This document shows, piece after piece, positions 1 through 64,000 of a stretch of DNA of 64,000 nucleotides. The position numbers and the translations under genes are program-made. Source of the DNA: Vicinamibacterales bacterium (GTDB taxonomy: Bacteria; Acidobacteriota; Vicinamibacteria; Vicinamibacterales; UBA2999); contig JBFWNR010000002.1 in the NCBI GenBank assembly GCA_050250955.1, forward strand, positions 537,634 through 601,633. The letters are read 5' to 3'. The notes beneath the pieces were generated by a model, which had not been told where the DNA came from, ran no database searches, and saw only the letters and a program-made list of their open reading frames with translations. How positions within the stretch are numbered: position 1 is the first letter of the stretch; every line of letters starts with the position of its first letter.

Positions 1-1024
1 CGGCACCGGGCGGCGCCGCCTCCAGCGCCCGCTGGACGTAGAGGCCGGTCGTCGCCGACTCGGGCGGCTCGGCGGTCAGCACCACGACGCGCGCCGGTGT
101 GCCGCGGTCGAGGGCGACGAACCGCCGGTTGTCCGCGGCATAGCCCTCCTGGTCGTCGACGGCGATCTCCACCGTGCCGGTCGCCGGCCACGCCGCGTCG
201 AAGCGGACGTCGGCCGACGCGTGCGGGCCGAGTTCGATCCGGGCCGTGGCCATCTCACGGCCGCCGACCGCCGCGTGGACGGTCGCGGTCCGCGGTCCCG
301 GAGCAAAGCTCTGGACGACGGCCGTGAGCACGCCGTCCTGCAGGCGGGCCGCGGTCACGGCCAGGTTGCCGGGCGGTGACGCCACCGTCTCGACGACGAC
401 CTCGATGCCGTCGGGCGTCGGCGTCGGCTCGGCGTCGGACCACCCGCGCGCCTGGAGGTCGGTCACCACGACGATGCGCCCGCCGTTCGGCGCCAACGCT
501 TCGGTGGCGCGGGCCAACGCCGGGCCGAACCGGGTACCGCCGGCGCCCGGACGGACATCGGCGAGCGCCGCCCGGGCCGCCGCCCGGTCGACGGTCGGTG
601 CCACCAGCAGGTCGGCGCGGTCGTCGAAGGCGACGACACCCACCAGGTGGGTTGCCGGCGCGTCGGCGACGGCCGCCTGTGCCAGGCGCACGGCGTCGTC
701 CCACTGCCCCGGCGCGCCGAGGCTGAGCGACCGGTCGAGCGCGACGACGGTGGCCGGAGTGGCGAGCGGAGCGCCGCCGGCGACGAAGTACGGCCGGGCG
801 AAGGACACCGCCAGCAGGACGAGCGCGGCGGCGCGCAGCGCCAGCAGCAGCAGGTCGCGCAGGCGGCGGCGTTCCTGCCGTTCGACCGGCGCCTCGGGCA
901 GCATCTGCATGGCCGGGAAGTCCACGACCGTGTCGCTGCGCCGGCGATAGAGGTGCAGCGCGATCGGGATGGCCACGGCGAGCACTCCGGCCAGGAACGC
1001 GGGAGCGAGGAACCCGAGGCCCAT
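1..1024 (-). CDS. BatA-like membrane protein: N-terminal double-TM segment plus VWA-like domain (partial, 3' end outside window)
   Basis: Absent from the ORF track because it runs off the window edge. Own translation from ATG 1024-1022 (ATGA overlap with the DUF58 stop): MGLGFLAPAFLAGVLAVAIPIALHLYRRRSDTVVDFPAMQMLPE...LLLLALRAAALVLLAVSFARPYF...VVALDRSLSL...VVAFDDRADLL...GGTRFGPAL...RIVVVTDLQ. The frame stays open to position 1 and codons are GC3-rich. It is the third gene of a MoxR-DUF58-BatA arrangement. Confidence 0.75.
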   Translation of the reverse strand, partial: MGLGFLAPAFLAGVLAVAIPIALHLYRRRSDTVVDFPAMQMLPEAPVERQERRRLRDLLLLALRAAALVLLAVSFARPYFVAGGAPLATPATVVALDRSLSLGAPGQWDDAVRLAQAAVADAPATHLVGVVAFDDRADLLVAPTVDRAAARAALADVRPGAGGTRFGPALARATEALAPNGGRIVVVTDLQARGWSDAEPTPTPDGIEVVVETVASPPGNLAVTAARLQDGVLTAVVQSFAPGPRTATVHAAVGGREMATARIELGPHASADVRFDAAWPATGTVEIAVDDQEGYAADNRRFVALDRGTPARVVVLTAEPPESATTGLYVQRALEAAPPGA

Positions 1025-1914
1025 CAGGCGCGCCCCCGGGCCGACAGGTAGGCGACCAGCGCCAGGTCGAGCGGCTGCGACGTGTCGAGCAGGTGGTAAT
1101 CGATGCCGGCGCCGCCCAGCTCCCGCCGATAGGTGGCGATGAACTGCTCGATGCGCTCCACGTAGCGCTCACGCACCGCCGCCGGATCGGCGAACACCTC
1201 GGCGGCGGTCTCGACGTCGCGGAACCGGGCCGCGCTCTCGAAGGTGAAGCGCAGCTCCTCGCGATCGAGCAGGTGGAACACGATGACGTCGGTACCGCGC
1301 TGTCGGAAGTGGCGCAGGCCGTCGATGACCCGCGCCGGGTCGTCGAGCAGATCGGAGATGACCACGACCAGACCGCGCTTGGCGAGGACACGGGCCAGGT
1401 CGCCGAGCGGCTTGGCGACGTCGGTCCGCTGCCCGGACGGCAGCCGTTCGAGCGCCAGCAGCACCGTCTTGAGGTGGCCGGCGCGGGCGCTCGGCGGGAC
1501 ACGGTGGACGATGCGGTCGTCGAAGGCGATGAGGCCGACCGCATCGCGCTGCCGGTGCATCAGATAGGCCAGCGACGCCGCCAGGTAGCGTCCGTATTCG
1601 CCCTTGGTCACCGCGCCCGACCCGTAGGCCATCGAGCCGCTGACGTCGAGCAGCAGGTGGCAGTCGAGGTTGGTGTCTTCCTCGAACTTCTTGACGTAGT
1701 GGCGATCGCTGCGCGCGAACACCTTCCAGTCGATGGTGCTCAGCGCGTCGCCGGGCATGTACTGCCGGTACTCGGCGAACTCGACGCTGAAGCCGCGGAA
1801 CGGGCTGCGGTGCAGCCCGCTCAGCACGCCCTCGACGATGGTCTTGGCCTTCAGATCCAGCGTGCCGAGCCGGGCCAGCACCGCCGGGTCGAGATAGCGG
1901 GCGCTCGCCGGCAT
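1024..1914 (-). CDS. DUF58 family protein (VWA-like, MoxR partner)
   Basis: 296-aa ORF with ATG at 1914. Contains HRSPFRGFSVEFAEYRQYMPGD and LLLDVSGSMAYG (DxSxS MIDAS-like), typical of DUF58. Lies 17 nt downstream of the MoxR stop. Confidence 0.9.
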   Translation of the reverse strand: MPASARYLDPAVLARLGTLDLKAKTIVEGVLSGLHRSPFRGFSVEFAEYRQYMPGDALSTIDWKVFARSDRHYVKKFEEDTNLDCHLLLDVSGSMAYGSGAVTKGEYGRYLAASLAYLMHRQRDAVGLIAFDDRIVHRVPPSARAGHLKTVLLALERLPSGQRTDVAKPLGDLARVLAKRGLVVVISDLLDDPARVIDGLRHFRQRGTDVIVFHLLDREELRFTFESAARFRDVETAAEVFADPAAVRERYVERIEQFIATYRRELGGAGIDYHLLDTSQPLDLALVAYLSARGRA

Positions 1915-1930
1915 CGTCAGGTCGATCCTC

Positions 1931-2941
1931 TCAGAGGCCGCTGGCCGGCGGCGGTACCGCCTGGAGCAGCCGGGTGATGACGGCGTCGGCGGTGAGCCCC
2001 TCGGCCTCGCCGTAGAAGTTCGGGATCACCCGGTGACGGAGGATCGGCGCGGCCAACGCCTGAATGTCCTTGACCGCGACGTGGTGCCGGCCGTGCATCA
2101 ACGCCCGTGCCTTGGCGCCGAGGATGAGCGCCTGCGAGGCGCGCAGCCCGGCGCCCCACTTCACGTACTTCTCCACGAAGTCGAGGCGCGGCCCGCGGCC
2201 GGGCCGCGACGCGTCGACCAGCCGGACCGCGTAGCGGGCCACCTCGTCGGCGACCACGACCTGGCGCACGTAGCCGTGGTAGTTCATGATGTCGTCGCCG
2301 CTCAACACCTGGGCCGGCTGATGATGGCCGCTGCCGGTCGTCTGGGTCACCACCCGCACCTCGTCGTCCTCCGAGAGGTACGACATGGTGACGTTGAACA
2401 TGAAGCGATCGAGCTGCGCCTCGGGGAGCGGATAGGTGCCCTCCAGCTCGATGGGGTTCTGGGTCGCCAGCACGAAGAACGGCCGGTCGAGCGCGTAGGT
2501 CCGGCCGGCGGCGGTGACGTGGAACTCCTGCATCGCCTCGAGCAGCGCCGCCTGGGTCTTGGGCGGGGTACGGTTGATCTCGTCGGCGAGCAGGATCTGC
2601 GCGAAGATCGGCCCGCGCACGAAGCGCAGCGCGCGCACGCCGTCGGCCTCGTCGAGGATCTCGGTGCCGGTGATGTCGGCCGGCATGAGATCGGGTGTGA
2701 ACTGGATGCGCTTGAAGCTCAGGTCGAGGATGCTGGCCAGGGTCTTGATGAGCAGGGTCTTGGCCAGCCCGGGCACGCCGGTGAGCAGGCAGTGGCCGCC
2801 GGTGAAGAGGGCGATGAGCACCTGATCGACGACGTCGTCCTGGCCGACGATCACCAGCCGCAGCTGCTCCAGGATCTTCGCCCGCCCGGCCGCCACCCGC
2901 GACGCGAGATCCTCTCCGTGCTCTTCCGATGTGTGCTTCAT
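1931..2941 (-). CDS. MoxR-like AAA+ ATPase
   Basis: 336 aa, ATG at 2941-2939. Walker A GVPGLAKT and Walker B ILLADEINR. MoxR hallmarks: FKRIQFTPDLMPADITG and ATQNPIELEGTYPLPEAQLDRF. Confidence 0.95.
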   Translation of the reverse strand: MKHTSEEHGEDLASRVAAGRAKILEQLRLVIVGQDDVVDQVLIALFTGGHCLLTGVPGLAKTLLIKTLASILDLSFKRIQFTPDLMPADITGTEILDEADGVRALRFVRGPIFAQILLADEINRTPPKTQAALLEAMQEFHVTAAGRTYALDRPFFVLATQNPIELEGTYPLPEAQLDRFMFNVTMSYLSEDDEVRVVTQTTGSGHHQPAQVLSGDDIMNYHGYVRQVVVADEVARYAVRLVDASRPGRGPRLDFVEKYVKWGAGLRASQALILGAKARALMHGRHHVAVKDIQALAAPILRHRVIPNFYGEAEGLTADAVITRLLQAVPPPASGL

Positions 2942-2957
2942 CGCGGTGTGATTCCCT

Positions 2958-2992
2958 GGTCCCCGGTCCCCGGTCCCCGGTCCCGGGTCCCT
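2958..2992 (-). repeat. Tandem heptad repeat (GGGGACC)n, five units, G-tracts on the mRNA-sense (minus) strand
   Basis: Plus strand reads GGTCCCC GGTCCCC GGTCCCC GGTCCCG GGTCCCT. It lies in the 58-nt spacer between the DUF4159 stop (3000) and the MoxR ATG (2941). The same unit recurs at 49361-49395. Confidence 0.9.
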
Positions 2993-2999
2993 GCCGGCG

Positions 3000-3851
3000 T
3001 CAGTGCGTCAACGTATAGACGATCTCGTTGATCATCATCTGGTAGGCCACCGACGTCCACTTGAGATAGCCGGGATAGTCTTCGGCGTTCGACCACTCCC
3101 AGCCGTCACCCATGTCGGTGTTCCAGTTGATGAGCACCATCGGCCGGCCGTCGTCGTCGAGGATGGCGCGGAGCCGGGCAGTGAATCCGCCCTTCTCCCA
3201 GGTACGGCCGTTGAAGAAGGAGCCCAGCCCCGGCACCTGGGGATACCGGTCGAGGGTGTAGAAGCAGGAGAAGATCGGGTGTGACGGCGGCAGGTCGACG
3301 ATCTCGCGGTCGGGGAAGACCTTGGCGAGCTGGCGGACGGTGAGATCCCACTCGAAGGAGCCGTGGAAGTCGTCGAGGGTCAGCGTGCCGCCGCGAAGCA
3401 GGAACTCGCGGAGCGTCGCCGCCTCGTCGTCACTCAGCACGGCGTTGCTGGGCTCGACCAGGTAGAGCCACGGGTACTGCCACAGCCGCGGGTCGTCGAG
3501 CGCCATCACCAGCGGCTCACCGACCTCGACGGCGGTGGCGGTCTGGACGCGCCGCGACAGGTTCTGTTCGGCGGCCGGGGCGTCGATGGCCCAGGGGTCG
3601 TCCCAGAAGCCGAACCGCGTCCGCATCGCCAGGTCGCCGGTGGTCGGCGTGTACTTGACGCGGACGAACGTCCACTGCAGGCCGGCCAGCCGGTCTTCCT
3701 TGAACACGCCGGCCTGGGCGATCGCCTCCCGGGTCAGCGACGACACCGCCGGCACGACGAAGGCAACCAGGGCCACCGCCGCCGCCACGAGGGGACCGTG
3801 CCGGCGCAGCCGGCGCGCCGCCGGCCGGGTGCCCGGCACGGCGCCGGTCAT
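3000..3851 (-). CDS. DUF4159-like membrane-anchored protein
   Basis: 283 aa with an N-terminal TM (LVAAAVALVAFVVPAV). Core WTFVRVKYT...FWDDPWAIDAPAAEQNL...LRGGTLTLDDFHG...FPDREIVDLPPSHPIFSCFY matches my memory of DUF4159, which typically accompanies MoxR/BatA operons. Its start overlaps the upstream stop (3848-3851). Confidence 0.7.
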   Translation of the reverse strand: MTGAVPGTRPAARRLRRHGPLVAAAVALVAFVVPAVSSLTREAIAQAGVFKEDRLAGLQWTFVRVKYTPTTGDLAMRTRFGFWDDPWAIDAPAAEQNLSRRVQTATAVEVGEPLVMALDDPRLWQYPWLYLVEPSNAVLSDDEAATLREFLLRGGTLTLDDFHGSFEWDLTVRQLAKVFPDREIVDLPPSHPIFSCFYTLDRYPQVPGLGSFFNGRTWEKGGFTARLRAILDDDGRPMVLINWNTDMGDGWEWSNAEDYPGYLKWTSVAYQMMINEIVYTLTH

Positions 3852-6358
3852 TGCGGCGACTCCACCAGGCGCAGCAGCAGTTCCTGAGCACGCACGTAGG
3901 AGGGCGCGACCTCGAGGGCCAGCAACGCCTGCTTCTTGGCCTCGTCGCGCTGGCCGCCCTTCTCGAGCGCCTCGCCGAGGTCGGCGTGGGCGCCGGCCCG
4001 ATCCTGCGCGCCGGCGGCGACGGCGACCCGGAACGCCTGCAGGGCCGCCGGCAGGTTGCCGTCGCCCATCGCGAAGCGGCCCAGTTCGGTGTGGGCCGAA
4101 GCGTCGAACGGGTCGATGGCGACCACGGCCGCCAGGGCCGACTTGCGCCGCGCCGCGTCGCCCGGCTGATCGAGCAGCCCGACCAGCTGACGGGCCGACC
4201 CGACATCGGTGTGATCGTTGGCGGTCAGGGTTTCGAGCGCCGCCGCCGCTCCGGCCTTGTCGCCCCGGGCGAGTTTCAGCGCCGCGATCCGCGCCTGCGG
4301 ACTGCCGTCACCCGAGGCGATCGGCACCAGCGCCGCGGCCCGCTCGTAGGCGGCCAGGGCGGCGTCGGCGTCGCTCTTCTCGAGCGCCCGGCCGAGCGCC
4401 AGCTGGACCGGAAAGCTGCCGGGATTGGCGGCCGCCAGGGCGCGCAGCCGCTCGGCCGGCTCGTCGCCCTCGAAGCCGTCGGGTGCCGCCAGGGCCCGGC
4501 GCAGCCGCCCGAAGCGCTCGTCGAGAAAACGGTCGAAGGTCCCCTGCAGGTCGTCGATCGACACGCCGAGCGCCTTCTCGATCGCCTGCGGGGTGTCGAG
4601 GTCGTCGGCGAACACCCGCACCAGCTCGCGCAGCGCCGGTTCCTTGAAACGGGCGACGATGTGTTCGACCAGCAGCGACGCCTGGTAGTAGGCGAGCGAG
4701 ATCGTCTGCGGATTGCTGAACCCCGAGTTGAGATCGCGCAGCCGCATCACCTGCTTGCGCTCCATCGCGCCGGCGAAGGTGACTTCCATCTCCCGGCCCC
4801 ACGACGGGCGGGCGCGGGTTTCCTCCCAGACCGAGATGCCCTCGGTCAGCCAACGCGGCACCCGCTGGTTGGACAGCTGCAGGGTGATGACGTGGGCCAG
4901 TTCGTGCCAGAGCGTCGCGCCCCAGTTGAACTCACCCGGCGGCCGCGCCTTCGGCGAGTCCATGGTGACGACGCGGCCGAAGCAGGCGCCGAGCGCTCCG
5001 ATCATGCCCGGCAGGCCGAGCGTGCGCACCGCGAAGTCGTCGTGACGCGGGAACACCTCGATCAGGATCGGGCCGGTCGGGGTGAAGTTCCACCGCTTGG
5101 CCAGCGTGGCCAGGGCTTCGCGCGCCAGCCCCGGCACGTACTCGCGCATCACGCCGGCTTCGTCGGGGTGCAGGCGGATCACCATGTCGCCGTCGCGGAT
5201 GGTCTCGAAGTCGTCGAGCGTGTCGAGCAGGCCGAGCAGGTTGTAGGTGACGGCGTCGAACGGGTCGCCGCGAAACGCCGTCTCGAGCGCCCGCCGCGCC
5301 GCCCGCTCGTCGCCGGTCCGCATCAGGTGGGCGCCGAGATCGGCGAAGGCGCGGTAGTTCTCCCGGTCGAGGGCCACCGCCTTGCGGGCGAACTCGGCCG
5401 CTTCCTCGAAGCGATAGGCGCGCGCCGACACCCCGCCGATCACCCGATGGACCTCGCCGTAGAGCGGGTTGATCTTGAGAACCGCCGCGGTGGCCGCCGC
5501 CTGGTCGGCGTCGCGCTTCTCGAGCCAGGCGAGCGCGGCCGAGAGCGACAGCGCGTCGAGCGAATTGGGATTGATGGCGAGCGCCTTGTCGAGCGCCGCC
5601 TTGGCGTCGTCGCGCTTGAGGTCGTCGAGCGCCAGGCGCGCCAGCAGCACGTGGGCGCCCGCCTCGTTGGGGTTGACGGCGAGGGTCTGCTGCGCCAGCT
5701 TGCGGGCCAGCGGCGGGTTGTCTTCGGCGACGGTCTGGGCCATGCCGAGCAGCGCCGCCGGGTGCTGGGCGTCGCCGCGCATCGCCGCCTCGAAGGAGCG
5801 CGCCGCCTCGCTGCGCTGGTACTTCTCCAGGAAGAGCTCGCCCCAGGCGATGTTGGCCTCGACGTCGGTGGGCGCGCGGGCGATCGCCTCGCGGAAGTAG
5901 TCGTTGGCCTGCTGGAAGCGGCCGAGGGCGCGCGCCGCCCGCCCGGCGCGGACGTAATCGGCGGCGGCCGCCCCGGGCACGTCGCGCGACAGCACCAGCG
6001 CCAGGGTCCGCAGCGCCTCGACCCGGCGCCCCTGCAATCGCCGCAGGATCCCGAGCTCGACGGCGGCGTCGCCGATCGGACTCTCCTGCACCGCCGGCTG
6101 CAGCACCTTCTCGGCCTCGCCGTAACGGCCGACGGCCGCGTAGGCGCGGGCCCGCAGCACGGCCACGGCGGGATCGGCGGCAAGCGGCGCCGCCAGCGTG
6201 TGCACCTCGTCGTAGCGGCCGCTGCGCAACGCGCGCTCGATGGCGGCGCGGCCCGACGCCGGCGCCTGACCGGACAGCGGCACGGTCACCGCGACGAGCC
6301 CGGCGGCGAGGACGGCGGCACGCAGGCGGCGGACGGCAGCGGGAGGACGAACAGCCAT
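3848..6358 (-). CDS. TPR-repeat protein with gluzincin-type metallopeptidase domain (HExxH)
   Basis: The ORF track gives 3848..6517. The ATG at 6358-6356 precedes a signal-like MAVRPPAAVRRLRAAVLAAGLVAVTVPLSG, so I use it as the start. Has an N-terminal TPR region, WHELAHVITLQ (HExxH) followed by WLTEGISVWEE (third zinc-ligand Glu), and C-terminal TPRs. Confidence 0.8.
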   Translation of the reverse strand: MAVRPPAAVRRLRAAVLAAGLVAVTVPLSGQAPASGRAAIERALRSGRYDEVHTLAAPLAADPAVAVLRARAYAAVGRYGEAEKVLQPAVQESPIGDAAVELGILRRLQGRRVEALRTLALVLSRDVPGAAAADYVRAGRAARALGRFQQANDYFREAIARAPTDVEANIAWGELFLEKYQRSEAARSFEAAMRGDAQHPAALLGMAQTVAEDNPPLARKLAQQTLAVNPNEAGAHVLLARLALDDLKRDDAKAALDKALAINPNSLDALSLSAALAWLEKRDADQAAATAAVLKINPLYGEVHRVIGGVSARAYRFEEAAEFARKAVALDRENYRAFADLGAHLMRTGDERAARRALETAFRGDPFDAVTYNLLGLLDTLDDFETIRDGDMVIRLHPDEAGVMREYVPGLAREALATLAKRWNFTPTGPILIEVFPRHDDFAVRTLGLPGMIGALGACFGRVVTMDSPKARPPGEFNWGATLWHELAHVITLQLSNQRVPRWLTEGISVWEETRARPSWGREMEVTFAGAMERKQVMRLRDLNSGFSNPQTISLAYYQASLLVEHIVARFKEPALRELVRVFADDLDTPQAIEKALGVSIDDLQGTFDRFLDERFGRLRRALAAPDGFEGDEPAERLRALAAANPGSFPVQLALGRALEKSDADAALAAYERAAALVPIASGDGSPQARIAALKLARGDKAGAAAALETLTANDHTDVGSARQLVGLLDQPGDAARRKSALAAVVAIDPFDASAHTELGRFAMGDGNLPAALQAFRVAVAAGAQDRAGAHADLGEALEKGGQRDEAKKQALLALEVAPSYVRAQELLLRLVESPQ

Positions 6359-6444
6359 GGGCGGACGGACTGGGCTCAGTATACGGCCTCGCTCCGTGTG
6401 CCCATACAGACGGCGCCGCCGGGGTGTTGGCCGGCGTGGCGGGG

Positions 6445-7876
6445 TCAGAACAGCTGACGCCAGGTGAAGAACAGCGTCGCCGCGAAGGCCTGCAGCCCCG
6501 CGAACGCGGCGAGCCACGCGGTGCGGTGCCGGGCCGGGACGGCGTCAGCCAGCCAGAGGAACGTCGGGAAGAGGACAGTGGTGGCCCGCCCCACCGACAG
6601 CAACCCGCCGGTCGCGAGCGACGGCACGACGTTCAGCAGCAGCAGCGCGGCCGCCGCCGGTCCGAACCGCCGAGCCACCGGCCACAGCGCGGCGGCGGTC
6701 AGCGTCAGCGCCAGCAGGTTGAGGAAGTTCGGGACGTTGCCGGTCGCGTACTGGTACACGCCCAGCTGCCCGATCGCCTCCGCCTCGCCGAACAGGAACG
6801 CGCCGGCCCCGAGGTTCTGGCGGCCCCAGGCGGCCTGGAGGCGGATCCACGTGAAGGGATCGCCGGTCAGGTCGGCGATGTAGGCGGAATAGAGCAGCAT
6901 ACCGAGGCCGGGGGCCGCAGCGACCACGAAGCGGTCGGCGAGAGTGCTCCAGCCGCCCGGAGGCGCCTGCAGACGGCCGCCCCGCCACCACGGGTCCACG
7001 GCGACCAGGGCGAGCGGAATCGACAGCAGGCAGCCGTTCGGCCGCGTCAGCCCGGCCAGCAGTCCCCATCCGAACGCCGCCCACCGCTCGTCGCGCCTGA
7101 GGTGGAACCAGGCGCCGAGCATCGCCAGCAGGAACAGCGCTTCGGTGTACGGGGCGCTGTAGAACAACGCGAAGGGATAGCACGCCGCGAACGCGACCGC
7201 CGCCGCCGCCCGATCGGCATCCAGCATCTCGCGGGCCAGGCGGTACAGATACCGGGCGGCCCAGGCGAAGGCGACGATCGACAGCAGCGTCCCGGCCCAC
7301 AGGATCTGCCGCGCCAGCAGCAGCGAGCCCAGCGACATCAGCACCGGGAAGGCCGGGAAGAACACCAGGTTCTGCTGGCGATCGACGCGGCCGGGCTGGT
7401 ACTCGTAGCCGTGCGTGGCGATGCCCAGATACCACCCGGCGTCGAATCGGGCCGGCAGGTTGCCGATCTCGCTCTCGGCCACGCGAATCGGCGCCCGCCC
7501 TTCTGGAAAGCCGATGGCAAAGACGGCCAGCAGCCCGATCGTCAGCACCCCCAGCCGGCTGGCGGCCACCACCGGCCAGGTGGCCTGGGTGGTCGGGTCG
7601 CGCCACCAGCGCGCGGTGCCGTGGACCATCCGGACGGCCATCGAAGGCGCCCGGCACGCCGCGTGTCGCGCCAGCGCCACCAGCACGGCGGCGAGCGCCG
7701 GCCGCCACCACGCCGTCACCGAGACGCGCCAGCCGGCGACCTCGGTGCGGAACCCCCCGGTGGCCAGCGCCGAGATCGCCAGCAGCGCCAGCACGACCGT
7801 CGCGGCGTCGGCCAGCCGGGCCCACGCCGGCGGTGGCGGTGATCCGGACGGCGGCGCGAGCAACGGCGGGGTCACG
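6445..7876 (-). CDS. Polytopic membrane glycosyltransferase, PIG-V/GT76-like mannosyltransferase family
   Basis: The real part of track ORF 6445..8238. GTG at 7876-7874 overlaps the upstream stop (GTGA). Contains RFDAGWYLGIATHGYEY...QNLVFFPAFPVLM and about 10 predicted TM helices, a pattern I recognise from the PIG-V-type mannosyltransferase family. Confidence 0.65.
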
Positions 7877-8387
7877 GCCGGCCCAGCGCGCGGTTCTCGA
7901 CCGCAATCCGGCGACGGAGCAGCAGCCCGAAGACGACGAGGGCGAGCGCGCCCATCACCGGCGCCCACACGGTCAGGGCGACGCCGAGAAACTCGCCGGC
8001 CACGGCCACGTAGTTGGGATGGCGCAGGAACCGGTACGGGCCGCGCGTCACCAGCGGCGCCCCCGGCGGGACCAGCACGCGGAAGGTCCAGCGCCCGCCG
8101 AGCGACGCGATCGCCCAGGCCTTCAGGGCCTTGGCCACTCCAAAGACGACCAGGCCGGCCGCCAGCACCGCTGGCGGGGCCGGGCCGGTGAGCGCGCCTT
8201 CGACGCCGAGCAGCACGAAGCCGAGCGGGTAGGTCCACATCATCACGCCGATGACGTCGCCGGGCGGCTCGACGGCGCCGCCGGCGACGAGCACCCGGGC
8301 GTTGTGGCGCGACAGGAGCGCCTCACCGGCCATCACCAGCAGCACGGCCAGCACGGTGGCCGCCGACAGGCTCACCGCGATGGGCAC
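7872..8387 (-). CDS. Isoprenylcysteine carboxyl methyltransferase (ICMT) family membrane methyltransferase
   Basis: C-terminal RGPYRFLRHPNYVAVAGEFLGVAL...RRRIAVENRAL is the ICMT/PEMT-type signature. The track start (8540) lies inside the upstream gene. GTG at 8387-8385 precedes the first TM (VPIAVSLSAATVLAVLLVMAG). Start is uncertain. Confidence 0.8.
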   Translation of the reverse strand: MPIAVSLSAATVLAVLLVMAGEALLSRHNARVLVAGGAVEPPGDVIGVMMWTYPLGFVLLGVEGALTGPAPPAVLAAGLVVFGVAKALKAWAIASLGGRWTFRVLVPPGAPLVTRGPYRFLRHPNYVAVAGEFLGVALTVWAPVMGALALVVFGLLLRRRIAVENRALGRP

Positions 8388-9560
8388 GGGACCTCGGCGG
8401 TGACGTGAGCGGCGTGGCCGACATCGCCGGCATAGCGCACCATCGCCTCGAACAGTCGCGGCCAGGCCCGCGCCACGACCGCGGCGCCGCCGATCGCGCC
8501 GCTGCCGACCAGCGTCCGGACGGCGCGGTTGAACCGCCACTTGCCGGCGAAAGCGCGGCGACGCCGCCGGGCGAGGACCCCCGGAGCGTCGACCGCGGGC
8601 AGCACACCGCGCAGCACGGCATCGGCGACCTCGGCGGCGATCTCGGCGCCGGCGAGGGCCAGGCGCACGCCGTCCCCGGTCATCGGGTCGATGAACCCGG
8701 CGGCGTCGCCGGCCAGCAGCAGGCCGGGCACGCCCGGCACGGCGACGTCCATCGCCATGGGTCCAAGCACGACGGCCGGGGCGGCCAGCCGCGTCGCCAC
8801 GAACCGGGGCGCCACCGCCGGGTCGCGGCGCGCGGCGTCGAGCAGCGCGGCGGCGGGCGCCGCCACGGCGCTCCGGACCACGTCATACGGCACGACGAGA
8901 CAGACGTTGGTGACCCCGGAGGGCACCGGCGCGATTCCGAGGTAGCGGCCGTCGCGGACGTGCATCTCGCCGTAGTCGGGCCGGACGCCGGCGACGCCGT
9001 GGCAATACGCGCCGAGCGCCCAGCGCCGCGGACGGCGTGGGGCCCGCGCCAGGCGACACCCCGCGGCGAGCGCCGATCGCCGGCCGTCGGCGCCGATGAC
9101 CAGCCGCGCGGAATGGGCCAGCCAGCCGGCACGTCCGCCGACACGGACGCCGGTGACGGTCGCGCCGCCGGTGGTCGGGCCGCCGACCGGCGTGGCGTCG
9201 TGGACGGCGACGCCGGCCCGGGCCGCCTCGGTCAGCAACCATCCGTCGAAGGCGGTCCGGGTGACGTTCAAGCCGGTGATCCCGGCGGGATAGGTGCCGC
9301 ACACCGTCACGCCGCCAGGGCCGCTGAGGCGCATCCCGCGCAGCGGCCGGCCCAGGGCCGCGAGCGGCCCGAGGTCGAGGTGTCGGGCGAGCACGGCGAG
9401 CGCCCCGGGGTTGAGGGTGTCGCCGCACAGCTTCGGGCGCGGAAATCGCGCCCGTTCGAACAGGCGCACCCGCCACCCGCGCCGCGCCAGCAGCAGCGCC
9501 GACAGCGCCCCGGCCGGGCCCCCGCCGACGACCACGACGTCGTCCGGCGCCGGGCTCACG
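8372..9560 (-). CDS. FAD-dependent oxidoreductase (geranylgeranyl-reductase-like family)
   Basis: Embedded in the merged track ORF 8372..10936. GTG at 9560-9558 overlaps the KAS stop (GTGA). N-terminus VSPAPDDVVVVGGGPAGALSALLLARRGWRVRLFER is a dinucleotide-binding fold (GxGxxG). LLAGDAAGFIDPMTGDG is the FAD-binding GD motif. Confidence 0.85.
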
Positions 9561-10824
9561 CCACCGCTCCCAGTACCAGGGCGCTGTTCTTCGAGCCGAA
9601 GCCGAGGCAGTTGCACAGCGCCGCCGCCGGCCGCGCCGCCCGGCCCGCGCCGGGCAGGAAGTCGAGATCGCAGGCCGGGTCGGGATCGGCCAGGTTGATG
9701 GTCGGCGGCAGGAAGCCACGGTCGAGCGCCAGGGCGGTCGCGACCACGCCGGCGGCGCCGCTGGCCCCCTGCGGGTGGCCGATCATCGACTTGGTCGACG
9801 ACCCGGGCAGCCGATCCGCGTGCGGCCCGAAGGCCCGCCGCGTGCACCGCGCCTCGACGGCGTCGTTCAGCACCGTCGAGGTGCCGTGGTAGTTGACATA
9901 GCCGATGTCCTCGAGCGGCCGCCCGGCCTTGGCGACCGCGCCCTGCATGCAGCGGACGATCTCCCGGCCATCGGGATCCATCTGCACCCGGTGGTAGGCG
10001 TCGCAGGTCGAGGCGTAGCCGTCGATCGTCGCATACACGTGGGCGCCGCGGGCCCGCGCCCGATCCTCGCGCTCGACCACCACCATCCAGGCGCCTTCGC
10101 CGAGCACGAACCCGTCGCGGCCGCGGTCGAACGGCCGCGACGCCTCGGCCGGCCGGTCGTTGTAGCGCGTCGACACGGCCCGCATGCGCGAGAAGCCGAA
10201 GATCATCCCGGGCAGCACGCAGCCGTCGGTGCCGCCCGAGAGCAGCACCTCGGCGTCGCCGGCACGAACCAGGGCGGCGGCGTAACCGATGGCGTCGGTC
10301 GACGACGTGCAGCCGGTGGACAACACGTGGCTCACCCCGCGCAGTCCGAGCGAGATCGACACCTCGCTCGACACCATGCCGCAGATGCCGACGGCGATCG
10401 CATAGGGCGTCACCTGGCGGCCGCCGTTGGTGAAGAAGTCGTGGTACTGCCGCTCGCCGACGTCGATGCCGCCGCCGCCGCTGCCGATGACCACCCCGGC
10501 GCCCGGCTCGGCGATACCCAGCCCGGCATCGCGCCAGGCTTCGCGCCCGGCGACGACGCCGAACAGCGCCGCCCGCGAATAGCGCCGGGGGTCGGCCCGC
10601 GACGCCCACTCGCCGTCGTCCTCGCCGGCCACGCGCACCGCCGCGGAGATGTCGACCGGCGGCACGTCGGCGGCGACCCGGCAGGCGTAGCCCGAGGCGT
10701 CGAACGCGGTGATCGCGCGGGTGCCGCTGACCCCGCGCGCCACGTGATCCCAGAACACGTCGCGGCCGACGCCGTAGGTGGAGACGACGCCGATGCCGGA
10801 GATGACGATGCGAGGTGCAGACAC
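9556..10824 (-). CDS. Beta-ketoacyl synthase, KAS I/II (FabF/FabB-like) condensing enzyme
   Basis: 422 aa, GTG start at 10824. Active-site Cys in LSTGCTSSTDAIGYAA. The two catalytic His are in NYHGTSTVLND and SSTKSMIGHPQGASG. No ACP gene is adjacent. Confidence 0.9.
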   Translation of the reverse strand: MSAPRIVISGIGVVSTYGVGRDVFWDHVARGVSGTRAITAFDASGYACRVAADVPPVDISAAVRVAGEDDGEWASRADPRRYSRAALFGVVAGREAWRDAGLGIAEPGAGVVIGSGGGGIDVGERQYHDFFTNGGRQVTPYAIAVGICGMVSSEVSISLGLRGVSHVLSTGCTSSTDAIGYAAALVRAGDAEVLLSGGTDGCVLPGMIFGFSRMRAVSTRYNDRPAEASRPFDRGRDGFVLGEGAWMVVVEREDRARARGAHVYATIDGYASTCDAYHRVQMDPDGREIVRCMQGAVAKAGRPLEDIGYVNYHGTSTVLNDAVEARCTRRAFGPHADRLPGSSTKSMIGHPQGASGAAGVVATALALDRGFLPPTINLADPDPACDLDFLPGAGRAARPAAALCNCLGFGSKNSALVLGAVA

Positions 10825-10872
10825 GCGGGACCCGAATCCGGGGGCGACGACGACCGCCGGCGCTGGCGTCCC

Positions 10873-10878
10873 TATAAT
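10873..10878 (+). promoter_or_regulatory. Perfect -10 hexamer TATAAT in the divergent KAS / methyltransferase intergenic region
   Basis: ccTATAATac at 10871-10880 within otherwise GC-rich DNA. The reverse complement reads TATTAT, a one-mismatch -10 for the minus-strand KAS operon. No convincing -35 on either side. Confidence 0.35.
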
Positions 10879-10898
10879 ACGTGCCTCGCCGCCCTGCC

Positions 10899-11612
10899 AT
10901 GCCCCGCTCCGATCGCCCGCGTGCCGGCCTCGCCATGGCCTGGCTCGGCGGCGTCGCGTTCGCGACCTCGCTGGCCGTCTACGTGCACTTCTTCGCGGTG
11001 CGACTGGCGACGCCCGGACCGCCGACCTGGCCGCGACCGGTGGCGCTGGCGTGGAACGCGGCCCTCTTCGTGCTCTTCGCCGCCCATCACAGCGCGATGG
11101 CCCGGCCCGCCGCCAAGGCGTGGGTCGGCCGCCACCTCCCCGCCGCCTTCGAGCGCACCACCTACGTGTGGGTGGCGGCGACCTTGCTGGTGCTGGTGAC
11201 GGTGCTGTGGCGGCGCGTGCCGGGTGTGGTCTACGTCGTTCCGGGTGCCGGCGCCGTCGCGCTGCACCTCCTGCAGTCCGCCGGCGTCGTGCTGACCCTC
11301 GCCGCGGCTCGCGTGCTGAGCGCGACCGACCTGGCCGGGATCCGCCAGGCGCAGCGCCGTCCTGCGGTCGCCGACGTCCGGGTCGTGTGGCCGTACACGC
11401 TGGTCCGGCACCCCATCTACCTGGGCTGGGCGCTCACCGTGCTGGCGGCGCCGACCATGACCCTCGACCGCCTGTGGTGGGCGCTGCTCAGCACCGGCTA
11501 CCTGGTCATCGCCACGCCTTGGGAGGAGCGTAGCCTTTCCGCTGTCGCGGGGCCGGCGTACCGGGCGTATTGCCGCCGGGTGCGCTGGCGGATGGTTCCG
11601 GGCCTGTACTGA
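10899..11612 (+). CDS. PEMT/ICMT-like membrane methyltransferase family protein
   Basis: The track ORF starts at GTG 10881, only 2 nt after the TATAAT, so ATG 10899 (or ATG 10935, MAWLGGVAF...) is more plausible. Has 4-5 TM helices and the C-terminal signature YTLVRHPIYLGWAL...PWEERSLSAVAGPAYRAYCRRVRWRMVPGLY. Confidence 0.75.
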   Translation: MPRSDRPRAGLAMAWLGGVAFATSLAVYVHFFAVRLATPGPPTWPRPVALAWNAALFVLFAAHHSAMARPAAKAWVGRHLPAAFERTTYVWVAATLLVLVTVLWRRVPGVVYVVPGAGAVALHLLQSAGVVLTLAAARVLSATDLAGIRQAQRRPAVADVRVVWPYTLVRHPIYLGWALTVLAAPTMTLDRLWWALLSTGYLVIATPWEERSLSAVAGPAYRAYCRRVRWRMVPGLY

Positions 11613-11955
11613 CCCCGGGCCCCGCGCCCCGCGTCCCGAGCCCCGGCTCTTCGTCGTCGTCGCGCGGCAGGCCGACGAGCTCGTCGACGAAGACCAGCGA
11701 GTGCATCGACGGGATCTCGAACCGCTTGCCGCACGTCTTGCAGGTGAGCTCGTCGTCGACGCGGATGAGGTGGTCGCGCAGCTTGGCGAACTTGGCCTTG
11801 TCGGCGGCGTCGGCGTTGGCCGGCGGCCGGTCCTTTCTGGTGCGGCGCACCCAGCGCAGCTGGTAGTCGTTCACGCGGCGGCAGCGGGGGCAGGTGTAGC
11901 GGCCGCTGCGCGGTTCGGGACGCTCGGTGAAGAAGGCGCGCTCGTCGAGGGCCAT
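11506..11955 (-). CDS. Small zinc-ribbon protein (two CxxC pairs), hypothetical
   Basis: 149 aa, ATG at 11955. Contains CPRC...CKTC. The conserved-looking part ends near DELVGLPRDDDEE and the remaining tail is low-complexity. That tail overlaps the convergent methyltransferase 3' end by 107 nt, so the real stop or extent is uncertain. Confidence 0.5.
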   Translation of the reverse strand: MALDERAFFTERPEPRSGRYTCPRCRRVNDYQLRWVRRTRKDRPPANADAADKAKFAKLRDHLIRVDDELTCKTCGKRFEIPSMHSLVFVDELVGLPRDDDEEPGLGTRGAGPGVSTGPEPSASAPGGNTPGTPAPRQRKGYAPPKAWR

Positions 11956-12026
11956 GCGGCGATCTTAGCAGTCCGCGGCCGCCGTCGTTGCGTATGATCA
12001 CTCCAGGCGCCGCGCGCCGACGACTC

Positions 12027-14389
<2,363 letters not shown>

Positions 14390-14393
<4 letters not shown>

Positions 14394-15505
14394 CCCGTCC
14401 GGTCGTCTATTACATCTCCGGCCACGGCTTCGGACACGCCTCGCGGTCGATCGAGGTGGTCAACGCGCTCGTCGCCGAGCGGCCCGACGTGCCGGTGCAC
14501 ATCCGCACCGCGGCGCCGCGCTGGCTGTTCGACCTGACGGTGCGCGGCCCCTTCACCCGCCACGACCTGGACACCGATCCCGGCGTCGTGCAGCGCGACA
14601 GCCTCAGCCTCGATGCCGCTGAGACCGTCAGGCGGGCCGACGCCTACGTGGCGACCCTGGCGGCGCGCGCCGCCGACGAAGCCGCCGCGCTACGCGCCCT
14701 CGACGCCGCCGTCGTCGTCGCCGACATCCCGGCGCTCGGCCTCGAGGCCGCCCGGCTCGCCGGGGTGCCGGCCATCGCCATCGGCAACTTCACCTGGGAC
14801 TGGATCTACCGCGCCTACGAGGGCGGCGCCGCGGCCGCCGACGGCATCGCCGCCGCCTACGCCCGGGCCGGACGGGCGCTGCGCCTGCCGCTGTCGGGCG
14901 GTTTTGCCACTTTCGCGGACGTCGTCGACCTGCCCTTCGTGGCTCGCCACGCCCGGCACGCCCCGGCCGACACCCGGCGTCGACTCGGCCTGCCCGGCGG
15001 ACGCCTGGCCCTGGTGTCGTTCGGCGGCTACGGCGTGGCCGGCATCGATCTCGACCGGCTGAGCCGCACCCGCGACTGGACGCTCCTGGTCAGCGCCAGC
15101 GTGCCGTTCGGCCCCGACCAGGTGCCCCTGGCGCATGCCGACACAAGCGGCGCGCTCTTTCCCCTGGACGAGCCGGCGATGTACGCGCAGGGCCTGCGCT
15201 ACGAGGACGTGGTCGCCGCCGTCGACGTCGTCGTCACCAAACCGGGCTACGGGATCATCAGCGAGTGCCTGGCCAACGACACGGCGCTGCTCTACACCGA
15301 CCGCGGCCACTTCATCGAATACGACGTGCTGGTTCGCGAGATGCCGACCCACGTGCGCTGCGCCTACATGCCGCAGGCCGAGCTGCTGCACGGCGACTGG
15401 CAGGCCGCCCTCGACCGTCTGTGCGACGCCCCGCCGGCGCCGGCACCGCTCGGCACCGACGGCGCCGCCCGCGCCGCCGAACGGATTCTCGCCGAGCTCG
15501 GCTGA
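14390..15505 (+). CDS. GT-B fold glycosyltransferase family protein (GT1/GT28-like)
   Basis: The real part of track ORF 13841..15505. GTG 14390 overlaps the lon stop (GTGA). N-terminus VTRPVVYYISGHGFGHASRSIEVVNAL carries the G-H-G-x-G-H motif seen in GT-B enzymes. C-terminal VVTKPGYGIISE is a nucleotide-sugar binding region. Confidence 0.6.
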
Positions 15506-15537
15506 GGCCGGCCCTGCCCGCCGGGTATACTCCGGTC

Positions 15538-16821
15538 ATGCTGTCCCGACGCTCGCTGCTCACGACCGGCGCGTTCGCCGCCGGTGCCGTCGGCCTGCCC
15601 CGCGCCGTCACCGACACGGCGGCGCAGGCGGCCCTGCCGCCGTCGATCGCGGCCTTGACGCCGATGCGCGACGGCGTCGCGCCGATCTCCCGCGACGAGC
15701 GGCGCGGCCGCGTCGACAAGGCGCGGCGGCTCATGACCGAGCACAAGATCGACGCCCTGATGCTCACCGGCGGCACCTCGCTCGTCTACTTCAGCGGCAT
15801 CCAGTGGGGACTCAGCGAGCGGCTGTTCACGCTGGTGATCCCACGCACCGGCGAGCCGTTCGTCGTCTGCCCCGCCTTCGAAGAGGACCGCGCCCGCGAG
15901 CAGTTCGCGACCAGCCCGTTCACCGGCACCGCCGACGTGCGCACCTGGGAAGAGCACGAGAACCCGTACGCCCGCGTCGCGCAGGGCCTGAAGGAGCGCG
16001 GCGTGGCCGGCGGCCGGCTCGGCATCGAGGAGACGGTGCGCCACGTCTTCGTGGACGGCGTCGCCCAGGCGGCACCGGCGCTGACGCCGGTCAGCGGCAC
16101 GCCGGTGACGGCCGGGTGCCGGATGGTGAAGGACGCCCACGAGCTGGCGCTGATGAAGCACGCCTCGGCGGTGACGCTGAAGGCCTACGAGGCGGCGTGG
16201 CGGGCGCTGAAACCGGGCATGACCCAGCGCGACTTCCAGGGCCTCATCGCCGCCGCGCATAACGCCCTCGGCTATCCGGGCTACGCCAGCGCGCAGACCG
16301 CCGAGTACTCGGCGCTGCCCCACGGCTCGATCACCGCGCAGGTGATCAAGGAGGGCGACATCGTTCTCATCGACGGCGGCTGCACGGTGGAGGGCTACGT
16401 CTCCGACATCAGCCGTACGTTCGTGCTCGGCAAGGCCACCGACAAGATGAAGCAGGTGTTCGACCTCGAGCTCGCGGCGCAGACCGCGGCGCTGAGAGCC
16501 GCGCGACCCGGCGTGCCCTGCGAGGCGGTGGACGCCGCCGCCCGCAAGGTCATCGAGGACGGCGGCTACGGGCCCGGCTACAAGTTCTTCACCCACCGCG
16601 TCGGCCACGGCATGGGCATGGACGGCCACGAGTGGCCGTACCTGGTGAAGGGCAACGCCCTGCCGCTGGCGCCGGGGATGACCTTCAGCGACGAGCCGGG
16701 CATCTACATCCGCGGCGAGTTCGGCGTCCGCCTCGAGGACGACATGTACATCACCGCGGACGGCGCGGCGCTGATGACGCCGCAGAGCCGCTCGCTCGAG
16801 ACGCCCTTCGCGACTTCGTAG
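15538..16821 (+). CDS. M24 family Xaa-Pro aminopeptidase/dipeptidase with Tat signal
   Basis: In-frame ATG at 15538. MLSRRSLLTTGAFAAGAVG is a twin-arginine signal. Creatinase-like N domain followed by a pita-bread domain: LIDGGCTVEGYVSDISRTF, HRVGHGMGMDGHE, SDEPGIYI, GVRLEDD. Confidence 0.85.
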   Translation: MLSRRSLLTTGAFAAGAVGLPRAVTDTAAQAALPPSIAALTPMRDGVAPISRDERRGRVDKARRLMTEHKIDALMLTGGTSLVYFSGIQWGLSERLFTLVIPRTGEPFVVCPAFEEDRAREQFATSPFTGTADVRTWEEHENPYARVAQGLKERGVAGGRLGIEETVRHVFVDGVAQAAPALTPVSGTPVTAGCRMVKDAHELALMKHASAVTLKAYEAAWRALKPGMTQRDFQGLIAAAHNALGYPGYASAQTAEYSALPHGSITAQVIKEGDIVLIDGGCTVEGYVSDISRTFVLGKATDKMKQVFDLELAAQTAALRAARPGVPCEAVDAAARKVIEDGGYGPGYKFFTHRVGHGMGMDGHEWPYLVKGNALPLAPGMTFSDEPGIYIRGEFGVRLEDDMYITADGAALMTPQSRSLETPFATS

Positions 16822-16837
16822 GGGCGGCCGCACCCCG

Positions 16838-16864
16838 CCGCTAGCCCCTAGCCGCTAGCCCCTA
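16838..16864. repeat. CTAG heptad repeat (GCTAGCC/CCTAGCC x4) between convergent genes
   Basis: Plus strand: ccGCTAGCC CCTAGCC GCTAGCC CCTAttc, with period 7. Minus strand: TAGGGGC TAGCGGC TAGGGGC TAGCGGC, whose first TAG is the stop codon of the 16862..17560 gene. The upstream TAGGGGC (16819-16825, stop of the M24 gene) is complementary to GCCCCTA units. Confidence 0.9.
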
Positions 16865-17560
16865 TTCGTGATCCTTGACGCAGGTGACCAGCGTCCACAT
16901 CGGCGGCACGTTCACCTTCTGGATCGAGATCGGGGTCAGATCGGCCTGGTGCAGGAACCCGTGCAGGTCGAGGTCGCTCTTGAAGCCGATGTGCACGGTC
17001 ATCGGCGAGATCGCCGTCTCGATGCGTGACAGCAGCGCGTTGTCGCTCTTGAAGTGGTTCAGGATGACGATGCGGCCGCCGGGCTTGCAGACCCGGCGCA
17101 TCTCCCTGGCGACGGCGACCGGATCGGGCACGACGCTGATGAGATACGGCGCGTAGACGATGTCGAACGCGTCGTCCTCGAAGGTCAGGGCGGCGGCGTC
17201 CATCTCGAAGACGCGGCAGTTGTTGAGGCCCTTCTTGGCGATCCGCTCCTGGGCCTTTTCGAGCATGCCCGTGGACAGGTCGATGCCGGTGATCTGGCAC
17301 GAGCGGGGATACAGGCCCAGGTTGATGCCGGTCCCGACCCCGACCTCCAGTACCGAGCTGCCGGGGCCGATGGCCATCCGGTCGATGGCCTGCAGGCGGC
17401 CGGGGTGCAGGGTGGGTCCGAACGTCAGGTCGTAGACGCCGGCCAGCTTCTCGTAGACCCGCTCGACGAACGCGTTCTCGACGGCGGTCGACGACAGGGC
17501 CCGGGTGGCGGCATCGCCACCGAAGAGCTTCTCTGTCGGACGTTCGCTGAACAAGGCCAT
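16862..17560 (-). CDS. Class I SAM-dependent methyltransferase, PmtA-like (phospholipid N-methyltransferase type)
   Basis: 232 aa, ATG at 17560 with a GGGAGGG Shine-Dalgarno upstream. VYDLTFGPTLHPGR...VLEVGVGTGINL...FDIVYAPYLISVVPD...GGRIVILNHF resembles the Rhodobacter/Sinorhizobium-type PmtA from memory. GC looks slightly lower than the flanks. Confidence 0.75.
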   Translation of the reverse strand: MALFSERPTEKLFGGDAATRALSSTAVENAFVERVYEKLAGVYDLTFGPTLHPGRLQAIDRMAIGPGSSVLEVGVGTGINLGLYPRSCQITGIDLSTGMLEKAQERIAKKGLNNCRVFEMDAAALTFEDDAFDIVYAPYLISVVPDPVAVAREMRRVCKPGGRIVILNHFKSDNALLSRIETAISPMTVHIGFKSDLDLHGFLHQADLTPISIQKVNVPPMWTLVTCVKDHE

Positions 17561-17621
17561 TCGGGACCCTCCCGGGCGTTGGGCACTATAACAGAACCGT
17601 CACACGGACGAGGTATGCCGT

Positions 17622-19463
17622 TCATGGACGGAGCACCGCCAAGGCGCGTTCCGTGTCGCCGTGGGGCGCAAAGACGATCGCGCCGGCCGTCAGCCCGTGC
17701 AGGGCCTCGAGCAGTTCCCGGGCGATGCGGACGCCCTCGTCGGCCGCCGCGGCACCGCTGGCGGCCCGCATCCGCGCCACCAGCGCCTCTGGCACGACCA
17801 CGTCGGGCACCTCGTTGGCCATGAACTCGGCGTTCAGGGCCGAATCGAAGATCCACAGTCCGGCCAGGATCGGCACCCGACGGTGCGCGGTGCGCTCCAG
17901 GAACCGTTCGAAGGCGGCGAGGTCGAAAACCGGCCGGGTCACGGCGAACTCGGCGCCGGCCTCCAGCTTGTACTCGAAGCGCCGCAGTTCGCGGTCGAGG
18001 TCGGCGGCGGCCGGATTGACCATCACGCCCGACAGCAGCGCCGTCGGCGCGCCGATCGGCTGGCCGGCGACGTCGAGCCCGTGGTTGAGCCGGCGCATCA
18101 CGTGCATCAGGCCGATGGAGTCGACGTCGAACACCGCCGTGGCATCGGGATAGTCGCCGATGCGACGGACGTCGCCGGTGATGCCGAGGACGTTGCGCAC
18201 CCCCATCGCCTGGGCGCCGAGCAGGTCCGACTGGATGCCCAGCAGGTTGCGATCGCGGCAGGAATACTGCAGCAGCGGCTCGATGCCGGCGTGCTGATGG
18301 ATGAGCGCGGCGAGCGCCGCCGCGCCGACGCGCGCCCCGCCCCGGGCGGTGTCCGACACCAGCACGACGTCGAGCCCGTGGCCGGCCAGGGTCCGCGCCG
18401 TGGCCAGCGCATCGGCGGTGTCGTGGCCACGCGGCGGCACGATCTCCACGCCGCGCACGAACCGGCCGGCGCCGAGCGCGGCGCCGAGCCGCGACTTGTC
18501 GGCCGGTGGCAGCGGCGGCCGGGCGTGCGGCGTCTCGACGGTGGTCGCCACCGGGGCGGCCGTGGCCGCCTTGACGTCCGGGGCCAGCTGCTTGACGGCC
18601 AGCGCGATCTGGCGGATGTGCTCGGGCGTCGTGCCGCAGCAGCCGCCGACCAGGCGCACGCCGTTGGCGATGAAGCGCCGCGCATAGGAGGCCATGTACT
18701 CCGGCGAGCACAGGTAGATGTTGCGGCCCTCGATATCGCGCGGCTTGCCGGCGTTGGGCTGCGCCGACAGCGGTCCGTCGACGGCCGCCGACAGCCGCTC
18801 GATGGTCTCGAGCATCGGCGCCGGGCCGACGCTGCAGTTGACGCCGACCACGTCGGCGCCGCGGGCGACCAGCGCCGGGCCGAACTGCTCGGGGGGCGTG
18901 CCATCGAGGCTGTTGCCGTCCTCCTCGGTGGTCACCTGGGCGACGATCGGCAGCCCACAGACCGAGCGCACCGCCTCGATCGCCGCGGCCGCCTCGTGCC
19001 AGTCGCGGAAGGTCTCGAGCACGAACAGGTCGACGCCGCCCTCGACCAGCGCCGCCGCCTGCTCGCGGAAGAACTCGCGGGCCTCGTCCACCCCGGTCTT
19101 GCCCCACGGTTCGATCCGCACGCCGAGCGGACCGATCGCCCCGGCGACGTAGGCATCCTCGCCGGCCGCCTGCCGGGCCAGCCGGGCCCCGGCCAGGTTG
19201 ATGGCGTGCACCTGGTCGCCGAGCCCGAAGGCGCGCAGCTTCATGCGCGAGGCCCCGAAGGTGTTGGTCTCCAGCACGTCGGCGCCGGCGGCCAGGTAGC
19301 CGCGGTGGACGTCGCTCACCAGGTCCGGCTGCGACAGGTTGAGCGACTCGAAGCAACGGTTGATGAAGATGCCCTTGCCGTACAGCATCGTCCCCATGGC
19401 GCCGTCGCAGACCAGGACGCGCGAACGCAGGGCATCGAGAAAGGGCGGACGAGCCATCGGCAA
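17622..19463 (-). CDS. Bifunctional homocysteine S-methyltransferase / 5,10-methylenetetrahydrofolate reductase (YitJ-type fusion)
   Basis: 613 aa. The N-terminal Hcy-binding domain has VLVCDGAMGTMLY, ETNTFGA and GGCCGTTPEHI. The C-terminal MetF-like domain has VEIVPPRGHD...YSCRDRNLLGIQSDLLGA...NVLGITGD. Confidence 0.9.
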   Translation of the reverse strand: MPMARPPFLDALRSRVLVCDGAMGTMLYGKGIFINRCFESLNLSQPDLVSDVHRGYLAAGADVLETNTFGASRMKLRAFGLGDQVHAINLAGARLARQAAGEDAYVAGAIGPLGVRIEPWGKTGVDEAREFFREQAAALVEGGVDLFVLETFRDWHEAAAAIEAVRSVCGLPIVAQVTTEEDGNSLDGTPPEQFGPALVARGADVVGVNCSVGPAPMLETIERLSAAVDGPLSAQPNAGKPRDIEGRNIYLCSPEYMASYARRFIANGVRLVGGCCGTTPEHIRQIALAVKQLAPDVKAATAAPVATTVETPHARPPLPPADKSRLGAALGAGRFVRGVEIVPPRGHDTADALATARTLAGHGLDVVLVSDTARGGARVGAAALAALIHQHAGIEPLLQYSCRDRNLLGIQSDLLGAQAMGVRNVLGITGDVRRIGDYPDATAVFDVDSIGLMHVMRRLNHGLDVAGQPIGAPTALLSGVMVNPAAADLDRELRRFEYKLEAGAEFAVTRPVFDLAAFERFLERTAHRRVPILAGLWIFDSALNAEFMANEVPDVVVPEALVARMRAASGAAAADEGVRIARELLEALHGLTAGAIVFAPHGDTERALAVLRP

Positions 19464-19515
19464 AGCGCCCGGGGTCGGCCGGCGCGTCGGGCGCCGGCGC
19501 GGCGGGATGGGCGAC

Positions 19516-19962
19516 CTAACGGCCGGCCGGAGGCGTCGTCACGCCGGCAGGGGCCGGGACGAGCAGTTCGGTCTTGTCCCAGACGAAGTCGTCCTTGCTG
19601 TAGACAGCCAGCTCGTAGTCCTTGCCCATAAAGATCGCCGAGACCGGGCAGGCCTCCTCGCAGTAGCCGCAGAAGATGCAGCGCGTCTTGTGAATCTGGT
19701 AGACCGAGGCGTAGCGGGGACCGGCCAGCACCGAGCCGTCGTTTTCAGCCGCCTCGAGATAGATGGCATCGGCCGGACAGGCCACCGAGCACAGCCCGCA
19801 GGCGACGCACTTCTCGAGGCCGTTCTCGTCGCGCATCAGCACCTGTTTCCCGCGGTATCTGGGGAACATCGGGAACTTCTGGTTGGGGTAGTCCACCGTG
19901 ATGGGCCGGCGGAACAAGTGCTTGAAGGTCAACGAAAAGCCGTCGATCAGCGGACGAATCAT
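19516..19962 (-). CDS. nuoI: NADH-quinone oxidoreductase subunit I (2x[4Fe-4S] ferredoxin-type)
   Basis: The real part of track ORF 19516..20367, with ATG at 19962-19960. Sequence: MIRPLIDGFSLTFKHLFRRPITVDYPNQKFPMFPRYRGKQVL...CVACGLCSVACP...CIFCGYCEEACP. No other nuo genes are adjacent. Confidence 0.85.
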   Translation of the reverse strand: MIRPLIDGFSLTFKHLFRRPITVDYPNQKFPMFPRYRGKQVLMRDENGLEKCVACGLCSVACPADAIYLEAAENDGSVLAGPRYASVYQIHKTRCIFCGYCEEACPVSAIFMGKDYELAVYSKDDFVWDKTELLVPAPAGVTTPPAGR

Positions 19963-20134
19963 GCAGCTCCCCCGGCCGTCCCGTGGAGGGCCGGCCAACG
20001 GGCAATTGTAGCACCCGGTCGCCGGCGCGCCGGCCCCGGGAGCCGCGCCGGGGCATCGTTTACCATAGGGGACGTGACGGGCCGGTAAACCTGCGCTGGC
20101 CGGCACGCGTAACAGGATCGAGGAGAAGGCACCC

Positions 20135-20896
20135 GTGGACCACGTCGAACCCCGACCGGACGACCCGCTCCCGCCCGACGACGCCGGCCTCGCCGTGCCG
20201 CTGCCGGCGTCCCCGGAGCCCGTGGTGAGCGCGGCCGCTCCGGTGGTGGGCGCGACGTCCGTCGCGGTGGAGGCGCCGGCGGCCTCGGTCGCGGTGCCGC
20301 TCAGTGGCTTCGACGGCACCCCGGCCGCCGCTCCGGCGTTCAGCGCGCCGGCCCCGAAACCGACCACCGCCGAACGCCTGGCGGCGTGGCACGACGAGTT
20401 CTGGGCCTGGGTGAAGACGCTGGCCTCGGCGGCGGTCTATGCCACGCTCATCGTCACCTTCGGCTTCCAGGTCGCCCGGGTCGAAGGGCTCAGCATGGCG
20501 CCGACGCTCGACGACCAGGATCGGCTGATCGTCAACAAGCTGGTCTATCGCCTGTCCTCGCCGCGGCGCAGCGACATCGTGATGCTCTACTACCCGCTCA
20601 ACCCGGACAAATCGTTCGTCAAGCGGGTCATCGCCGAGGAAGGCGATCAGGTGCGGATCGTCGACGGCCGCGTCTACGTCAACGACGTGCCGCTGCCCGA
20701 CGACTACGTGCCCGAGGAGTACCGCAGCCACGACGACTGGGGTCCGCAGGTCATTCCCGAGGGCTACTACTTCGTCATGGGCGACCACCGGAACAACAGT
20801 TCCGACAGCCGCCACTGGGGCATGGTGCCGAAGAAGTACATCATCGGCAAGGTCCAGGTGCGGTGGTGGCCGGTGCCTCAGGCCCGGGTGTTCTGA
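20135..20896 (+). CDS. lepB: Signal peptidase I
   Basis: 253 aa, GTG start with a GAGGAGAAGG Shine-Dalgarno. Catalytic Ser box GLSMAPTL and Lys box KRVIAEEGD. Ends with GDHRNNSSDSRHWG. Confidence 0.9.
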   Translation: MDHVEPRPDDPLPPDDAGLAVPLPASPEPVVSAAAPVVGATSVAVEAPAASVAVPLSGFDGTPAAAPAFSAPAPKPTTAERLAAWHDEFWAWVKTLASAAVYATLIVTFGFQVARVEGLSMAPTLDDQDRLIVNKLVYRLSSPRRSDIVMLYYPLNPDKSFVKRVIAEEGDQVRIVDGRVYVNDVPLPDDYVPEEYRSHDDWGPQVIPEGYYFVMGDHRNNSSDSRHWGMVPKKYIIGKVQVRWWPVPQARVF

Positions 20897-21837
20897 ACGC
20901 GCACGCGCACGCCCGGCCGGCGCCGTCCGGCGCCGATCCCGACCGCTATCGCCGGGTCTCGGCGGTCCTGCGCCGCGTCCTCGTCCTCAACCTCGCCGTG
21001 GCACTGGCCAAGGTCGCGTTCGGCGTGGCCAGCGGCGCGATCTCGATCCTCTCCGACGGCCTGCACTCGATCACCGACAGCGCCTCGAACGTCGTCGCGA
21101 TGGTCGGCGTCCGGCTGGCCGGCCGCCCTCCCGACGAGCACCACCCGTACGGCCACCGCAAGTTCGAGACCATGGCCTCGGTGGGGATCCTCCTGTTCCT
21201 CCTGCTCGCCCTCGTCCAGGTGCTGGTCACGGCCGTCGAACGGCTGCGCTCGGGCGCGGTGCCGGGGATCTCGACGACCAGCTTCGTGGTGATGGGCGCG
21301 ACCCTGGCCGTCAACCTGCTGGTCGTCGCCTACGAGCGGCGCGAGGGCCGGCGGCTGGTCAGCGAAGTCCTGCTCGCCGACGCCCGGCACACGACCAGCG
21401 ACATCTTCACGTCGTGTGCCGTGATCGTCGCGCTCGCCGGCGTCTGGGCCGGCTACCCCGCCGCCGATGCCTGGGCCGCGCTGCTCGTGGCCGGCTTCAT
21501 CGGCTACGCCTGCTGGGGCATCGCCGATGAGACCTCACGCATCCTGGGCGATCGCATCGTCATCGCCGAGAGTGACGTGAGCGACGTCGTCCGCGCCGTG
21601 CCCGGCGTGCTGGGCTGCCACCGGATCCGCACCCGCGGCTCGGCCGACCACGTCTTCCTCGACCTGCACGTGTGGATGCCGGCGGAGATGACGCTGGTCG
21701 ACGCCCACGCGCTCTCCCACGTCGTCAAGGACCGTGTCATGCAGCGCTTCCCGCAGATCAAGGACGCCGTCATCCACATCGAGCCGCCGCCGATCGACTC
21801 GGCCGAGTCAGCGGCGTCGGCGCACCGGCCCGTCTAG
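20863..21837 (+). CDS. Cation diffusion facilitator (CDF) family transporter
   Basis: The real part of track ORF 20386..21837. Contains LNLAVALAKVAFGVASGAISILSDGLHSITDSASN, HHPYGHRKFE and HVWMPAEMTLVDAHAL. The nearest in-frame starts before the first TM are GTG 20863 and 20866, overlapping the lepB 3' end. Start is uncertain. Confidence 0.85.
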   Translation: MVAGASGPGVLNAHAHARPAPSGADPDRYRRVSAVLRRVLVLNLAVALAKVAFGVASGAISILSDGLHSITDSASNVVAMVGVRLAGRPPDEHHPYGHRKFETMASVGILLFLLLALVQVLVTAVERLRSGAVPGISTTSFVVMGATLAVNLLVVAYERREGRRLVSEVLLADARHTTSDIFTSCAVIVALAGVWAGYPAADAWAALLVAGFIGYACWGIADETSRILGDRIVIAESDVSDVVRAVPGVLGCHRIRTRGSADHVFLDLHVWMPAEMTLVDAHALSHVVKDRVMQRFPQIKDAVIHIEPPPIDSAESAASAHRPV

Positions 21838-21856
21838 CCGCCAGCCGCCGTCAGGG

Positions 21857-22294
21857 TCACTTCGCGGTGGCGGGCTTCGACAACGGCTCGCCGGTCTTGC
21901 CGACGATCACGACCGAGATCACGGCCGGCTCGGTGGCACTGGCGTTGGCCGACGTGCTGTGCACCGACCCCAGCGGCTCGAAGAACGACTGGCCGGGGCC
22001 GAGCGTTTTCGCCGGCTCGCCGTTGATCGCCCACTTGATGCTGCCCTTCACCACGTAGCCGAAGGTCGGCCCCGGGTGCTGGTGCGACGCGCTCACCGCG
22101 CCGGGTGGATAGGTGACCTCGAGCATGGTGCCGGTCCAGCCTTCGAACGGCGCGGCCAGTGGATGCGCCCCGAGCGGCCGCGAGCTGGTCGCCGTCGCCG
22201 GCGCGCCGGTCTGGGCACCGGGCGTGGCCGCGCCGAGCGTGGCGCCGCCCGCCACCGCGGCAAGTCCGGCCTGGAGCAGTTCTCGACGGTCCAT
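21857..22294 (-). CDS. Cupin domain protein with Tat signal
   Basis: 145 aa. MDRRELLQAGLAAVAGGATLGAA is a twin-arginine signal. Cupin motifs: SASHQHPGPTFGYVVKG and GQSFFEPLGSVH. Confidence 0.75.
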   Translation of the reverse strand: MDRRELLQAGLAAVAGGATLGAATPGAQTGAPATATSSRPLGAHPLAAPFEGWTGTMLEVTYPPGAVSASHQHPGPTFGYVVKGSIKWAINGEPAKTLGPGQSFFEPLGSVHSTSANASATEPAVISVVIVGKTGEPLSKPATAK

Positions 22295-22387
22295 GGATGG
22301 CTCTCCTCGGCGGACACGCTAGCACGAAGCGCCCGGGCCCGGGGCCGGGGATTCGGGGTCAGGGGCGCGGCTGGTACAGTGCCGGGG

Positions 22388-23122
22388 ATGACGACACACC
22401 ACATGTACACGAACCTCGCCGGCTGGTGGCCGCTGCTGTCGCCGGCGGAGGACTATCGCGAGGAAGCCGCCGACCTGCTGCCGTCGCTGCTGGCCGCGCC
22501 GGACACGCCCCCCCGCACCATGCTCGAACTGGGCGCGGGCGGGGGCAGCCTCGCCTCGCACCTCAAGGCGCACTTCGCGGTGACGTTGTCCGACCTCTCG
22601 CCGGGCATGCTCGACGTCAGCCGGGCGCTCAACCCGGAATGCGAACACGTCCAGGGCGACATGCGGACGCTGGACCTCGGCCGCACCTTCGACCTCGTGC
22701 TGCTGCACGACGCGGTGATGTACATGACCACGCGCGAAGACCTGGCGCTGGCCCTGGCCACCGCCGCGCGGCACTGCCGGCTCGGGGGTGGCGTCGCCGT
22801 GCTGCCCGACTGCGTCCGCGAGACCCTGGACATCGACGTCGAGGGGGTCTCGACCGGCGGCGAGGACCGCGCTGACGGCCGCGGGCTGCGCTACATGGAA
22901 TGGAGCTGGGATCCCGATCCCGACGACACCGAGTACATCACCGCCTACAGCTTCGTGGTCCGGCACGCCGACGGCCGGGTGGACTTCGAGGGCGACGTCC
23001 ACCACAACGGCGTGTTTCCACGCGCGACGTGGCGCGAGGCCCTGGCCGACGCCGGCTTCGACGCCACGTCGCGGATCGATCGGTGGAACCGCGATGTGTT
23101 CACCGGCCGGCGGATCCGCTGA
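22388..23122 (+). CDS. Class I SAM-dependent methyltransferase
   Basis: In-frame ATG 22388 (MTTHHMYTNLAGWWPLLS). Motif I MLELGAGGGSLA and FDLVLLHDAVMYM. The upstream part of track ORF 21734.. is Arg-rich junk antisense to the cupin gene. Confidence 0.75.
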   Translation: MTTHHMYTNLAGWWPLLSPAEDYREEAADLLPSLLAAPDTPPRTMLELGAGGGSLASHLKAHFAVTLSDLSPGMLDVSRALNPECEHVQGDMRTLDLGRTFDLVLLHDAVMYMTTREDLALALATAARHCRLGGGVAVLPDCVRETLDIDVEGVSTGGEDRADGRGLRYMEWSWDPDPDDTEYITAYSFVVRHADGRVDFEGDVHHNGVFPRATWREALADAGFDATSRIDRWNRDVFTGRRIR

Positions 23123-23131
23123 TGCGGCGGG

Positions 23132-24217
23132 TCAGTCGTCGCGGCGGATGACGTAGGGCACGCGGCGCTTGAGCCGCAGCACCGGTGTTTCGACCCACCT
23201 CCACATCAGCGCGGCCAACCCCAGGGTGGTCGCGGCGTAGAGCCCGGCGCGACCCGCTGGCGACGACGGCACGACCCGGTCGAGCCCGGCGCGGCTGAAG
23301 GCCGCGAAGACGACGACGGGGGCGAACGCGTGGATCAGGTAGGCGCCGTAGCTGATGCGGCCGACGGCGCGCACGGCGGGATGGGAAAGGAGCGTGCCGC
23401 CGATCCCGCCGGCGCCGCGCGTCGCGGCGGCGACCAGCCAGACGAACACCAGCCCCTGGGCGAGCTGCCGCCACACCGCGACCGCCGCGCCCGGCGGCGC
23501 GACACGGTCGGCGACGGCCAGGACGAGCCAGGCGGTCAACCCGAGGAGCGCCGACCATCCGCGGGCCACGGTCGGCACGCGGTCGGGCCACCGCCACCAC
23601 GACCAGGCGAGCCAGGCGCCGAGGCCGAGCGAATCGGCGCTGCCGCCCGGCACGAGCGCCCAGAACGACTCGTCCAGGCCGCGGCTGGCCGCCGCCCAGC
23701 GCGCCAGCGGTCCGGTGAGGACCACGGTCGCCAGGATTGGCCCCAGGGACCGGGCCGGGACGACGACGACCAGCCACGGCCACAGCAGGTAGAACTGCTC
23801 CTCGACCGCGAGCGACCAGAAGTGGCTGAGGTGCCCCTGCCACTCGCGCTCGGCGGCGATGAACAGGTTCGAGCCGTAGGCGGCATGCCAGGGCCAGGTC
23901 GCCCGGGCCAGCGGCACGTCGGCGAGGACGGCCACGCCGAGCACCAGGTAGAACGCCGGGAACAGCCGCAGCGCCCGGCGGGCGTAGAAGCGCCCGATCG
24001 CCGCCCCACGGTCCGGAGCGGCCCGGAGATCGAGCAGGATGCGGGTGATGAGAAAGCCGCTGAGGACGAAGAAGAGGTGGACACCGGCGCCGAGCGGCAC
24101 GCCGAACTGCCACGCCGGGAGCCAGTGCGACCAGGCCACGGCGGCGACCGCGGCGGCGCGCAGGCCGTCGAGCTGCGGCGAGTAGGCGGCCGGCGGCGGC
24201 GCGGGCGCGGGAGTCAC
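23132..24217 (-). CDS. Acyltransferase family 3 (membrane O-acyltransferase)
   Basis: 361 aa. LDGLRAAAVAAVAWSH...GVHLFFVLSGFLITRILL is the acyltransferase_3 N-terminal signature. About 10 TM helices. Confidence 0.85.
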   Translation of the reverse strand: MTPAPAPPPAAYSPQLDGLRAAAVAAVAWSHWLPAWQFGVPLGAGVHLFFVLSGFLITRILLDLRAAPDRGAAIGRFYARRALRLFPAFYLVLGVAVLADVPLARATWPWHAAYGSNLFIAAEREWQGHLSHFWSLAVEEQFYLLWPWLVVVVPARSLGPILATVVLTGPLARWAAASRGLDESFWALVPGGSADSLGLGAWLAWSWWRWPDRVPTVARGWSALLGLTAWLVLAVADRVAPPGAAVAVWRQLAQGLVFVWLVAAATRGAGGIGGTLLSHPAVRAVGRISYGAYLIHAFAPVVVFAAFSRAGLDRVVPSSPAGRAGLYAATTLGLAALMWRWVETPVLRLKRRVPYVIRRDD

Positions 24218-24266
24218 GACCCCTCGGCCGGCGCCGCCACCTCCTGCCGGGTCGCGATCACGGCCG

Positions 24267-24761
24267 TCACGTCCGCGGCCGGCGAGACCGCCGGTAGTGG
24301 CCCGAACGGCCGCCGCGCTTCTCTTCGAGGCGGACGTCGCCGATGACCATCGTCCTGTCCACGGCCTTGACCATGTCGTAGACCGTCAACGCCGCCCCGG
24401 CCACCGCGGTCAGCGCTTCCATTTCGACACCGGTCTGGCCGCTCACGCGGACGCGAGCCCGGATGGCCACGCCGCGGGCCGTCGGCGTCACCTCGACCTC
24501 GATGCCGGTCAAGGCCAGCGGATGGCACAGCGGAATCAGTTCGGCCGTGCGCTTGGCGGCCAGGATGCCGGCGAGGCGGGCGGCCTCGAGCGGACTGCCC
24601 TTCTTCAACGCGCCGCGGCGCAACGCCTCGCGCGCCGCCTTCGACATCGTGACCAGGCCCGAGGCCACGGCCTCGCGGGTCGTGACGGCCTTGTCGCCGA
24701 CGTCGACCATCCGGATCCGACCCCGCGGATCGACGTGCGTCAGTCGCCTGGATTCGGCCAT
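24267..24761 (-). CDS. moaC: Cyclic pyranopterin monophosphate synthase MoaC
   Basis: LTHVD...MVDVGDKAVTTREA...KGSPLEAARLAGILAAKRTAELIPLCHPL...GVEMEALTAV...YDM.KA. I chose ATG 24761 (MAESRRLTHVD). In-frame alternatives are ATG 24770 and GTG 24779. Confidence 0.9.
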   Translation of the reverse strand: MAESRRLTHVDPRGRIRMVDVGDKAVTTREAVASGLVTMSKAAREALRRGALKKGSPLEAARLAGILAAKRTAELIPLCHPLALTGIEVEVTPTARGVAIRARVRVSGQTGVEMEALTAVAGAALTVYDMVKAVDRTMVIGDVRLEEKRGGRSGHYRRSRRPRT

Positions 24762-24847
24762 GCGCCTCATTGTATGCACCCGGGGCGCGGGTTCGCCGTC
24801 GGCCCGATCAAGCGATCACGCGATCGATTGATCACCACGTGCGGGCG

Positions 24848-25513
24848 TCAGTTCTCGCCGTCGCCGTGGGCCAGGAAGAACGACAGGCTCTCGAGCGACA
24901 CCGTCAGGTCGACGCTCTTCAACTTGATACCGGCCGGAACCTTGAGGGTCCCGGGCGAGAAGTTCAGCACCGCCTTGACGCCGCTGCCGGCCACCTGGTC
25001 GAGCACGTGCTGCGCGGACTCGGCGGGCACGGCCAGGACCACGATGTCCACCCGTTCGCGGCGCAGCACCCGCCGCAGGTCCTTGATGTCGTGGATCGGT
25101 ACCCCCGACCGGGACTCGTCGCCGATCTTGGCGTCGGCGCTGTCGAAGAGCGCGACGATCTCGAACCCCTCGCGGCGGAACCCCGGGTAGTCGGCCAGCG
25201 CCAGTCCGAGGTTGCCGGCGCCGAGCACGGCGACGCGCAGCTTGCGGTCGAGGCCGAGGATCTGCCGCAGGTGCAGCTTCAGGTCCTTGACGTAGTAGCC
25301 GACGCCACGCACGCCGAACTCGCCGAAGTAGGCCAGGTCCTTGCGGATCTGGGCCGCGTTCAGATGGAACTGCTCGGCGAGGGCCTGCGACGAGATGGTC
25401 TCGACGCCGGCGGCCTCGAGCTGGGTCAGGCACCGGAGATAGACGGAGAGGCGGCCGGTGGTGAGCTCGGACACCTGTTCGGCGGCGGCTTTTCGCTTGT
25501 TCATAGAATTCAC
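24848..25513 (-). CDS. rex: Redox-sensing transcriptional repressor Rex
   Basis: 221 aa. Winged helix RLSVYLRCL...ISSQALAEQFHLNAAQIRKDLAYFGEFGVRGVGYYV followed by a Rossmann fold VAVLGAGNLGLALA. Start is GTG 25513 or ATG 25504. Confidence 0.9.
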   Translation of the reverse strand: MNSMNKRKAAAEQVSELTTGRLSVYLRCLTQLEAAGVETISSQALAEQFHLNAAQIRKDLAYFGEFGVRGVGYYVKDLKLHLRQILGLDRKLRVAVLGAGNLGLALADYPGFRREGFEIVALFDSADAKIGDESRSGVPIHDIKDLRRVLRRERVDIVVLAVPAESAQHVLDQVAGSGVKAVLNFSPGTLKVPAGIKLKSVDLTVSLESLSFFLAHGDGEN

Positions 25514-25515
25514 AA
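25497..25515. promoter_or_regulatory. Rex-operator-like half palindrome overlapping the rex start codon
   Basis: Minus strand reads TTGTGAA-TTCTA-TGAACAA. The left half matches the Rex box half-site TTGTGAA exactly. The right half has 2 mismatches to TTCACAA, and the spacer is 5 nt rather than 4. Confidence 0.3.
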
Positions 25516-25591
25516 GCGCGACCAGAATAGGCGAAAGCGCCCATCGGGTAAAGCGCCGGGGCGCGCGAGGTCTGCGTTACCATCCCGCGCT

Positions 25592-27574
<1,983 letters not shown>

Positions 27575-27605
27575 CGCGCGGCGCGGCGTGCGGCCCGGCC
27601 GCCGA

Positions 27606-29720
27606 TCAGGAGACGATGCGGAAAGCGTAGGTGACCGACTCGGTCGCGTCACCCCGGGTCGCCGTCACTTCGACGACGTACTCACCCATGGCCAGCGGGG
27701 CCAGCGACACCTCGGCCAGGGCCACGCGCAGCTGCAGCGACTCGTCCAGCCGCTCGGCGAGCGTCACCGGCACGGCCATCGGCTGGCCGAGCCGGTTCAG
27801 CAGCCGCGCGGTCAGCGTCGCGCCGGCATCGAGGATCGGGGTCTCGACCTGCAGCCGCTCGGTGCGACGGAACCGCGGGTCGGCGGTCGGCTCGAACAGC
27901 CGCGCCGTGCCCGGCCCGCGGCGGGAGGCGACGGCCGCCGAGCCGAGCAGCCCGTCGGCCGGCGGCACCGTCACCACGGTCGACAGTGTGAGCGGCAGGC
28001 GCACGCCCTCGGCACGGATCTCGGCCCGCACCTGATACTGCCCGGGCGGCAGCACCTCACGCGCCGGGTGGCGGACCGCGAAGACGCGGCTCCCTGCCTC
28101 GAGGGTGATCGCCTCGCCACTGGTCGCCGGCAGTCCGCTGGCGATCGTCGCCGGCGCGACCTCGACGCGCACGGTCGCGCCCTGCGCCCACTCCGGTTCG
28201 GCCACGACGGCGCGATCCAGTTCCACGGTCGCCTGGACGTAGCCGGCGCCGCCGGCGGCCTGCAGGTAGACCTGCGGCCGGGTGCGTCGGCTGCCCGGCA
28301 GCCGCGCCAGGGCGTCGCGGACGGTCGGGGGCGGGCCGGACGGGCCGGACGGGGCGGCGCTCTGACCGGCCGAGAACTCGGCCGTCGTGGGCGCCAGATA
28401 CCCGGGCCGCGATCGCACGTCGAGCCCGGGCCGCTTCACCCGGACGGTCAGGCGGCGATAGCGGCCGTCGAGCTTCTGGTTGGTGGACACGTAGCCGAGC
28501 AGATAGTAGGCGCCGATGTCGGTCAGCAGCCGGGGCATGGCCCGCTCGATGTTGGTGTTGAGCACGACCGTGCCGTCGGTGTCGGCCGCCAGCGTGCGCA
28601 GGCCGTCCTGGCGCCGGCGCAGTGCCGCGGCATCGGCGGTCGGGGTCGGCGGTCGGCCCGGACCGATCGGCGCGTCGAAGGCGACCAGGCCACGCGGGTC
28701 GATCGGGTAGAAGCTGACGTTGGCGCGGTTGGCGCGTTGCCGCATCTGCTGGAACTCCAGGCCGAAGTCGGTCGTCGCCAGCAGGGCGCGCTCGCGCTCG
28801 CACGACTGCAGGGAGCGCCCGCCGTCCTGACCGGCATCGCTCGCCAGTCGACCGCCCGGCGCGATGCCGATCGTCGGCCCGCCGGGCGGCGGCGACGACT
28901 CGAGGACGCGGGCCAGGCGCTCGTCGGGGCCCGGCAGCGCCCAGCCTTCGGTGAGGAGCAGCACGAAGGTCCGCTCGTCGCGGACCCGCTCGACCTCGGT
29001 GAGGAGGTCGTCGAGCGCCCTGAGCGTCGCCCGTTCGCGACGCCGGGCGATGACGGCGTCGGCCATCCCGGCGGTGTCCGCGACGTCGGGATAGCAGCGG
29101 CGCAGCTCGTCCTCGCGCGGGTCGGCGGTGGTCAACGCGCCGCGGCGGCCCCAGGCCCAGTTGTCGGCCAGCATCCGGTCGATCGAAGTGGTTCGTGGCG
29201 AGTAGGTGATGTTGCGGGCCGAGATCTCCGGGGTCATCACCCCGACCAGATCGTCCTCGCCCACGACCCGGTCGAGGAGCGCCGCAATCGGGTTCCGGGC
29301 GCGATACGAGCCCTCGACCTGGACGTGCAGGGTGTCGAGGAACAGCACGAACACGCGGGCATCGGGCTGGGCGGCGCGCGCCTGCGACTCGGCCACCGTG
29401 TTCGGCTCGACGCGGGCCGAGTCGGGCACCCCGCCACGGGGCTGGACCAGTTCGAACGAGGTCACGGCCTGCGGCGCGGTGTCCTCGAGCACCTCGAAGT
29501 CGTCGGCCGTCAGGTCGGTGACCGCGACACCGTCCCTGGCGACGTAGACGTCGAGCCGCACCAGGTTGGTGCCGCCGCGGAAGCGCGGCTCCTGGCCGCT
29601 GGCGTCCTGGGCAGCGCCCCCGGCGCCGGGCGTGGATCCGCCGAGGGCGACCGCGCTGAGCGCCAGCGCCAGCGCCAGGTGACGGTCACGCGGTAAGCGT
29701 CGTCGGGGGCGCGGAGACAT
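27606..29720 (-). CDS. VWFA-related secreted protein (type described mainly from Acidobacteria)
   Basis: 704 aa with a signal-like N-terminus. FRGGTNLVRLDVYVARDGVAVTDLTADDFEVLEDTAPQAVTSFE...VFVLFLDTLHV matches my memory of the VWFA-related acidobacterial domain family (TIGRFAMs model; accession not verified). Confidence 0.8.
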   Translation of the reverse strand: MSPRPRRRLPRDRHLALALALSAVALGGSTPGAGGAAQDASGQEPRFRGGTNLVRLDVYVARDGVAVTDLTADDFEVLEDTAPQAVTSFELVQPRGGVPDSARVEPNTVAESQARAAQPDARVFVLFLDTLHVQVEGSYRARNPIAALLDRVVGEDDLVGVMTPEISARNITYSPRTTSIDRMLADNWAWGRRGALTTADPREDELRRCYPDVADTAGMADAVIARRRERATLRALDDLLTEVERVRDERTFVLLLTEGWALPGPDERLARVLESSPPPGGPTIGIAPGGRLASDAGQDGGRSLQSCERERALLATTDFGLEFQQMRQRANRANVSFYPIDPRGLVAFDAPIGPGRPPTPTADAAALRRRQDGLRTLAADTDGTVVLNTNIERAMPRLLTDIGAYYLLGYVSTNQKLDGRYRRLTVRVKRPGLDVRSRPGYLAPTTAEFSAGQSAAPSGPSGPPPTVRDALARLPGSRRTRPQVYLQAAGGAGYVQATVELDRAVVAEPEWAQGATVRVEVAPATIASGLPATSGEAITLEAGSRVFAVRHPAREVLPPGQYQVRAEIRAEGVRLPLTLSTVVTVPPADGLLGSAAVASRRGPGTARLFEPTADPRFRRTERLQVETPILDAGATLTARLLNRLGQPMAVPVTLAERLDESLQLRVALAEVSLAPLAMGEYVVEVTATRGDATESVTYAFRIVS

Positions 29721-30303
29721 CGTCGGGAGGCGCGGCCGAGGCGGCGCGACGCAGCCAGCGTATCAGCTTGCGGGCCGCCAGGACGATGACCAGCACGCAG
29801 GCCACGGTGACCACCAGCGCGGCAATGGGGAACGCGAAGGCCAGCAGACCCAGCCCGACGACGAAGAGGTCCTCGGCGACGCTGAACACCCAGTTGCTGA
29901 ACGGCTCGGGACTGACGTTGACCGCCGCGCGCGTTCCTGCCTTGGTGAAGTGGCCGCCGGCGGCCAGCGTGCCGCCGGCCGCGGCGATGAGCACCTGCAG
30001 CCACGGCGACGCCTCGCCGAGCGTGGTGACCGCCACCAGCGCCCCGCCCAGCGGCCGCACCACCGTGTGCACGGCATCCCACAGCGAGTCCACCCACGGC
30101 ACCTTGTCGGCGACGAACTCGATCACGTAGAGCACCAGCGCGGCGCCGATGATCCAGTCGTTGTCGAAGAAGGCGAACTGGGGCGGGAGGGCGACCAGAT
30201 CGAACCGCACCGCCAGCCCGAGCATCGCCACCGTGGCGTAGAGGTTCACCCCGGCGGCGAGCGAGAAGGCGAGCGTGCGACCGGCGGTGGCCAGGATCTC
30301 CAT
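29686..30303 (-). CDS. DUF4126 family membrane protein
   Basis: 205 aa. LAFSLAAGVNLYATVAMLGLAVRF...VIEFVADKVPWVDSLWDAVHTVVRPLGGAL. Confidence 0.7.
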   Translation of the reverse strand: MEILATAGRTLAFSLAAGVNLYATVAMLGLAVRFDLVALPPQFAFFDNDWIIGAALVLYVIEFVADKVPWVDSLWDAVHTVVRPLGGALVAVTTLGEASPWLQVLIAAAGGTLAAGGHFTKAGTRAAVNVSPEPFSNWVFSVAEDLFVVGLGLLAFAFPIAALVVTVACVLVIVLAARKLIRWLRRAASAAPPDDVSAPPTTLTA

Positions 30304-30306
30304 GGG

Positions 30307-31095
30307 CTACCTTTCGTCGTCGCGAATCGGGCCCTGCGCCACCAGCGCGGCGATCCGCGTCCGCACGGCGTCGATGAGGCGATCGCGGTCGTCGACGGTC
30401 AGCCCGGCGGTCGGCACCGGGGCCCCGATCCGCACCGACATCCGCACCGGCCGCACGATGGCGCTGCCGCGACGCATGGCGTCGCGGCCGCCGGTGACCG
30501 CCACCGGCACGATCGGCGCCTGCGCCTTGAGCGCCATGATGAAGCCTCCCTTCTTGAAGGGCAAGAGCTCGTCGGTCCGGCTCCGCGTGCCTTCCGGGAA
30601 GATCAGAAAGGAGTTGCCGGCGCGGATCGAGGCGGCGGCCTGGTCGATGGCGGCGACGGCCTCGTCGCGATTGGCGCGCTCGACCGGGACGAACCCGCCG
30701 ATCTCCATCACGAGGCCGAGAATCGGCAGCGTGCGCAGCTCGGCCTTGAAGAGGATGTGGAGACGCCGGTGCAGGGCGCGGTAGAGCACCGGCGGATCGA
30801 CGTTGCTCTGGTGGTTCGCACAGAACACCACCGCCCGGTCTGCGGGCACGTGCTCGCGGCCGACGACGCGGTAGCGGATCCCGGCGGTGCCGAGGGCCAG
30901 CCACACGCCGCCGTGGCCGAGCTCGTAGAGCACGGCCTTCCAGCGCAGCGGAATCGCGATGGCCAGGCCGAGCACGCCCGCCACGGCGACATACGCCGCC
31001 GTCACGAGATAGGCCGCCGCGGAGCGGACGGCGGCCAGCGCGGTGGCCATGGCGTCGGGCACTGGCGTCGGGCGGAGGTCGGCGGCCGGAGACAC
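30307..31095 (-). CDS. plsC: 1-acyl-sn-glycerol-3-phosphate acyltransferase
   Basis: 262 aa. HX4D box FCANHQSNVDPPVLY. FPEGTRS and PIVPVAV motifs. Confidence 0.85.
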   Translation of the reverse strand: MSPAADLRPTPVPDAMATALAAVRSAAAYLVTAAYVAVAGVLGLAIAIPLRWKAVLYELGHGGVWLALGTAGIRYRVVGREHVPADRAVVFCANHQSNVDPPVLYRALHRRLHILFKAELRTLPILGLVMEIGGFVPVERANRDEAVAAIDQAAASIRAGNSFLIFPEGTRSRTDELLPFKKGGFIMALKAQAPIVPVAVTGGRDAMRRGSAIVRPVRMSVRIGAPVPTAGLTVDDRDRLIDAVRTRIAALVAQGPIRDDER

Positions 31096-31153
31096 GAATG
31101 CCCGGCGCGGACCAGGTCCGGACCGGGCATTCTACCTGTCGAGCGCCGGCGGG

Positions 31154-31792
31154 CTACGAGGCGCGCGCCTGACGGGCCTTGGCGGGCGCGGCCGCGGCCT
31201 TGGCCGGCGCGGCCTTGACCGGCGCCACCTTGACCGGCGTCACCTTGGCCGCTGGCGCCGCCTTGGCCTTGGTCTCGGCCCGCTGGGCGTTGCGCGCCTT
31301 GACGCTGAAACACTTCTCGAGCGCCTTCTCGACGCGCTCTTCGATCTCGAGACTGGTGACGTTCATCACCTCGGAGACTTCGGAGACGATGAGCGACTTG
31401 GCGCGATCGAGCATGCGCTTCTCACGGAACGAGAGGCTCTTCGACTTGGCGAGGAACGTGAGGCTCTTCAGCACGTCGGCCATGTCGGCGATCGAGCCGC
31501 TGCGCATCTTGTCGGAGTTGTCCTTGAAGCGCCCCTTCCAATTGGTGTGGTTGTCGATCTTGCCGTCGCCCAGCTTGCCGAACAGCCGCTCGACTTCCTC
31601 GTCGTCGATGGCGCGCCGCAGGCCGACGTTGTCGACGTTGGCCACCGGCACGAGCACCGTCGTGTCGTTGGAGAGGATGCGGAGATGGAAGAAGCCGCAG
31701 GTGGTGCCGAGAATGGTCTTCTCTTCGACCTTCTCCACGACACCAAGCCCGTGATTGGGGTAGATGACCTTGTCGCCGACCTGGAATGACAC
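31154..31792 (-). CDS. carD: CarD/CdnL family transcriptional regulator with Ala/Lys/Pro-rich C-terminal tail
   Basis: 212 aa, GTG start at 31792. FQVGDKVIYPNHGLGVVEKVEEK...FFHLRI...VLVPVANVDNVGLRR is the CarD_TRCF RNAP-interacting domain. The C-terminal 40 aa read AETKAKAAPAAKVTPVKVAPVKAAPAKAAAAPAKARQARAS. Confidence 0.9.
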   Translation of the reverse strand: MSFQVGDKVIYPNHGLGVVEKVEEKTILGTTCGFFHLRILSNDTTVLVPVANVDNVGLRRAIDDEEVERLFGKLGDGKIDNHTNWKGRFKDNSDKMRSGSIADMADVLKSLTFLAKSKSLSFREKRMLDRAKSLIVSEVSEVMNVTSLEIEERVEKALEKCFSVKARNAQRAETKAKAAPAAKVTPVKVAPVKAAPAKAAAAPAKARQARAS

Positions 31793-31855
31793 GTGGCCCC
31801 CGTTTCAGGAGTGGGTGGGTCTATAAGGGCGGGAACGAACCCTCGAGACCTTGTC

Positions 31856-31861
31856 ATTATA
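31856..31861 (-). promoter_or_regulatory. Perfect -10 hexamer TATAAT upstream of carD
   Basis: Minus strand reads cggcTATAATgac, about 64 nt upstream of the carD GTG. The -35 is weak (GTGGCA/TGGCAG). Confidence 0.4.
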
Positions 31862-31971
31862 GCCGAGAATTCGGGCATCTGCCACCGGAAACGCCTGGAA
31901 AACCGGGGGTTTTCGGCTGCTCATGCCGGCACGGACGAGCGGCCCTAAACCGTCCACCGACGAGGAGTTAG

Positions 31972-32616
31972 GTGCCCCGATTGGTCCCCGGTGGGGGGGC
32001 GTTTGCCGGTATTCTTGCCGCCATGGACCGCCGCTCCGCCACCGCCGGAAGCCTCGCCATACTGCTGAGCTGCATGGTGTCGGCGACGTCCCCGGCCAGC
32101 CAGGTCGCCCCGCCGCCCAAGCGGCCGGACGCGCCGAACCTGGCGCCCTACGTCCCCACCCCCCAGGAGGTGGTGGACCGGATGCTCGCCCTGGCGAAGG
32201 TGACCCGTGACGACGTGGTCATCGACCTGGGCTGCGGCGACGGCCGCATTCCCATCACCGCGGCCAAGGTGTTCGGGGCCCGCGGGATCGGCGTCGACAT
32301 CGACCCGCAGCGAATCGCCGAGGCGAACGCCAACGCCCGCCGCGCCGGCGTCAGCCACCTGGTGACCTTCAAGCTGGAGAACGCCCTGACCACCGACGTG
32401 TCCAGCGCCACCGTGGTGACGACCTACCTGCTCTCGGCCTCGAACCTCAAGCTGCGCCCGATGCTGACCCGCGCGCTCAAGCCGGGCACCCGCATCGTCG
32501 CGCACAACTACGGCTTCGGCGACTGGGTGCCGGAGCGGACCGAGACCTTCACCGACGACGCCAAGACCCGCCGCACGATCTACCTGTGGACCGCCGACGG
32601 GATCGTGCGTCCGTAG
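31972..32616 (+). CDS. Class I SAM-dependent methyltransferase with N-terminal signal/anchor
   Basis: 214 aa. VIDLGCGDGRIPITAAK (motif I), GVDIDPQRI, IVAHNY. Alternative start at ATG 32023 (MDRRSATAGSLAILLSCMVSATS). Confidence 0.75.
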   Translation: MPRLVPGGGAFAGILAAMDRRSATAGSLAILLSCMVSATSPASQVAPPPKRPDAPNLAPYVPTPQEVVDRMLALAKVTRDDVVIDLGCGDGRIPITAAKVFGARGIGVDIDPQRIAEANANARRAGVSHLVTFKLENALTTDVSSATVVTTYLLSASNLKLRPMLTRALKPGTRIVAHNYGFGDWVPERTETFTDDAKTRRTIYLWTADGIVRP

Positions 32617-34403
32617 CCGCCGACTATCGCGCCCGCCTCGCCGCCCACGAGGCCCGGGCCGGGTCGCTCGATCGCCACCACGACCGGCTCGGCGCCCTGC
32701 GCCTGGCGGTCGCCACCGCGGCGATTGCCATCGGCGTCGGCGCCTGGGGTGTCGGGCGCCTGTCGCCGTGGTGGCTGGCCGTGCCGGTGGTCGTGTTCGT
32801 CGGGCTGATGGTGCGCCACGCCCGTGTGCTCGATGCGCGGACCGAGGCGCGCCGCGCAGCCGCCTACGTCGCCGCGGGTCTGGCCCGCCTCGAGCACCGC
32901 TGGCAGGGGACCGGGTCTCCGGGTTCGGCGTGGCAGCCGGCCGACCACCTCTACGCCGAGGACCTCGACCTCTTCGGTGCCGGCAGCCTGTTCGAGCTGC
33001 TGTCCACGGCCCGCACGACCGGCGGCGAGGCCGTCCTGGCCGGCTGGCTGACCAGCCCGTCACCGCCCCCGGTCGTCGTCGCCCGGCAGGAGGCGGTCCG
33101 CGAACTGGCGGGACGCGACCAGCTGCGCGAAGACCTCGCCGTCCTCGGCCCCGACGTGCGCGAACGCGTCCAGACCGCGGCGCTCGTCGCCTGGGCCGCC
33201 CAGCCGGTGATGCCGCCACCGCGGGCCGCCCACGCGATCCTGGCGGCCCTGTCGGCGGTGACCCTGGCCGGCGGCTGGACGTGGACCCAGACCGGCTCGC
33301 TGCCGGCGTGGCTGGTGGCTGCCGTGGCGGTGCAGGGCGCCGTCGGCCTGTGGTGGCGACCGCGCGTGCTGGCGGCGATCCGCGCCCTCGAACCTCGCGT
33401 GCGCGATCTGGCGGTGGTCGCGGCAGTCGCCGCCCGCGTGGAACGCGAACGCTTCTCCAGCGCGCAACTGGTCGGCATCGTCGACCGACTGACGGCGAGC
33501 GGCCGCCCGGCCGCCGCCGAGGTGCGTCGGCTGTCGCGACACGTGCACCTGCTGACGTCACGGCGCAACCAGTTCTTTGCGCCGGTGGCCTTCCTGCTGT
33601 TCTGGGCGACGCACCTGTCCTGGGCGATCGACCGCTGGCGGCGTGACACCGGCCCGGCGGTGGCCGGCTGGCTCGACGCGCTGGCGGAACTCGAGGCCCT
33701 GGCGTCGCTCGCAACCTACGACGCCGAGCATCCGGGCCACGTCTTCCCGACGTTCCTCGACGGCCCGCCGCGGCTCACGGCGACGGCGCTGGCGCACCCT
33801 CTGCTGCCACACGGCGACGCCGTCGGCAACGACGTGACGCTGGGTGGCGACGGCCCGGCCTTGTGGCTAGTCAGCGGGTCGAACATGTCGGGCAAGAGCA
33901 CCTGGCTGCGCGCCATCGGCACCAACGTCGTCCTGGCCCAGGCCGGCGCGCCGGTCCGGGCCGCGGCGATGGCGCTGACGCCGCTCCTGCCCGGCGGCAC
34001 GCTGCGCGTCCAGGACTCGCTGCAGGCGGGGCGATCGCGGTTCTTCGCCGAGATCACCAAGGTGCGGGCGATCGTCGAGGCGGCGCGCGGCGCCGGGCCC
34101 GGGCATCCGCCGGTCCTGTTCCTGCTCGACGAGCTGTTTGCCGGCACCAACTCGCACGACCGCCAGCGCGGCGCGGCCGGCGTCCTCGGCGGCCTCGTCG
34201 ACCTCGGCGCGATCGGGCTGGCGACCACCCACGATCTGGCCCTCACCACGCTGACCACGGCCCTGGGCCCGCGCGCCGCCAACGCGCACTTCGCCGACCG
34301 CTTCGACGGCGGCGGGCTGGAGTTCGACTATCAGCTGCGCCCCGGTGTGGTCGGGACGTCGAACGCGCTGGCCCTGATGCGGTCGGTGGGCCTCGACGTA
34401 TAG
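32586..34403 (+). CDS. MutS-related ATPase (MutS domain V only) with N-terminal transmembrane region
   Basis: 605 aa. C-terminal GSNMSGKSTWLRAIG (Walker A), FLLDELFAGTNSHD (Walker B) and TTHDL. N-terminal half has 4-5 TM helices. No mismatch-binding or clamp domains recognised. Confidence 0.85.
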   Translation: MDRRRDRASVAADYRARLAAHEARAGSLDRHHDRLGALRLAVATAAIAIGVGAWGVGRLSPWWLAVPVVVFVGLMVRHARVLDARTEARRAAAYVAAGLARLEHRWQGTGSPGSAWQPADHLYAEDLDLFGAGSLFELLSTARTTGGEAVLAGWLTSPSPPPVVVARQEAVRELAGRDQLREDLAVLGPDVRERVQTAALVAWAAQPVMPPPRAAHAILAALSAVTLAGGWTWTQTGSLPAWLVAAVAVQGAVGLWWRPRVLAAIRALEPRVRDLAVVAAVAARVERERFSSAQLVGIVDRLTASGRPAAAEVRRLSRHVHLLTSRRNQFFAPVAFLLFWATHLSWAIDRWRRDTGPAVAGWLDALAELEALASLATYDAEHPGHVFPTFLDGPPRLTATALAHPLLPHGDAVGNDVTLGGDGPALWLVSGSNMSGKSTWLRAIGTNVVLAQAGAPVRAAAMALTPLLPGGTLRVQDSLQAGRSRFFAEITKVRAIVEAARGAGPGHPPVLFLLDELFAGTNSHDRQRGAAGVLGGLVDLGAIGLATTHDLALTTLTTALGPRAANAHFADRFDGGGLEFDYQLRPGVVGTSNALALMRSVGLDV

Positions 34404-34406
34404 TCG

Positions 34407-36836
34407 ATGGCCATGTCCGGCGTCAGCGACTACGAGCAGCTCGGGCTCTTCTATCTCGGCCAGCGCTACGACCAGGCGACGCGGGCGCGGCGCCCCGAGC
34501 CGGTGCTCTACGACTCGGCCGACCTGTTGACCCACGCCGTCTGCATCGGCATGACCGGCAGCGGCAAGACCGGGCTCGGCGTGGCGCTCATCGAGGAAGC
34601 GGCCATCGACGGCCTGCCGGTGCTGGCGATCGATCCCAAGGGCGATCTCGCCAACCTCGCGCTGCGCTTCCCGGGCCTGTCGGCGGCCGAGTTCGCGCCG
34701 TGGGTGAACCCGGACGAGGCCCGCACCCGCCAGCTGTCGCCGGCGGCGTTCGCCGCCGCCGAAGCGGCGCGCTGGACGGCCGGGCTCGCCGACTGGCAGC
34801 AGGACGGCGCCCGGATCGCCCGACTCGCCGCCGCCGCCGAGGTGACCGTCTACACCCCGGGCAGCCGCGCCGGGCTGCCGCTGTCGATCCTCGAGACGTT
34901 CAACGTGCCGCCGGCCGCCGTGCTCGACGACCCGGAACTGCTCGCCGAGCGGGTGCAGTCGGTGGCGACCAGCGTGCTGTCGCTGGCCGGCGTCGGCGGC
35001 GAGGCGACGACCAGCCGCGAGCACGTGCTGGTGGCGACGCTGCTCCAGGAGGCATGGCGGGCCGGGCGGTCGCTCGATCTGGGGGCGCTCATCGCCCAGG
35101 TGCAGGCGCCGCCCGTCGCGCGGGTCGGCGTGCTCGAACTGGAGTCGTTCTTCCCCGCCGCCGACCGCTTCACGCTGGCGATGAAGCTGAACACGGTGCT
35201 GGCCTCGCCGGGCTTCGCCACCTGGCTCGAGGGCACGCCGCTCGACGTCGGCACGCTGCTCTACACGCCGGCCGGGCGGCCGCGCATCGCCGTGGTGTCG
35301 ATCGCGCATCTCGACGACACCGAGCGGATGTTCGTGGTGGCGCTGCTGTTGGAGCAGGTACTGGCGTGGGTGCGGGCCCAGCGCGGCACGACGTCGCTGC
35401 GCGCCGTCCTCTACATGGACGAGCTCTTCGGGTTCCTGCCGCCGAGCGCCAACCCGCCGAGCAAGACCCCGCTGCTGACGCTCCTGAAGCAGGCCCGGGC
35501 CTACGGCCTGGGCTGCGTCCTGGCGACGCAGAACCCGGTGGACCTCGACTACAAGGCGCTGTCGAATGCCGGCACGTGGTTCCTGGGCCGGCTGCAGACC
35601 GAACGCGACAAGGCGCGCGTGCTCGACGGCCTCGAGGGCGTGGCCGCCGGGTCGGGCCAGGGCTTCGACCGGGCCGCCATCGACACCCTGCTCTCGAGCC
35701 TCGACAAGCGGGTGTTCCTGCTCCACAACGTGCACGACCGCGAGCCGGTGCTGTTCCAGACCCGCTGGACCATGTCGTATCTGCGCGGGCCCATGGGCCG
35801 TGAGGACATCCGCACGTTGATGGATCCGCAGCGCGCCGCGACCGCGACCGCGCCGGTTCCGGCGGCGCCGGCGGCCATCGCGGCGGGTGGCAATCCCGTG
35901 GCCGCGTCCCCCTCTCCGGCGGCCGCGCCGGCCGCGGCCACGCCGCGGCCGATCGTCCCACCCGACGTGCCGCAGTACTTCGCGCCGGGGGCCGGGCGCT
36001 CGTGGGTGCCGATGCTGGTCGGCGCGGCCCGGGTGAGCTACAGCGACCGCGCGCTCGGGGTCGACGAGACCACCGACATCGTCGTGTGGACGCCGCTCGG
36101 CGACGGCCCGGTCGCCGCCGACTGGGAGCACGCCGAGCCCGCCGACTTCGCCGTCTCGGCGCTGACCCGTGAACCGGCGGGAGGCGGCACGTTCGCGGCG
36201 CTGCCGGCCGCGGCGGCCAAGCCGCGCAGCTACACCGCCTGGACCAAGGCCTTCACGAGCTGGGCGGCACGTTCGCAGACCGTGGAGCTGCTGCGTGCGC
36301 CGCGGCTCGCGCTGACGTCGCACCCGGGCGAGTCCGAGGGCGAGTTCCGCGTCCGCGTCCAGCATGCGCTGCGCGAGCGGCGCGACGAGGCGCTGGCGGC
36401 GCTCAGGGCCCGACAGGCGCCGAAGCTGGCCGCGCTCGACGAGAAGATCCGCAAGGCCGGCCAGGCGGTGCAGCGCGAGGCCGCGCAGGCGGCCGATCAG
36501 AAGCGGTCGGCGATGGTGTCGATCGGCGCGGCGGTGCTCGGCGCCGTGCTGGGCCGCAAGGCGGTCAGCGCCACCAACATCGGCCGGGCGACGACGGCGG
36601 CGCGGGGCGTGGGGCGCATCGGCCGCGAGGCGCAGGACGTGGCCCGCGCCGAGGCCAACGTCGAGGCGCTGGGCGCGCAGCGCGCCGAGCTGGTCGCCGG
36701 GTTCGAAGCGGAGCTGCAGGCGCTCCAGGCCGAGTGGAGTGCAGATGCCGAGACGTTCGAGCGCGTGGTCGTCAAGCCCAAGCGCGGCGGTGTGCAGCCG
36801 CAGCTGGTCGCGCTGGTGTGGCGGCCCGAGTCCTGA
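34407..36836 (+). CDS. HerA/FtsK-superfamily P-loop ATPase (DUF87-like), large, with Pro/Ala linker and coiled-coil/TM C-terminus
   Basis: 809 aa, starting 4 nt after the MutS-like stop. Walker A IGMTGSGKTG, Walker B AVLYMDELFGF, ATQNPVDLDYKALSNAGTWFLGRLQTERD. C-terminal heptad-like region and hydrophobic MVSIGAAVLGAVLG. Confidence 0.7.
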   Translation: MAMSGVSDYEQLGLFYLGQRYDQATRARRPEPVLYDSADLLTHAVCIGMTGSGKTGLGVALIEEAAIDGLPVLAIDPKGDLANLALRFPGLSAAEFAPWVNPDEARTRQLSPAAFAAAEAARWTAGLADWQQDGARIARLAAAAEVTVYTPGSRAGLPLSILETFNVPPAAVLDDPELLAERVQSVATSVLSLAGVGGEATTSREHVLVATLLQEAWRAGRSLDLGALIAQVQAPPVARVGVLELESFFPAADRFTLAMKLNTVLASPGFATWLEGTPLDVGTLLYTPAGRPRIAVVSIAHLDDTERMFVVALLLEQVLAWVRAQRGTTSLRAVLYMDELFGFLPPSANPPSKTPLLTLLKQARAYGLGCVLATQNPVDLDYKALSNAGTWFLGRLQTERDKARVLDGLEGVAAGSGQGFDRAAIDTLLSSLDKRVFLLHNVHDREPVLFQTRWTMSYLRGPMGREDIRTLMDPQRAATATAPVPAAPAAIAAGGNPVAASPSPAAAPAAATPRPIVPPDVPQYFAPGAGRSWVPMLVGAARVSYSDRALGVDETTDIVVWTPLGDGPVAADWEHAEPADFAVSALTREPAGGGTFAALPAAAAKPRSYTAWTKAFTSWAARSQTVELLRAPRLALTSHPGESEGEFRVRVQHALRERRDEALAALRARQAPKLAALDEKIRKAGQAVQREAAQAADQKRSAMVSIGAAVLGAVLGRKAVSATNIGRATTAARGVGRIGREAQDVARAEANVEALGAQRAELVAGFEAELQALQAEWSADAETFERVVVKPKRGGVQPQLVALVWRPES

Positions 36837-36853
36837 CCGCTGTACTCGCGTTG

Positions 36854-36873
36854 GGCAGCTCTTCAGAGCTGCC
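36854..36873 (+). terminator. Stem-loop GGCAGCTC-TTCA-GAGCTGCC after the ATPase gene
   Basis: Perfect 8-bp stem with a 4-nt loop, 18 nt after the stop at 36836. No U-tract follows. Confidence 0.4.
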
Positions 36874-37067
36874 GACCTCCGTCGCCGGCGACGGGCCGGC
36901 GCGACGCCCCTCACACCTCACACGTCGGTCCGGGCTGCCAGGAGGGTACGATCTCGCGCTGGGGGCACCCGGCAGAGCGCCCGGTCCTCAGATTTCGGCG
37001 TGAGGGACGCCACGTCGTCCCGTCCCGCTCGTCTGCGACCGTAGTAAGCTGAGTCGCTGTCCCACGT

Positions 37068-37155
37068 GCCGGCGTGGCGGAACTGGCAGACGCGCGAGAC
37101 TCAAAATCTTGTGCCCCAAAAGGGCGTGTGGGTTCGATTCCCTCCGCCGGCACCA
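37068..37155 (+). tRNA. tRNA-Leu (anticodon CAA), type II with long variable arm, CCA encoded
   Basis: Hand fold. Acceptor GCCGGCG/CGCCGGC. D-stem GCG/CGC. Anticodon stem CGAGA/TCTTG with loop CT-CAA-AA. Variable arm GCCCCAAAAGGGC. T-arm GTGGG-TTCGATT-CCCTC (one U-U mismatch). Discriminator A, then CCA at 37153-37155. Confidence 0.85.
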
Positions 37156-37244
37156 ACCGTCGCTCGACCCGACGGCGCGAAGGCCGGCCGCTTCCCGAGC
37201 GATGGTCGGCAAGCCAGCCGTCTTTCGGCCTCGGTTCACCAGGC

Positions 37245-37532
37245 CTACAGCACGTCCCAGCCCGACCCGGTGAACTCGGCGTGCTTGGCCGCGGCATCGG
37301 CATCGAACCGCGCCGCGTCCTCGAGCGCGTAGTTGCGCGACCACAGCAGCTCGCCGTTGACGTAGACCCGGAACTCGCGGCGCCCGAACTTCACGGTCAT
37401 GCGCGCCTCGGCGCGATCGGCGCCGCGGCTGAGCAGCCACAGGCGGCGTTCGATGCGGGAGTGCAGGTCGGGGCGGACGGCGTCAGCCGGCGACGCCGCG
37501 GGAGGCTGGGGGGACGACGGGTCGTCGCTCAT
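37245..37532 (-). CDS. Hypothetical small protein (95 aa)
   Basis: In-frame ATG at 37532 inside track ORF 37245..38468. Sequence: MSDDPSSPQ...RIERRLWLLSRGADRAEARMTVKFGRREFRVYVNGELLWSRNYALEDAARFDADAAAKHAEFTGSGWDVL. GC3-rich. No family recognised. Confidence 0.5.
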   Translation of the reverse strand: MSDDPSSPQPPAASPADAVRPDLHSRIERRLWLLSRGADRAEARMTVKFGRREFRVYVNGELLWSRNYALEDAARFDADAAAKHAEFTGSGWDVL

Positions 37533-37582
37533 GCGCAGCGGCTCACGCGAGCGAGTATAGCGGGTCCGGCCGGCCCGGTGGG

Positions 37583-38698
37583 TCAGTTCCGCAGGCCGAG
37601 CCGATCGGCCTGCTGGCAGTAGTCGCGACGGATCTTGAAGGCGGCCAGGCCGTCGCGGGTGGCCGGCGCGCGCAGGCTGTCGGAGGAGGAGATCACCTGC
37701 TGCAGCGCCATGGGATGGTGCATGTCGATCGGCGCGCCCATGGCATCGGTGAAGTAGTCCTCGCCGCCGCCGGCGTTGTACCAGTACCCGGGTTGCGCGT
37801 AGCTCTCGCGATCGCAGCCGCGGTTGCCGCTCCAGTCGTTCTCCGGGAACGCCCGCGACGCGTACATCCGCGGCTCCCAGGCGTAGACGACCTCGGACGG
37901 ATTGGAGCGGTTCAGCACCGTGATCGGGTCGAACACGGCCGGCGTGGCAAAGGCCCGGTAGACTTCCTTGCCGCCGTCGGCGTGCACCGACTGCTGCGTC
38001 GTCCAGATCTCGTAGCCGCTCTGCACCCGGCACGGCGAGTCGATCTGCATCACGTCCTTGATCGGCGCCCGGGTCCGCGGGTCGCACACCGCGCCGACGT
38101 CGCCGGTGTCCATCATCAGCTGCGTGAACGCCTTGAGGCCGAACTCGGGGTGGATCAGCCGGATCTCCGCCGAGTGGTGCCGGGTCGTGAACCGGCGCGG
38201 ACCGCCGGTGCCCATGTGGAACACCGAGCGTGAGAAGACGCGATTGATCCGGCCCTCGTCGTTGCGCTCGCCGGGCAGGGCGATGAACACCTTGAACCCT
38301 TCGTGCGGCTCCTCGTGACCGGCCGGCTCGTCCTCCATGGGATGGCGGCGGCCGATGTAGCCGAAGCGCACCGGCGCGGCGGCGATGTCGCGGTCGGTCA
38401 TCATCGCCGGGTCGTCGCCGTGCTCGTGGGCGTAGACGCAGCCGGTGGGGTCGACCTGCGGATGCCACGTGCGATAGCGGTAGCCGTCGCCGCCGGCCAC
38501 GACGTGGGCGTCGTGCACCTCGGCCGGGCAGTCGCCGAGAATCGTCGGATCGACCGCGCCCCAGATCGGGCCGTCGGGGTGCGGCGGCAGGATCGGCCGC
38601 TGCTGGGCCCCGGCCGCCATCGCGTGGACCGCCGGCGCGGCAGCGTCACCACACGCCACCTGGACGGCACCGGCCAGGATCAGCAGGCCGGTCAACAT
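37583..38698 (-). CDS. Hypothetical secreted/lipoprotein-like His-rich protein
   Basis: ATG 38698 gives MLTGLLILAGAVQVACGD, a signal or lipobox-like sequence. The mature part has HEHGDDP, HPMEDEPAGHEEPHEG and several Cys. No family recognised. Confidence 0.6.
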   Translation of the reverse strand: MLTGLLILAGAVQVACGDAAAPAVHAMAAGAQQRPILPPHPDGPIWGAVDPTILGDCPAEVHDAHVVAGGDGYRYRTWHPQVDPTGCVYAHEHGDDPAMMTDRDIAAAPVRFGYIGRRHPMEDEPAGHEEPHEGFKVFIALPGERNDEGRINRVFSRSVFHMGTGGPRRFTTRHHSAEIRLIHPEFGLKAFTQLMMDTGDVGAVCDPRTRAPIKDVMQIDSPCRVQSGYEIWTTQQSVHADGGKEVYRAFATPAVFDPITVLNRSNPSEVVYAWEPRMYASRAFPENDWSGNRGCDRESYAQPGYWYNAGGGEDYFTDAMGAPIDMHHPMALQQVISSSDSLRAPATRDGLAAFKIRRDYCQQADRLGLRN

Positions 38699-38829
38699 CC
38701 CTCTGTGCACGCGTCTGCTCTCCCCTCGACCGGCGGCGGCCCGCATGGCGCTGCTGCACAGGATAGCAGCCTCGCGTCCCCGGCGTCGCGGGCTCATCGG
38801 GGCGCACGGTCGAGCCGAAACAGGAAGGG

Positions 38830-41079
38830 ATGGCTCCCGACCGGCCCCTGGTCACTCTCCGTCTGCCGTTCGCGCTGCGGACCCGCCGGGGCGGCGATGC
38901 GACGGCGTCGCCGGACACCGGCCAGGCGGCGCCGGAAGCCCCCGGGGCGGCGCCGCGCGGCGAGGGCCCGGCGGCCGTCTCCAGCGCCGTGGCGGATCGA
39001 CTGGCGGATGCCGCCGACAGCCCGTCGATCGCCCCGGCCCACGCGCCGCCCGCGCCGGCGCCGACGCCCGAGGCCACCGGCGTCGACGACGCGGCCTCGA
39101 CGCTGGTGTGGCTGGCCTTCACCTCGACACTGTCGGCGCGGGCGACGACGCTCGAAGACGCCGCCCTCGCCGCGCTCGAGGGGCGGCTGGATCCGGCCCC
39201 GCGCCGGCGCGCGGCCCGTGACACGCACAAGCTGGCCACCTCGTTGTGGCTGGTCGGGGCCCGCGATGCGGCGCGCCAGGCGTGGGAGGCCGCCGGTCTG
39301 CTCGACGCCGGCACGCTGCTCGGCACCGCCAACGCCCTGCGGCTGTCGCAGATTGTCGAAGGGCTCCACGGCGCGTTGCGGTCGTTGCCGCCCCCCGAGG
39401 CGCTGTCGGTGGCTGGACGGGCCCACGCGCCGCTGCTGCTGGTCGTCGACGACGACGAGGCGCTGACCCGCGAACTGCCGATCGAAGCCGCGGTCCGCGG
39501 CTGGCGGGCCCGCGTCGTCCGCCACCTGTTCGCGCCGATCGAGGACGCGCCGGCGGTCATCGTCCTCGGCCCCGACTGCCTGGGCGACACCGACGCGGCG
39601 GCGCGGGCGCGGCTGCTCGCCGCGTTCCCCGCCGCTGCCCTCGTCGCCCTGGTGCCCGGCTCGTCGATCGGCGAACGCACCGCCGCCCACGCGGTGGCGG
39701 CCGAACGGACCTTGTGCAAGCCGATGGCACCGGCCGCCCTGGTCGACGAGGCCGCCGACCTGCTGCGGCGACGCCAGGCCGCGCCGGGCCCGCTGCTGGT
39801 CGGCGTCGGCGATCCGGTGCTGCGCGCGGCCGTGCGTGCCCAGCTGGCCGGCCTCGGCCCGCTCGTCGACGTCGCGCCGACCTCCGAGGCGCTGTGGTCG
39901 GCGGTCACCCAGCTGCGTCCGGAGCTGTGCGTGTTCGACGACCGCGCCGCCGGCGGCGCGGCGTTCCACACAGTCCGGGCGATGCGCCGCGACGGCGACA
40001 CCGCGCACAGCGCCGTCGTGCTGGTGTCGAGCGACGACGACCCGGCGACCGCGACCCGCGCGGCCGCCGCCGGTGTCGACGACGTCGTGCCGGCCGGCGT
40101 GGCCGCCGCGGCGCTGGCCACCGTGGCCCGCAACCGCCTCGAGCGCGGCCGCGCCCTGCGTCAGGCCGGGGACCTCGATCCGGCGACCCGCCTGCCGCAG
40201 CTGCGCGCCGCGCTGCCGACCGCCGAACGGATGATCGGCATCGCCCGCCGGTATCACCACGCCCTGGCCGTGCTGGTCGCCGAGGTGGACCACCTGCGGG
40301 CGATCGCCGCTGCCCACGACGACGACACCGCGGAGCGGCTCGCCGCGCTCCTCGGCCGCCGGCTGGGCCGCGCATTCCGCAACGAGGACGTCGTCGCCCA
40401 CGTCGCCCCGGGCCGGTTCCTCGTCGTGGCGTTCGGCATGAAGGCCGACGACGGCGTCCAGCGGATGGCCGAACTGCTCGAGGGCTTCCGCGACCAGGCC
40501 GTCGAGGGTCCGGAGCGCGAGCCGGTCAGGGCGTCCTTCAGCGCCGGCATCGCCCAGCTGCGCGCCGACGGCGCCGATGCCGCCGCGCTGCTGCGCGCCG
40601 CGGAGACCGCGCTGGCCACCGCGCAGCGGCTCGGCGGCGACCGGGTCGAGGCGGCCAGCCATCCCGAAGCCGTGCGCGTCGACTGGAGCGCCGACGCCAT
40701 CATCGTCGACGCCGACGCGCCGTTTGCCGCTCTGGTCGGGCACGCGCTCGAGACCCGTGGCCACCGCGTGCGCACCATCGGCGACGGCCGCGAGGCCCTC
40801 GACGCGCTCACCCATCCGGACGCGCCGGTACGGGCCCGGCTGCTCATCCTCGAACTCGGCCTGCCCGGGCTCGACGGGCTGACCCTGCTGCGGCAGCTGG
40901 CCGAAGCCGGGGTGCTCAAGCTGTCGAAGGTGGTGGTCGTGACGACGCGGTCGGTCGAAGCCGAGATGATCAAGGCGATGGAGCTCGGCGCCGTCGACTA
41001 CATCACCAAGCCGGTCAGCCTGCCGGTCCTGATGCGGCGGCTGCGCTCGGCGCTCACCGGAGCCCCCGGTGTCGGCTGA
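38830..41079 (+). CDS. Multi-domain signalling protein: HPt-like + two atypical receiver-like domains + degenerate GGDEF (I-site retained) + C-terminal receiver with Glu at the acceptor position
   Basis: 749 aa. HPt-like RDTHKLATSLWLVGARDA. REC-like LLLVVDDDEA... and ...ELCVFDD.... GGDEF fold with DPATRLPQL...RNEDVVAHVAPGRFLVVAF, where APGRF replaces GGDEF and RNED is an RxxD five residues upstream. Final REC has IIVDAD...LLILELGLPGLDG...VVVVTT...YITKP. Confidence 0.8.
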   Translation: MAPDRPLVTLRLPFALRTRRGGDATASPDTGQAAPEAPGAAPRGEGPAAVSSAVADRLADAADSPSIAPAHAPPAPAPTPEATGVDDAASTLVWLAFTSTLSARATTLEDAALAALEGRLDPAPRRRAARDTHKLATSLWLVGARDAARQAWEAAGLLDAGTLLGTANALRLSQIVEGLHGALRSLPPPEALSVAGRAHAPLLLVVDDDEALTRELPIEAAVRGWRARVVRHLFAPIEDAPAVIVLGPDCLGDTDAAARARLLAAFPAAALVALVPGSSIGERTAAHAVAAERTLCKPMAPAALVDEAADLLRRRQAAPGPLLVGVGDPVLRAAVRAQLAGLGPLVDVAPTSEALWSAVTQLRPELCVFDDRAAGGAAFHTVRAMRRDGDTAHSAVVLVSSDDDPATATRAAAAGVDDVVPAGVAAAALATVARNRLERGRALRQAGDLDPATRLPQLRAALPTAERMIGIARRYHHALAVLVAEVDHLRAIAAAHDDDTAERLAALLGRRLGRAFRNEDVVAHVAPGRFLVVAFGMKADDGVQRMAELLEGFRDQAVEGPEREPVRASFSAGIAQLRADGADAAALLRAAETALATAQRLGGDRVEAASHPEAVRVDWSADAIIVDADAPFAALVGHALETRGHRVRTIGDGREALDALTHPDAPVRARLLILELGLPGLDGLTLLRQLAEAGVLKLSKVVVVTTRSVEAEMIKAMELGAVDYITKPVSLPVLMRRLRSALTGAPGVG

Positions 41080-42115
41080 CGCGCTGGTCCGGATGGTGCT
41101 CTTCGCCGAGACGCTGGCGCTCGGCGTGGGCGTGGCGCTGCTGGCGGCGCATGCGGGCTGGTGGTGGTGGTACGGCCAGTGGAGCACCGGCCGCCTCGAC
41201 GCGGTCCGCCGCGCACTGCGCGAGGCCCTCGCCGAGGGCGAACGGACGCCGGCCTTCACCCGCGATTTCGTCCGCCTGCCGATGCGCCTGCAGATCTACC
41301 TGCTGGCCGAACTGGCCCCGCACCTCTCCGGGGCCGAGCGGCAGGCGTTGCGCCGGCTGGCGATGCGGGCCGGTCTGCTGCCCAAGGCCGAGCGGCTGTG
41401 CCGCAGCTGGTTCTGGTCGCGGCGGCTGTTCGGCGCCAAGATCTGCACGCTGGTCGGTCACCCGGCGCCGGTGGTGCGTGGCCTGCTCGCCGATCGACAT
41501 CCGAGCGTCCGCGCCCAGGCGATCGAGTGGGCGATCCACGACCTGGACGACGCGCTCGTCGACCGGCTGCTGGGGCTGCTGAGCGACCCCGACGGCCGCT
41601 GCCGGTTCGCCGCGCAGGACTCGCTGGTGCGGGTCGGGCATGGCGCCATCGAGCCGCTGATCCGCCATCTCGACACGGCCGGGCACGACGGGATTCTCGG
41701 CGGACTCGAGGTGGCGCTGACGATGGCCGACGCGCGGCTGCTCGCCCCGGCGATGGCGCTGGCGGCCGCGCCCGCCCCCGCGGTCCGGGCGCGGGCGATC
41801 GCCCTGCTCGGGGCGCTGGGCAGCGAAGCGGGAGTGGCGGTGGTGGTCACCGCCCTCGACGACGCCGATCCCGCCGTCCGCCTCGCGGCCCTGCGCTCAC
41901 TCGCCGGGCTCGGCCACTGGCCGGCGGCGCCGATGGTCGCCGCCCGGCTGACCGACCAGGCCTGGGACGTCAGGCGCCAGGCGGCCCTGACGCTGCGCGC
42001 CTTCGGTCCACCCGGGCTCATCTTCCTGCGCCGGCTGCGCACCGCCGACGATCCGGCCGCCGCGGCGGTGGCGCGCTACGCCCTCGACCTGGCCGCGGCG
42101 GGAGTGGCGTCGTGA
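41069..42115 (+). CDS. HEAT-repeat protein with N-terminal TM segment
   Basis: 348 aa, with GTG 41069 overlapping the upstream stop (alternative ATG 41090). Repeated motifs HPSVRAQAIEWA, DPDGRCRFAAQDSLVRVG, DDADPAVRLAALRSLAGLG and DQAWDVRRQAALTLRAFG. Confidence 0.75.
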   Translation: MSADALVRMVLFAETLALGVGVALLAAHAGWWWWYGQWSTGRLDAVRRALREALAEGERTPAFTRDFVRLPMRLQIYLLAELAPHLSGAERQALRRLAMRAGLLPKAERLCRSWFWSRRLFGAKICTLVGHPAPVVRGLLADRHPSVRAQAIEWAIHDLDDALVDRLLGLLSDPDGRCRFAAQDSLVRVGHGAIEPLIRHLDTAGHDGILGGLEVALTMADARLLAPAMALAAAPAPAVRARAIALLGALGSEAGVAVVVTALDDADPAVRLAALRSLAGLGHWPAAPMVAARLTDQAWDVRRQAALTLRAFGPPGLIFLRRLRTADDPAAAAVARYALDLAAAGVAS

Positions 42116-43566
42116 GCCCGGCGCTGGCCACCTGGATCGAAGCCGTCGCCCGGCCGGTCGACACCGCCGTGCTCGTCTACTTCTGCCTGCTCAACCTCTG
42201 CTACCTGGTGCTGCTGGTCGCCGCGGTGGCCGAGATGCGCCGGACGCGCAACGAGGCGGTGGGCATCAGCGACCACATCGTCGTCGGGTCGCGGCTGGCC
42301 CCGACGATCAGCATCCTCGCCCCGGCCTACAACGAGGAAGCGACCATCGCCGCCAGCGTCCAGTCGCTGCTGACGCTCGACTACCCCAACCTCGAGGTGG
42401 TGGTCGTCGCCGACGGCTGCAAGGACGACACCATCGGGGTGCTGCGCCGCGAGTTCGCGCTGGTCGAGGTCTACCGGGCCTACGCGCCGCGGGTGGCGAC
42501 CAAGGGCGTCGTCGCGCTGTACCGGTCGCTGCGCCACGCCAACCTGCTGGTCGTCGACAAGTTGAACGGCGGCAAGGCCGACGCACTCAACGTCGGTCTC
42601 AACCTGGCCAGCGGCGAACTGGTCTGCGCCATCGACGCCGACACGCTGATCGAGCGCGGGGCGCTGGTGCGCCTGATGCGGCCGATGCTCGTCGACCCGG
42701 GCGTGGTGGCCACCGGCGGCACCATCCGGCCGGTGAACGCGGTGGTCACCCGGCACGGCAGCGTCGTCGACGTCAACGTGCCGCGCCACTGGCTCGCCGG
42801 CATCCAGGTGGTCGAGTACCTGCGCGCGTTCCTGCTCGGCCGCCTCGGCCTGAACCGTCTCGGCGGCAACCTGATCATCTCGGGCGCCTTCGGGCTGTTC
42901 CGCCGCGAGCCGATGATCGCCGCCGGCGGCTGGCTGCACGACACGGTCGGCGAGGACATGGAGCTGGTGGTGCGGCTGCGTCGGCTGGGCTACGAACGCG
43001 GCACCGCGCGTGATGTCGTCTTCGTCCCCGATCCGACGGCGTGGACCGAAGTGCCCGAGTCGGTGGCGGTGCTGGGGCGCCAGCGCGACCGGTGGCATCG
43101 CGGCCTGACCGACACGCTGTGGCGCCATCGACGCCTCATCGGCAATCCGCGCTACGGGGCGATGGGCCTGGTCGTGTTCCCCTACTTCGTCGTCGTCGAG
43201 CTGCTGGCGCCGGTGGTCGAGGCGCTCGGGCTGTTCATGCTGGCGGCGACGCTGGCCGTCGGGCTGGTCGACCGCACGTTCGCGATCCTGTTCTTCGCCC
43301 TGGCGGTCGGCATCGGGCTGGTGCTGAGCGTCGCCACGCTGCTGCTCGATCAGGCCTCGTTCCTGCGCTATCGCAAGCCGGCCGACCTCGCCTGGCTGCT
43401 CGCCTGGGCCGTCGTCGAGAACCTCGGCTACCGCCAGCTCACCGTCTACTGGCGCCTGCGCGGGCTGGTCAAGTACCTGCGCGGCCGTTCCGACTGGGGC
43501 GCGATGACCCGCAAGGGCTTTGCGACCACGCCGGCGTCGGCGCCGCGGCCGACCGCCAGCCGCTGA
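42112..43566 (+). CDS. Processive family-2 glycosyltransferase (PgaC/IcaA/cellulose-synthase-like)
   Basis: GTG 42112 overlaps the HEAT gene stop (GTGA). ISILAPAYNEEATI, VVVADGCKDDT, NGGKADALN, CAIDADT, GEDMEL and the QRDRW (QxxRW) motif. TM helices lie on both sides of the catalytic domain. Confidence 0.9.
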   Translation: MSPALATWIEAVARPVDTAVLVYFCLLNLCYLVLLVAAVAEMRRTRNEAVGISDHIVVGSRLAPTISILAPAYNEEATIAASVQSLLTLDYPNLEVVVVADGCKDDTIGVLRREFALVEVYRAYAPRVATKGVVALYRSLRHANLLVVDKLNGGKADALNVGLNLASGELVCAIDADTLIERGALVRLMRPMLVDPGVVATGGTIRPVNAVVTRHGSVVDVNVPRHWLAGIQVVEYLRAFLLGRLGLNRLGGNLIISGAFGLFRREPMIAAGGWLHDTVGEDMELVVRLRRLGYERGTARDVVFVPDPTAWTEVPESVAVLGRQRDRWHRGLTDTLWRHRRLIGNPRYGAMGLVVFPYFVVVELLAPVVEALGLFMLAATLAVGLVDRTFAILFFALAVGIGLVLSVATLLLDQASFLRYRKPADLAWLLAWAVVENLGYRQLTVYWRLRGLVKYLRGRSDWGAMTRKGFATTPASAPRPTASR

Positions 43567-43569
43567 CGC

Positions 43570-44310
43570 TCAGAACAGCGACTGGCCGACGGTGCGCAGC
43601 CACCGCCGCGCCTCGAGGTAGCGCGGGCACGCGGCGGCGACGTGCCGCCAGAAGCGCGGCGAGTGGTTCAGCTCGCGGCGGTGCATCAGCTCGTGCACGA
43701 GCACGTACTCGCGCACGTCGGGCGGCACCTGCACCAGCCGCCAGTTGAGGGCGATGGCGCCGCGGCGCGAGCACGAGCCCCAGCGCGACTGCTGGTTGCG
43801 GACGCTGGTCCGCGTCACCGTCACGCCGTGCTGCGCGGCCAGCGCCAGCAGGGCCGGCGGCAGCTCGCGGACGGCGCGGCGGCGCAGCCACCGTTCGGCC
43901 ACGGGCCGCAGGTCGCCGTCGGGCGGCGCCGGCCCCAGCGCGTCGTCGCCGCAGCGGACGGTGAGCACGCCGCCGGCGTCGGCGACGGCGAGCCGCCGCG
44001 GCACGCCGTCGACCAGCACGTCGCGGCCGGCCGGCCAGCGGCGGTCGGCGAGGGCCGTCTGCCGGAGCAGCCGCTGCCGGGCGATCCAGGCGGCCTGCGC
44101 CGCGACGAAGGTCCGCGCCTCGCGCTGGCTGCCCCACCACGGCACGGTCACCCGCAGCGATCCGTCGTCGGCGACGCGGAGGATGTAGCGCCGGGTGCCG
44201 CGGCGGCGCACGAATCGGATCACCGGCGGCGCGGCGGCGACCGCGTGGTCGTCCGGCCCGACCCCGGCGGTGCCGGTCAGCGGCAGGGCGAGTTGCCGGC
44301 GGCCGCTCAT
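43570..44310 (-). CDS. YgjP-like (DUF45/M48-type) metal-dependent hydrolase
   Basis: In-frame ATG 44310 (ATGA overlap with the upstream stop). Contains VLVHELMHRRELNHSPRFW (HExxH...H). Confidence 0.85.
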   Translation of the reverse strand: MSGRRQLALPLTGTAGVGPDDHAVAAAPPVIRFVRRRGTRRYILRVADDGSLRVTVPWWGSQREARTFVAAQAAWIARQRLLRQTALADRRWPAGRDVLVDGVPRRLAVADAGGVLTVRCGDDALGPAPPDGDLRPVAERWLRRRAVRELPPALLALAAQHGVTVTRTSVRNQQSRWGSCSRRGAIALNWRLVQVPPDVREYVLVHELMHRRELNHSPRFWRHVAAACPRYLEARRWLRTVGQSLF

Positions 44311-44885
44311 GGGACGACCCGGGTCCATCCGACGATCAGCATGTGGGCGTTGACGCCGGGGTTGCGGGCGACGCGGTTGCCGTTGGAGATGTGGTGCAGA
44401 CGGTAGCCGACGATGACGCCGGAGCGGCCGCCCAGCCAGCGCACGCCGGCACCGGCGTGCGTCGTGAAGTTGGTGGCGGTCGTGCCGGCCGGCACCGCCG
44501 CGGTGGTCCACAACGCGCCGCCGCCGACCTCGGCGAACGGATGCCAACGGCCGCGGGCGGCGAGGTTCCAGCGCCAGCCGAGCGGGACGATGCCGCCGCC
44601 GCGAGCGTCACTCTCGGCCCACTCGGCGAAGTACGGCACCGCCTCGATCACCCACTCGAAGCGCCCGCGCATCCAGCGCGGCCCGCGCTCGTCGGTGAGG
44701 ACCCGCCCCCAGGCCACGCTCGGCATCACGTAGCGCTGCCCGCCTCGCGACTGCAGCACGGTGACACCGCGGGCCACGGCGGCGACGAGATTCCACTCGT
44801 CGGCACCGCGGGCCAGCGCCGCCGGCGGCGGCTGCGCGACGGCCGGCGCGCCACCGGCCGCGACGACGACGAGCGCCAGCGCCAT
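44307..44885 (-). CDS. Acyloxyacyl hydrolase (PagL-like lipid A deacylase family)
   Basis: ATG 44885 gives the signal peptide MALALVVVAAGGAPAVAQ. C-terminal GYRLHHISNGN (H-x-S-N-G catalytic motif). Beta-barrel-like alternating pattern. Confidence 0.75.
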   Translation of the reverse strand: MALALVVVAAGGAPAVAQPPPAALARGADEWNLVAAVARGVTVLQSRGGQRYVMPSVAWGRVLTDERGPRWMRGRFEWVIEAVPYFAEWAESDARGGGIVPLGWRWNLAARGRWHPFAEVGGGALWTTAAVPAGTTATNFTTHAGAGVRWLGGRSGVIVGYRLHHISNGNRVARNPGVNAHMLIVGWTRVVP

Positions 44886-44910
44886 CCGCCGCCACGCGTA
44901 CAATGCCGGA

Positions 44911-45270
44911 GTGTCCGCCTTCGTCCCGCTGACGTCCGACGCCGACGTCGACCGCCTGCTGGCCGCGTCCCACGACGCTCCGGTCATCGTGTTCAAGCAT
45001 AGCGAATCGTGCGGCGCGAGCTGGATGGCCGAAGCGTCGCTGGCCGGCCAGCGCCTGCCGGTGCCCGTACATCAGGTGGTCGTCCAGCGGCATCGGCAGA
45101 CCTCGGCGCTCATCGCCGAGCGGCTCGGGATCCGTCACGAGTCGCCGCAGGTGATCATCCTGGCCGGCGGACGGGCGGCGTGGCACACCTCGCACGCCGG
45201 GGTCACCCGCGAACGCGTCCTCGACGCCTGGCAGCGGCTGGCGCTGCCGCCAGCGACGGTCAGCGCCTGA
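44911..45270 (+). CDS. YtxJ-like thioredoxin-fold protein (monothiol, DUF2847 type)
   Basis: In-frame GTG 44911. PVIVFKHSESCGAS...IRHESPQVIIL matches the YtxJ pattern (KHSxxCxxS...HESPQ). Confidence 0.75.
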   Translation: MSAFVPLTSDADVDRLLAASHDAPVIVFKHSESCGASWMAEASLAGQRLPVPVHQVVVQRHRQTSALIAERLGIRHESPQVIILAGGRAAWHTSHAGVTRERVLDAWQRLALPPATVSA

Positions 45271-46105
45271 TCGCGACGATCGACGCCACGTCGCGATCGT
45301 CCACGACGCCCTCGCGGGCGCGCCGGATCTCGAGCGGCGCGACCAGGACCGGCAGTTCGCCGGGCTGCAGCAGGAAGGCGGGATTGGTCGGACGGCCGCG
45401 CGCCGCCTGTGCGGTCGTGAACGTCTCGTAGATCAGCAGGCCTCCCGGCGCCACCGCCGCGACCAGCGCCGGCATCAGCGGCCGGTGCAGGTAGTGCGTC
45501 ACCAGCACCAGATCGTAGGCCCCGGGTTCGAGCACGACGCCGGGCCGTTCGAGGTCGTCGACCCGCGCCGTCACCGGGTGGCCCATCGCCCGTGCGATCC
45601 GCTCGAGGCGCGTCATCGCCGCCTGGTCGCGATCGACCGCGGTGACGGCGAACCCGGCCGCGGCGAACAGCAGCGCGTGGCGCCCGCGGCCGGCGGCGAC
45701 GTCGAGCATGCGCATCCCCGGACGCAACAGGTCGGCGTTGTCGAGCAGCCAGCGGCTGGGACCTTCGGCCGGCGCGGGGCCGAAGTCGCGCGGGCCGGAC
45801 CAGGTCGCCAGCCCGCCGCGCAGTTCGAGGACCGCGGCCGCGCCGGCCGACGCCAGCACCTCGGCGGCGAGCCGGCTGCGGACGCCGTGCTCGCAGTAGA
45901 CGAGCAGGGGCCGATCGTCGGGGAGCACCGCCGGGCCGGCGGCGACGACGTCCACCGGCACCAGCCGGGCGCCGGGAATGTGACCCAGCCCGGCGTACTC
46001 CTGCGGAGTGCGGACATCGACCACCGTGACCGCGCCGGCGGCGACGAGACGGGCCGCCTCGGCGTGGTCGACGACCCGCGGCGGCGGCGACGGCTCGCGG
46101 CTCAT
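45260..46105 (-). CDS. Rhodanese domain fused to a class I SAM methyltransferase (TehB-like)
   Basis: 281 aa. The rhodanese part has VVDVRTPQEYAGLGHIPGA...LLVYCEHGVRS (active-site Cys loop). The methyltransferase part has MLDVAAGRGRHALLFAAAGFAVTAVDRD...YDLVLVTHYLHRPL...GGLLIYETF. Confidence 0.8.
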   Translation of the reverse strand: MSREPSPPPRVVDHAEAARLVAAGAVTVVDVRTPQEYAGLGHIPGARLVPVDVVAAGPAVLPDDRPLLVYCEHGVRSRLAAEVLASAGAAAVLELRGGLATWSGPRDFGPAPAEGPSRWLLDNADLLRPGMRMLDVAAGRGRHALLFAAAGFAVTAVDRDQAAMTRLERIARAMGHPVTARVDDLERPGVVLEPGAYDLVLVTHYLHRPLMPALVAAVAPGGLLIYETFTTAQAARGRPTNPAFLLQPGELPVLVAPLEIRRAREGVVDDRDVASIVAIRR

Positions 46106-46109
46106 CCGG

Positions 46110-46514
46110 TCACGACGCGACCCGTTCGGCGAAGGTCAGCAGGTGGCCGTCGGGGTCGTAGATGGCGAATTCCCGCATCCCGTAGAACTGGGTCCGCAGC
46201 GACATGGCCAGCGGGGCGTGCGGCGTCAACTGGGCGTGCAGGGCGTCGACCCCGTCGACCGCGATGAACAGCGTGGCGGTGCCGCCGAACTGCGGGGACG
46301 CCAGGCTCGGGATGTCCCTGGCCACCGCCGCCGCGTCGTTCAGGAACACGGTGACGTCGCCGCGCTCCAGCCAGACGAACTCGAACGGCGCCGCGTCGGG
46401 AACGGTCATCTTGACGGTGAAGCCCAGCACGTCGCAGTAGAAGCGGCGGCTGCGTTCGATGTCGGCGACGATGAGGTTGGGGGTGACGCCCTTGAAGGCG
46501 ACCGACGTGGTCAT
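46110..46514 (-). CDS. VOC family protein (glyoxalase/bleomycin-resistance fold)
   Basis: In-frame ATG 46514. MTTSVAFKGVTPNLIVADIERSRRFYCDVLGF...MREFAIYDPDGHLLTFAE. The stop lies 5 nt before the rhodanese-MTase start. Confidence 0.85.
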   Translation of the reverse strand: MTTSVAFKGVTPNLIVADIERSRRFYCDVLGFTVKMTVPDAAPFEFVWLERGDVTVFLNDAAAVARDIPSLASPQFGGTATLFIAVDGVDALHAQLTPHAPLAMSLRTQFYGMREFAIYDPDGHLLTFAERVAS

Positions 46515-46702
46515 GTTCAGCTCCCCGGCGGGACACGGCCGACGACGAAGGTCGCGCCGCGCACACGCCTGGCGTGTGCTCGCGCCACCTCCATCCGCGT
46601 CGGGGCGAGCACCCGGCACGAGTAGGCCCCCTGGTTGACGACCGCGGGCGGGAGCCGCGAGGAACGTCTCAGTGTAGCCACCCGCCCGGTGGCCTGCAAC
46701 GG

Positions 46703-46713
46703 CCTGCTATGCT
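46703..46713 (+). promoter_or_regulatory. Extended -10-like element CCTGCTATGCT; would give a leaderless transcript for the 46720 ORF
   Basis: TGcTATGCT ends 6 nt before ATG 46720. An identical 11-mer recurs at 47025-47035. Confidence 0.35.
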
Positions 46714-46719
46714 GGCGCG

Positions 46720-46983
46720 ATGGCCCGAGGCTGGGAGAGCAAGGCCGTCGAAGCACAGCAGGACGAGGCCGGCCGCGCGCGGACCGCCGCGCCGCCACTG
46801 AGTGCCGCCGAACGTGATCGGCGCCAGGCCGCCGAAGGGTTGCGGCTGGCGCTGGCCGACGCCACGGCCCAGCTGCAGGCCGCGTGCCGCCCCGTGCACC
46901 GCGACATGCTGCGCCAGCGCATCGCCGCCCTGGAAGCCAGCCTGGCGGCCCTCGACACCGGGGGGACCGGCGACCCGCGGTAG
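46720..46983 (+). CDS. Hypothetical small protein (87 aa, helical/coiled-coil-like)
   Basis: MARGWESKAVEAQQDEAGRAR...RDMLRQRIAALEASLAALD. ATG start. Coding-like codon usage. No family recognised with certainty. Confidence 0.5.
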   Translation: MARGWESKAVEAQQDEAGRARTAAPPLSAAERDRRQAAEGLRLALADATAQLQAACRPVHRDMLRQRIAALEASLAALDTGGTGDPR

Positions 46984-47006
46984 CCGGCCCGACCCTGGCC
47001 GTCGGA

Positions 47007-47035
47007 TTGCAGACGCAGGGCCTTCCTGCTATGCT
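47007..47035 (+). promoter_or_regulatory. Sigma70-type promoter TTGCAG-N17-TATGCT for the RNA-binding protein gene
   Basis: -35 TTGCAG at 47007-47012, a 17-nt spacer, and -10 TATGCT at 47030-47035 preceded by TGc. Predicts a 5' UTR of about 150 nt. Confidence 0.45.
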
Positions 47036-47191
47036 CCGCCCGAGGATTGCGTACCATTTCGATCCCGCTCCGCGTCACCATCGTTCCGACGCATCCCCTG
47101 AACATTCCCCGGCATCCACCTGTTCAGCGCGAGGGAGCGATTCCGCCCGTCCACCCCTGAGTCGATCACCGGACCCCGAGAGAGTCACGCC

Positions 47192-47872
47192 GTGCCTGCC
47201 GTTCGCCTGTTCATCGGAAACCTGCCGTACACCGCCACTGAAGAGGACATCCGGTCGTACTTTGCCCAGGTCGGCCCGCCGACCCAGGTGGTGCGCCCGC
47301 TCGACCGCGAGACGGGACGCGCCCGCGGCTTCGCCTTCGTGGAGTACGGCGAGCGCACCGTCGCGGAAGAGGCGATCAAACGCTTCGATGGGCAGCTCTT
47401 CATGGGGCGGCCGCTGGCGGTGAGCGAGGCGCGCGCGCGCGACGATCGCGGCCCGGGCGGCCCGCGGCCCGGCGGCGGTTTCGGCGGCCCGCGTCCAGGG
47501 GGCATGGGTCCTGGCCCAGGCGGCCCGCGCCCGGGAGGCTACAGCCCGCGTCCGCCGGGAGAGGGCTACGGCGGGGCCCGGCCGGGTGGCGGCGGCTACC
47601 GCTCCGGTCCCGGCGATGCGCCGATGAGCGAGGCGGCGATCGCGCGGCAGCGCAACTTCGGACCGCCGGCGCCTCCCAAGGGCAAGAAGGGCCCGAAGGC
47701 CGGGCAGAAGGAACGCGGCCCGCGCGGCCCGATCCCCACCAAGTTCACCGGCCGGGTCTACGGTCTCGACGACGAGAACGAAGCGGCGGCCGGCGGCGAC
47801 GACACCCTGCCGGACTTCATGAAGGCCGAGGCCGACACCGGGGCCGACGACACCGGCGACGATCAGGAGTAG
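47192..47872 (+). CDS. RRM-type RNA-binding protein with Gly/Pro/Arg-rich and acidic C-terminal extension
   Basis: GTG start after GAGAGAG. RNP2 LFIGNL and RNP1 RGFAFVEY. Followed by GGPRPGG repeats, the basic stretch KGKKGPKAGQKERGPRG, and an acidic end DDTGDDQE. Confidence 0.9.
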   Translation: MPAVRLFIGNLPYTATEEDIRSYFAQVGPPTQVVRPLDRETGRARGFAFVEYGERTVAEEAIKRFDGQLFMGRPLAVSEARARDDRGPGGPRPGGGFGGPRPGGMGPGPGGPRPGGYSPRPPGEGYGGARPGGGGYRSGPGDAPMSEAAIARQRNFGPPAPPKGKKGPKAGQKERGPRGPIPTKFTGRVYGLDDENEAAAGGDDTLPDFMKAEADTGADDTGDDQE

Positions 47873-47894
47873 GCGCCGGCGCCGCCCCCGGCGC
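47873..47894 (+). terminator. GC hairpin GCGCCGG-N8-CCGGCGC directly after the RBP stop
   Basis: 7-bp stem starting 1 nt after TAG 47870-47872. No U-tract. The next ORF starts at 47896, so it may be an intercistronic structure rather than a terminator. Confidence 0.3.
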
Positions 47895-47895
47895 T

Positions 47896-48131
47896 ATGAT
47901 CGCGGGGATGGACGCGTCGACACCGACCGTGCTGTGGCGTCTGTGGCGCGGTGAGGGCGCGCAGGCGCGGGCGGTGCTGCTGCCCGGCGATCCGCGCACC
48001 ACCCTGACCGTCTTCGTCGACGACGTGATGGACCGCGCCGAGAACTTCGACAGCCTCGACCTGGCGCTGTTCCGCGCCGACGACCTCCGCGCGATGCTCG
48101 TCGCCGACGGCTGGCGCGAGGAGCCGCCGCG

Positions 48132-48135
<4 letters not shown>
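47896..48135 (+). CDS. Hypothetical small protein (79 aa), translationally coupled to ispG
   Basis: ATG 47896 (alternative ATG 47908). The stop overlaps the ispG start (ATGA at 48132-48135). Sequence: [63 protein letters not shown]. Confidence 0.5.
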
Positions 48136-49412
<1,277 letters not shown>

Positions 49413-49417
49413 CGCCC

Positions 49418-51028
49418 ATGGCTTGGACCGTTCACGCACGGCCGTTTCCGCAACCACGTCACCGTTGGACGGCGCTCGCCGGCCTGGTCGCGCTCATGAC
49501 GTCGGGCGCACCGGTCGCTCAGCAGCGGTTCGACGTGCTCGTCCGCGGCGGCCAGGTGCTCGACGGCAGCGGCGGCCCGGCCCGACGTGCCGACGTCGGT
49601 GTCGTCGGCGACCGGATCACCGCCGTGGGCGACCTGGCGGCGGCGACGGCGACGACGCTCGTGGACGCCACCGGCCGCTACGTCACGCCGGGGTTCATCG
49701 ACGTGCACTCGCACGCCGGCCCGGGCCTGGCCACGCCGGCGTTGAAGCATGGCCGGCCGGTGCTCGCCCAGGGGATCACGACGGTGCTGGTCAACCCGGA
49801 CGGCGGCGGGCCGGTCGATCTCGCGACGCAACGCGCCGGCTACGAGCGCGACGGGGTCGGCCTGAACGTCGGACTGCTGGTGCCTCACGGGTCGGTGCGT
49901 CGCGAGGTGCTGGCGATGTCGGACCGCGACCCCACGCCGGCCGAACTGGCGCGGATGGTCGGTCTCGTCCGCGACGGCATGCGGGCCGGCGCGTTCGGGA
50001 TGTCGAGCGGCTTGTACTACGCGCCGGGCAGCTACTCGAAGACCGACGAGGTCATCGCGATGGCGCGACCGGTCGCCGAGTCCGGCGGCAGCTACACCAG
50101 CCACATCCGCGACGAAGCCGACTACGGCGTCGGCGTCGTCGCCGCCGTCGACGAGGTCATCGCCATCGCCGAGACGGCGGGGCTGACCGGCGTGGTCACC
50201 CACATGAAGGCGCTGGGACCGGCCAGCTGGGGCCTCTCCAAGACGCTGGTCGCCCACATCGAGGCCGCCCGGCAGCGCGGCGTGAAGGTCTACGCCGACC
50301 AGTATCCCTACGAGGCCAGCGGCACCGGCATCGTCGGCGCCCTGGTGCCCCGCTGGGCGCAGGTCGGCGGCCGCGACGTCATGCAGCGCCGCCTCACCGG
50401 CGAACTGCGCGGCAAGGTGCGCGACGAGGTGAAGGCGAACCTGGCGCGGCGCGGCGGCGCCGACACCTTCCTGGTCGCCGAATACGCCCCCGACACGTCG
50501 ATCGAAGGGCAACGGCTGTCGGACCTGGCCGCCAGGGCGGGGCTCGCCCCGGAGGAATACGCGCTGACCCTGCTGGAGAAGGACGATGCCGGGCTGGTGT
50601 CGTTCAACATGTCCGAGGACGACATCGCCCTCATCATGCGCCAGCCGTGGACGATGACCTGCACCGACGGCGGCCTGCAGCCGGTGACCGAGGGCAAGCC
50701 CCACCCGCGGGCCTACGGCGCCTTCCCGCGCAAGCTGGCCCGCTACGTCCGCGATCGCGGCGTCGTCGACCTGCCGTTCGCGATCCGATCGATGACCGCG
50801 CTGGCCGCCGAGGTGTTCGGCATCAAGGACCGCGGCGTCGTCCGCCCGGGCGCGTTCGCCGACCTGCTGGTGTTCGACCTCGCCGCCGTGCGGGAGACCG
50901 CCACCTACGAGAATCCGCACCAGCTGGCCGAGGGCTTCGACACCATCGTCGTCAACGGGCGCGTGGCGCGGCGCAACGGCACGTTCGGCGACGGGCTGGC
51001 CGGCCGGGTGCTGCGCCTCGAACGATGA
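49418..51028 (+). CDS. N-acyl-D-amino-acid deacylase (D-aminoacylase) family amidohydrolase, secreted
   Basis: In-frame ATG 49418 with a signal-like N-terminus. FDVLVRGGQVLDGSG...VGDRI..VGDL, GFIDVHSH, YTSHIRDE, HMKA, PHPRAYG. Confidence 0.85.
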   Translation: MAWTVHARPFPQPRHRWTALAGLVALMTSGAPVAQQRFDVLVRGGQVLDGSGGPARRADVGVVGDRITAVGDLAAATATTLVDATGRYVTPGFIDVHSHAGPGLATPALKHGRPVLAQGITTVLVNPDGGGPVDLATQRAGYERDGVGLNVGLLVPHGSVRREVLAMSDRDPTPAELARMVGLVRDGMRAGAFGMSSGLYYAPGSYSKTDEVIAMARPVAESGGSYTSHIRDEADYGVGVVAAVDEVIAIAETAGLTGVVTHMKALGPASWGLSKTLVAHIEAARQRGVKVYADQYPYEASGTGIVGALVPRWAQVGGRDVMQRRLTGELRGKVRDEVKANLARRGGADTFLVAEYAPDTSIEGQRLSDLAARAGLAPEEYALTLLEKDDAGLVSFNMSEDDIALIMRQPWTMTCTDGGLQPVTEGKPHPRAYGAFPRKLARYVRDRGVVDLPFAIRSMTALAAEVFGIKDRGVVRPGAFADLLVFDLAAVRETATYENPHQLAEGFDTIVVNGRVARRNGTFGDGLAGRVLRLER

Positions 51029-51041
51029 GCGGCCGGCGCCG

Positions 51042-52292
51042 TCAGGCGGGCGGGCCGGTGATGAGGCGCACGCCGCGCTGTCTGGTCACGTAGGCGATCA
51101 GCCACTGCGCCAGCACCACCACCCGGTTCTTGAAGCCGATGAGGAACACGAGGTGGAGGAACAGCCAGGCCAGCCAGGCCGGATAGCCGGTCAGCCGCAC
51201 CCAGCCGAGATCGGCGATGGCGCGGGCCCGGCCGATCGTCGCCATGCTCCCGGGGTCGCGATAGCGGAACGGCTCGGTGGCGGCGCCGGCGATCGTCTTC
51301 AGGGCGTTGGCGGCGGCGCATCGCCCGGCCTGCATCGCCGCCTGGGCCACGCCGGGAATCGGCCGGCCATCGCCGCCGGGGCGGGCCATCAGGTCGCCGG
51401 CGACGAAGATCTCCGGATGGCCGGGCACCGACAGATCCTCGCGGACCTCGACCCGGCCGAGCCGGTCGAGCGGACCGCGGGTCGCCCGCCCGAGCGGCGA
51501 TGCCTGGACGCCGGCCGCCCAGACGACGGTCCCGGCGCGCAGCCGCTCGGCACCGATCGCCACCGCATCGGCGGTAAGGCCGGTGACGGTCGTGCCCTCG
51601 CGGACCTCGACGCCGAGGTCGGCGAGCGCCCGCCGCGCCGAGTCGCGGAGCCGTTCGACGTAGGCGGCGAGAATCGTCGCCCCGCCCTCGAGGAGCACGA
51701 CCCGGGCGGTCTGCGGCGCGATGCGATCGAACTCGTCGCGCAGCGCCTGCCGGGCGATCTCGGCGATGGCGCCGGCCATCTCCACGCCGGTCGGGCCGCC
51801 GCCGATGACCACGAACGTCAGCAGCTCACGCTGGCGGGCCGGGTCGGCTTCGGCTTCGGCACGCTCGAAGGCGAGCAGGACGCGGCGGCGGATGGCCACG
51901 GCGTCGTCCAGCGTCTTGAGGCCTGGGGCGTGCACCGCCCAGTCGTCGTGGCCGAAGTAGGCGTGCGTGACGCCGGTGGCGACGATGAGCGCGTGGTAGG
52001 GCAACCCGTCCCCGCTCGCCAGCTCGACCCGACGGGCCGCTACGTCGATGCCGACGGCCTCGCCGAGCAGGACCCTGACGTTCCCCTGCCGGCGCAGGAT
52101 CCAGCGGATCGGCGCCGCGATGTCGGCGGGCGACAGGCCGGCCGTGGCGACCTGGTAGAGCAGCGGCTGGAAGACGTGGTGGTTGTGGCGATCGACCACG
52201 GTCACGTCCACCGCCGCCCGGCGCAGGGCCCGCGCCGCCGCCAGGCCGGCGAAGCCACCGCCGACGATCACGACGCGCGCGGCAGTGGTCAT
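51042..52292 (-). CDS. ndh: Type II NADH:quinone oxidoreductase (NDH-2)
   Basis: ATG 52292 (ATGA overlap with the upstream permease stop). RVVIVGGGFAGLAAARAL, a second dinucleotide fold FVVIGGGPTGVEMAG, and VFVAGDLM. Confidence 0.9.
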   Translation of the reverse strand: MTTAARVVIVGGGFAGLAAARALRRAAVDVTVVDRHNHHVFQPLLYQVATAGLSPADIAAPIRWILRRQGNVRVLLGEAVGIDVAARRVELASGDGLPYHALIVATGVTHAYFGHDDWAVHAPGLKTLDDAVAIRRRVLLAFERAEAEADPARQRELLTFVVIGGGPTGVEMAGAIAEIARQALRDEFDRIAPQTARVVLLEGGATILAAYVERLRDSARRALADLGVEVREGTTVTGLTADAVAIGAERLRAGTVVWAAGVQASPLGRATRGPLDRLGRVEVREDLSVPGHPEIFVAGDLMARPGGDGRPIPGVAQAAMQAGRCAAANALKTIAGAATEPFRYRDPGSMATIGRARAIADLGWVRLTGYPAWLAWLFLHLVFLIGFKNRVVVLAQWLIAYVTRQRGVRLITGPPA

Positions 52293-53575
52293 TCGTAGCG
52301 CAGCGCCTCGACCGGATCGAGCGCGGCGGCCCGTCGCGCCGGCCAGTACCCGGCCAGGATTCCGACGACGATCGAGGTGCCGAGTCCCGCCAGGACCGCC
52401 CACAGCGGCGGCATCGCCGGAAAGGCCGGGGCGAACACCGTGGCGACGAGACCCAGCGCCACCGCAACCGCGACACCGGCGGCGCCGCCGGCGCCGGCCA
52501 GCATCGCCGCCTCGAACAGGAACTGCCGCAGCACCTCGCCGCGCCGGGCGCCGATGGCGAGCCGGACGCCGATCTCGCGCGTCCGCTCGGTGACGCTCAT
52601 CACCATGACGTTGGCGATGCCGATGCCGCCGATGAGCAGACTGACGGCGGCGAGGCCGACGGTGGCGAAGAACAGCTGGGCGCCGAGGCGGTCGAACTGG
52701 GCGATGATCTGGTCCGAGGTCGACAGCTGGAAGTCGCTGGGCGCCCCGCCGGCGACGCCGCGAACCAGGCGCAGCACGGTCTCGGTCTCGTCGCGGGCGC
52801 GGGCGCGCAGACCGGGGCGGGCGCGCACGTAGAGCACCGTATTCTCGGCCTCGGGAAACCGCCGCAGGGCGGTCGCCACCGGCAGCAACACGACGTTGTC
52901 GTTGCGGTTCTCGCCGAAGAAGGTGCCGCGCCGCTTGGCCAGCACCCCGACGACGTAGACGCGGGAGCCGCCGAGCAGGAACGACTGCCCCACGGCACCG
53001 GCCGTCCCGAACAGGGCCGTGGCGATGTTGGCACCGAGGACCGCCACCGGAGCGAGGACGCGGTTCTCGGCCTCGCTGAACGGACGGCCGGCGGCGAAGT
53101 CGGCGCCGGTCACGTCGAAGAAGTTCGCCGACACCCCTTCGAGCAGCACCGTGTCCGACTCGTTGGCGCCGTTCCGGGCGGTGATGGTCCGCGTCGCCGT
53201 GACGGCCGGCACCAGCAGCTGCACCCCGACGTCGCGCACCGACGGCGCGAGGCGTTCGACGACGGCGGCGTCGGCCGGACGGAGAGGCCGCCGCAGCGCG
53301 TCACGCTCCGATGCCGGGCTGTACGGATCGCCGTTGCGGTGGAAGGCGAAGATGTTGTCGGTGCCGAGCTCGCGGAACAGCTGCGCCACGCTGTTGCGGA
53401 GCCCGACCAGCACCGACGCCACCAGCACCACGGTGACGATGCCGATCACCACGCCGCCGATGGCCAGCGCGGATCGCGCCGGTTGGGCGCGCAGGGACTC
53501 CCAGGCGAGGCGTGCCGCCTCGCCGAGCGAACCGGTCACGGCGGCCAGGCCGTGGCCATCCGCCCGTCGCGCCAT
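52289..53575 (-). CDS. ABC transporter permease, MacB/FtsX-type
   Basis: 428 aa. N-terminal TM, large periplasmic domain, then a C-terminal FtsX 3-TM bundle with SVTERTREIGVRLAIGARRGEVLRQFL. Confidence 0.85.
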   Translation of the reverse strand: MARRADGHGLAAVTGSLGEAARLAWESLRAQPARSALAIGGVVIGIVTVVLVASVLVGLRNSVAQLFRELGTDNIFAFHRNGDPYSPASERDALRRPLRPADAAVVERLAPSVRDVGVQLLVPAVTATRTITARNGANESDTVLLEGVSANFFDVTGADFAAGRPFSEAENRVLAPVAVLGANIATALFGTAGAVGQSFLLGGSRVYVVGVLAKRRGTFFGENRNDNVVLLPVATALRRFPEAENTVLYVRARPGLRARARDETETVLRLVRGVAGGAPSDFQLSTSDQIIAQFDRLGAQLFFATVGLAAVSLLIGGIGIANVMVMSVTERTREIGVRLAIGARRGEVLRQFLFEAAMLAGAGGAAGVAVAVALGLVATVFAPAFPAMPPLWAVLAGLGTSIVVGILAGYWPARRAAALDPVEALRYE

Positions 53576-54825
53576 CAGTCGGCCCTCAACGCGGTGATCA
53601 CGTCGATGCGGGTGGCACGGCGCGCCGGATACCAGCCGGCGACGATGCCGCTCGCTGCCGCGGCGCCCAGCGCCAGCGCCACGGTCGACGCACGGATGCC
53701 GATGGGGATGCCCAACGCCGCGGACAGGACCGTCACGGTGGCGCCGGCCGCCACGGCGCCGACCGTGCCGCCGGCGGTCGCCACCAGCACCGCCTCGGCC
53801 AGCACCTCGCGCAGGATCTGGCGGCGCGGGGCGCCGAGCGCGCGGCGCACGCCGATCTCCCGCGTCCGCGTCGTCACCGAGACGAGCACGGTGTTGGTGA
53901 CCACGACGATGGCCGCCAGCAACGCCATCGCCGAGATCGGCCCGGCGGCGGCGCCGATGCGTTGGGACAGCGAGAGGACGAAGCCGCGCGCGGCGTCGGG
54001 CGTGAGCAGGTCGAAGGTGTCGGCCGCGCCGGGGGCGAGGCGACGGGCGGCGCGCAGCGACACCCGGGCGCGGTCCTCGCCCGCCTCCGATCGACGGTTG
54101 CCCACGGTCTTGGCGAAGATCTGCAGGCTGCGCGGCGCCCCGAACGCCCGCTCGAACGCGCGCAACGGCACCCAGACGTAACGGTCGAGCGACGCCCCTC
54201 CCGAGTTGCCCAGACGGTCCTGGACCCCGATCACTTCGAACCGCCGGCCGGCGAGGCGGATCGCCTGGCCGAGCGGATCGCGGGCCGGGAACAGGGCGTC
54301 GGCGACGTCGGTGCCGATCACCGCCACGGCCGCGCCGGCGCGGTCCTCGTCGGGCCTGAAGAACCGGCCGCGGGCGATGGCCAGGTCACGCAGATCGGCC
54401 AGCGTCGACCAGGTTCCGGTGATGGCGCCGTTCTCGAACACCCGGCCGCCGGCGACCACCTCCGCCGTCGTCTGCGCGTTGGGCGCGTATTCCACCAGCC
54501 CCCCGGCGAGACGTTCGAGCTGGACCAGCTCGATGCGCTGGATCGGCGGGTTGCGCTGCAGCTGCTGCTGGAGCTCGCGCCGCGACACGCGGCCCGGTGA
54601 CGCCACCTGCGCGAGCAGGAACGTGTCGGATCCGAATGCCCTCGCCGTCGTCGTCCGGGCGTACGCCGCCACGGCGTCGAGGGCCGCGACGACGATGATG
54701 ATGGTCGCGACGGCGGCCGCAATGGCCAGTCCGCCCAACGCCGACCGCAGCCGGTGTCCACGGGCCGCGGCCAGCCCCTGGGCGACCGCTTCAATCAACT
54801 CCCGCCGCATCGACGCCCGAGCCAT
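53575..54825 (-). CDS. ABC transporter permease, MacB/FtsX-type (paralogue)
   Basis: The track ORF extends to 54912. ATG 54825 (MARASMRRELIEAV) or ATG 54810 is more plausible. Contains SVTTRTREIGVRRALGAPRRQILREVL. No ATPase gene is adjacent. Confidence 0.85.
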   Translation of the reverse strand: MARASMRRELIEAVAQGLAAARGHRLRSALGGLAIAAAVATIIIVVAALDAVAAYARTTTARAFGSDTFLLAQVASPGRVSRRELQQQLQRNPPIQRIELVQLERLAGGLVEYAPNAQTTAEVVAGGRVFENGAITGTWSTLADLRDLAIARGRFFRPDEDRAGAAVAVIGTDVADALFPARDPLGQAIRLAGRRFEVIGVQDRLGNSGGASLDRYVWVPLRAFERAFGAPRSLQIFAKTVGNRRSEAGEDRARVSLRAARRLAPGAADTFDLLTPDAARGFVLSLSQRIGAAAGPISAMALLAAIVVVTNTVLVSVTTRTREIGVRRALGAPRRQILREVLAEAVLVATAGGTVGAVAAGATVTVLSAALGIPIGIRASTVALALGAAAASGIVAGWYPARRATRIDVITALRAD

Positions 54826-54939
54826 CCCGAGTGTTGGACGCACAGTCGGCACCGGTCGCCCCGGATCAGCGCCCGGGGACGCCTCGGACCACCGGAGCGT
54901 CACAGCATACACTTGTCACCCCGACTGCCGCTCCCGCCC

Positions 54940-56184
54940 ATGCCCTCACGTCGCACCGTCCTGCTGGTCGTCCTGGTCCTCGCTGGTGTCGCCGCCTTTG
55001 CCCTCCGCCCCCGGTCCGGCGACCGGATCGAGGTCGACGTGGCCGTCGTCGAGCGGGTCGCGCAGCTGCGCTCGTTCGTCACGGCGTCGGGAGAGATCGT
55101 CGCCACCCGGTTCGCGGACATCGGGTCGAGCGCGATGGGCCGGGTCGTGGAGCTCGCGGTCAAGGAGGGCGACCGGGTCCGGGCCGGCCAGCGGCTGGCG
55201 CGGATCGACCCGGTCCAGGCCGCCAGTGCCGCGACGGCGGCCGCCGAGGGCCTGGCGGCGCTGGAGGCGGACGCCCGGGCGCTGGGCGCCCAGGCCCGGC
55301 AGGCGCGGGCCGACCTCGCCGCCTCGCAGGCGCGCGCCGACGAAGCCGCCAGGAACCGCCGCCGGGCCGACGACCTCCGGGCCGCCGGACTGACGCCGCA
55401 GGCCGACTTCGATGCCGCTGTGGCGGCCGCCGACAGCGCCGCGGCCCAGGTCGCCGCCGCCACCGCCGCCGTGGCGCGGAGCGACCAGGCGCTGGCCGCG
55501 GCCGAGCGACGCGTCGCCCAGGCCCGCGCCGACCGCACCCGGGCTCGCGATCAACTGGACAAGACCGAGATCACCGCGCCGATCGACGGCGTCGTGACCC
55601 GCCTGGACGTCGAAGAGGGCGAGATGGTCGTCATCGGCGTGCAGAACCAGCCGGGCACCATCCTCATGACCGTCTCGGACCTGAGCGCCGTCGATGCCGA
55701 GGTCAAGGTCGCCGAGGCCGACGTGCTCCGCCTGGCCGTCGGCAACCCGGCGACGGTGTCGCTCGAGGCGGCCGGGGGCCGGATCTTTCCCGGCAAGGTG
55801 GTCGAGATCGGCGCCAGCGCCCTGCCGCAGATCGGCACGCAGGCGGCCGCGCGCGAGTTTCGCGTCCGGGTCCGCCTGGCCGGCGACATCTCGGTGCTGC
55901 GCCCCGGCCTCACGTGCGATGCCGAGATCCTGGTCGCCGAGCGCACCGGGGTCCTGACCGTGCCGTTGCAGGCGGTGGTGCAGCGCGGCGAGGAGACCGG
56001 AGTGTTCGTGCTCGACGGCGACGACCGCGCGGCGTTCACGCCGGTGACCCCCGGCATCATCGGCGGCCTCGCCATCGAGGTCGACGGACTCGCCGAGGGG
56101 GCCACGATTGTCGCCGGGCCGTTCCAGGCGCTGCGCGAACTCGACACCGGCATCCGGGTGCGGCGACGCGCCGCAACTCCGTAG
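54940..56184 (+). CDS. Efflux periplasmic adaptor (HlyD/MacA family)
   Basis: In-frame ATG 54940 with a TM anchor. Lipoyl-like VKEGDRVRAGQRLARID, a long Ala-rich coiled-coil hairpin, and ITAPIDGVVTRLDVEEGEMV. Confidence 0.85.
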   Translation: MPSRRTVLLVVLVLAGVAAFALRPRSGDRIEVDVAVVERVAQLRSFVTASGEIVATRFADIGSSAMGRVVELAVKEGDRVRAGQRLARIDPVQAASAATAAAEGLAALEADARALGAQARQARADLAASQARADEAARNRRRADDLRAAGLTPQADFDAAVAAADSAAAQVAAATAAVARSDQALAAAERRVAQARADRTRARDQLDKTEITAPIDGVVTRLDVEEGEMVVIGVQNQPGTILMTVSDLSAVDAEVKVAEADVLRLAVGNPATVSLEAAGGRIFPGKVVEIGASALPQIGTQAAAREFRVRVRLAGDISVLRPGLTCDAEILVAERTGVLTVPLQAVVQRGEETGVFVLDGDDRAAFTPVTPGIIGGLAIEVDGLAEGATIVAGPFQALRELDTGIRVRRRAATP

Positions 56185-56220
56185 TCCTGGCCGCCGGCCG
56201 GCCTCGCAGTAAGATGCCCC

Positions 56221-58284
56221 ATGGCCATCCGCCCTGCCGTGGCACCGCCGGAATCATCGGTCGAGACGGCGTGCCCGCTCGACTGCCCCGACGCCTGCAC
56301 GCTGTCGATCACCCTGAGGGGCGGACGCATCGCCACCATCGACGGCGGCCACACCAACCCGGTCACCGGCGGCTACATCTGCGCCAAGGTCCGTCGCTTC
56401 GGGGCTCGCGTCTACGGCGACGACCGCCTGCACTTCCCCGCCGTCCGCGCCGGCGCCAAGGGCACGGCGAGCTTCCAGCGCGTGAGCTGGGATGACGCCC
56501 TCGATCGCATCGCCGAGCGGCTGTCGACGATCCGGGCCGAATCAGGCGGCGAGGCCATCCTGCCGCTGTGCTACGGCGGCTCGAACGGCTTCCTGACCCA
56601 GGACGGCGCCGACGCGTCGCTGTTCCGGCGTCTCGGCGCCGCCCGCCTGGCCCGCACCGTGTGCGCCGCCCCGACCGGTGCCGCCAACCAGGCGCTGTAC
56701 GGCAAGATGGCGTCGGTCGTCTATCAGGACTATCCCGAGGCGCGGTTGATCCTGCTGTGGGGCGTCAACCCGTCGGCCTCCGGCATCCACCTGATGCCGT
56801 ACCTGAAGGATGCCCGCGCCCGCGGCGCGACCATCGTGGTCGTCGATCCCCGCGCGACGACGGTCGCCCGCCAGGCCGACATCCACCTGGCGATCCGGCC
56901 GGGAACCGACGTCGTCGTGGCGCTGGCCATCCATCGGCACCTGTTCACGAGCGGGACCGCCGACGAGCGCTTCCTCGCCGAGCACACCACCGGGGCCGAG
57001 CAGCTCCGCCGGCAGGCCGAGCCGTGGACGTTCGCCCGCGCCGCCGAGGTCAGCGGCCTCGGGGCCGAGGACATCGAACGCGTCGCCCGTCTCTACGCCA
57101 CGAGCCAGCCGGCGCTGATCAAGTGCGGGTGGGGCCTCGAACGCAACCGCAACGGCGGCAACGCCGCACTGGCGGTGCTGGCCCTGCCGGCGGTGGGCGG
57201 CAAGTTCGGCGTCCGCGGCGGCGGCTATTCGATGAGCAACTCGGCGTCGTGGGGGATCGCCCGCTCGTGGCTGCGCGACGCGGAACCGCAGACGCGCGTG
57301 GTGAACATGAACCAGGTCGGTCGTGAACTGACCGACCCGACCGGGACGCCGACCCGCGGGCTGTTCGTCTACAACTGCAATCCGGCGGTGACCCTGCCCG
57401 ATCAGCAGCGCGTGCTGGCCGGGCTGGCCCGCCCGGACCTGTTCACGGTGGTGTTCGATCAGGTGTTGACCGACACGGCCGCCTTCGCCGACGTGGTCCT
57501 GCCGGCGACGACCTTCCTCGAACACTACGACTTCGCCAAGGGGTACGGCGCCCTCAGTCTGCAGCTGGCCCGGCCGGCCATCGAGCCGATCGGCGAATCG
57601 CGGCCGAACGCCGACGTGTTCCTGGCGCTGGCGGCGCGGCTCGGGCTCGACGCGCCCGACGATCCGGCCGACGAACTCGAACAGATGCTCGGAGTGATCG
57701 CCGCTCTGCCCGGGGCCGTGGGCGATGAGATCCGTGCGCACGGCCACGCGACGCCGCCGCACGGCGGCCGGCCGGTGCAGTTCGTGGACGTGTTTCCCCA
57801 GACGCCGGATCGGAAGGTGGCGCTCTGGCCGGAAGGGATCGCCAGCGACGCGCCGCTGGGGCTCTACGCCTACGTCGCCGATCCGGGGACGCCCGAGTTT
57901 CCCCTGGCGCTCATCTCTCCCGCCTCGGAGCGCACCGTCAGCTCGACGCTCGGCGAGTTGGATCGCCCACGTGTGCTCCTCGAGATGCACCCCGACGACG
58001 CGACGCCGCGCGGCATCGGTGACGGCGACGACGTCCGCGTCCACAACGCGCTCGGCGCCATGGAGTGCGGCGTGAAGGTCACGCCGCTGGTCCGGCCCGG
58101 CACCGTGTCGTTTCCGAAGGGCGTGTGGCGGCGGCACACCGGCAACGGCCTCACCGCCAACGCCCTCGTCCCCGACACGCTGACCGACCTCGGCGGCGGT
58201 GCGTGCTTCAACGACGCCCGAGTGGAGGTGGCGCTGGTCGCCACCTCCCGCCGATCGCGCACCCGCCCGGAGCGGGTGCAATAG
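56221..58284 (+). CDS. Molybdopterin-dependent oxidoreductase (MopB superfamily, N-terminal 4Fe-4S)
   Basis: 687 aa. CPLDCPDACTLSI...YICAKV is the Cys cluster. LWGVNPSAS and VVVDPRAT. C-terminal molydop-binding beta barrel (MHPDDA...GDGDDVRVHN). The predicted Mo-ligand position carries Cys (TVCAAPTG). Confidence 0.9.
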   Translation: MAIRPAVAPPESSVETACPLDCPDACTLSITLRGGRIATIDGGHTNPVTGGYICAKVRRFGARVYGDDRLHFPAVRAGAKGTASFQRVSWDDALDRIAERLSTIRAESGGEAILPLCYGGSNGFLTQDGADASLFRRLGAARLARTVCAAPTGAANQALYGKMASVVYQDYPEARLILLWGVNPSASGIHLMPYLKDARARGATIVVVDPRATTVARQADIHLAIRPGTDVVVALAIHRHLFTSGTADERFLAEHTTGAEQLRRQAEPWTFARAAEVSGLGAEDIERVARLYATSQPALIKCGWGLERNRNGGNAALAVLALPAVGGKFGVRGGGYSMSNSASWGIARSWLRDAEPQTRVVNMNQVGRELTDPTGTPTRGLFVYNCNPAVTLPDQQRVLAGLARPDLFTVVFDQVLTDTAAFADVVLPATTFLEHYDFAKGYGALSLQLARPAIEPIGESRPNADVFLALAARLGLDAPDDPADELEQMLGVIAALPGAVGDEIRAHGHATPPHGGRPVQFVDVFPQTPDRKVALWPEGIASDAPLGLYAYVADPGTPEFPLALISPASERTVSSTLGELDRPRVLLEMHPDDATPRGIGDGDDVRVHNALGAMECGVKVTPLVRPGTVSFPKGVWRRHTGNGLTANALVPDTLTDLGGGACFNDARVEVALVATSRRSRTRPERVQ

Positions 58285-58296
58285 GCCAGTCCAGGC

Positions 58297-58506
58297 TTAC
58301 GCGGCTTCGCTCGCTTCGGGCAGCTTGCCACGACCGCCGCGGCTGACCATCCCGCCCTTGCGTCCGGCGTCGCGCGCCTCGACCGACGACCATTCGTGCG
58401 CCGTGCCTTTGGCATGCGCGGCACGGCCGCCCTTGCTGGCGATCTCGCGCTGCTTCTCGGGGGACATCGATGCGAATCCTCGACGGGCCTTCGGCTTGTC
58501 AATCAT
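58297..58506 (-). CDS. KGG-repeat general stress protein (YciG-like)
   Basis: 69 aa. SPEKQREIASKGGRAAH and GRKGGMVSRGG. GAGGTG Shine-Dalgarno 7 nt upstream of the ATG. Confidence 0.8.
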   Translation of the reverse strand: MIDKPKARRGFASMSPEKQREIASKGGRAAHAKGTAHEWSSVEARDAGRKGGMVSRGGRGKLPEASEAA

Positions 58507-58640
58507 CAGGGCACCTCGCTGCCTGTGGTAACTGCAGCGTGCGTACCAGCTGTGCAGGATCTACGCTCAGCCGTATCTCACTGAAAACAAATGCATTGCG
58601 ACCCAATCACATCTGTTTACATCATGCGGAACGTAGTCAA

Positions 58641-58670
58641 TTGATACGTTTGACCATTGTTGGGTATCAA
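58641..58670. promoter_or_regulatory. Inverted repeat TTGATAC-N16-GTATCAA inside an AT-rich island upstream of the KGG gene
   Basis: Perfect 7-bp arms. On the minus strand the left arm also reads as TTGATA-N18-TATCAA (-35/-10-like). Hand count for 58561-58680 gives 51 G+C out of 120. Confidence 0.4.
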
Positions 58671-58734
58671 AACACTTCACCCAGGGATGCGCTCGGGGCC
58701 GGTCGACGGCGCGCCCACCGGGAATCGGGCTGGC

Positions 58735-58950
58735 TCAGGAGCGGCGATCGGGCGGCGTCCTGGCGGGCCGAAAGTAGTCGCAGCCCGCGCAGTTGCTGAC
58801 GTCGAACTCGTAGCCGACGACGGGCCACAGCATCGGATGCGCGCAGTACACGAGCTGGCCGTCGATGATGGTGTGGAGCCCCAGGTCGGCTGGAACGGTC
58901 ACGGTGCGGCGGCTGTACCAGCACACGCGATGGCGATCCTCGGGAGTCAC
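58735..58950 (-). CDS. Hypothetical small Cys-containing protein
   Basis: The track ORF starts at TTG 59001. In-frame GTG 58950 gives VTPEDRHRVCWYSRRTVTVPADLGLHTIIDGQLVYCAHPMLWPVVGYEFDVSNCAGCDYFRP. No family recognised. Confidence 0.4.
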   Translation of the reverse strand: MTPEDRHRVCWYSRRTVTVPADLGLHTIIDGQLVYCAHPMLWPVVGYEFDVSNCAGCDYFRPARTPPDRRS

Positions 58951-59012
58951 GGCAGCGGTCGGTTCATGATACGCCCGGCGGTCACGACGGCCCTGGTACA
59001 ATCGTCCTCGCG

Positions 59013-59306
59013 ATGAGCGACCGTTCCGACTCTCCCCGCCTCGTGCAATGCGTCAAGCTCCAGCAGGAGCTGCCGGGACTGGAGGCGCCGCCGTGGCCAG
59101 GCGACATCGGCCAGCGGATCTACGAGCAGGTGTCGGCCAAGGCGTGGAAGCTCTGGGAGGATCGCCAGAAGATGATCCTCAACGAATACCGCGTGATGCC
59201 CTGGCAGAAAGAAGGGCAGGAACTCATCCTCAAGCACATGGAGGAGTTCTTCTTCGGCGCCTCGGCCGCGCTGCCGCCCGGCTACGTCCCGCCGCAGTCG
59301 AAGTAG
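59013..59306 (+). CDS. yggX: Fe(2+)-trafficking / oxidative-damage protection protein YggX
   Basis: 97 aa. VQCVKLQQELPGLEAPPWPGDIGQRIYEQVSAKAWKLWEDRQKMILNEYRV...MEEFFFG. Confidence 0.85.
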   Translation: MSDRSDSPRLVQCVKLQQELPGLEAPPWPGDIGQRIYEQVSAKAWKLWEDRQKMILNEYRVMPWQKEGQELILKHMEEFFFGASAALPPGYVPPQSK

Positions 59307-59316
59307 CGGCGGGCCG

Positions 59317-60609
59317 CTACCCGCGCGCCACCGGCAGGGCCGGCTCGATGACCGGCTCGATGGCGGCGTGCGCGCGGCGCAGCGCCGCTTCCACCGCTGC
59401 CCCGTCGGCGCCGGAGGCGAACACGAACCCCAGATAGCTCGCCCCCTCGGGCAGAGCGTCCAGCAGCGCGCCGACCCGTGCGGTCACGACGACGTCGGTG
59501 ATCCCGGGCACCTGGCGTGCGGCATCGATGCCGCGCAGGTCGCGCAGCACCCCGGAACGCGGGATCGGCACCATCAGCACCCCGGTGGCGGCGCGGTCGC
59601 GACTCCAGCCGACGAGCGACTCCCCCATCGCCGCGCGCAGCAGCAGCGCCTCGAGCGACGCCGGTACGTGGTCGGGGCCGCGAAAGCAGAGCGCGCGGGC
59701 GCACAGGCCGCCGATCGGCCGCGCCGCCACCTCCAGGACGACCGGGCCGGCGTCGCCGACGCGGCATTCGGCGTGGATCGGACCGTGGCGCAGCCCGGCG
59801 GCACGCGCGGCCTGCGTGACCGCGGCGATCACCGGCAGCGCGGCGGCCGCGGTGCGCGCGGTGGGTGTGACGTAGTAGGTCTCCTCGAAGAACGGCCCAT
59901 CGAGCGGATCGGGCTTGTCGAAGATCGCCAGCACGTGCAGGCGGCCGTGGTCGAGGACGCCTTCGAGCGCGACCTCGAAGCCGGGCACGAACGCCTCGAT
60001 CTGGACCAGCCGGGCGGCGGGGTCGCGGAGTGCCTGCACGTCGGGAGCGGCCAGGACGCCGGCCACCCGCGTCAATGCGGCGGCGAGCTGTTCCGGGTCG
60101 TCGGCACGGATGACCCCGCGGCTCCCCGAGAGCACGAGCGGCTTCACCACGCAGGGGTATGTCACGTCGCGTAGCCGGTCGACCGAGGCATCCAGCGGCA
60201 CGACGCGCGACCAGGGCCCCGGCAGCCCCGCGGCGGCGATACGGCGGCGAAACCGCTGCTTGTCGCGACTCGCCCGCGCCCCGTCAACCTCGTGCCACGG
60301 CAGGCCCAGGCGCTCGGCGACCAGGGCCGCGAGCACCACCGGCCGGTCGCCCACCGCCAGCACGCCGTCGATCGGCCGGCCGTCCAGCGCGGTCGTCACC
60401 GCGGCCAGCGACCCGGCCTCGTCGTGGAAGCGGACGGCGATGGCGCGGTCCCGCCAGGGATCATCGAGGTGATCGCAGCGGTCGGTGGCGAGCACGAGCT
60501 CGACGCCGAGCGCCGTCGCGGCCTCGTCGAAGCTGCGCGTCTGATAGCCGGTGGTCGTGGCGCAGACCAGCACGCGACGTGGCTCGGAGGGTCGAGACAC
60601 GCAGTCCAT
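59317..60609 (-). CDS. ATP-grasp domain protein (amino-acid/carboxylate ligase-like)
   Basis: 430 aa, ATG at 60609. Pre-ATP-grasp RVLVCATTTGYQTRSFDEAA...IDGVLAVGD. Core KQRFRRRIAAAGLPGP...YPCVVKPLVLSGSRGVIRADD...IEAFVPGFEVALEG...GPIHAECRV...VLEVAARPIGG. Confidence 0.85.
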   Translation of the reverse strand: MDCVSRPSEPRRVLVCATTTGYQTRSFDEAATALGVELVLATDRCDHLDDPWRDRAIAVRFHDEAGSLAAVTTALDGRPIDGVLAVGDRPVVLAALVAERLGLPWHEVDGARASRDKQRFRRRIAAAGLPGPWSRVVPLDASVDRLRDVTYPCVVKPLVLSGSRGVIRADDPEQLAAALTRVAGVLAAPDVQALRDPAARLVQIEAFVPGFEVALEGVLDHGRLHVLAIFDKPDPLDGPFFEETYYVTPTARTAAAALPVIAAVTQAARAAGLRHGPIHAECRVGDAGPVVLEVAARPIGGLCARALCFRGPDHVPASLEALLLRAAMGESLVGWSRDRAATGVLMVPIPRSGVLRDLRGIDAARQVPGITDVVVTARVGALLDALPEGASYLGFVFASGADGAAVEAALRRAHAAIEPVIEPALPVARG

Positions 60610-60610
60610 C

Positions 60611-60645
60611 CTAATCGCTAGCCGCTAGCCGCTAGCCGCTACGAG
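60611..60645. repeat. CTAG heptad repeat, five units (CTAATCG CTAGCCG CTAGCCG CTAGCCG CTACGAG)
   Basis: Fills the 38-nt spacer between the second stop of the radical SAM gene (60650-60648) and the ATP-grasp ATG (60609). Minus strand reads TGA TTC TCG TAG CGGCTAGCGGCTAGCGGCTAGCGATTAGG ATG. Confidence 0.9.
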
Positions 60646-60647
60646 AA

Positions 60648-62027
60648 TCATAGGAGAGCCACCTGCTCTCCCGTCGGTTCCGCTCAACAGTACCAGGGCT
60701 CGGTCAGGTAGGGAATCGTCGCCCGCGACCGTCGCGGCGGCTCGGTGCGCGCCGGCATGCCCCGGGCGCGATCGGCCAGCTGCCGCACGGCGGCGAAGAT
60801 CGCGCCGCGATCGCCGCCGGCCGGTGCCGCGGCGACCAGCCGCATGGCCTCGCGCTGCAGGTCATCCATGGCCGGATCGTCGTGGCGCCACGGGTGCGTC
60901 AGCGACCGGGCGTCGAACGCTCCCACGCGCCGCCGCACGTCGTCGAGTTCGAGCAGCCGCGAGCGCGCGGTGACGAGCAGGCGGAGGGTCAGCTGCACCG
61001 GCGCCACGTGGCCGACCAGGTCGAGGCGCTCCACCTCGTCGAGGAACGCCGCATAGCCGTCGCGGGTCGTCCACGGCGTGAAGGCGATGAAGGTCGGCGA
61101 GAGCGCCAGCCCGACGTCGCGGCACCGCGCCACGACCGCCGCGACGTCGGCCGCCGTGTGCCCCTTGGCCAGACGCGCCAGCACCGCGTCGTCGAACGAC
61201 TCGACCGCCGTGGTCACGAATTGGCACCCGGTGTCGCGCAGGACCGGCAGCGCGGCATCGTGGGCGCGGAGGTGCTCGACCTTGATCGTGACGTCGTAGG
61301 TCAGCGCCGGCCAGGCAGCGTGCAGGGCCTCGACGACACGGCGGGCATGGGTCGGCGCATTGAGGAAGTCGGGATCGCCGAAGCTGATGTGCGCGGCGCC
61401 GGCGGCCACCTGGGTGGCGACGTCGGCCATCACCACCTCCACCGGCACGACGCGGAAGCGGCCGTCGTAGACCGGCACGATCGGGCAGTGCCGGCAGCGG
61501 TGCTTGCAGCCGCGCGACGCCTCGGTGGCGCCGGCGGTGACCAGCGTGCCGTCGGTCCGCCGCAACCGGGCGTAGGCGGTGAGCGGCGGCAGGTCGCGGC
61601 GATCCGGCGGGATGAACGCCAGCCGCGGGAGCGGGGCCGGGGGCGGCGTGCCGAGGGCGCTGCCGGCCGCCGCCGCGGCGGCGAGATCGACCAGCGTCGC
61701 CTCGGCCTCGGGCCCGACGACGGCGGTGATGCCCGCCGCTTCGAGCTCGACGCGGTTGAGCGGCGCGTACAAGCCGTAGGCGCACATCGGCAGCGACGGC
61801 AGCCGCTGGCGGATGGCGGCGACGACCGGCAGGGCGAGCCGCGTCGCCGTGTGCATCGGCAGGTGCACCGCGACCAGCGTGACACCGTCGAGCGCCGACG
61901 AGGGCAGCCGCGCCAGCGACAGGTCGTGGGCCCGGACAGCGAACCCGGCCCGCCGCAGCCACGCCGCGGGCGAGGCCAGTCCGAACGGCTGGCGGCCGAG
62001 ATCGTACGCCGACAGCAGCAGGACCAG
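60648..62027 (-). CDS. B12-binding-like / radical SAM protein with C-U-A-E-P tail (putative selenoprotein)
   Basis: Track ORF 60684..61868 (GTG start, stops at TGA). Radical SAM Cx3Cx2C in ASRGCKHRCRHCP. Upstream, the same frame stays open to 62051 and encodes the coding-like STLVLLLSAYDLGRQPFGLASPAAWLRRAGF.... There is no ATG, GTG or TTG there, so CTG 62027 is the proposed start. Downstream read-through gives U-AEPTGEQVALL, then TGA at 60650-60648. Confidence 0.75.
60652..60672 (-). promoter_or_regulatory. Bacterial SECIS-like hairpin downstream of the in-frame UGA
   Basis: Minus-strand RNA: UGA GCGGAACCGAC G-GGAGAGC-AGGUG-GCUCUCC-U. It has 7 Watson-Crick pairs plus a closing G-U and a 5-nt loop containing GGU. 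The stem begins 11 nt after the UGA. Confidence 0.6.
60684..60686 (-). other. In-frame TGA, candidate selenocysteine codon (C-U-A-E-P)
   Basis: Minus strand reads TGT TGA GCG GAA CCG. See the CDS 60648..62027. Confidence 0.65.
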
Positions 62028-62031
62028 GGTG

Positions 62032-63519
62032 CTACCCCGCCGGCTCGTCGGTCAGCCGGCTCATCGGCTTGACGAAGAGCGCCAGGACCAGACCGGCCGC
62101 GATCGCGAACGCGCCGACCACGCCGAACAGTGTCGGCAGGGCCATCGACTCGTAGAGCCCGCCGATCCGCCCGCCGATGAAGTTGCCGACCGATGTGCCG
62201 AGGAACCACACGCCCATCACCAGGCCGGCGATCCGCGCCGGCGCCAGCCTGGTCATCGCGCTCAAGCCGACCGGCGACAGCGACAGTTCGCCCATCGTGT
62301 GCAGCAGATAAGTGAGCACCAGCCAGAGCGGGCTGGCGAGCACGCCGGCTTCGGCGGCGCGCGCCGGCGGCACCAGGACGACGAAGCCCAGTCCGACGAG
62401 CACCAGCCCCCAGACGAACTTGCCGGGACTGGTCGGCTCCAGACCGCGCGCCCCGAGCGTCACCCACAGCCAGGCGAACACCGGCGCGAGCGTGAAGATG
62501 AAGAACGAGTTCACGCTCTGGAACCAGCTGCTCGGAAACGGCAGCCCGAAGACTTCGGTCCGGGTGTCGCGATCGGCGAAGAGATTGAGCGTCGAGCCGG
62601 CCTGCTCGAACACCGACCAGAACAGCGCCGAGGCGAAGAACAGCACGCCGATCACGTAGAGGCGGCGGCGCTCGGCCGGCGTCCAGTCGCCGGCGAAGAA
62701 CAGCCAGCCGAAGAACACGACGGTGCTGACCAGCAGCGCGACCCCGGCGGCATCGGCCACCGCGACGGCCGTGATCGGCAGGGCGCCGCTGGCGCCGCCC
62801 AGCCCGACGACGGCGGCGAGGCCGAGGGCGATGGCGCCCCACAGCCCGGCCTGGCGCCGCGCCACCGCCTGGGCGGCCGGGGCGGCCGCCGGGTGCAGAC
62901 CGGCCTCGCCGAGCAGGCGGTTCCCGGTGGCGACGTACTGGATGAGGCCCAGCGTCATGCCGACGCCGGCCGCCGCGAACCCGGTGTGCCAGCTCACCCG
63001 CTGGCCCAGGTAGCCGCAGACCAGCGGCGCCAGGAACGCCCCGAGGTTGATGCCCATGTAGAAGATCGAGAACCCGGCATCACGGCGCTGATCCTCGGGC
63101 CGGTAGAGGTGTCCGACGATCACCGAGACGTTGCCCTTGAGCAGCCCGGTGCCGACGACGATGAAGGTGAGGCCGAGGTAGAAGGTGGCCTGGGTCGGAA
63201 TCGCCGCGGTGAAGTGGCCGGCGGCGATGATGACCCCGCCCCAGAGCACCGCCCGCCGCGGGCCGATCAGACGGTCGGCCACCCAGCCGCCGGGCAGCGC
63301 CGCCATGTAGGCCATCGAGGTGTAGAGCGCGTAGATGGCGCCGCCCTCGGCGGCCGACAGGCCCAGGCCGCCGGCGGCGAGCGGCGCCGTGCAGTAGAGC
63401 AGCAGCAGCGCCCGCATGCCGTAGAAACTGAAGCGCTCCCACATCTCGGTGAAGAAGAGGGTGGAGAGGCCGCGGGGGTGACCGAAAAAGGCGGTGTCCG
63501 ACGAGGGCGCCTGGGCCAT
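62032..63519 (-). CDS. POT/PTR2 family proton-dependent di/tripeptide transporter
   Basis: In-frame ATG 63519. FFGHPRGLSTLFFTEMWERFSFYGMRALLLLY and GGWVADRLIGPRR are PTR2 signatures. About 14 TM helices. Confidence 0.9.
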   Translation of the reverse strand: MAQAPSSDTAFFGHPRGLSTLFFTEMWERFSFYGMRALLLLYCTAPLAAGGLGLSAAEGGAIYALYTSMAYMAALPGGWVADRLIGPRRAVLWGGVIIAAGHFTAAIPTQATFYLGLTFIVVGTGLLKGNVSVIVGHLYRPEDQRRDAGFSIFYMGINLGAFLAPLVCGYLGQRVSWHTGFAAAGVGMTLGLIQYVATGNRLLGEAGLHPAAAPAAQAVARRQAGLWGAIALGLAAVVGLGGASGALPITAVAVADAAGVALLVSTVVFFGWLFFAGDWTPAERRRLYVIGVLFFASALFWSVFEQAGSTLNLFADRDTRTEVFGLPFPSSWFQSVNSFFIFTLAPVFAWLWVTLGARGLEPTSPGKFVWGLVLVGLGFVVLVPPARAAEAGVLASPLWLVLTYLLHTMGELSLSPVGLSAMTRLAPARIAGLVMGVWFLGTSVGNFIGGRIGGLYESMALPTLFGVVGAFAIAAGLVLALFVKPMSRLTDEPAG

Positions 63520-63561
63520 ACGCGCGGGTATTGTATCCTTCGCGCCAGGCCGATACCGCGC

Positions 63562-64000
63562 ATGCCACTCGACGAATACCGCAGGAAACGCGACTTCACC
63601 AAGACACCCGAGCCGTCGGGCGAGCCCGGCCCGCGGCCGGCCGACACCAGCCGCTACTTCTGCGTCCAGAAGCACCTGGCCAGCCATCTCCACTACGACC
63701 TGCGTCTCGAACACGACGGCGTGCTGCTGTCATGGGCGGTGCCCAAGGGCCCCTCGCTCGACACCCGCGACAAACGCCTGGCCATGCAGACCGAGGATCA
63801 TCCCTACGACTATGGGTCGTTCGAAGGGGTGATACCCGAGGGCTACGGCGCCGGCGTGGTGATGCTGTGGGACTACGGCACCTGGACCCCGGAGTCGCCC
63901 GACGTCGACGCCGCCCTCAAGAAGGGCGATCTGAAGTTCCGTCTCGACGGCTACAAGCTGAAGGGCTCGTGGGCCCTCATCCGCACCCGCGGCTACGGCG
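63562..64000 (+). CDS. ligD: DNA ligase D, 3'-phosphoesterase domain (partial, continues beyond window)
   Basis: Not in the ORF track (no stop inside the window). Own translation from ATG 63562: MPLDEYRRKRDFTKTPEP...YFCVQKHLASHLHYDLRLEHDGVLLSWAVPKGPSLDTRDKRLAMQTEDHPYDYGSFEGVIPEGYGAGVVMLWDYG. Confidence 0.85.
   Translation, partial: MPLDEYRRKRDFTKTPEPSGEPGPRPADTSRYFCVQKHLASHLHYDLRLEHDGVLLSWAVPKGPSLDTRDKRLAMQTEDHPYDYGSFEGVIPEGYGAGVVMLWDYGTWTPESPDVDAALKKGDLKFRLDGYKLKGSWALIRTRGYG

Follow-up and report, generated by a model that had tools for sequence, protein, structure and literature searches.

A predicted radical SAM selenoprotein related to ArsL and its conserved ligase and iron-helper partners in Vicinamibacterales

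The radical SAM enzyme ArsL, which functions in arsinothricin biosynthesis (arsQML), makes a 3-amino-3-carboxypropyl (ACP) radical and binds As(III), its substrate, through a C-terminal CCxxC tail. ArsL carries the canonical cluster motif, yet it cleaves the other C–S bond (bioRxiv 10.1101/2024.02.01.577332, 10.64898/2026.04.29.721666). Another ACP-radical enzyme, Dph1-Dph2, catalyzes step 1 of diphthamide synthesis and is given iron by Dph3, which permits aerobic activity (PMC8251694). In the PylB/PylC pathway, the non-proteinogenic amino acid made by a radical SAM enzyme is coupled to another amino acid by an ATP-grasp enzyme. The L-amino-acid ligases (LALs) of dipeptide antimetabolite pathways follow a similar logic: a neighbouring enzyme makes an unusual amino acid, which is then ligated to a carrier residue. 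Finally, a rare vicinal Cys-Sec (CU) dipeptide is present in the selenoproteins HgcA, the MerB-like SAO proteins and MerT variants. Haft (2022) proposed that CU interacts with a heavy-metal atom, and listed alongside them, as uncharacterised, the family NF040546 (bioRxiv 10.1101/2022.07.06.499078).

A member of NF040546 is encoded within the 64-kb window analysed here (the whole stretch of 64,000 nucleotides). An initial annotation had described three tightly packed minus-strand genes, for a POT permease, a radical SAM enzyme and an ATP-grasp ligase, as an uncharacterised system. The open reading frames and family scores confirm this packing (Table 1). The radical SAM/ATP-grasp pair within the trio is indeed conserved and uncharacterised, but POT is not a conserved partner.

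Table 1. Features of the locus, with positions in the window
Feature	Positions	Strand	Details
YggX-type Fe(2+)-trafficking protein gene	59013..59306	+	97 aa; PF04362 108.7 bits vs gathering 27
L-amino-acid-ligase-type ATP-grasp gene	59317..60609	-	430 aa; Pfam domains and match to 3vot
38-nt spacer with (TAGCGGC)×3.7 heptamer array	60610..60647	-	array 60616–60641, Tandem Repeats Finder
CUAEP-tail radical SAM selenoprotein gene (predicted)	60648..62027	-	459 aa including Sec448; NF040546 588.8 bits
SECIS-like hairpin GGAGAGC–AGGUG–GCUCUCC	60653..60671	-	covariation; begins 12 nt past the UGA
In-frame UGA, predicted selenocysteine, residue 448	60684..60686	-	TGA/TGC comparison, conserved tail
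POT stop/radical SAM start junction	62025..62034	-	TAG 62034–62032, CACC, CTG 62027–62025
POT/PTR2-family proton:oligopeptide symporter gene	62032..63519	-	ATG start; 495 aa; PF00854, TIGR00924

The radical SAM protein and its UGA codon

Read from 62027, the radical SAM frame is first interrupted by the TGA at 60686–60684; beyond it, 11 further codons precede a second TGA at 60650–60648. Its product exceeds the cutoff of 500 bits for the whole-protein HMM NF040546, 'CUAEP/CCAEP-tail radical SAM (seleno)protein', with residues 2–457 aligned to positions 1–467 of the 468 in the model. An identical public protein carries the NF040546 name; the family was already publicly named and this exact gene so annotated, which the initial annotation had missed. 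NF040546 proteins are present in at least 536 species-representative genomes among those scanned. The CxxxCxxC cluster motif (C174, C178 and C181, within CKHRCRHC), C268, the C447-U/C448 pair, and E450 and P451 after the Sec position are all invariant among 155 family members. The protein also contains the PF04055 core and ends in …EPWYC-U-AEPTGEQVALL, which includes the C-(U/C)-A-E-P motif. Its N-terminal domain had been described as B12-binding-like. There is a resemblance, but the PF02310 score of 13.8 bits lies below the gathering threshold of 32.1, as do the 25–27 bits of two homologues, and the protein is not placed among the class B (cobalamin-dependent) radical SAM enzymes.

Comparative evidence supports the Cys-Sec tail proposed earlier. 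The Sec codon is TGA in 74 of 79 orthologues and TGC (Cys) in the other five, and the A-E-P residues that come afterwards are conserved; the in-frame UGA therefore aligns with Cys in homologues and is followed by conserved coding sequence. Downstream lies a hairpin of the SECIS type, with a 7-bp helix and a GGU-containing loop. In an alignment of 73 sequences (alignment A1), 89 % of cells are paired, compared with 42–50 % when the 3' partner is slid, and 44 double-sided changes are observed versus 15.5 in shuffles, a value reached by 0 of 500 shuffles. The minimum-free-energy fold, at –18.2 kcal/mol, includes the hairpin. At 73 % GC, its stability by itself does not reach significance (z = –1.6); the argument for the hairpin is one of covariation. 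An Rfam scan of 59000–64000 found no SECIS or riboswitch model, only chance snoRNA/miRNA matches. Together, the codon comparison and the covariation indicate that the UGA at 60684–60686 is decoded as selenocysteine.

As judged from family models, the closest named relative of the protein is ArsL. The ArsL model (NF040542) is the runner-up and the best non-self match, at 228.7 bits over residues 2–394, and the third family reaches 43 bits (NCBIfam). The score falls below the ArsL cutoff of 450 bits and the RCCLKC tail is absent, which tells against membership of the ArsL family itself. The two enzymes have an architecture in common over ~400 residues, with ~27 % identity. Both end in a Cys-rich tail, which in ArsL binds the substrate atom, and each has a further three invariant thiol-type ligands: C268 and C447-U/C448 in the CUAEP enzyme, and three tail cysteines in ArsL. 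However, the C268 column is occupied by Val in ArsL proteins, and the third CUAEP ligand is in the core rather than in the tail. The tails also differ, since C-U/C-A-E-P is followed by 7–25 more residues, whereas RCCLKC lies at the terminus. Selenocysteine and the YggX or Nfu partners further set the CUAEP enzyme off from ArsL, and no ars genes are nearby; clustering with transporters is seen for both. A search of PDB sequences with the radical SAM protein matched only NocN (E 4e-4), and therefore there was no ArsL structure to use. HgcA, the MerB-like SAO proteins and the MerT variants share the CU dipeptide with the CUAEP enzyme but have other folds and sit in other contexts, and genes for mercury or organometals were not found here.

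Partners and neighbours of the radical SAM gene

The ATP-grasp protein had been noted to resemble amino-acid ligases, and its domains place it in the L-amino-acid-ligase type. PF18130 (ATPgrasp_N, 42.5 bits), PF13535 (ATP-grasp_4, 90.4 bits) and PF18603 (LAL_C2, 61.1 bits) all score above gathering, and there is a full-length match (E 1.9e-31, residues 51–411) to the solved L-amino acid ligase BL00235 (3vot). This type rules out a purine or biotin carboxylase. The ligase shares the three-domain LAL architecture of BL00235, BacD (bacilysin) and DdaF (dapdiamide); similarity to the latter two is weaker, and the ligase is far under every LAL equivalog cutoff (for example, 39 versus 850 bits for BacD). 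An alternative GTG start at 60573, which gives 418 aa, was chosen in the public gene call P0121.

The co-occurrence of the radical SAM and ATP-grasp genes is borne out by their neighbourhoods. The ligase is downstream on the same strand in 66 of 71 genome loci and, where more divergent metagenome loci were sampled, in 21 of 44; it is also present in 7/7 metagenome contexts among 8 further Pfam-labelled places. Clades with unrelated outer flanks retain it directly downstream of the radical SAM gene. A third recurrent partner, which the initial annotation had missed, is the iron-trafficking gene: YggX here, Nfu in other clades. YggX is convergent with the ligase in this window, 10 nt from the ligase stop, and lies no more than 2.5 kb downstream in 58 of 69 loci. 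In another clade YggX is directly upstream of the radical SAM gene and co-directional with it, across a 10-nt gap, and in a third clade an Nfu protein occupies that upstream position in its stead. Among 93 testable loci, 73 contain both ligase and helper, 2 the ligase only, 4 the helper only and 14 neither. Ligase and iron helper are thus gained or lost jointly, like a module (73 both, 6 one, 14 neither). The conserved unit is the radical SAM gene followed by the ligase, together with an iron or iron–sulfur helper (YggX or Nfu), and not the earlier trio. YggX is likely an accessory of the radical SAM enzyme. Its recurrence, like that of Nfu, parallels diphthamide synthesis, where a small iron partner keeps an Fe–S cluster intact in air, although the folds and families are unrelated, the Dph substrate is a protein histidine, and the role of YggX here is putative.

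Scores of 216.9 bits for PF00854 and 421.5 bits for TIGR00924 (cutoff 130.2) place the permease in the POT family; the initial annotation had named a di/tripeptide type. The 4-nt gap reported between POT and the radical SAM gene is correct only with a CTG start for the latter. The radical SAM gene contains no in-frame ATG, GTG or TTG before 61868, and the public protein P0001 (MVLLLSAYDL…) starts at the CTG. In seven related genomes (loci L001–L004, L008, L020 and L041) a CTG stands at aligned residue 1, either 0–4 nt past the POT stop or overlapping it (CTGA), so that the junction is conserved in 8 genomes in all. Such an arrangement probably represents termination–reinitiation coupling with a non-canonical start. 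Since a canonical start is lacking and the CTG lies beside the POT stop in these 8 genomes, translation of the radical SAM gene would depend on POT.

The permease is not conserved across orthologous neighbourhoods. POT is directly upstream in only 24 of 72 close loci, 14 of them co-directional and 10 divergent, and in 2 of 43 distant loci; elsewhere an SSF symporter or unrelated genes fill the slot. It is a lineage-specific upstream neighbour that lies outside the conserved core.

Possible chemistry

The recurrence of the radical SAM/ligase pairing in many genomes suggests that the cluster probably makes some modified amino acid or dipeptide. The PylB/PylC logic invoked in the initial annotation, in which an ATP-grasp enzyme ligates an unusual amino acid made by a radical SAM enzyme, is still a fair analogy. 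However, the enzyme subfamilies differ, neither model is among the NCBIfam matches at E ≤ 0.001, and the context lacks pylD and pylS/T. The relationship to ArsL provides a more specific mechanistic lead. A literature search found no paper that connects ArsL-like or CUAEP enzymes to ATP-grasp ligases.

Our preferred, still tentative reading (probability roughly 45 %) is an ArsL-like ACP transfer to a soft atom held by Cys268, Cys447 and Sec448, followed by dipeptide ligation, with the help of the iron helper and the coupled permease. The frame for it is provided by the gene identities, the Sec decoding signals, the synteny, the coupling and the family relationships, and every chemical step would follow the sister enzyme ArsL. 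The three extra ligands found in both families and the Dph3 precedent for an iron donor also speak for it. In such a scheme, the [4Fe-4S] cluster would cut the Cγ–S bond of SAM, yielding methylthioadenosine and the ACP radical. The soft atom, for which core Cys268 and Cys447-Sec448 of a flexible C-terminal tail are the candidate holders, would capture the radical to give a γ-substituted L-2-aminobutyrate. The ligase would then use ATP to couple this product with a second L-amino acid, forming a dipeptide. YggX or Nfu would keep the oxygen-labile cluster loaded in these aerobes. The permease, apparently attached to the front of the operon through translational coupling in this Vicinamibacterales lineage, would transport the dipeptide or a peptide-derived substrate where it is present.

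Several observations count against this preferred reading. The radical SAM gene lacks a nearby ligase in 5 of 71 close loci and 23 of 44 distant ones, and likewise in both of the cultured carriers that were looked at (Thermomicrobium roseum, Ferruginivarius sediminum). The ~27 % identity to ArsL means that the regiochemistry of Cγ–S cleavage may not be shared. ArsL-family islands of Pantoea, Klebsiella, Alicyclobacillus and B. cereus, all four of them plasmid islands, encode an ATP-grasp_4 protein in 4/4 cases and an MFS transporter in 3/4, a parallel that favours the reading, but these ATP-grasps are only 23–25 % identical to the ligase here, so the parallel may reflect independent recruitment. 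The cassette has a fixed position and is vertically inherited in Vicinamibacterales, unlike antimetabolite LALs, which sit in sporadic gene clusters; it therefore better fits a housekeeping metabolite than a sporadic antibiotic cluster.

Other readings differ in which genes they include and in which bond is broken. It is quite conceivable, if doubtful, that POT stands outside the pathway, as a housekeeping peptide importer placed upstream by chance in one Vicinamibacterales lineage, the real unit being the radical SAM enzyme, the ligase and YggX. POT proteins are normally importers, which tells against the permease step of the preferred reading, and the sparse adjacency, the opposite strand at 10 loci and the replacement by other genes all agree with chance placement. 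The conserved CTG junction in 8 genomes argues otherwise, as do the transporters of other families that adjoin the gene in T. roseum and Ferruginivarius and in most ArsL islands. A rather unlikely alternative retains canonical 5'-deoxyadenosyl-radical chemistry, for example rearrangement, methylation or C–H functionalisation, acting either on a free amino acid that is then ligated, as in PylB/PylC, or on a dipeptide made by the ligase, with the Cys-Sec tail as a redox or electron relay. This would be consistent with the CxxxCxxC motif and PF04055 core, with weak matches to class B (B12-domain) families, and with a pyridine-nucleotide disulfide reductase directly downstream in Ferruginivarius, which fits a redox-cycling CC/CU pair. 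Yet that neighbour was seen once and does not recur, the B12-domain match is sub-threshold, and the ArsL family is a ~5-fold better match than any canonical family (228.7 versus at most 43 bits). Moreover, the canonical motif does not dictate the bond: ArsL possesses it too and, to our knowledge, is so far the sole canonical-motif radical SAM enzyme that forms the ACP radical.

Arsenic itself seems an improbable substrate. The enzyme would then be an isofunctional ArsL variant that makes hydroxyarsinothricin from As(III), Sec tightening the binding of arsenic, and the ligase would produce an arsenic-containing dipeptide. In favour of this are the sister relationship of the family to ArsL, the suitability of a three-ligand thiol/selenol site for As(III), and the ATP-grasp and MFS genes that ArsL islands also contain. 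However, besides the sub-cutoff ArsL score and the missing RCCLKC tail, tblastn searches of 160 CUAEP/CCAEP loci, with flanks of up to ±10 kb, gave no meaningful support for an arsenic pathway: ArsR, ACR3, ArsC, aquaporin and CobW GTPase were not found, and ArsM and ArsN1 each gave one weak partial match (at L053 and L032, respectively). The sole ArsM-type match in the window is methyltransferase-like (16997–17359). Radical SAM and ATP-grasp enzymes co-occur in some pathways for ribosomally synthesized peptides (RiPPs), and modification of an unrecognised precursor peptide, RiPP or graspetide-type, could be imagined here. It is very improbable, given the LAL architecture including LAL_C2, as LAL enzymes act on free amino acids, and a RiPP radical SAM family match of 24 bits versus a cutoff of 282. 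In agreement with the initial annotation, the 4-, 38- and 10-nt gaps contain no small conserved ORF, and the recurrent neighbours are iron helpers rather than peptides or proteases.

A broader extension of the preferred ACP-transfer reading, which we consider somewhat unlikely, is that CUAEP/CCAEP enzymes are a second, far more widespread ArsL-type ACP-radical branch that forms a carbon–heteroatom bond to a non-arsenic atom, the ligase then yielding a previously undescribed dipeptide metabolite. Sulfur or selenium as the captured atom is hinted at by the Cys-Sec pair, by the disulfide reductase neighbour and, in some genomes, by nearby genes for Nfu, rhodanese–Nfu and sulfate assimilation. The sulfur-gene context is anecdotal: among the 160 loci, queries for cystathionine γ-lyase-family (Cys_Met_Meta_PP), rhodanese and disulfide-reductase proteins each matched a single locus, and CysG, CysH, CysI and CBS matched none. 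If this extension is true, many soil Acidobacteria and marine Proteobacteria would produce the metabolite constitutively, and it could be a low-molecular-weight thiol/selenol or an antimetabolite. ACP chemistry in an ArsL-sister family of this size would make it common chemistry rather than an arsenic curiosity. Characterising the family, which unites Sec in a putative substrate-binding tail with its own dedicated iron helper and ligase, would point to an amino acid or dipeptide of abundant, hard-to-culture soil bacteria and would assign a function to the rare Cys-Sec motif. As experimental handles it offers two cultured carriers, natural variants of the Cys type and the three candidate ligand residues.

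Spacer repeat and other minor features

A promoter and terminator scan of 58500–64000 gave nothing above shuffled controls. The only tRNA within the window is tRNA-Leu. The 38-nt spacer between the second radical SAM stop and the ligase ATG is repeat-filled, as had been reported; it reads ttctcg(TAGCGGC)×3 tagcgattagg from 60647 to 60610, and Tandem Repeats Finder reports a period of 7 and 3.7 copies with 100 % match. The TAGCGGC unit appears again at 16837–16864 of the window, and the orthologous spacers of other genomes contain unrelated 7–9-nt arrays, which led us to reject the repeat as a cluster-specific signal. The array is probably one of a genome-wide class of intergenic heptamer arrays.

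Radical SAM gene, ligase and iron helper

The window has a GC content of about 73 % and carries a POT permease gene, a radical SAM gene and an ATP-grasp ligase gene on one strand (table). The initial annotation described these genes as tightly packed, with gaps of 4 nt and 38 nt and a repeat filling the second spacer, and the sequence agrees, the 4-nt gap being given by a CTG start.

Features of the window
Feature	Position	Strand	Remarks
Three-gene cluster	59317-63519	-	
POT permease	63519->62032	-	PF00854 216.9 bits, TIGR00924 421.5 bits
Radical SAM frame	open from 62027; TGA 60686-60684; second TGA 60650-60648	-	eleven codons between the two TGA codons
SECIS-like hairpin	60671-60653	-	GGAGAGC-AGGUG-GCUCUCC; starts 12 nt past UGA
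ATP-grasp ligase	ATG at 60609	-	430 aa
YggX-type Fe(2+)-trafficking gene	59013-59306		convergent with ligase, 10 nt from ligase stop
Cys-containing ORF	58735-59001	-	88 aa
KGG stress-protein gene	58297-58506	-	
Molybdopterin oxidoreductase gene	56221-58284		
Tandem array	2953-2991		
Tandem array	16837-16864		reverse complement of the TAGCGGC unit
Tandem array	36909-36923		
Tandem array	60616-60641		

The radical SAM protein belongs to NF040546, the CUAEP/CCAEP-tail radical SAM (seleno)protein family (588.8 bits, cutoff 500). The next-best family is ArsL, NF040542 (228.7 bits, residues 2-394), and all others score 43 bits or less. A B12-binding-like N-domain had been proposed; the resemblance is present, but below threshold only. 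The ATP-grasp protein contains ATPgrasp_N, ATP-grasp_4 and LAL_C2, the architecture of L-amino-acid ligases, and aligns along its entire length with the solved ligase BL00235 (E 1.9e-31); the match to BacD is weaker. Thus, the suggested resemblance to amino-acid ligases is borne out; public homologues carry generic names only. The ligase start is ambiguous, as the public entry P0121 (418 aa) begins at GTG 60573, which would widen the spacer to 74 nt. The pairing of the two enzymes is real and, as proposed earlier, uncharacterised, but the radical SAM family itself had already been named. NF040546 is listed as uncharacterised in Haft's 2022 preprint (bioRxiv 10.1101/2022.07.06.499078), and no later paper on it was found.

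Gene neighbourhoods were compared in two samples. In 80 loci from genomes, mostly of Acidobacteriota (52-80 % identity), the ligase lies downstream on the same strand in 66 of the 71 loci with enough sequence, and directly adjacent in 61. A YggX-type gene is found within 2.5 kb downstream in 58/69, most often in the convergent orientation that it has in the window. POT immediately precedes the radical SAM gene in only 24/72 (14 co-directional, 10 divergent); an SSF symporter takes its place in 11 loci, and elsewhere the position is filled by other genes. The second sample, 80 metagenome loci collected with a Cys-type protein as seed (54 CC-type, 23 CU-type; GC 0.35-0.71), has the ligase after the radical SAM gene in 21/44 loci and POT adjacent in 2/43.

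The iron helper recurs in rearranged forms. In 20 loci (tblastn) the gene immediately before the radical SAM gene encodes an Nfu_N+NifU protein (gap -53 to +70 nt), and the order is usually Nfu, radical SAM, ligase. In one CU clade it is YggX that precedes the radical SAM gene, at a distance of 10 nt, and the ligase is 5-10 kb away in two of its loci. In a low-GC marine clade a rhodanese/A-type/NifU fusion takes the upstream position. Eight more places labelled with Pfam domains from independent gene calls include five with Nfu, radical SAM and ligase in that order and two with radical SAM and ligase followed by a convergent Iron_traffic gene; the outer flanks of these seven are all unrelated. 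The eighth comes from a cultured organism, Ferruginivarius sediminum, and lacks both the ligase and the helper. Altogether, 93 loci were testable: ligase and helper are both present in 73, the ligase only in 2, the helper only in 4 and neither in 14. These counts, together with the rearranged helper positions, indicate that the conserved module is the radical SAM enzyme, the ligase and the iron helper, and that POT is a lineage-specific addition. Thus, of the trio originally proposed (POT, radical SAM and ATP-grasp), the radical SAM-ligase pair stands and POT does not; the true third partner is the iron helper. Many distant loci lack the ligase, as do the two cultured carriers encountered, Thermomicrobium roseum (Sec type) and F. 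sediminum (Cys type).

In Vicinamibacterales the cassette keeps a fixed chromosomal position and is vertically conserved, a pattern that agrees better with a physiological metabolite than with a sporadic antibiotic.

In three low-GC marine metagenome contigs (L111, L114, L115), the fusion directly preceding the radical SAM gene consists of rhodanese, A-type Fe-S_biosyn and NifU, and no ligase was seen nearby in this clade. In the window, the 88-aa ORF is conserved in six related loci and has no Pfam match; it and the KGG gene beside it lie between the cassette and the molybdopterin oxidoreductase gene.

Translation start and selenocysteine tail

The 4-nt gap between POT and the radical SAM gene requires a CTG start at 62027, since the frame contains no ATG, GTG or TTG before 61868. 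A public entry (P0001) from a Vicinamibacterales (Acidobacteriota) MAG has exactly the sequence of the window's radical SAM protein; it begins MVLLLSAYDL, corresponding to that CTG. A CTG likewise encodes the aligned first residue in seven relatives (L001-L004, L008, L020, L041), five of which lack a canonical start throughout the frame. The CTG comes 4 nt past the POT stop in the window (junction 62025-62034); in all seven relatives it is 0-3 nt past that stop or runs into it as CTGA. Other POT-linked relatives use GTG, 12-33 nt past the stop. On this evidence the start at CTG is genuine. Because it sits next to or over the POT stop and a canonical start is mostly absent, ribosomes in this subclade very probably have to complete POT before they can translate the radical SAM gene.

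The predicted C-terminal tail reads …IPYLTEPWYC-U-AEPTGEQVALL. Several observations uphold the Cys-Sec tail of the initial annotation. Across 79 orthologous loci the Sec codon is TGA in 74 and TGC in 5. The residues that follow are conserved, E450 and P451 being invariant in 155 family members, Cys-type included. The hairpin past the UGA covaries: in an ungapped alignment of 73 sequences 89 % of cells pair, versus 42-50 % when the 3' partner is slid, and 44 double-sided changes are observed versus 15.5 in shuffles, with none of 500 shuffles attaining the observed value. The sequence constraint is lost in Cys-type tails. No Rfam model matched the hairpin region.

In T. roseum DSM 5159 (megaplasmid NC_011961.1, L161 8935-10450) the annotated CUAEP/CCAEP-tail gene stops at …WFC. 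The codon there is a TGA, and both AEPLEDPSGP… and a GGACCC-GUC-GGGUCC hairpin come after it, so that this organism probably makes the Sec form, shortened in the annotation. The adjoining genes code for an aminotransferase and an MFS transporter; no ligase lies within 9 kb.

Comparison with ArsL and possible chemistry

The relevant comparator for the radical SAM enzyme is ArsL of arsinothricin biosynthesis, although identity to ArsL-family proteins is only about 27 %. ArsL cleaves SAM to methylthioadenosine (MTA) and a 3-amino-3-carboxypropyl (ACP) radical, which is added to As(III) bound by a C-terminal CCxxC tail (bioRxiv 10.1101/2024.02.01.577332; 10.64898/2026.04.29.721666). The cysteines invariant across 155 CUAEP/CCAEP proteins comprise the three that ligate the cluster, plus C268 and the C447-U/C448 pair of the tail. 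In four ArsL-family proteins the C268 column is occupied by Val, and the tail contains three cysteines. Thus, both families possess three extra thiol-type ligands, an arrangement that would suit a three-coordinate soft atom.

ArsL-family genes occur on plasmid islands of Pantoea (L162 5995-9960), Alicyclobacillus (L163 2112-7266), Klebsiella (L164 5995-9956) and B. cereus (L165 671-6807). All four islands encode the RCCLKC-tail radical SAM enzyme, an uncharacterised ATP-grasp_4 protein and a small CMD-family protein; three also encode ArsM and an MFS transporter, both lacking in B. cereus. CobW GTPase and GNAT genes are present as well, and most islands have an aquaporin-type channel and ArsR. 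The island ATP-grasps are 35-44 % identical among themselves and 23-25 % identical to the window ligase. From these shared gene sets, a combination of ArsL-type radical SAM, ATP-grasp and transporter recurs in both sister families; a literature search found no paper on it. The islands suggest that arsinothricin or its precursor may be made into a peptide in their hosts, a possibility on which the literature searched likewise gave no paper.

Arsenic itself is an unlikely substrate of the CUAEP/CCAEP family, because ArsR, ACR3, ArsC, aquaporin and CobW are absent from all 160 loci, and ArsM and ArsN1 give one weak partial match each. A hint of sulfur or selenium comes from sulfur-related neighbours in a few genomes, but these are not a recurrent pattern in the 160 loci. 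In F. sediminum (L166 1262-10475) the Cys-type gene directly follows cysG-DUF2849-cysI-DUF934-cysH, and genes for a pyridine-nucleotide disulfide reductase and an MFS protein lie downstream. In L167/L168 (1-8659) CBS, a cystathionine γ-lyase-family gene and rhodanese lie beside a Cys-type gene, and an EgtB/EgtD-like pair accompanies another Cys-type member of this set, which includes L169 (1604-7650).

We favour a pathway, each chemical step of which is inferred, in which an ArsL-like ACP transfer would take place onto a soft atom held at the C268/C447/U448 site, a dipeptide would next be produced by the ligase, and the oxygen-labile cluster would be kept up by YggX or Nfu. Dph3 similarly maintains the cluster of the ACP-radical enzyme Dph1-Dph2 (PMC8251694).

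Repeats in the spacers

Short intergenic spacers of the window hold perfect or near-perfect tandem arrays of 7-9-nt units, and so do spacers of L005, L006, L007, L014, L023, L026, L033, L036, L044 and other compared loci. The 38 nt between the second radical SAM stop and the ligase read ttctcg(TAGCGGC)×3 tagcgattagg, a perfect period-7 array. The TAGCGGC unit is absent from 168 other loci, and orthologous spacers in other genomes contain unrelated units. These arrays resemble the STRR heptamer repeats of cyanobacteria.

Follow-up and report, generated by a model that had tools for sequence, protein, structure and literature searches.

The window, by which we mean the whole 64,000-nt stretch of Vicinamibacterales DNA analysed here, carries on its minus strand a radical SAM gene whose annotated product stops at a UGA codon lying directly after a cysteine codon. 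This raises the question of whether the UGA terminates the protein or is instead read as selenocysteine (Sec). The best explanation, which we consider very probable, is that the gene product is a radical SAM selenoprotein of 459 residues, a member of the curated CUAEP/CCAEP-tail family NF040546.

The reading frame and its extension

Read on the minus strand, the frame of the radical SAM gene runs ...ATIPYLTEPWYC, then TGT (60689-60687), then TGA (60686-60684). According to the initial annotation, the frame continues past this codon as a C-[UGA]-A-E-P tail to a second stop at 60650-60648, and this is correct to the base. The codons 3' of the TGA are GCG GAA CCG ACG GGA GAG CAG GTG GCT CTC CTA, translating as AEPTGEQVALL, and the motif W-Y-C-[UGA]-A-E-P lies at 60695-60675 on the minus strand. 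The length given there for the extended product, about 459 residues, is exact when the frame is read through (447 + 1 + 11 = 459 aa). The open reading frame (ORF) encodes an N-terminal B12-binding-like domain followed by a radical SAM core, the latter matching PF04055 with an E-value of 1e-12 and containing the expected CX3CX2C. Its features are as follows.

60687-62027, minus strand: radical SAM ORF up to Cys447, annotated in GenBank as P0001, 447 aa
61485-61508, minus strand: CX3CX2C [4Fe-4S]/SAM motif, C174-K-H-R-C178-R-H-C181, invariant in the alignment
61224-61226, minus strand: Cys268, in a T-G-C motif, conserved in all 10 sequences of family alignment A1 and all 14 of A3
60684-60686, minus strand: in-frame UGA, residue 448, putatively read as selenocysteine; Cys aligned there in orthologues
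60651-60683, minus strand: predicted translated tail AEPTGEQVALL, resembling Cys-form tails such as CCAEPTAEQVTLV of P0045
60648-60650, minus strand: predicted true stop codon, TGA; stop at the same position in 46/57 Sec forms

Conservation around the UGA codon

The selenoprotein reading is well supported by comparison with related sequences. At the column of the UGA, 157 related loci show TGA in 103 cases (Sec forms) and TGC or TGT in 52 (Cys forms), with two unreadable. Both codon types are found in 77 other genome loci (56 TGA, 21 TGC/TGT) and in 78 metagenome loci (47 TGA, 31 TGY), and the C-(U/C)-A-E-P motif is present in 155 of the 157. The homologues thus show the pattern to which the initial annotation had directed attention, namely Cys or TGA at the aligned column with the AEP retained. 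On a neighbour-joining tree of 78 sequences, at least 11 switches between Sec and Cys are needed. Among 57 Sec forms, the first two positions of the Ala-Glu-Pro codons after the TGA are invariant in every case while the third varies, and in 46 of them the second stop comes exactly 11 codons after the TGA.

These results bear directly on the most conventional reading, in which translation simply terminates at the UGA, leaving a protein that finishes with Cys447, and the hairpin described below and the open frame are coincidental or help to stabilise the mRNA. GenBank and gene callers do end the protein at Cys447 (P0001), as do the database entries for 96 of the best 120 homologues, which finish at ...W-[YF]-C; moreover, TGA is the commonest stop in the window, being the ordinary stop of 14 of its 22 other ORFs. 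Also in keeping with termination, selA, selB, selD and tRNA-Sec were not found among the scanned ORFs of the 64-kb window or in the flanks. That search combined ARAGORN, run over the window and every locus, with NCBIfam profiles against some 35 window ORFs and, for SelD, a tblastn probe from E. coli; all were negative, a result that covers the window and flanks and is uninformative for the genome as a whole. Against termination, however, the Cys-form homologues run on as CCAEP..., the stretch that follows the UGA in the window is homologous to their tails, and the curated NF040546 model includes that tail. The third-position-only variation in the A-E-P codons of all 57 Sec forms and the position of the next stop, fixed in 46 of the 57, also speak against it, and the hairpin accompanies TGA rather than TGY. 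An ordinary stop is, on this balance, scarcely credible.

Two other readings could be ruled out. The genetic code is standard, since TGA is the ordinary stop of those 14 other window ORFs, and it also ends the radical SAM gene itself; an alternative code is thereby excluded. Nor can the codon be a sequencing error or the mark of a pseudogene, as TGA recurs in 103 independent loci. In a crude scan of the entire window, a TGA codon had to follow a coding-like ORF of 100 codons or more, be followed by eight or more open codons, and have a perfect hairpin at the right distance with a G in its loop; three sites were returned, of which only that at 60686-60684 follows a Cys codon.

A SECIS-type hairpin within the coding sequence

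A hairpin had been reported to start 11 nt past the UGA; it lies at 60672-60652.

60652-60672, minus strand: SECIS-type hairpin, 8-bp stem GGGAGAGC/GCUCUCCU, loop AGGUG (60664-60660)

The element, GGGAGAGC-AGGUG-GCUCUCCU, occupies nucleotides 15-35 counted from the U of the UGA and by itself folds at -13.0 kcal/mol. A 66-nt fold of the UGA region is not unusually stable for this 73% GC DNA (z = -1.05), so that support for the hairpin comes from comparison and not from energy. Across the loci, 77% of cells are paired; sliding the 3' partners brings this figure to no more than 52%, and none of 500 shuffles reached the observed pairing. Compensatory changes are seen at pairs 23-39, 24-38 and 26-36. 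The loop consensus in Sec forms is A-G-(G/U)-U; its G30 never varies, even though, as the third base of a Gln codon, it could change synonymously. All six core pairs are present in 40 of 57 Sec forms but in only one of 21 Cys forms, and the minimum free energy is correspondingly lower in the former (-10.7 vs -6.7 kcal/mol, p = 3e-6). Sec forms in related genomes conserve the hairpin and show compensatory changes in it, whereas most Cys forms lack it. Since it lies inside coding sequence, part of this conservation could reflect selection on the peptide. Rfam, at gathering thresholds, reported only tRNA-Leu and no SECIS family. A terminator can be discounted because there is no T-run.

Judged by sequence and predicted folding, the hairpin has the geometry of a bacterial SECIS. 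The upper hairpin of the E. coli fdhF SECIS begins 11 nt past its UGA and has G23/U24 in the loop (PMC8659212). Both hairpins, then, lie inside coding sequence, begin 11 nt past the UGA and present G and U in the apical loop. They differ in that the window hairpin has a perfect 8-bp stem without the bulged U17, its five-nucleotide loop AGGUG places the G-U one to two nucleotides further from the UGA, and it ends a single nucleotide before the true stop codon of the gene.

The hairpin also weighs on a further possibility, that the UGA is read through without Sec, a suppressor or near-cognate tRNA inserting Cys, Trp or Ser. Acidobacteria carry unusual tRNA(Sec)-like allo-tRNAs which have been proposed as opal suppressors (PMC5389517), and such nonsense suppressors may lend this some plausibility. 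It is nevertheless very improbable: the hairpin, with its SECIS spacing and G/U loop, covaries specifically in the TGA forms, repeated interchange of Cys and TGA in one alignment column typically marks Sec, and the second TGA of the same gene must terminate. Under the preferred selenoprotein reading, by analogy with established Sec decoding, SelB carrying Sec-tRNA(Sec) would bind the hairpin on the translating mRNA and selenocysteine would be inserted. Given such SelB-directed insertion, the enzyme would end ...W-Y-C-U-A-E-P-T-G-E-Q-V-A-L-L, not at Cys447.

Family membership and database status

The initial annotation mentioned a radical SAM family named for this tail, and the family exists as NCBIfam NF040546, 'CUAEP/CCAEP-tail radical SAM (seleno)protein'. 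Against its curated cutoff of 500 bits the 459-aa product scores 588.8 (E = 7e-177), with a match covering residues 2-457 of the product and model positions 1-467 of 468, tail included. The selenoprotein call is in fact already known: not only is the family curated but a 100% identical GenBank protein from a Vicinamibacterales metagenome-assembled genome, P0001, already bears the family name despite ending at the UGA. The database record of the window protein thus stops where most entries do, and the case illustrates how public records and ORF tracks still truncate such proteins at the UGA.

The family is large, with 568 matches among species genomes and 903 cluster representatives (E < 1e-30), and spans hundreds of soil Acidobacteria as well as other phyla. 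That it has no assigned function, as the initial annotation held, agrees with the preprint of Haft, which still calls NF040546 uncharacterised, lists it with other CU-motif proteins and argues that CU motifs indicate heavy-metal interaction (10.1101/2022.07.06.499078); within the searched literature the family receives a single passing mention. The value of the locus now lies in function, in view of the size of the family and the rare carbon-metalloid bond made by its nearest characterised relative (see below).

Gene neighbourhood

Three neighbouring genes are considered here.

59317-60609, minus strand: ATP-grasp L-amino-acid ligase (ATPgrasp_N, ATP-grasp_4 and LAL_C2 domain matches), downstream and co-directional
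62032-63714, minus strand: POT/PTR2 oligopeptide:H+ symporter (domain matches), upstream and co-directional
59013-59306, plus strand: YggX-type 'oxidative damage protection protein' (Fe2+ trafficking; NF003817), convergent with the ligase gene

Neighbours were counted across loci by tblastn with the proteins of the window, since greedy clustering of the longest flanking ORFs was noisy, high-GC DNA yielding spurious antisense ORFs. Among solved structures the ligase matches the L-amino acid ligase BL00235 best (3vot, E = 2e-31). Relatives of the window ligase occur in 62 of 80 genome loci; in 55 of these the gene lies on the same strand, at most 350 nt downstream. A relative is likewise found no more than 2.6 kb downstream in 33 of the 53 metagenome loci long enough to show it. 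In 18 of the 80 genome loci the linkage is missing, and some of it may be synteny inherited within the Acidobacteria. POT relatives are found in 29 of 80 genome loci, often in divergent orientation. The YggX-type gene scores 112.6 bits against NF003817 (cutoff 74) and recurs in 53/80 genome and 34/80 metagenome loci. A molybdopterin oxidoreductase 2.4 kb away was considered and rejected as part of the system: seen in 29 of 80 loci, on the opposite strand and at variable distance, it was treated as synteny.

A different context is seen in five Sec-form loci, where a cassette of CpaM plus an HgcAB-like protein lies directly downstream, all above curated cutoffs; this arrangement does not occur in the 64-kb window. 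At L083, for example, the radical SAM gene is accompanied by DUF169, CpaM and HgcAB-like genes.

Fold and comparison with ArsL

The Cys-form homologue P0045 was modelled, and its fold matches AprD4, TsrM, MgmA and OxsB, all of the B12-domain type; PF02310 is recorded on a few homologues. AprD4 has a B12-type domain without using cobalamin. In the AF2 model of P0045 the tail is disordered, with pLDDT below 50 at residues 434-454 and 460-463. The PDB contains neither ArsL nor a close relative of it, the best match being AprD4 at 18% identity.

By sequence the nearest characterised relative is ArsL, of arsinothricin biosynthesis, whose model NF040542 is the second-best profile for the window protein (228.7 bits, E = 1e-67) although the cutoff of 450 is not reached. 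Alignment with the bona fide ArsL P0269, which itself scores 477 bits, spans 424 residues at 31% identity, the two proteins being colinear over some 420 residues to about 40 residues before the tail. In the representative search the best 150 matches were filled by the family itself, P0269 being the only ArsL-type sequence among the matches listed. ArsL converts SAM to a 3-amino-3-carboxypropyl (ACP) radical and MTA, binds its substrate arsenite through the C-terminal cysteines of RCCLKC, so holding it during addition of the aminocarboxypropyl group, and purifies with about one [4Fe-4S] cluster, its tail being used for arsenic (10.1101/2024.02.01.577332; 10.64898/2026.04.29.721666).

Both proteins have a short Cys-rich motif on a C-terminal tail, but the motifs differ, C-U-A-E-P in the window protein as against R-C-C-L-K-C, a CCxxC arsenite-binding motif, in ArsL. 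An extra conserved core residue of the window protein, Cys268, is replaced by Leu in the single ArsL aligned with it; Cys268 is a candidate third ligand beside Cys447 and Sec448. Their neighbourhoods differ too, the window having the L-amino-acid ligase, POT permease and YggX and no arsM or arsQ.

Possible roles of the Cys-Sec tail

The initial annotation suggested a redox-active or cluster-ligating tail. Either is possible, but the homology to ArsL is our reason for preferring a substrate-binding tail and, by analogy, points rather to the binding of a soft metalloid.

Without altering its status as a selenoprotein, the Cys-Sec pair might be a redox swing arm, like the Gly-Cys-Sec-Gly of thioredoxin reductase. 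In that enzyme the GCUG tail carries a Cys-Sec pair on a mobile C-terminal arm. Here a selenenylsulfide cycle would supply the active site with electrons or a hydrogen atom, in what would in other respects be a canonical 5'-deoxyadenosyl-radical enzyme. The adjacent Cys-Sec on a tail disordered in the model of P0045, the fold shared with B12-domain-type AprD4, TsrM and MgmA, which do 5'-deoxyadenosyl or methyl chemistry, the linked YggX oxidative-damage protein and the usual occurrence of Sec at redox sites are all consistent with such an arm. It should be weighed, however, that the tail cysteines of the closest characterised homologue serve in substrate binding rather than in redox chemistry, that one subclade is linked to a corrinoid methyl-transfer cassette, and that CU motifs elsewhere (HgcA, MerT-like proteins, SaoL/B/C) are tied to metal handling. 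We regard the redox arm as a tentative alternative. HgcA (in an N-terminal extension), SaoL/SaoB/SaoC and the MerT-like proteins likewise have adjacent Cys-Sec on a terminal extension. The folds of these proteins and of thioredoxin reductase are unrelated to that of the window protein, whose pair is not at the C-terminus but precedes the conserved A-E-P and at least eight more residues.

Considerably less likely is an auxiliary Fe-S cluster with Cys447, Sec448 and Cys268 as ligands, of the kind found in methylthiotransferases or SPASM/twitch enzymes. Three conserved extra Cys/Sec residues are indeed available, and MiaB is among the weaker fold and sequence matches. Yet two adjacent residues on a disordered tail make for poor cluster-binding geometry, profile searches of the product detected no SPASM or twitch motif, and the single cluster and arsenic-directed tail of ArsL argue in the same direction. 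This role is accordingly quite improbable.

A proposed chemistry

Returning to the substrate-binding tail, ArsL-like formation of a carbon-heteroatom bond on a substrate held by the Cys-Sec pair may be suggested, tentatively and by analogy. The [4Fe-4S] cluster at CX3CX2C would cleave SAM, as ArsL does in yielding MTA and the ACP radical, while the flexible Cys-Sec pair, possibly with the family-specific Cys268, would hold a soft heteroatom substrate, whether metalloid or chalcogen. The held heteroatom would receive the carbon fragment, giving a 2-amino-4-X-butanoate amino acid, which the L-amino-acid ligase encoded by the next gene could join to another amino acid; the adjacent POT permease could then move the dipeptide. 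In the subclade described above, the CpaM methyltransferase and the HgcAB-like corrinoid/ferredoxin fusion take the place of the ligase, an arrangement that would parallel the succession of ArsL and then ArsM.

More speculative, and on present evidence rather unlikely, is the general proposal that CUAEP-tail proteins form a large ArsL-type branch that transfers the ACP group onto tail-held As, Sb, Se, Te or metal, the product then being ligated or methylated. Were it true, the co-operonic ligase would turn the organo-element amino acid into a dipeptide, which would act as a Trojan-horse antimetabolite or else serve for detoxification or export. In the subclade the product would instead be methylated by CpaM and the fused HgcAB-like protein, providing a first function for fused HgcAB proteins, which do not methylate mercury. 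The ligase pairing and the alternative corrinoid methyl-transfer pairing offer concrete, testable hypotheses: that abundant soil bacteria possess a new pathway to organo-element amino acids, and that the orphan fused HgcAB proteins have a role to play.

The start codon

A detail absent from the initial annotation is the apparent start of the radical SAM gene.

62025-62027, minus strand: apparent CTG start codon, 4 nt past the TAG stop (62034-62032) of the upstream POT gene

Between the in-frame stop and the conserved N-terminus there is no ATG, GTG or TTG. The CTG, at 62027 in the window, recurs in L002 and L011, the nearest two relatives in which the gene junction is the same; other homologues have ATG, GTG or TTG at the same position or one codon upstream. 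At the family level the protein does not differ from NF040546, the apparent CTG start being a feature of this copy.

The gene and its family

On the minus strand, the frame upstream of the in-frame UGA reads ...ATIPYLTEPWYC, then TGT (60689-60687) and TGA (60686-60684), followed by GCG GAA CCG ACG GGA GAG CAG GTG GCT CTC CTA and a second TGA as stop (60650-60648). Re-read base by base, readthrough of the first TGA gives exactly what the initial annotation claimed, a 459-residue product with the tail C-U-A-E-P-T-G-E-Q-V-A-L-L. The sole plausible start of the ORF is a CTG at 62027, 4 nt past the TAG that ends the POT permease gene upstream (62025-62034, minus strand). CTG also stands at this position in L002 and L011, the two closest relatives with this gene junction, while other homologues begin with ATG, GTG or TTG at the same position or one codon upstream. 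The junction suggests either translational coupling or a genuine non-canonical start.

The extended protein matches the NCBIfam family NF040546, 'CUAEP/CCAEP-tail radical SAM (seleno)protein', with 588.8 bits (E = 7e-177; curated cutoff 500 bits), so the family name given in the initial annotation is right. The match spans positions 1-467 of 468, so that the model takes in the tail; Pfam recognizes only a generic Radical_SAM domain. GenBank already holds an identical protein ending at the UGA (447 aa; GCA_050178665.1, contig JBFXFV010000015.1) under the title 'MAG: CUAEP/CCAEP-tail radical SAM (seleno)protein [Vicinamibacterales bacterium]'. The selenoprotein call, accurate and well reasoned, was therefore already known and is a rediscovery of a curated family. 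A preprint by Haft (2022; 10.1101/2022.07.06.499078) lists the family as an uncharacterised CU-motif selenoprotein, in agreement with the earlier statement that it has no assigned function. This was the single mention in a literature text search for the family name, among whose matches a 2026 review of prokaryotic selenoproteins did not appear. The remaining interest lies in the function of this very large family, its kinship with ArsL and two conserved gene partnerships, both found in the present analysis, which open function to experiment.

Decoding of the in-frame UGA

Full-length Cys-form homologues have tails such as ...EPWYCCAEPTAEQVTLV and ...CCAEPNSEQVTLV which, by sequence comparison, are plainly homologous to the region 3' of the window UGA. 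Species-representative genomes supplied 77 further loci, of which 56 have TGA and 21 TGC/TGT as the aligned codon. A separate sample of 80 metagenome loci, chosen to cover another subclade, gave TGA in 47 and TGY in 31, the motif not being found in two. Directly behind the UGA, all 57 Sec forms encode A-E-P, with codon positions 1 and 2 invariant and only position 3 varying (entropy 0.9-1.6 bits), a pattern that marks selection on the translated peptide. In 46 of the 57, the next stop comes exactly 11 codons past the UGA. A neighbour-joining tree of 78 sequences requires at least 11 switches between Sec and Cys, and such repeated switching is the usual dynamic of selenoproteins. A reassigned genetic code can be rejected, since 14 of 22 other ORFs in the window end in TGA as their ordinary stop, and so does the radical SAM gene itself.

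The hairpin reported 11 nt after the UGA was verified at 60672-60652 (minus strand; nt 15-35 counted from the U of UGA) as GGGAGAGC-AGGUG-GCUCUCCU. Alone it folds with -13.0 kcal/mol. The stability of the 66-nt UGA region is not unusual (z = -1.05) in DNA of 73% GC, so folding energy alone proves nothing. An ungapped alignment of the 57 Sec forms does support the helix. Paired cells amount to 77%, a share that drops to 43-52% if the 3' side is shifted by 1-3 columns, and none of 500 shuffles matched the observed pairing or covariation. The hairpin is kept in Sec forms of related genomes with compensatory changes, at pairs 23-39 (CG 29, AU 14, GC 9), 24-38 (AU 31, GC 10, GU 8) and 26-36 (AU 37, GC 6, GU 5). 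The loop consensus is A-G-(G/U)-U-N, its second base being G in 57/57 even though, as the third base of a Gln codon, it could change synonymously. All six core pairs are present in 40/57 Sec forms versus 1/21 Cys forms, and local folding energies are -10.7 and -6.7 kcal/mol, respectively (Mann-Whitney p = 3e-6). Cys-form tails are freer in both sequence and length.

The essential upper hairpin of the Escherichia coli fdhF SECIS likewise lies 11 nt from its UGA, with G23/U24 in the loop (PMC8659212); the window hairpin also has G-U in its loop but at nt 25-26, and lacks the bulged U. Since it has no T-run, it is not a terminator. A crude scan of all TGAs in the window for the same feature set yielded three sites, of which the radical SAM site alone follows Cys. 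A few Cys-form genes retain a SECIS-like hairpin (L038:4333-4390, GCGAGC-AGGUG-GCUCGC with 6/6 core pairs; also L061), consistent with recent Sec-to-Cys replacement.

Neither selA, selB nor selD was found among some 35 ORFs scanned in the window, whose single tRNA is a tRNA-Leu rather than tRNA-Sec; the fetched locus flanks contained no tRNA-Sec or SelD-like sequence. Acidobacterial allo-tRNAs have been proposed as opal suppressors (PMC5389517), and reading of the UGA by one of these, rather than as Sec, is a formal alternative; however, it would leave unexplained a SECIS-type hairpin that tracks TGA. We conclude with high confidence that the protein is a Sec-containing member of NF040546, its UGA recoded by means of a SECIS hairpin within the coding sequence of the tail.

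Gene neighbourhood

The radical SAM gene lies between transporter and ligase genes on the same strand.

Neighbours of the radical SAM gene in the window
62032-63714, minus strand: POT/PTR2 peptide:H+ symporter, flanking upstream
59317-60609, minus strand: ATP-grasp L-amino-acid ligase, flanking downstream
59013-59306: YggX-type oxidative-damage protection protein, beyond the ligase gene

Among solved structures, the ligase is matched best by the L-amino acid ligase BL00235 (3vot, E = 2e-31), with BacD second. BL00235 prefers methionine as N-terminal substrate. A ligase relative occurs in 62 of 80 genome loci, and in 55 of these it is on the same strand and starts at most 350 nt downstream; one such locus is from a Rhodospirillaceae and one from an Eremiobacterota MAG. 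Of the 53 metagenome loci that extend far enough for it to be visible, 33 have the ligase within 2.6 kb downstream. YggX occurs in 53 of the 80 genome loci and in 34 of the 80 metagenome loci; for POT the count in genome loci is 29/80.

A tandem heptamer (60610-60641, minus strand; TAGCGGC three times, then TAGCGAT and TAGG) occupies the gap from the selenoprotein gene's true stop to the ATG of the ligase (60609), and its TAGs, at 7-nt spacing, close all three reading frames. A cytoplasmic-looking molybdopterin oxidoreductase (56221-58284, plus strand; Fe4S4, Molybdopterin and Molydop_binding domains), under every equivalog cutoff, has counterparts in 29/80 genome loci; these lie 1.6-6 kb off on the opposite strand and were set aside as synteny. 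A 55-codon ORF (58735-58902, minus strand) without a family match, adjoining a KGG-repeat stress protein gene (58297-58506), is conserved in 16/80 related genome loci (tblastn E<1e-5). Two ORFs distant from the radical SAM gene pertain to sulfur/chalcogen methylation: one (45260-46135, minus strand) has a rhodanese-like N-terminus and a TehB-like SAM methyltransferase domain, the other (10878-11612, plus strand) resembles the methanethiol S-methyltransferase MddA (127 bits, below the cutoff of 270).

Relationship to ArsL and possible function

The second-best family model is that of ArsL (NF040542; 228.7 bits, E = 1e-67), below its cutoff of 450. The search of representative sequences also yielded a bona fide ArsL (P0269; 477 bits, tail KRCCIKC), which shares 31% identity with a CUAEP family member over 424 aligned residues, until about 40 residues short of the tail. 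ArsL cleaves SAM to MTA and a 3-amino-3-carboxypropyl radical; its substrate, arsenite, is bound by three cysteines at the C-terminus, whose removal or mutation abolishes activity (10.1101/2024.02.01.577332, 10.64898/2026.04.29.721666). Three non-cluster thiols are conserved in the CUAEP family: Cys447, Sec448 and, in the core, Cys268, the last replaced by Leu in the one ArsL compared. An AlphaFold model of a Cys-form homologue (P0045; pTM 0.82) combines a B12-domain-like N-terminal domain with a radical SAM barrel, as in AprD4, TsrM, MgmA and OxsB, and its tail is disordered (pLDDT <50 at residues 434-454 and 460-463).

By analogy with ArsL, the tail would most simply be a mobile arm by which a substrate with a soft heteroatom is kept at the cluster. 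We tentatively propose that the enzyme might form a carbon-heteroatom bond, ArsL-like, with the Cys-Sec tail binding the substrate, the resulting amino acid then being processed by the L-amino-acid ligase and POT permease. The main functional rival, itself speculative and about equally probable, casts Cys-Sec as a selenenylsulfide swing arm in the style of thioredoxin reductase, serving canonical 5'-deoxyadenosyl chemistry. Ligation of an auxiliary cluster by the tail is less likely.

A second partnership is seen in five Sec-form loci (L079:9512-12246, L083:2561-5335, L085:4739-6696, L089:7494-9392, L094:7500-9398), where a 'corrinoid protein-associated methyltransferase CpaM' (234-260 bits; cutoff 180) and an 'HgcAB-like fusion protein' (329-340 bits; cutoff 285) are encoded directly downstream of the radical SAM gene, with a DUF169 gene intervening in two. 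The L-amino-acid ligase was not detected in any of the five. The succession of an ArsL paralogue and a methyl-transfer module mirrors that of ArsL and ArsM. No function is known for fused HgcAB proteins, which do not methylate mercury in the organisms tested (PMC10087281), and the linkage may be a lead to their role. In seven loci (L037, L049, L055, L079, L081, L083, L113) a DUF169 (PF02596) gene directly adjoins that of the radical SAM protein, and in three or four more (L089, L092, L140, L148) it lies elsewhere in the locus; the five copies from genome loci are 35-54% identical, except for the L037/L049 pair (98%). In Nitrospina, too, DUF169 has been drawn beside UbiE-type methyltransferase and hgcA-like genes (bioRxiv 10.1101/648329).

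Follow-up and report, generated by a model that had tools for sequence, protein, structure and literature searches.

The SECIS element of E. coli fdhF, the best-studied hairpin bound by SelB, has a minimal length of 17 nt, is spaced 11 nt from the UGA and carries an apical GGUC loop, and its 5′ stem strand has a bulged U that E. coli SelB contacts. It is the WH3/4 domains of SelB that bind the fdhF hairpin (PMC7590224). The general bacterial model (bSECIS), that of bSECISearch by Zhang and Gladyshev as given in Fig. 2A of PMC13188914, calls for an apical loop of 3-9 nt, a stem of 4-16 bp, a spacing of 16-37 nt and a minimum free energy (MFE) of -7.5 kcal/mol or below, with a G within the first two loop positions that is usually followed by G or U (PMC13188914). 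After conversion of selenocysteine (Sec) to Cys, 'fossil' SECIS hairpins can persist downstream of the Cys codons (Zhang et al. 2006, PMC1794560). On the protein side, the nearest characterised family to the one described here is ArsL, a non-canonical radical SAM enzyme of arsinothricin biosynthesis, in which cysteines of the C-terminal tail bind the As(III) substrate. The family represented here, NF040546, named 'CUAEP/CCAEP-tail radical SAM (seleno)protein' in NCBIfam, is counted in Haft's preprint among the selenoproteins with a CU motif. It is absent from the list in a 2026 selenoproteome review, and a literature search found the term 'CUAEP' only in Haft's preprint, where no SECIS is given for this family, and found no prior description of one.

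A member of NF040546 is encoded on the minus strand of the window, the whole stretch of 64,000 nt of Vicinamibacterales DNA that was analysed, with an in-frame UGA near its 3′ end that is followed by a hairpin (Table 1). We consider it very likely, with a probability of about 0.9, that this hairpin is a bacterial SECIS through which the UGA of the CUAEP-tail radical SAM gene is decoded as selenocysteine.

Table 1. Features of the CUAEP-tail locus, in the order of transcription; positions are those of the window.
Feature	Position	Strand	Basis or remark
POT/PTR2 peptide transporter gene, upstream	62032-63714	minus	TIGR00924, 420.9 bits
Predicted CUAEP-tail radical SAM selenoprotein, complete CDS	60648-62027	minus	NF040546 profile, motif
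Probable start CTG	62027-62025	minus	
Predicted Sec UGA, U of the C-U-A-E-P motif	60686-60684	minus	Aligned codon TGA or TGC/TGT in homologues
Tail after Sec, AEPTGEQVALL, 11 codons	60651-60683	minus	Cys-type homologue tails
Spacer from UGA to hairpin base, 11 nt	60673-60683	minus	Codons A-E-P and part of T
Predicted SECIS hairpin, 21 nt	60652-60672	minus	Folding, covariation, Sec versus Cys contrast
Hairpin 5′ arm, GGGAGAGC	60672-60665	minus	
Hairpin apical loop, AGGUG	60664-60660	minus	
Hairpin 3′ arm, GCUCUCCU	60659-60652	minus	
Family-wide conserved core, inner 6 bp	60670-60665 with 60659-60654	minus	
Predicted true stop UGA	60650-60648	minus	One unpaired nt (60651) between it and the 3′ arm
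ATP-grasp gene, L-amino-acid-ligase type, downstream	59317-60609	minus	Pfam ATP-grasp_4, LAL_C2, ATPgrasp_N

With the N-terminus extended and the tail read through, the predicted full-length protein has 459 residues, including Sec, and matches NF040546 with 588.7 bits over profile positions 1-467 of 468 (curated cut-off, 500 bits). For the listed ORF the match is 500.9 bits, at profile positions 53-457, the gain of 88 bits being that of the N-terminal extension and the tail together. The radical SAM motif (CxxxCxxC) is present as CKHRCRHC, Pfam Radical_SAM matches, and the C-terminal motif in the window reads ...PWYC-UGA-AEP; TGA is the stop codon of 24 of 33 ORFs in the window. MGD9903206.1, MGE0123454.1 and MGE4223300.1 start at the same CTG and end at the UGA (447 aa), and an identical protein carries the NCBI label '(seleno)protein'. 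GenBank entries for the protein, like most of those in databases for its relatives, end at this UGA and therefore omit Sec and the tail, probably the part that matters for catalysis.

The aligned codon is TGA in 57 and TGC or TGT in 21 of 80 related loci; it is also TGA in the window and its four closest relatives. A protein search gave at least 8,000 matches. The 11 codons past the UGA are under protein-level selection. The tail stays in frame in homologues, most often with the same 11-residue length, before a stop codon that is UAG, UGA or UAA in the orthologues, and the tails of Cys-type homologues are similar in sequence and equal in length (for example, CCAEPTAEQVTLV). A-E-P, at tail positions 1-3, has zero entropy in Sec and Cys forms alike, and in columns 16-24 of alignment A2 the first and second codon positions are fixed and the third positions variable.

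The minus-strand RNA reads UGA(60686-60684) GCGGAACCGAC G-GGAGAGC-AGGUG-GCUCUCC-U, identically to the preliminary description, which had also assigned to it a 7-bp stem (8 bp with a G-U pair) and a 5-nt loop containing GGU, had placed the start of the loop 19 nt past the UGA, within SECIS spacing, and had located the hairpin within the extended coding tail. All of this was borne out: seven Watson-Crick pairs and a terminal G-U form the stem, the first paired base lies 11 nt and the loop 19 nt from the UGA, and the hairpin is encoded by codons 5-11 of the 11-codon tail. It falls inside the bSECIS model on all four counts (5-nt loop, AGGUG; 8-bp stem; 19 nt; -13.0 kcal/mol for the isolated hairpin). 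A check put forward in the same description was folding: for 60630-60700, the MFE and centroid structures each include the hairpin, whose mean pair probability is 0.91-0.98 in contexts of 41 to 451 nt; competing pairing in the window has a probability of about 0, and the hairpin is the thermodynamically dominant local structure there. Taken alone, it is only mildly unusual (z = -0.39 versus shuffles of the 71-nt segment), and by itself it is weak evidence because, in a window of 72.9% GC, 3.3% of UGA triplets are followed by a structure of its quality, a perfect Watson-Crick stem of at least 7 bp with a loop 16-37 nt downstream. The above-chance signal lies in the comparison of orthologues. 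A search of Rfam gave no relevant match at the gathering score in the whole window, or at E <= 10 in 60500-60850, where a match to the Bag-1 IRES (E = 3) is on the opposite strand and spurious; this negative is no argument against a SECIS because bacterial SECIS sequences are too diverse (PMC13188914).

The hairpin recurs at one position in all UGA forms (57 loci), and its loop motif is A-G-[G/U]-U; loop position 2 is G, followed by G or U and then by U, in 57/57 in alignment A2, and the distance from UGA to loop is 19-20 nt in all Sec forms. Orthologue loops are 4-6 nt long and most stems are unbroken and of 4-8 bp; in five orthologues an A.C mismatch divides the stem into 2+4 bp. Family-wide conservation is confined to the inner 6 bp, the two outer pairs of the window's hairpin being common to the closest relatives only; all four of these (75-79% identity) have the UGA, the same tail, a hairpin of 7-8 bp and an AGGUG loop.

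Intact hairpins are a property of the UGA forms, and in Cys forms the structure decays. At the homologous position, all four bSECIS criteria hold for 51 of 57 Sec forms versus 2 of 20 Cys forms (Fisher p = 1.3e-10), with the remaining six Sec forms having energies of -5.7 to -7.4 kcal/mol, and the local MFE averages -10.1 kcal/mol in Sec versus -5.1 kcal/mol in Cys forms (p = 1.3e-7). The test was confined to the homologous position since a scan for such a hairpin anywhere 16-37 nt downstream is uninformative, 14 of 20 Cys forms also passing it; the generic bSECIS criteria are permissive. Sec and Cys have been exchanged at least 11 times on the tree, and the Cys forms nearest to Sec forms have decayed hairpins. 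Entropy at tail positions 7-10 is 0.13-1.26 bits in Sec forms versus 2.09-2.98 bits in Cys forms, and the loop Leu codon of Sec forms is UUG or UUA in 24/24 cases and CUN in 0/24, with UUR making up only 13.5% of the Leu codons in the same genes.

Covariation across orthologues had likewise been suggested as a check, and compensatory changes are present in the orthologue stems. The covariation score of the helix is 0.318, versus 0.161 ± 0.014 in shuffles, none of 500 of which reaches it, and is 0.08-0.21 with slid partners; two more conservative measures, the number of pairs with double changes and the number of pair types, are not above shuffles. RNAalifold recovers the same helix independently. 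Pair 29-45 is C-G in 21, A-U in 17 and G-C in 13 sequences, and pair 30-44 is A-U in 29, G-C in 12, G-U in 9 and C-G in 1. On the protein tree, parsimony requires three core pairs to have changed state independently at least 12, 13 and 5 times, and these remain paired in 40-44 of 44 sequences. Amino-acid changes in Sec forms come with a change in the partner codon; locus L025 has A-R in place of E-Q, and L012, L033 and L043 have G for E together with GCC for GCU. In several orthologues the MFE prefers a competing structure (B), in which the A-E-P codons, GCGGAGCC, pair with GGCUCUG of the 3′ arm. It is 74.9% paired but without covariation (0.080 versus 0.083 in shuffles), its probability in the window is about 0, and it was rejected as a selected structure. 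A small helix that RNAalifold draws around the UGA (columns 5-23) contains only one-sided transitions at third codon positions, which are not evidence of structure.

The transporter stop codon is 4 nt ahead of the radical SAM CTG start, and this gene order is shared by all four of the closest relatives and by 21-26 of the 80 loci. The ATP-grasp gene was detected by tblastn in 61 of 80 loci and is at most ~300 nt downstream, beside both forms, in 50 of the 59 loci with a placeable Sec/Cys codon. This arrangement, with the hairpin 43 nt upstream of the ATP-grasp start codon, would suit a hairpin that acts at the 3′-end or in the intergenic region of an operon, by stabilising the mRNA, serving as a processing site or regulating ATP-grasp translation, behind a UGA that is a real stop, and database gene calls do finish the protein at the UGA. 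Such a role is barely plausible, however, as the same downstream gene is present at Cys-type loci where the hairpin is missing, no terminator-like site was found and there is no U-tract after the hairpin. Nor would a real stop account for 11 codons that remain in frame, with A-E-P invariant over variable third positions and a tail that matches those of Cys forms, or for the 88 bits added when the N-terminal extension and tail are both included. The idea that the hairpin is a by-product of the near-palindromic codons for E-Q-V-A-L, or a chance GC-rich hairpin with no RNA function, can hardly be credited and is already contradicted by the data. The stem does overlap conserved codons, and the frequency of equal hairpins (3.3% of window UGA triplets) and the z of -0.39 over 71 nt are in its favour, but the residues encoded by the stem vary freely in Cys forms (2.1-3.0 bits versus 0.1-1.3 bits in Sec forms), partner codons co-change in Sec forms (L025; L012, L033 and L043), synonymous choice is constrained to UUR at all 24 loop Leu codons, and many independent compensatory switches are needed on the tree.

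Some soil bacteria have tRNA(Sec)-like tRNAs that carry Cys, and the hairpin could in principle aid recoding of the UGA to Cys or another residue by a Cys-charged tRNA of this type together with a SelB-like factor. The window sequence is silent on the tRNA that decodes this UGA, the site passes readily between Sec and Cys, given at least 11 switches on the tree, and reports of SECIS-dependent recoding of UGA cover tRNAs of more than one anticodon type (hydrogenase paper, PMC13582414). We nevertheless regard this explanation as highly unlikely. The curated NCBI family treats the UGA forms as selenoproteins, selenoproteins have been documented in Acidobacteria (PMC1794560), and the retention of a costly UGA and hairpin in 57 species-level genomes is hard to explain if Cys were inserted, as UGC would suffice.

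The preferred reading, a SECIS that directs Sec insertion, presupposes the Sec machinery. NCBIfam scans of ~34 ORFs found no selA, selB or selD in the 64-kb window, a search with ARAGORN gave no tRNA-Sec there or in 60 related loci, and the Sec machinery of the organism is therefore assumed; selenoproteins are on record for Acidobacteria (PMC1794560). SelB binding and Sec insertion are inferred from the mechanism established for bacteria, in which the hairpin would be at the mRNA entrance when the ribosome nears the UGA and the C-terminal winged-helix domains of SelB would bind the apical loop and upper stem. SelB would then deliver Sec-tRNA(Sec) to the A site instead of release factor 2, and the ribosome would melt the hairpin, translate AEPTGEQVALL and terminate at the next UGA, a codon that has no SECIS after it. 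A mere 12 residues separate Sec from the C-terminus, so that the element must fit entirely into the tail, and the RNA therefore dictates the ...E-Q-[V/L]-A-L peptide in Sec forms.

By analogy to ArsL, a related enzyme with an As(III)-binding Cys motif at its C-terminus, the probable role of the Cys-Sec pair is to hold a soft metal or metalloid substrate or to serve in redox chemistry as a pair. A more specific proposal, possible although doubtful, is that of an ArsL-like non-canonical enzyme that would transfer the 3-amino-3-carboxypropyl group of SAM to a soft metalloid or chalcogen substrate held on the C-U dyad and, with the conserved L-amino-acid ligase, the peptide transporter and YggX as partners, would make and export a novel dipeptide-type antimetabolite widespread in soil Acidobacteriota. 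The same proposal would make the hairpin a representative of a minimal SECIS class (6-bp stem, AGKU loop, no bulge, last 33 coding nt) and would have the SECIS, rather than protein function, set the C-terminal peptide of Sec forms.

The current understanding of selenocysteine decoding is unchanged by these results. They provide strong comparative evidence that a widespread radical SAM enzyme of soil bacteria is a selenoprotein and define the RNA signal, and they add a case in which an RNA structure dictates a protein C-terminal sequence. With ~60 Sec forms, ~20 Cys forms and at least 11 switches, the family is also a clean natural data set on the origin and decay of SECIS elements.

When compared with the described systems, the protein is related to ArsL and is not a member of that family. 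Its match to the ArsL model (NF040542, defined with an RCCLKC tail) covers the whole catalytic region with 228.6 bits (E = 1.5e-67) but falls well short of the 450-bit cut-off, its alignment extends no further than model position 407 of 423, and RCCLKC is absent. Both proteins combine a radical SAM core (CxxxCxxC) with a short tail at the C-terminus in which Cys/Cys or Cys/Sec are adjacent, and they differ in that the tail motif is C-U/C-A-E-P here and RCCLKC in ArsL. The neighbours also differ, being a peptide transporter, an L-amino-acid ligase and YggX here, and, for arsL, the reported neighbours arsQ/arsM (PMC8552651).

At the RNA level, some Cys loci resemble sites with a remnant SECIS, L030 having an intact 6-bp hairpin with an AGGUG loop and L068 and L072 having 4 bp left, whereas the element in the window is intact and lies downstream of a UGA. 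The preliminary description had compared the hairpin with the GGUC loop of fdhF; the two share a short upper stem-loop that lies ~11 nt past the UGA and has G and U among its apical bases, but this is a resemblance only, because the stem in the window is without a bulged U. The loops here are, moreover, AGGUG or AGUU, not GGUC, there is no sequence similarity to fdhF, and the cognate SelB would be acidobacteriotal, unlike the E. coli SelB that serves fdhF. As in the bSECIS model, a stem-loop within the coding sequence, immediately after the Sec UGA, carries G as its second loop base with G or U next to it, the motif A-G-[G/U]-U being sharper than that model demands. Unlike the less compact bSECIS model, the element has no conserved lower stem or internal loop, and it lies wholly within the last 33 coding nt and ends 1 nt ahead of the stop codon. 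In a family already known to include selenoproteins, the element is thus an ordinary but well-supported example, a canonical bacterial SECIS.

The reading frame of the radical SAM gene ends ...TEPWYC at an in-frame UGA, 3′ of which the minus strand reads GCG GAA CCG ACG GGA GAG CAG GUG GCU CUC CUA UGA, that is A-E-P-T-G-E-Q-V-A-L-L and a stop. The preliminary description had placed a SECIS-like hairpin within this extended coding tail, and the 7-bp stem with an added G-U pair, the 5-nt loop and the 19-nt distance from UGA to loop are exactly as it gave them; the first paired base lies 11 nt from the UGA. The isolated hairpin has an energy of -13.0 kcal/mol. It also stood up to folding, being present in both the minimum free energy (MFE) and centroid structures of 60630-60700, with a mean pair probability of 0.91-0.98 in contexts of 41 to 451 nt and a probability of ~0 for competing pairing in the window. 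Taken by itself, the window hairpin is not remarkable. The 71-nt segment that contains it has a z of -0.39 relative to shuffles and, in the window (72.9% GC), 3.3% of UGA triplets are followed at SECIS distance by a perfect stem of ≥7 bp. The hairpin region has no match in Rfam.

Coordinates of the hairpin, the radical SAM gene and neighbouring features in the window
Feature	Position	Strand	Description
Hairpin	60672-60652	minus	G-GGAGAGC / AGGUG / GCUCUCC-U; 7 Watson-Crick pairs and closing G-U
Alternative pairing	60682-60676 with 60660-60654	minus	equivalent of A2 columns 17-23 with 39-45
Listed ORF	60684-61868	minus	terminates at in-frame UGA
In-frame UGA	60686-60684	minus	candidate Sec codon
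Next UGA	60650-60648	minus	stop of extended tail
CTG	62025-62027	minus	aligns with start codons of other orthologues
Conserved cassette	59013-63714		POT/PTR2 peptide transporter, CUAEP radical SAM, ATP-grasp, then convergent YggX
Molybdopterin oxidoreductase	56221-58284	plus	adjoins cassette
KGG-repeat stress protein	58297-58506	minus	small; adjoins cassette
Heptamer array	60616-60641		CGCTAGC, 3.7 copies, 100% identity; between tail stop codon and ATP-grasp start
Heptamer arrays	2953-2991; 11613-11645; 16837-16864; 49360-49392		

A profile-guided scan, with one genome per species, identified 80 related loci (L001 to L080). The aligned codon is TGA in 57, as in the window, and TGC or TGT in 21; one of the remaining loci is truncated and in one no site was found. 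The tail is in frame in all loci, and its A-E-P never changes as protein while the third positions of these codons do, a pattern that marks translation beyond the UGA. The compensatory conservation on which the preliminary description had made its proposal depend is present: in an ungapped, 48-column alignment of the 57 UGA forms (A2), the proposed hairpin has a covariation score of 0.318 versus 0.161 ± 0.014 in shuffles, with none of 500 shuffles reaching this value, and sliding the partners lowers the score to 0.08-0.21. Pair 29-45 is C-G in 21 sequences, A-U in 17 and G-C in 13; pair 30-44 is A-U in 29, G-C in 12, G-U in 9 and C-G in 1; and pair 32-42 is A-U in 37, G-C in 6, and C-G and G-U in 2 each. 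RNAalifold, unprompted, returned the same helix. Shared ancestry was allowed for by placing the pair states on a tree inferred from upstream protein sequence; among 44 sequences of the commonest hairpin form (class-1, below), three core pairs must by parsimony have changed state independently at least 12, 13 and 5 times.

Most UGA forms (44/57, class-1) have a 5-nt A-G-[G/U]-U-N loop, and one has a 6-nt loop. In the other 12 the register is shifted by one, with a 4-nt AGUU loop and, in five, an A.C stem mismatch. This shifted form takes in a subgroup from Terriglobia/Acidoferrales-type MAGs (L029, L038, L049, L056, L058, L059, L070, L071, L074, L077, L079) in which the tail extends to 18 or 25 residues, as in AEPTxDQL[V/A]PI....F[L/V], and the stem is GGGACC/GGUCCC. 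Six core pairs are formed in 40-44 of the 44 class-1 sequences and the two outermost pairs of the window hairpin in only 11 and 19, so the family as a whole shares a 6-bp stem, and extension to 8 bp is a feature of the clade to which the window belongs. The window's four closest relatives (75-79% identity) all have the UGA, an AEPT[G/E]EQVALL tail, a 7-8 bp stem and an AGGUG loop.

The hairpin is tied to the UGA. Sec forms have a mean local MFE (+12 to +37) of -10.1 kcal/mol, compared with -5.1 in forms with Cys at this position (p = 1.3e-7). Published bacterial SECIS criteria call for a 3-9 nt loop with G[G/U] at its start, a 4-16 bp stem, a spacing of 16-37 nt and an MFE ≤ -7.5 kcal/mol (PMC13188914) and are permissive in GC-rich DNA; they admit the homologous hairpin in 51 of 57 Sec forms versus 2 of 20 Cys forms (Fisher p = 1.3e-10), and the other six Sec forms depart from them in energy only. 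Where a Leu codon falls in the loop of Sec forms it is UUG or UUA (24/24), whereas across these genes UUR accounts for only 13.5% of Leu codons, and entropy at tail positions 7-10, the codons of the loop and 3′ arm, is 0.13-1.26 bits in Sec forms versus 2.09-2.98 bits in Cys forms. Judged from these alignments, the E-Q-[V/L]-A-L of Sec forms is fixed by the RNA, not by the protein. Parsimony on 77 sequences requires at least 11 Sec/Cys interchanges, making the family a good natural series for SECIS decay. Hairpins in the Cys forms closest to Sec forms have degenerated, in part in L068 and L072 and entirely in L064, while L030, also a Cys form, retains an intact one; all four come from Bryobacteraceae-type MAGs and have TGC/TGT at the Sec position. 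This agrees with the SECIS remnants reported by Zhang et al. 2006 (PMC1794560).

Other readings of the region were weighed. The 3′ arm of the SECIS (GGCUCUG) could also pair with the codons of the invariant A-E-P (GCG GAG CC), and the resulting hairpin is favoured by MFE in several orthologues, but this pairing does not covary (0.080 versus 0.083 in shuffles) and has a probability of ~0 in the window. A function linked to the gene downstream is ruled out, as ATP-grasp adjoins Sec and Cys forms alike (61/80 loci), and no terminator-like site is present. Global reassignment of UGA is contradicted by the 24 of 33 window ORFs that end in TGA. Selenoproteins are known in Acidobacteria (PMC1794560); selA, selB, selD and tRNA-Sec were not found in the 64-kb window or the loci scanned, and the Sec machinery of the organism is therefore assumed. 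That the hairpin instead directs insertion of a residue other than Sec, such as Cys via a tRNA(Sec)-like tRNA, is unlikely.

On the comparative evidence, the hairpin is a genuine bacterial SECIS of canonical type, and the selenoprotein family in which it lies, though uncharacterised, was known before. SelB binding and read-through at the window UGA we infer from the mechanism established for bacteria. As the ribosome nears the UGA, the hairpin would lie at the mRNA entrance, where SelB, carrying GTP and Sec-tRNA(Sec), would use its C-terminal winged-helix domains to bind the upper stem and the A-G-G-U loop and would bring Sec into the A site; having unwound the hairpin, the ribosome would translate AEPTGEQVALL and terminate at the next UGA, which has no SECIS 3′ of it.

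The family is NCBIfam NF040546, 'CUAEP/CCAEP-tail radical SAM (seleno)protein'. The listed ORF scores 500.9 bits (cut-off 500) over profile positions 53-457 of 468. With the N-terminus lengthened upstream (the frame is open to 62051) and the tail read through, U being entered as C, the score is 588.7 bits over positions 1-467, and the 11 post-UGA residues therefore belong to the curated family. Public protein records of the gene end at the Sec codon: the identical Vicinamibacterales MAG proteins in GenBank, MGD9903206.1, MGE0123454.1 and MGE4223300.1, are named for the NF040546 family yet stop after 447 aa at ...PWYC, without the Sec and the 11-residue tail. The same truncation is present in ~90 of the best 120 database homologues. 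The Haft 2022 preprint places NF040546, which it terms uncharacterised, in the small set of CU-motif selenoproteins and describes no SECIS for it; the family is absent from the list in a 2026 review of prokaryotic selenoproteomes. The SECIS of this family appears not to have been described previously.

The full-length N-terminus has no in-frame ATG, GTG or TTG start. A CTG aligns with the ATG/GTG start of other orthologues; CTG is also present there in L001, L008 and three of the closest relatives (L081, L083 and L084, in the last of which the frame opens exactly at this codon) and ACG in the fourth (L082). The transporter gene upstream stops 4 nt before the CTG, which suggests that translation of the two genes is coupled and re-initiates at a rare start codon.

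The window also contains tandem arrays of 7-nt units, in 3.7-5.6 copies, placed directly past stop codons or in short intergenic spacers. Arrays just 3′ of the radical SAM stop are also present in L081-L083 and many of the 80 loci, with other units (CAGGGAC, GCGGCTG, ATTGCAG, AATCGCT, CTCGGGA and others); they follow both Sec and Cys forms and are therefore separate from the SECIS. Heptamer repeats between genes have been reported in other bacteria (PMC4679880, PMC4692102).

The cassette recurs in the four closest relatives and among the 80 loci, with the ATP-grasp gene, of the L-amino-acid-ligase type with a LAL_C2 domain, in 61, YggX, an Fe2+-trafficking protein, in 43-53 and the transporter in 21-26. 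Speculatively, it may be a small gene cluster that makes a modified amino acid or dipeptide. The adjoining molybdopterin oxidoreductase, distant kin of FdhA and DmsA with Cys, not Sec, at the active-site position, and the KGG-repeat protein each recur in ~21 of the 80 loci. There is no solved structure for any close relative of the radical SAM protein. The nearest characterised family, matched at 228.6 bits, under its cut-off of 450, is ArsL, a non-canonical radical SAM enzyme that binds As(III) through the cysteines of its C-terminal RCCLKC motif for 3-amino-3-carboxypropyl radical transfer; by analogy with ArsL, a soft substrate is probably bound by the C-U dyad.
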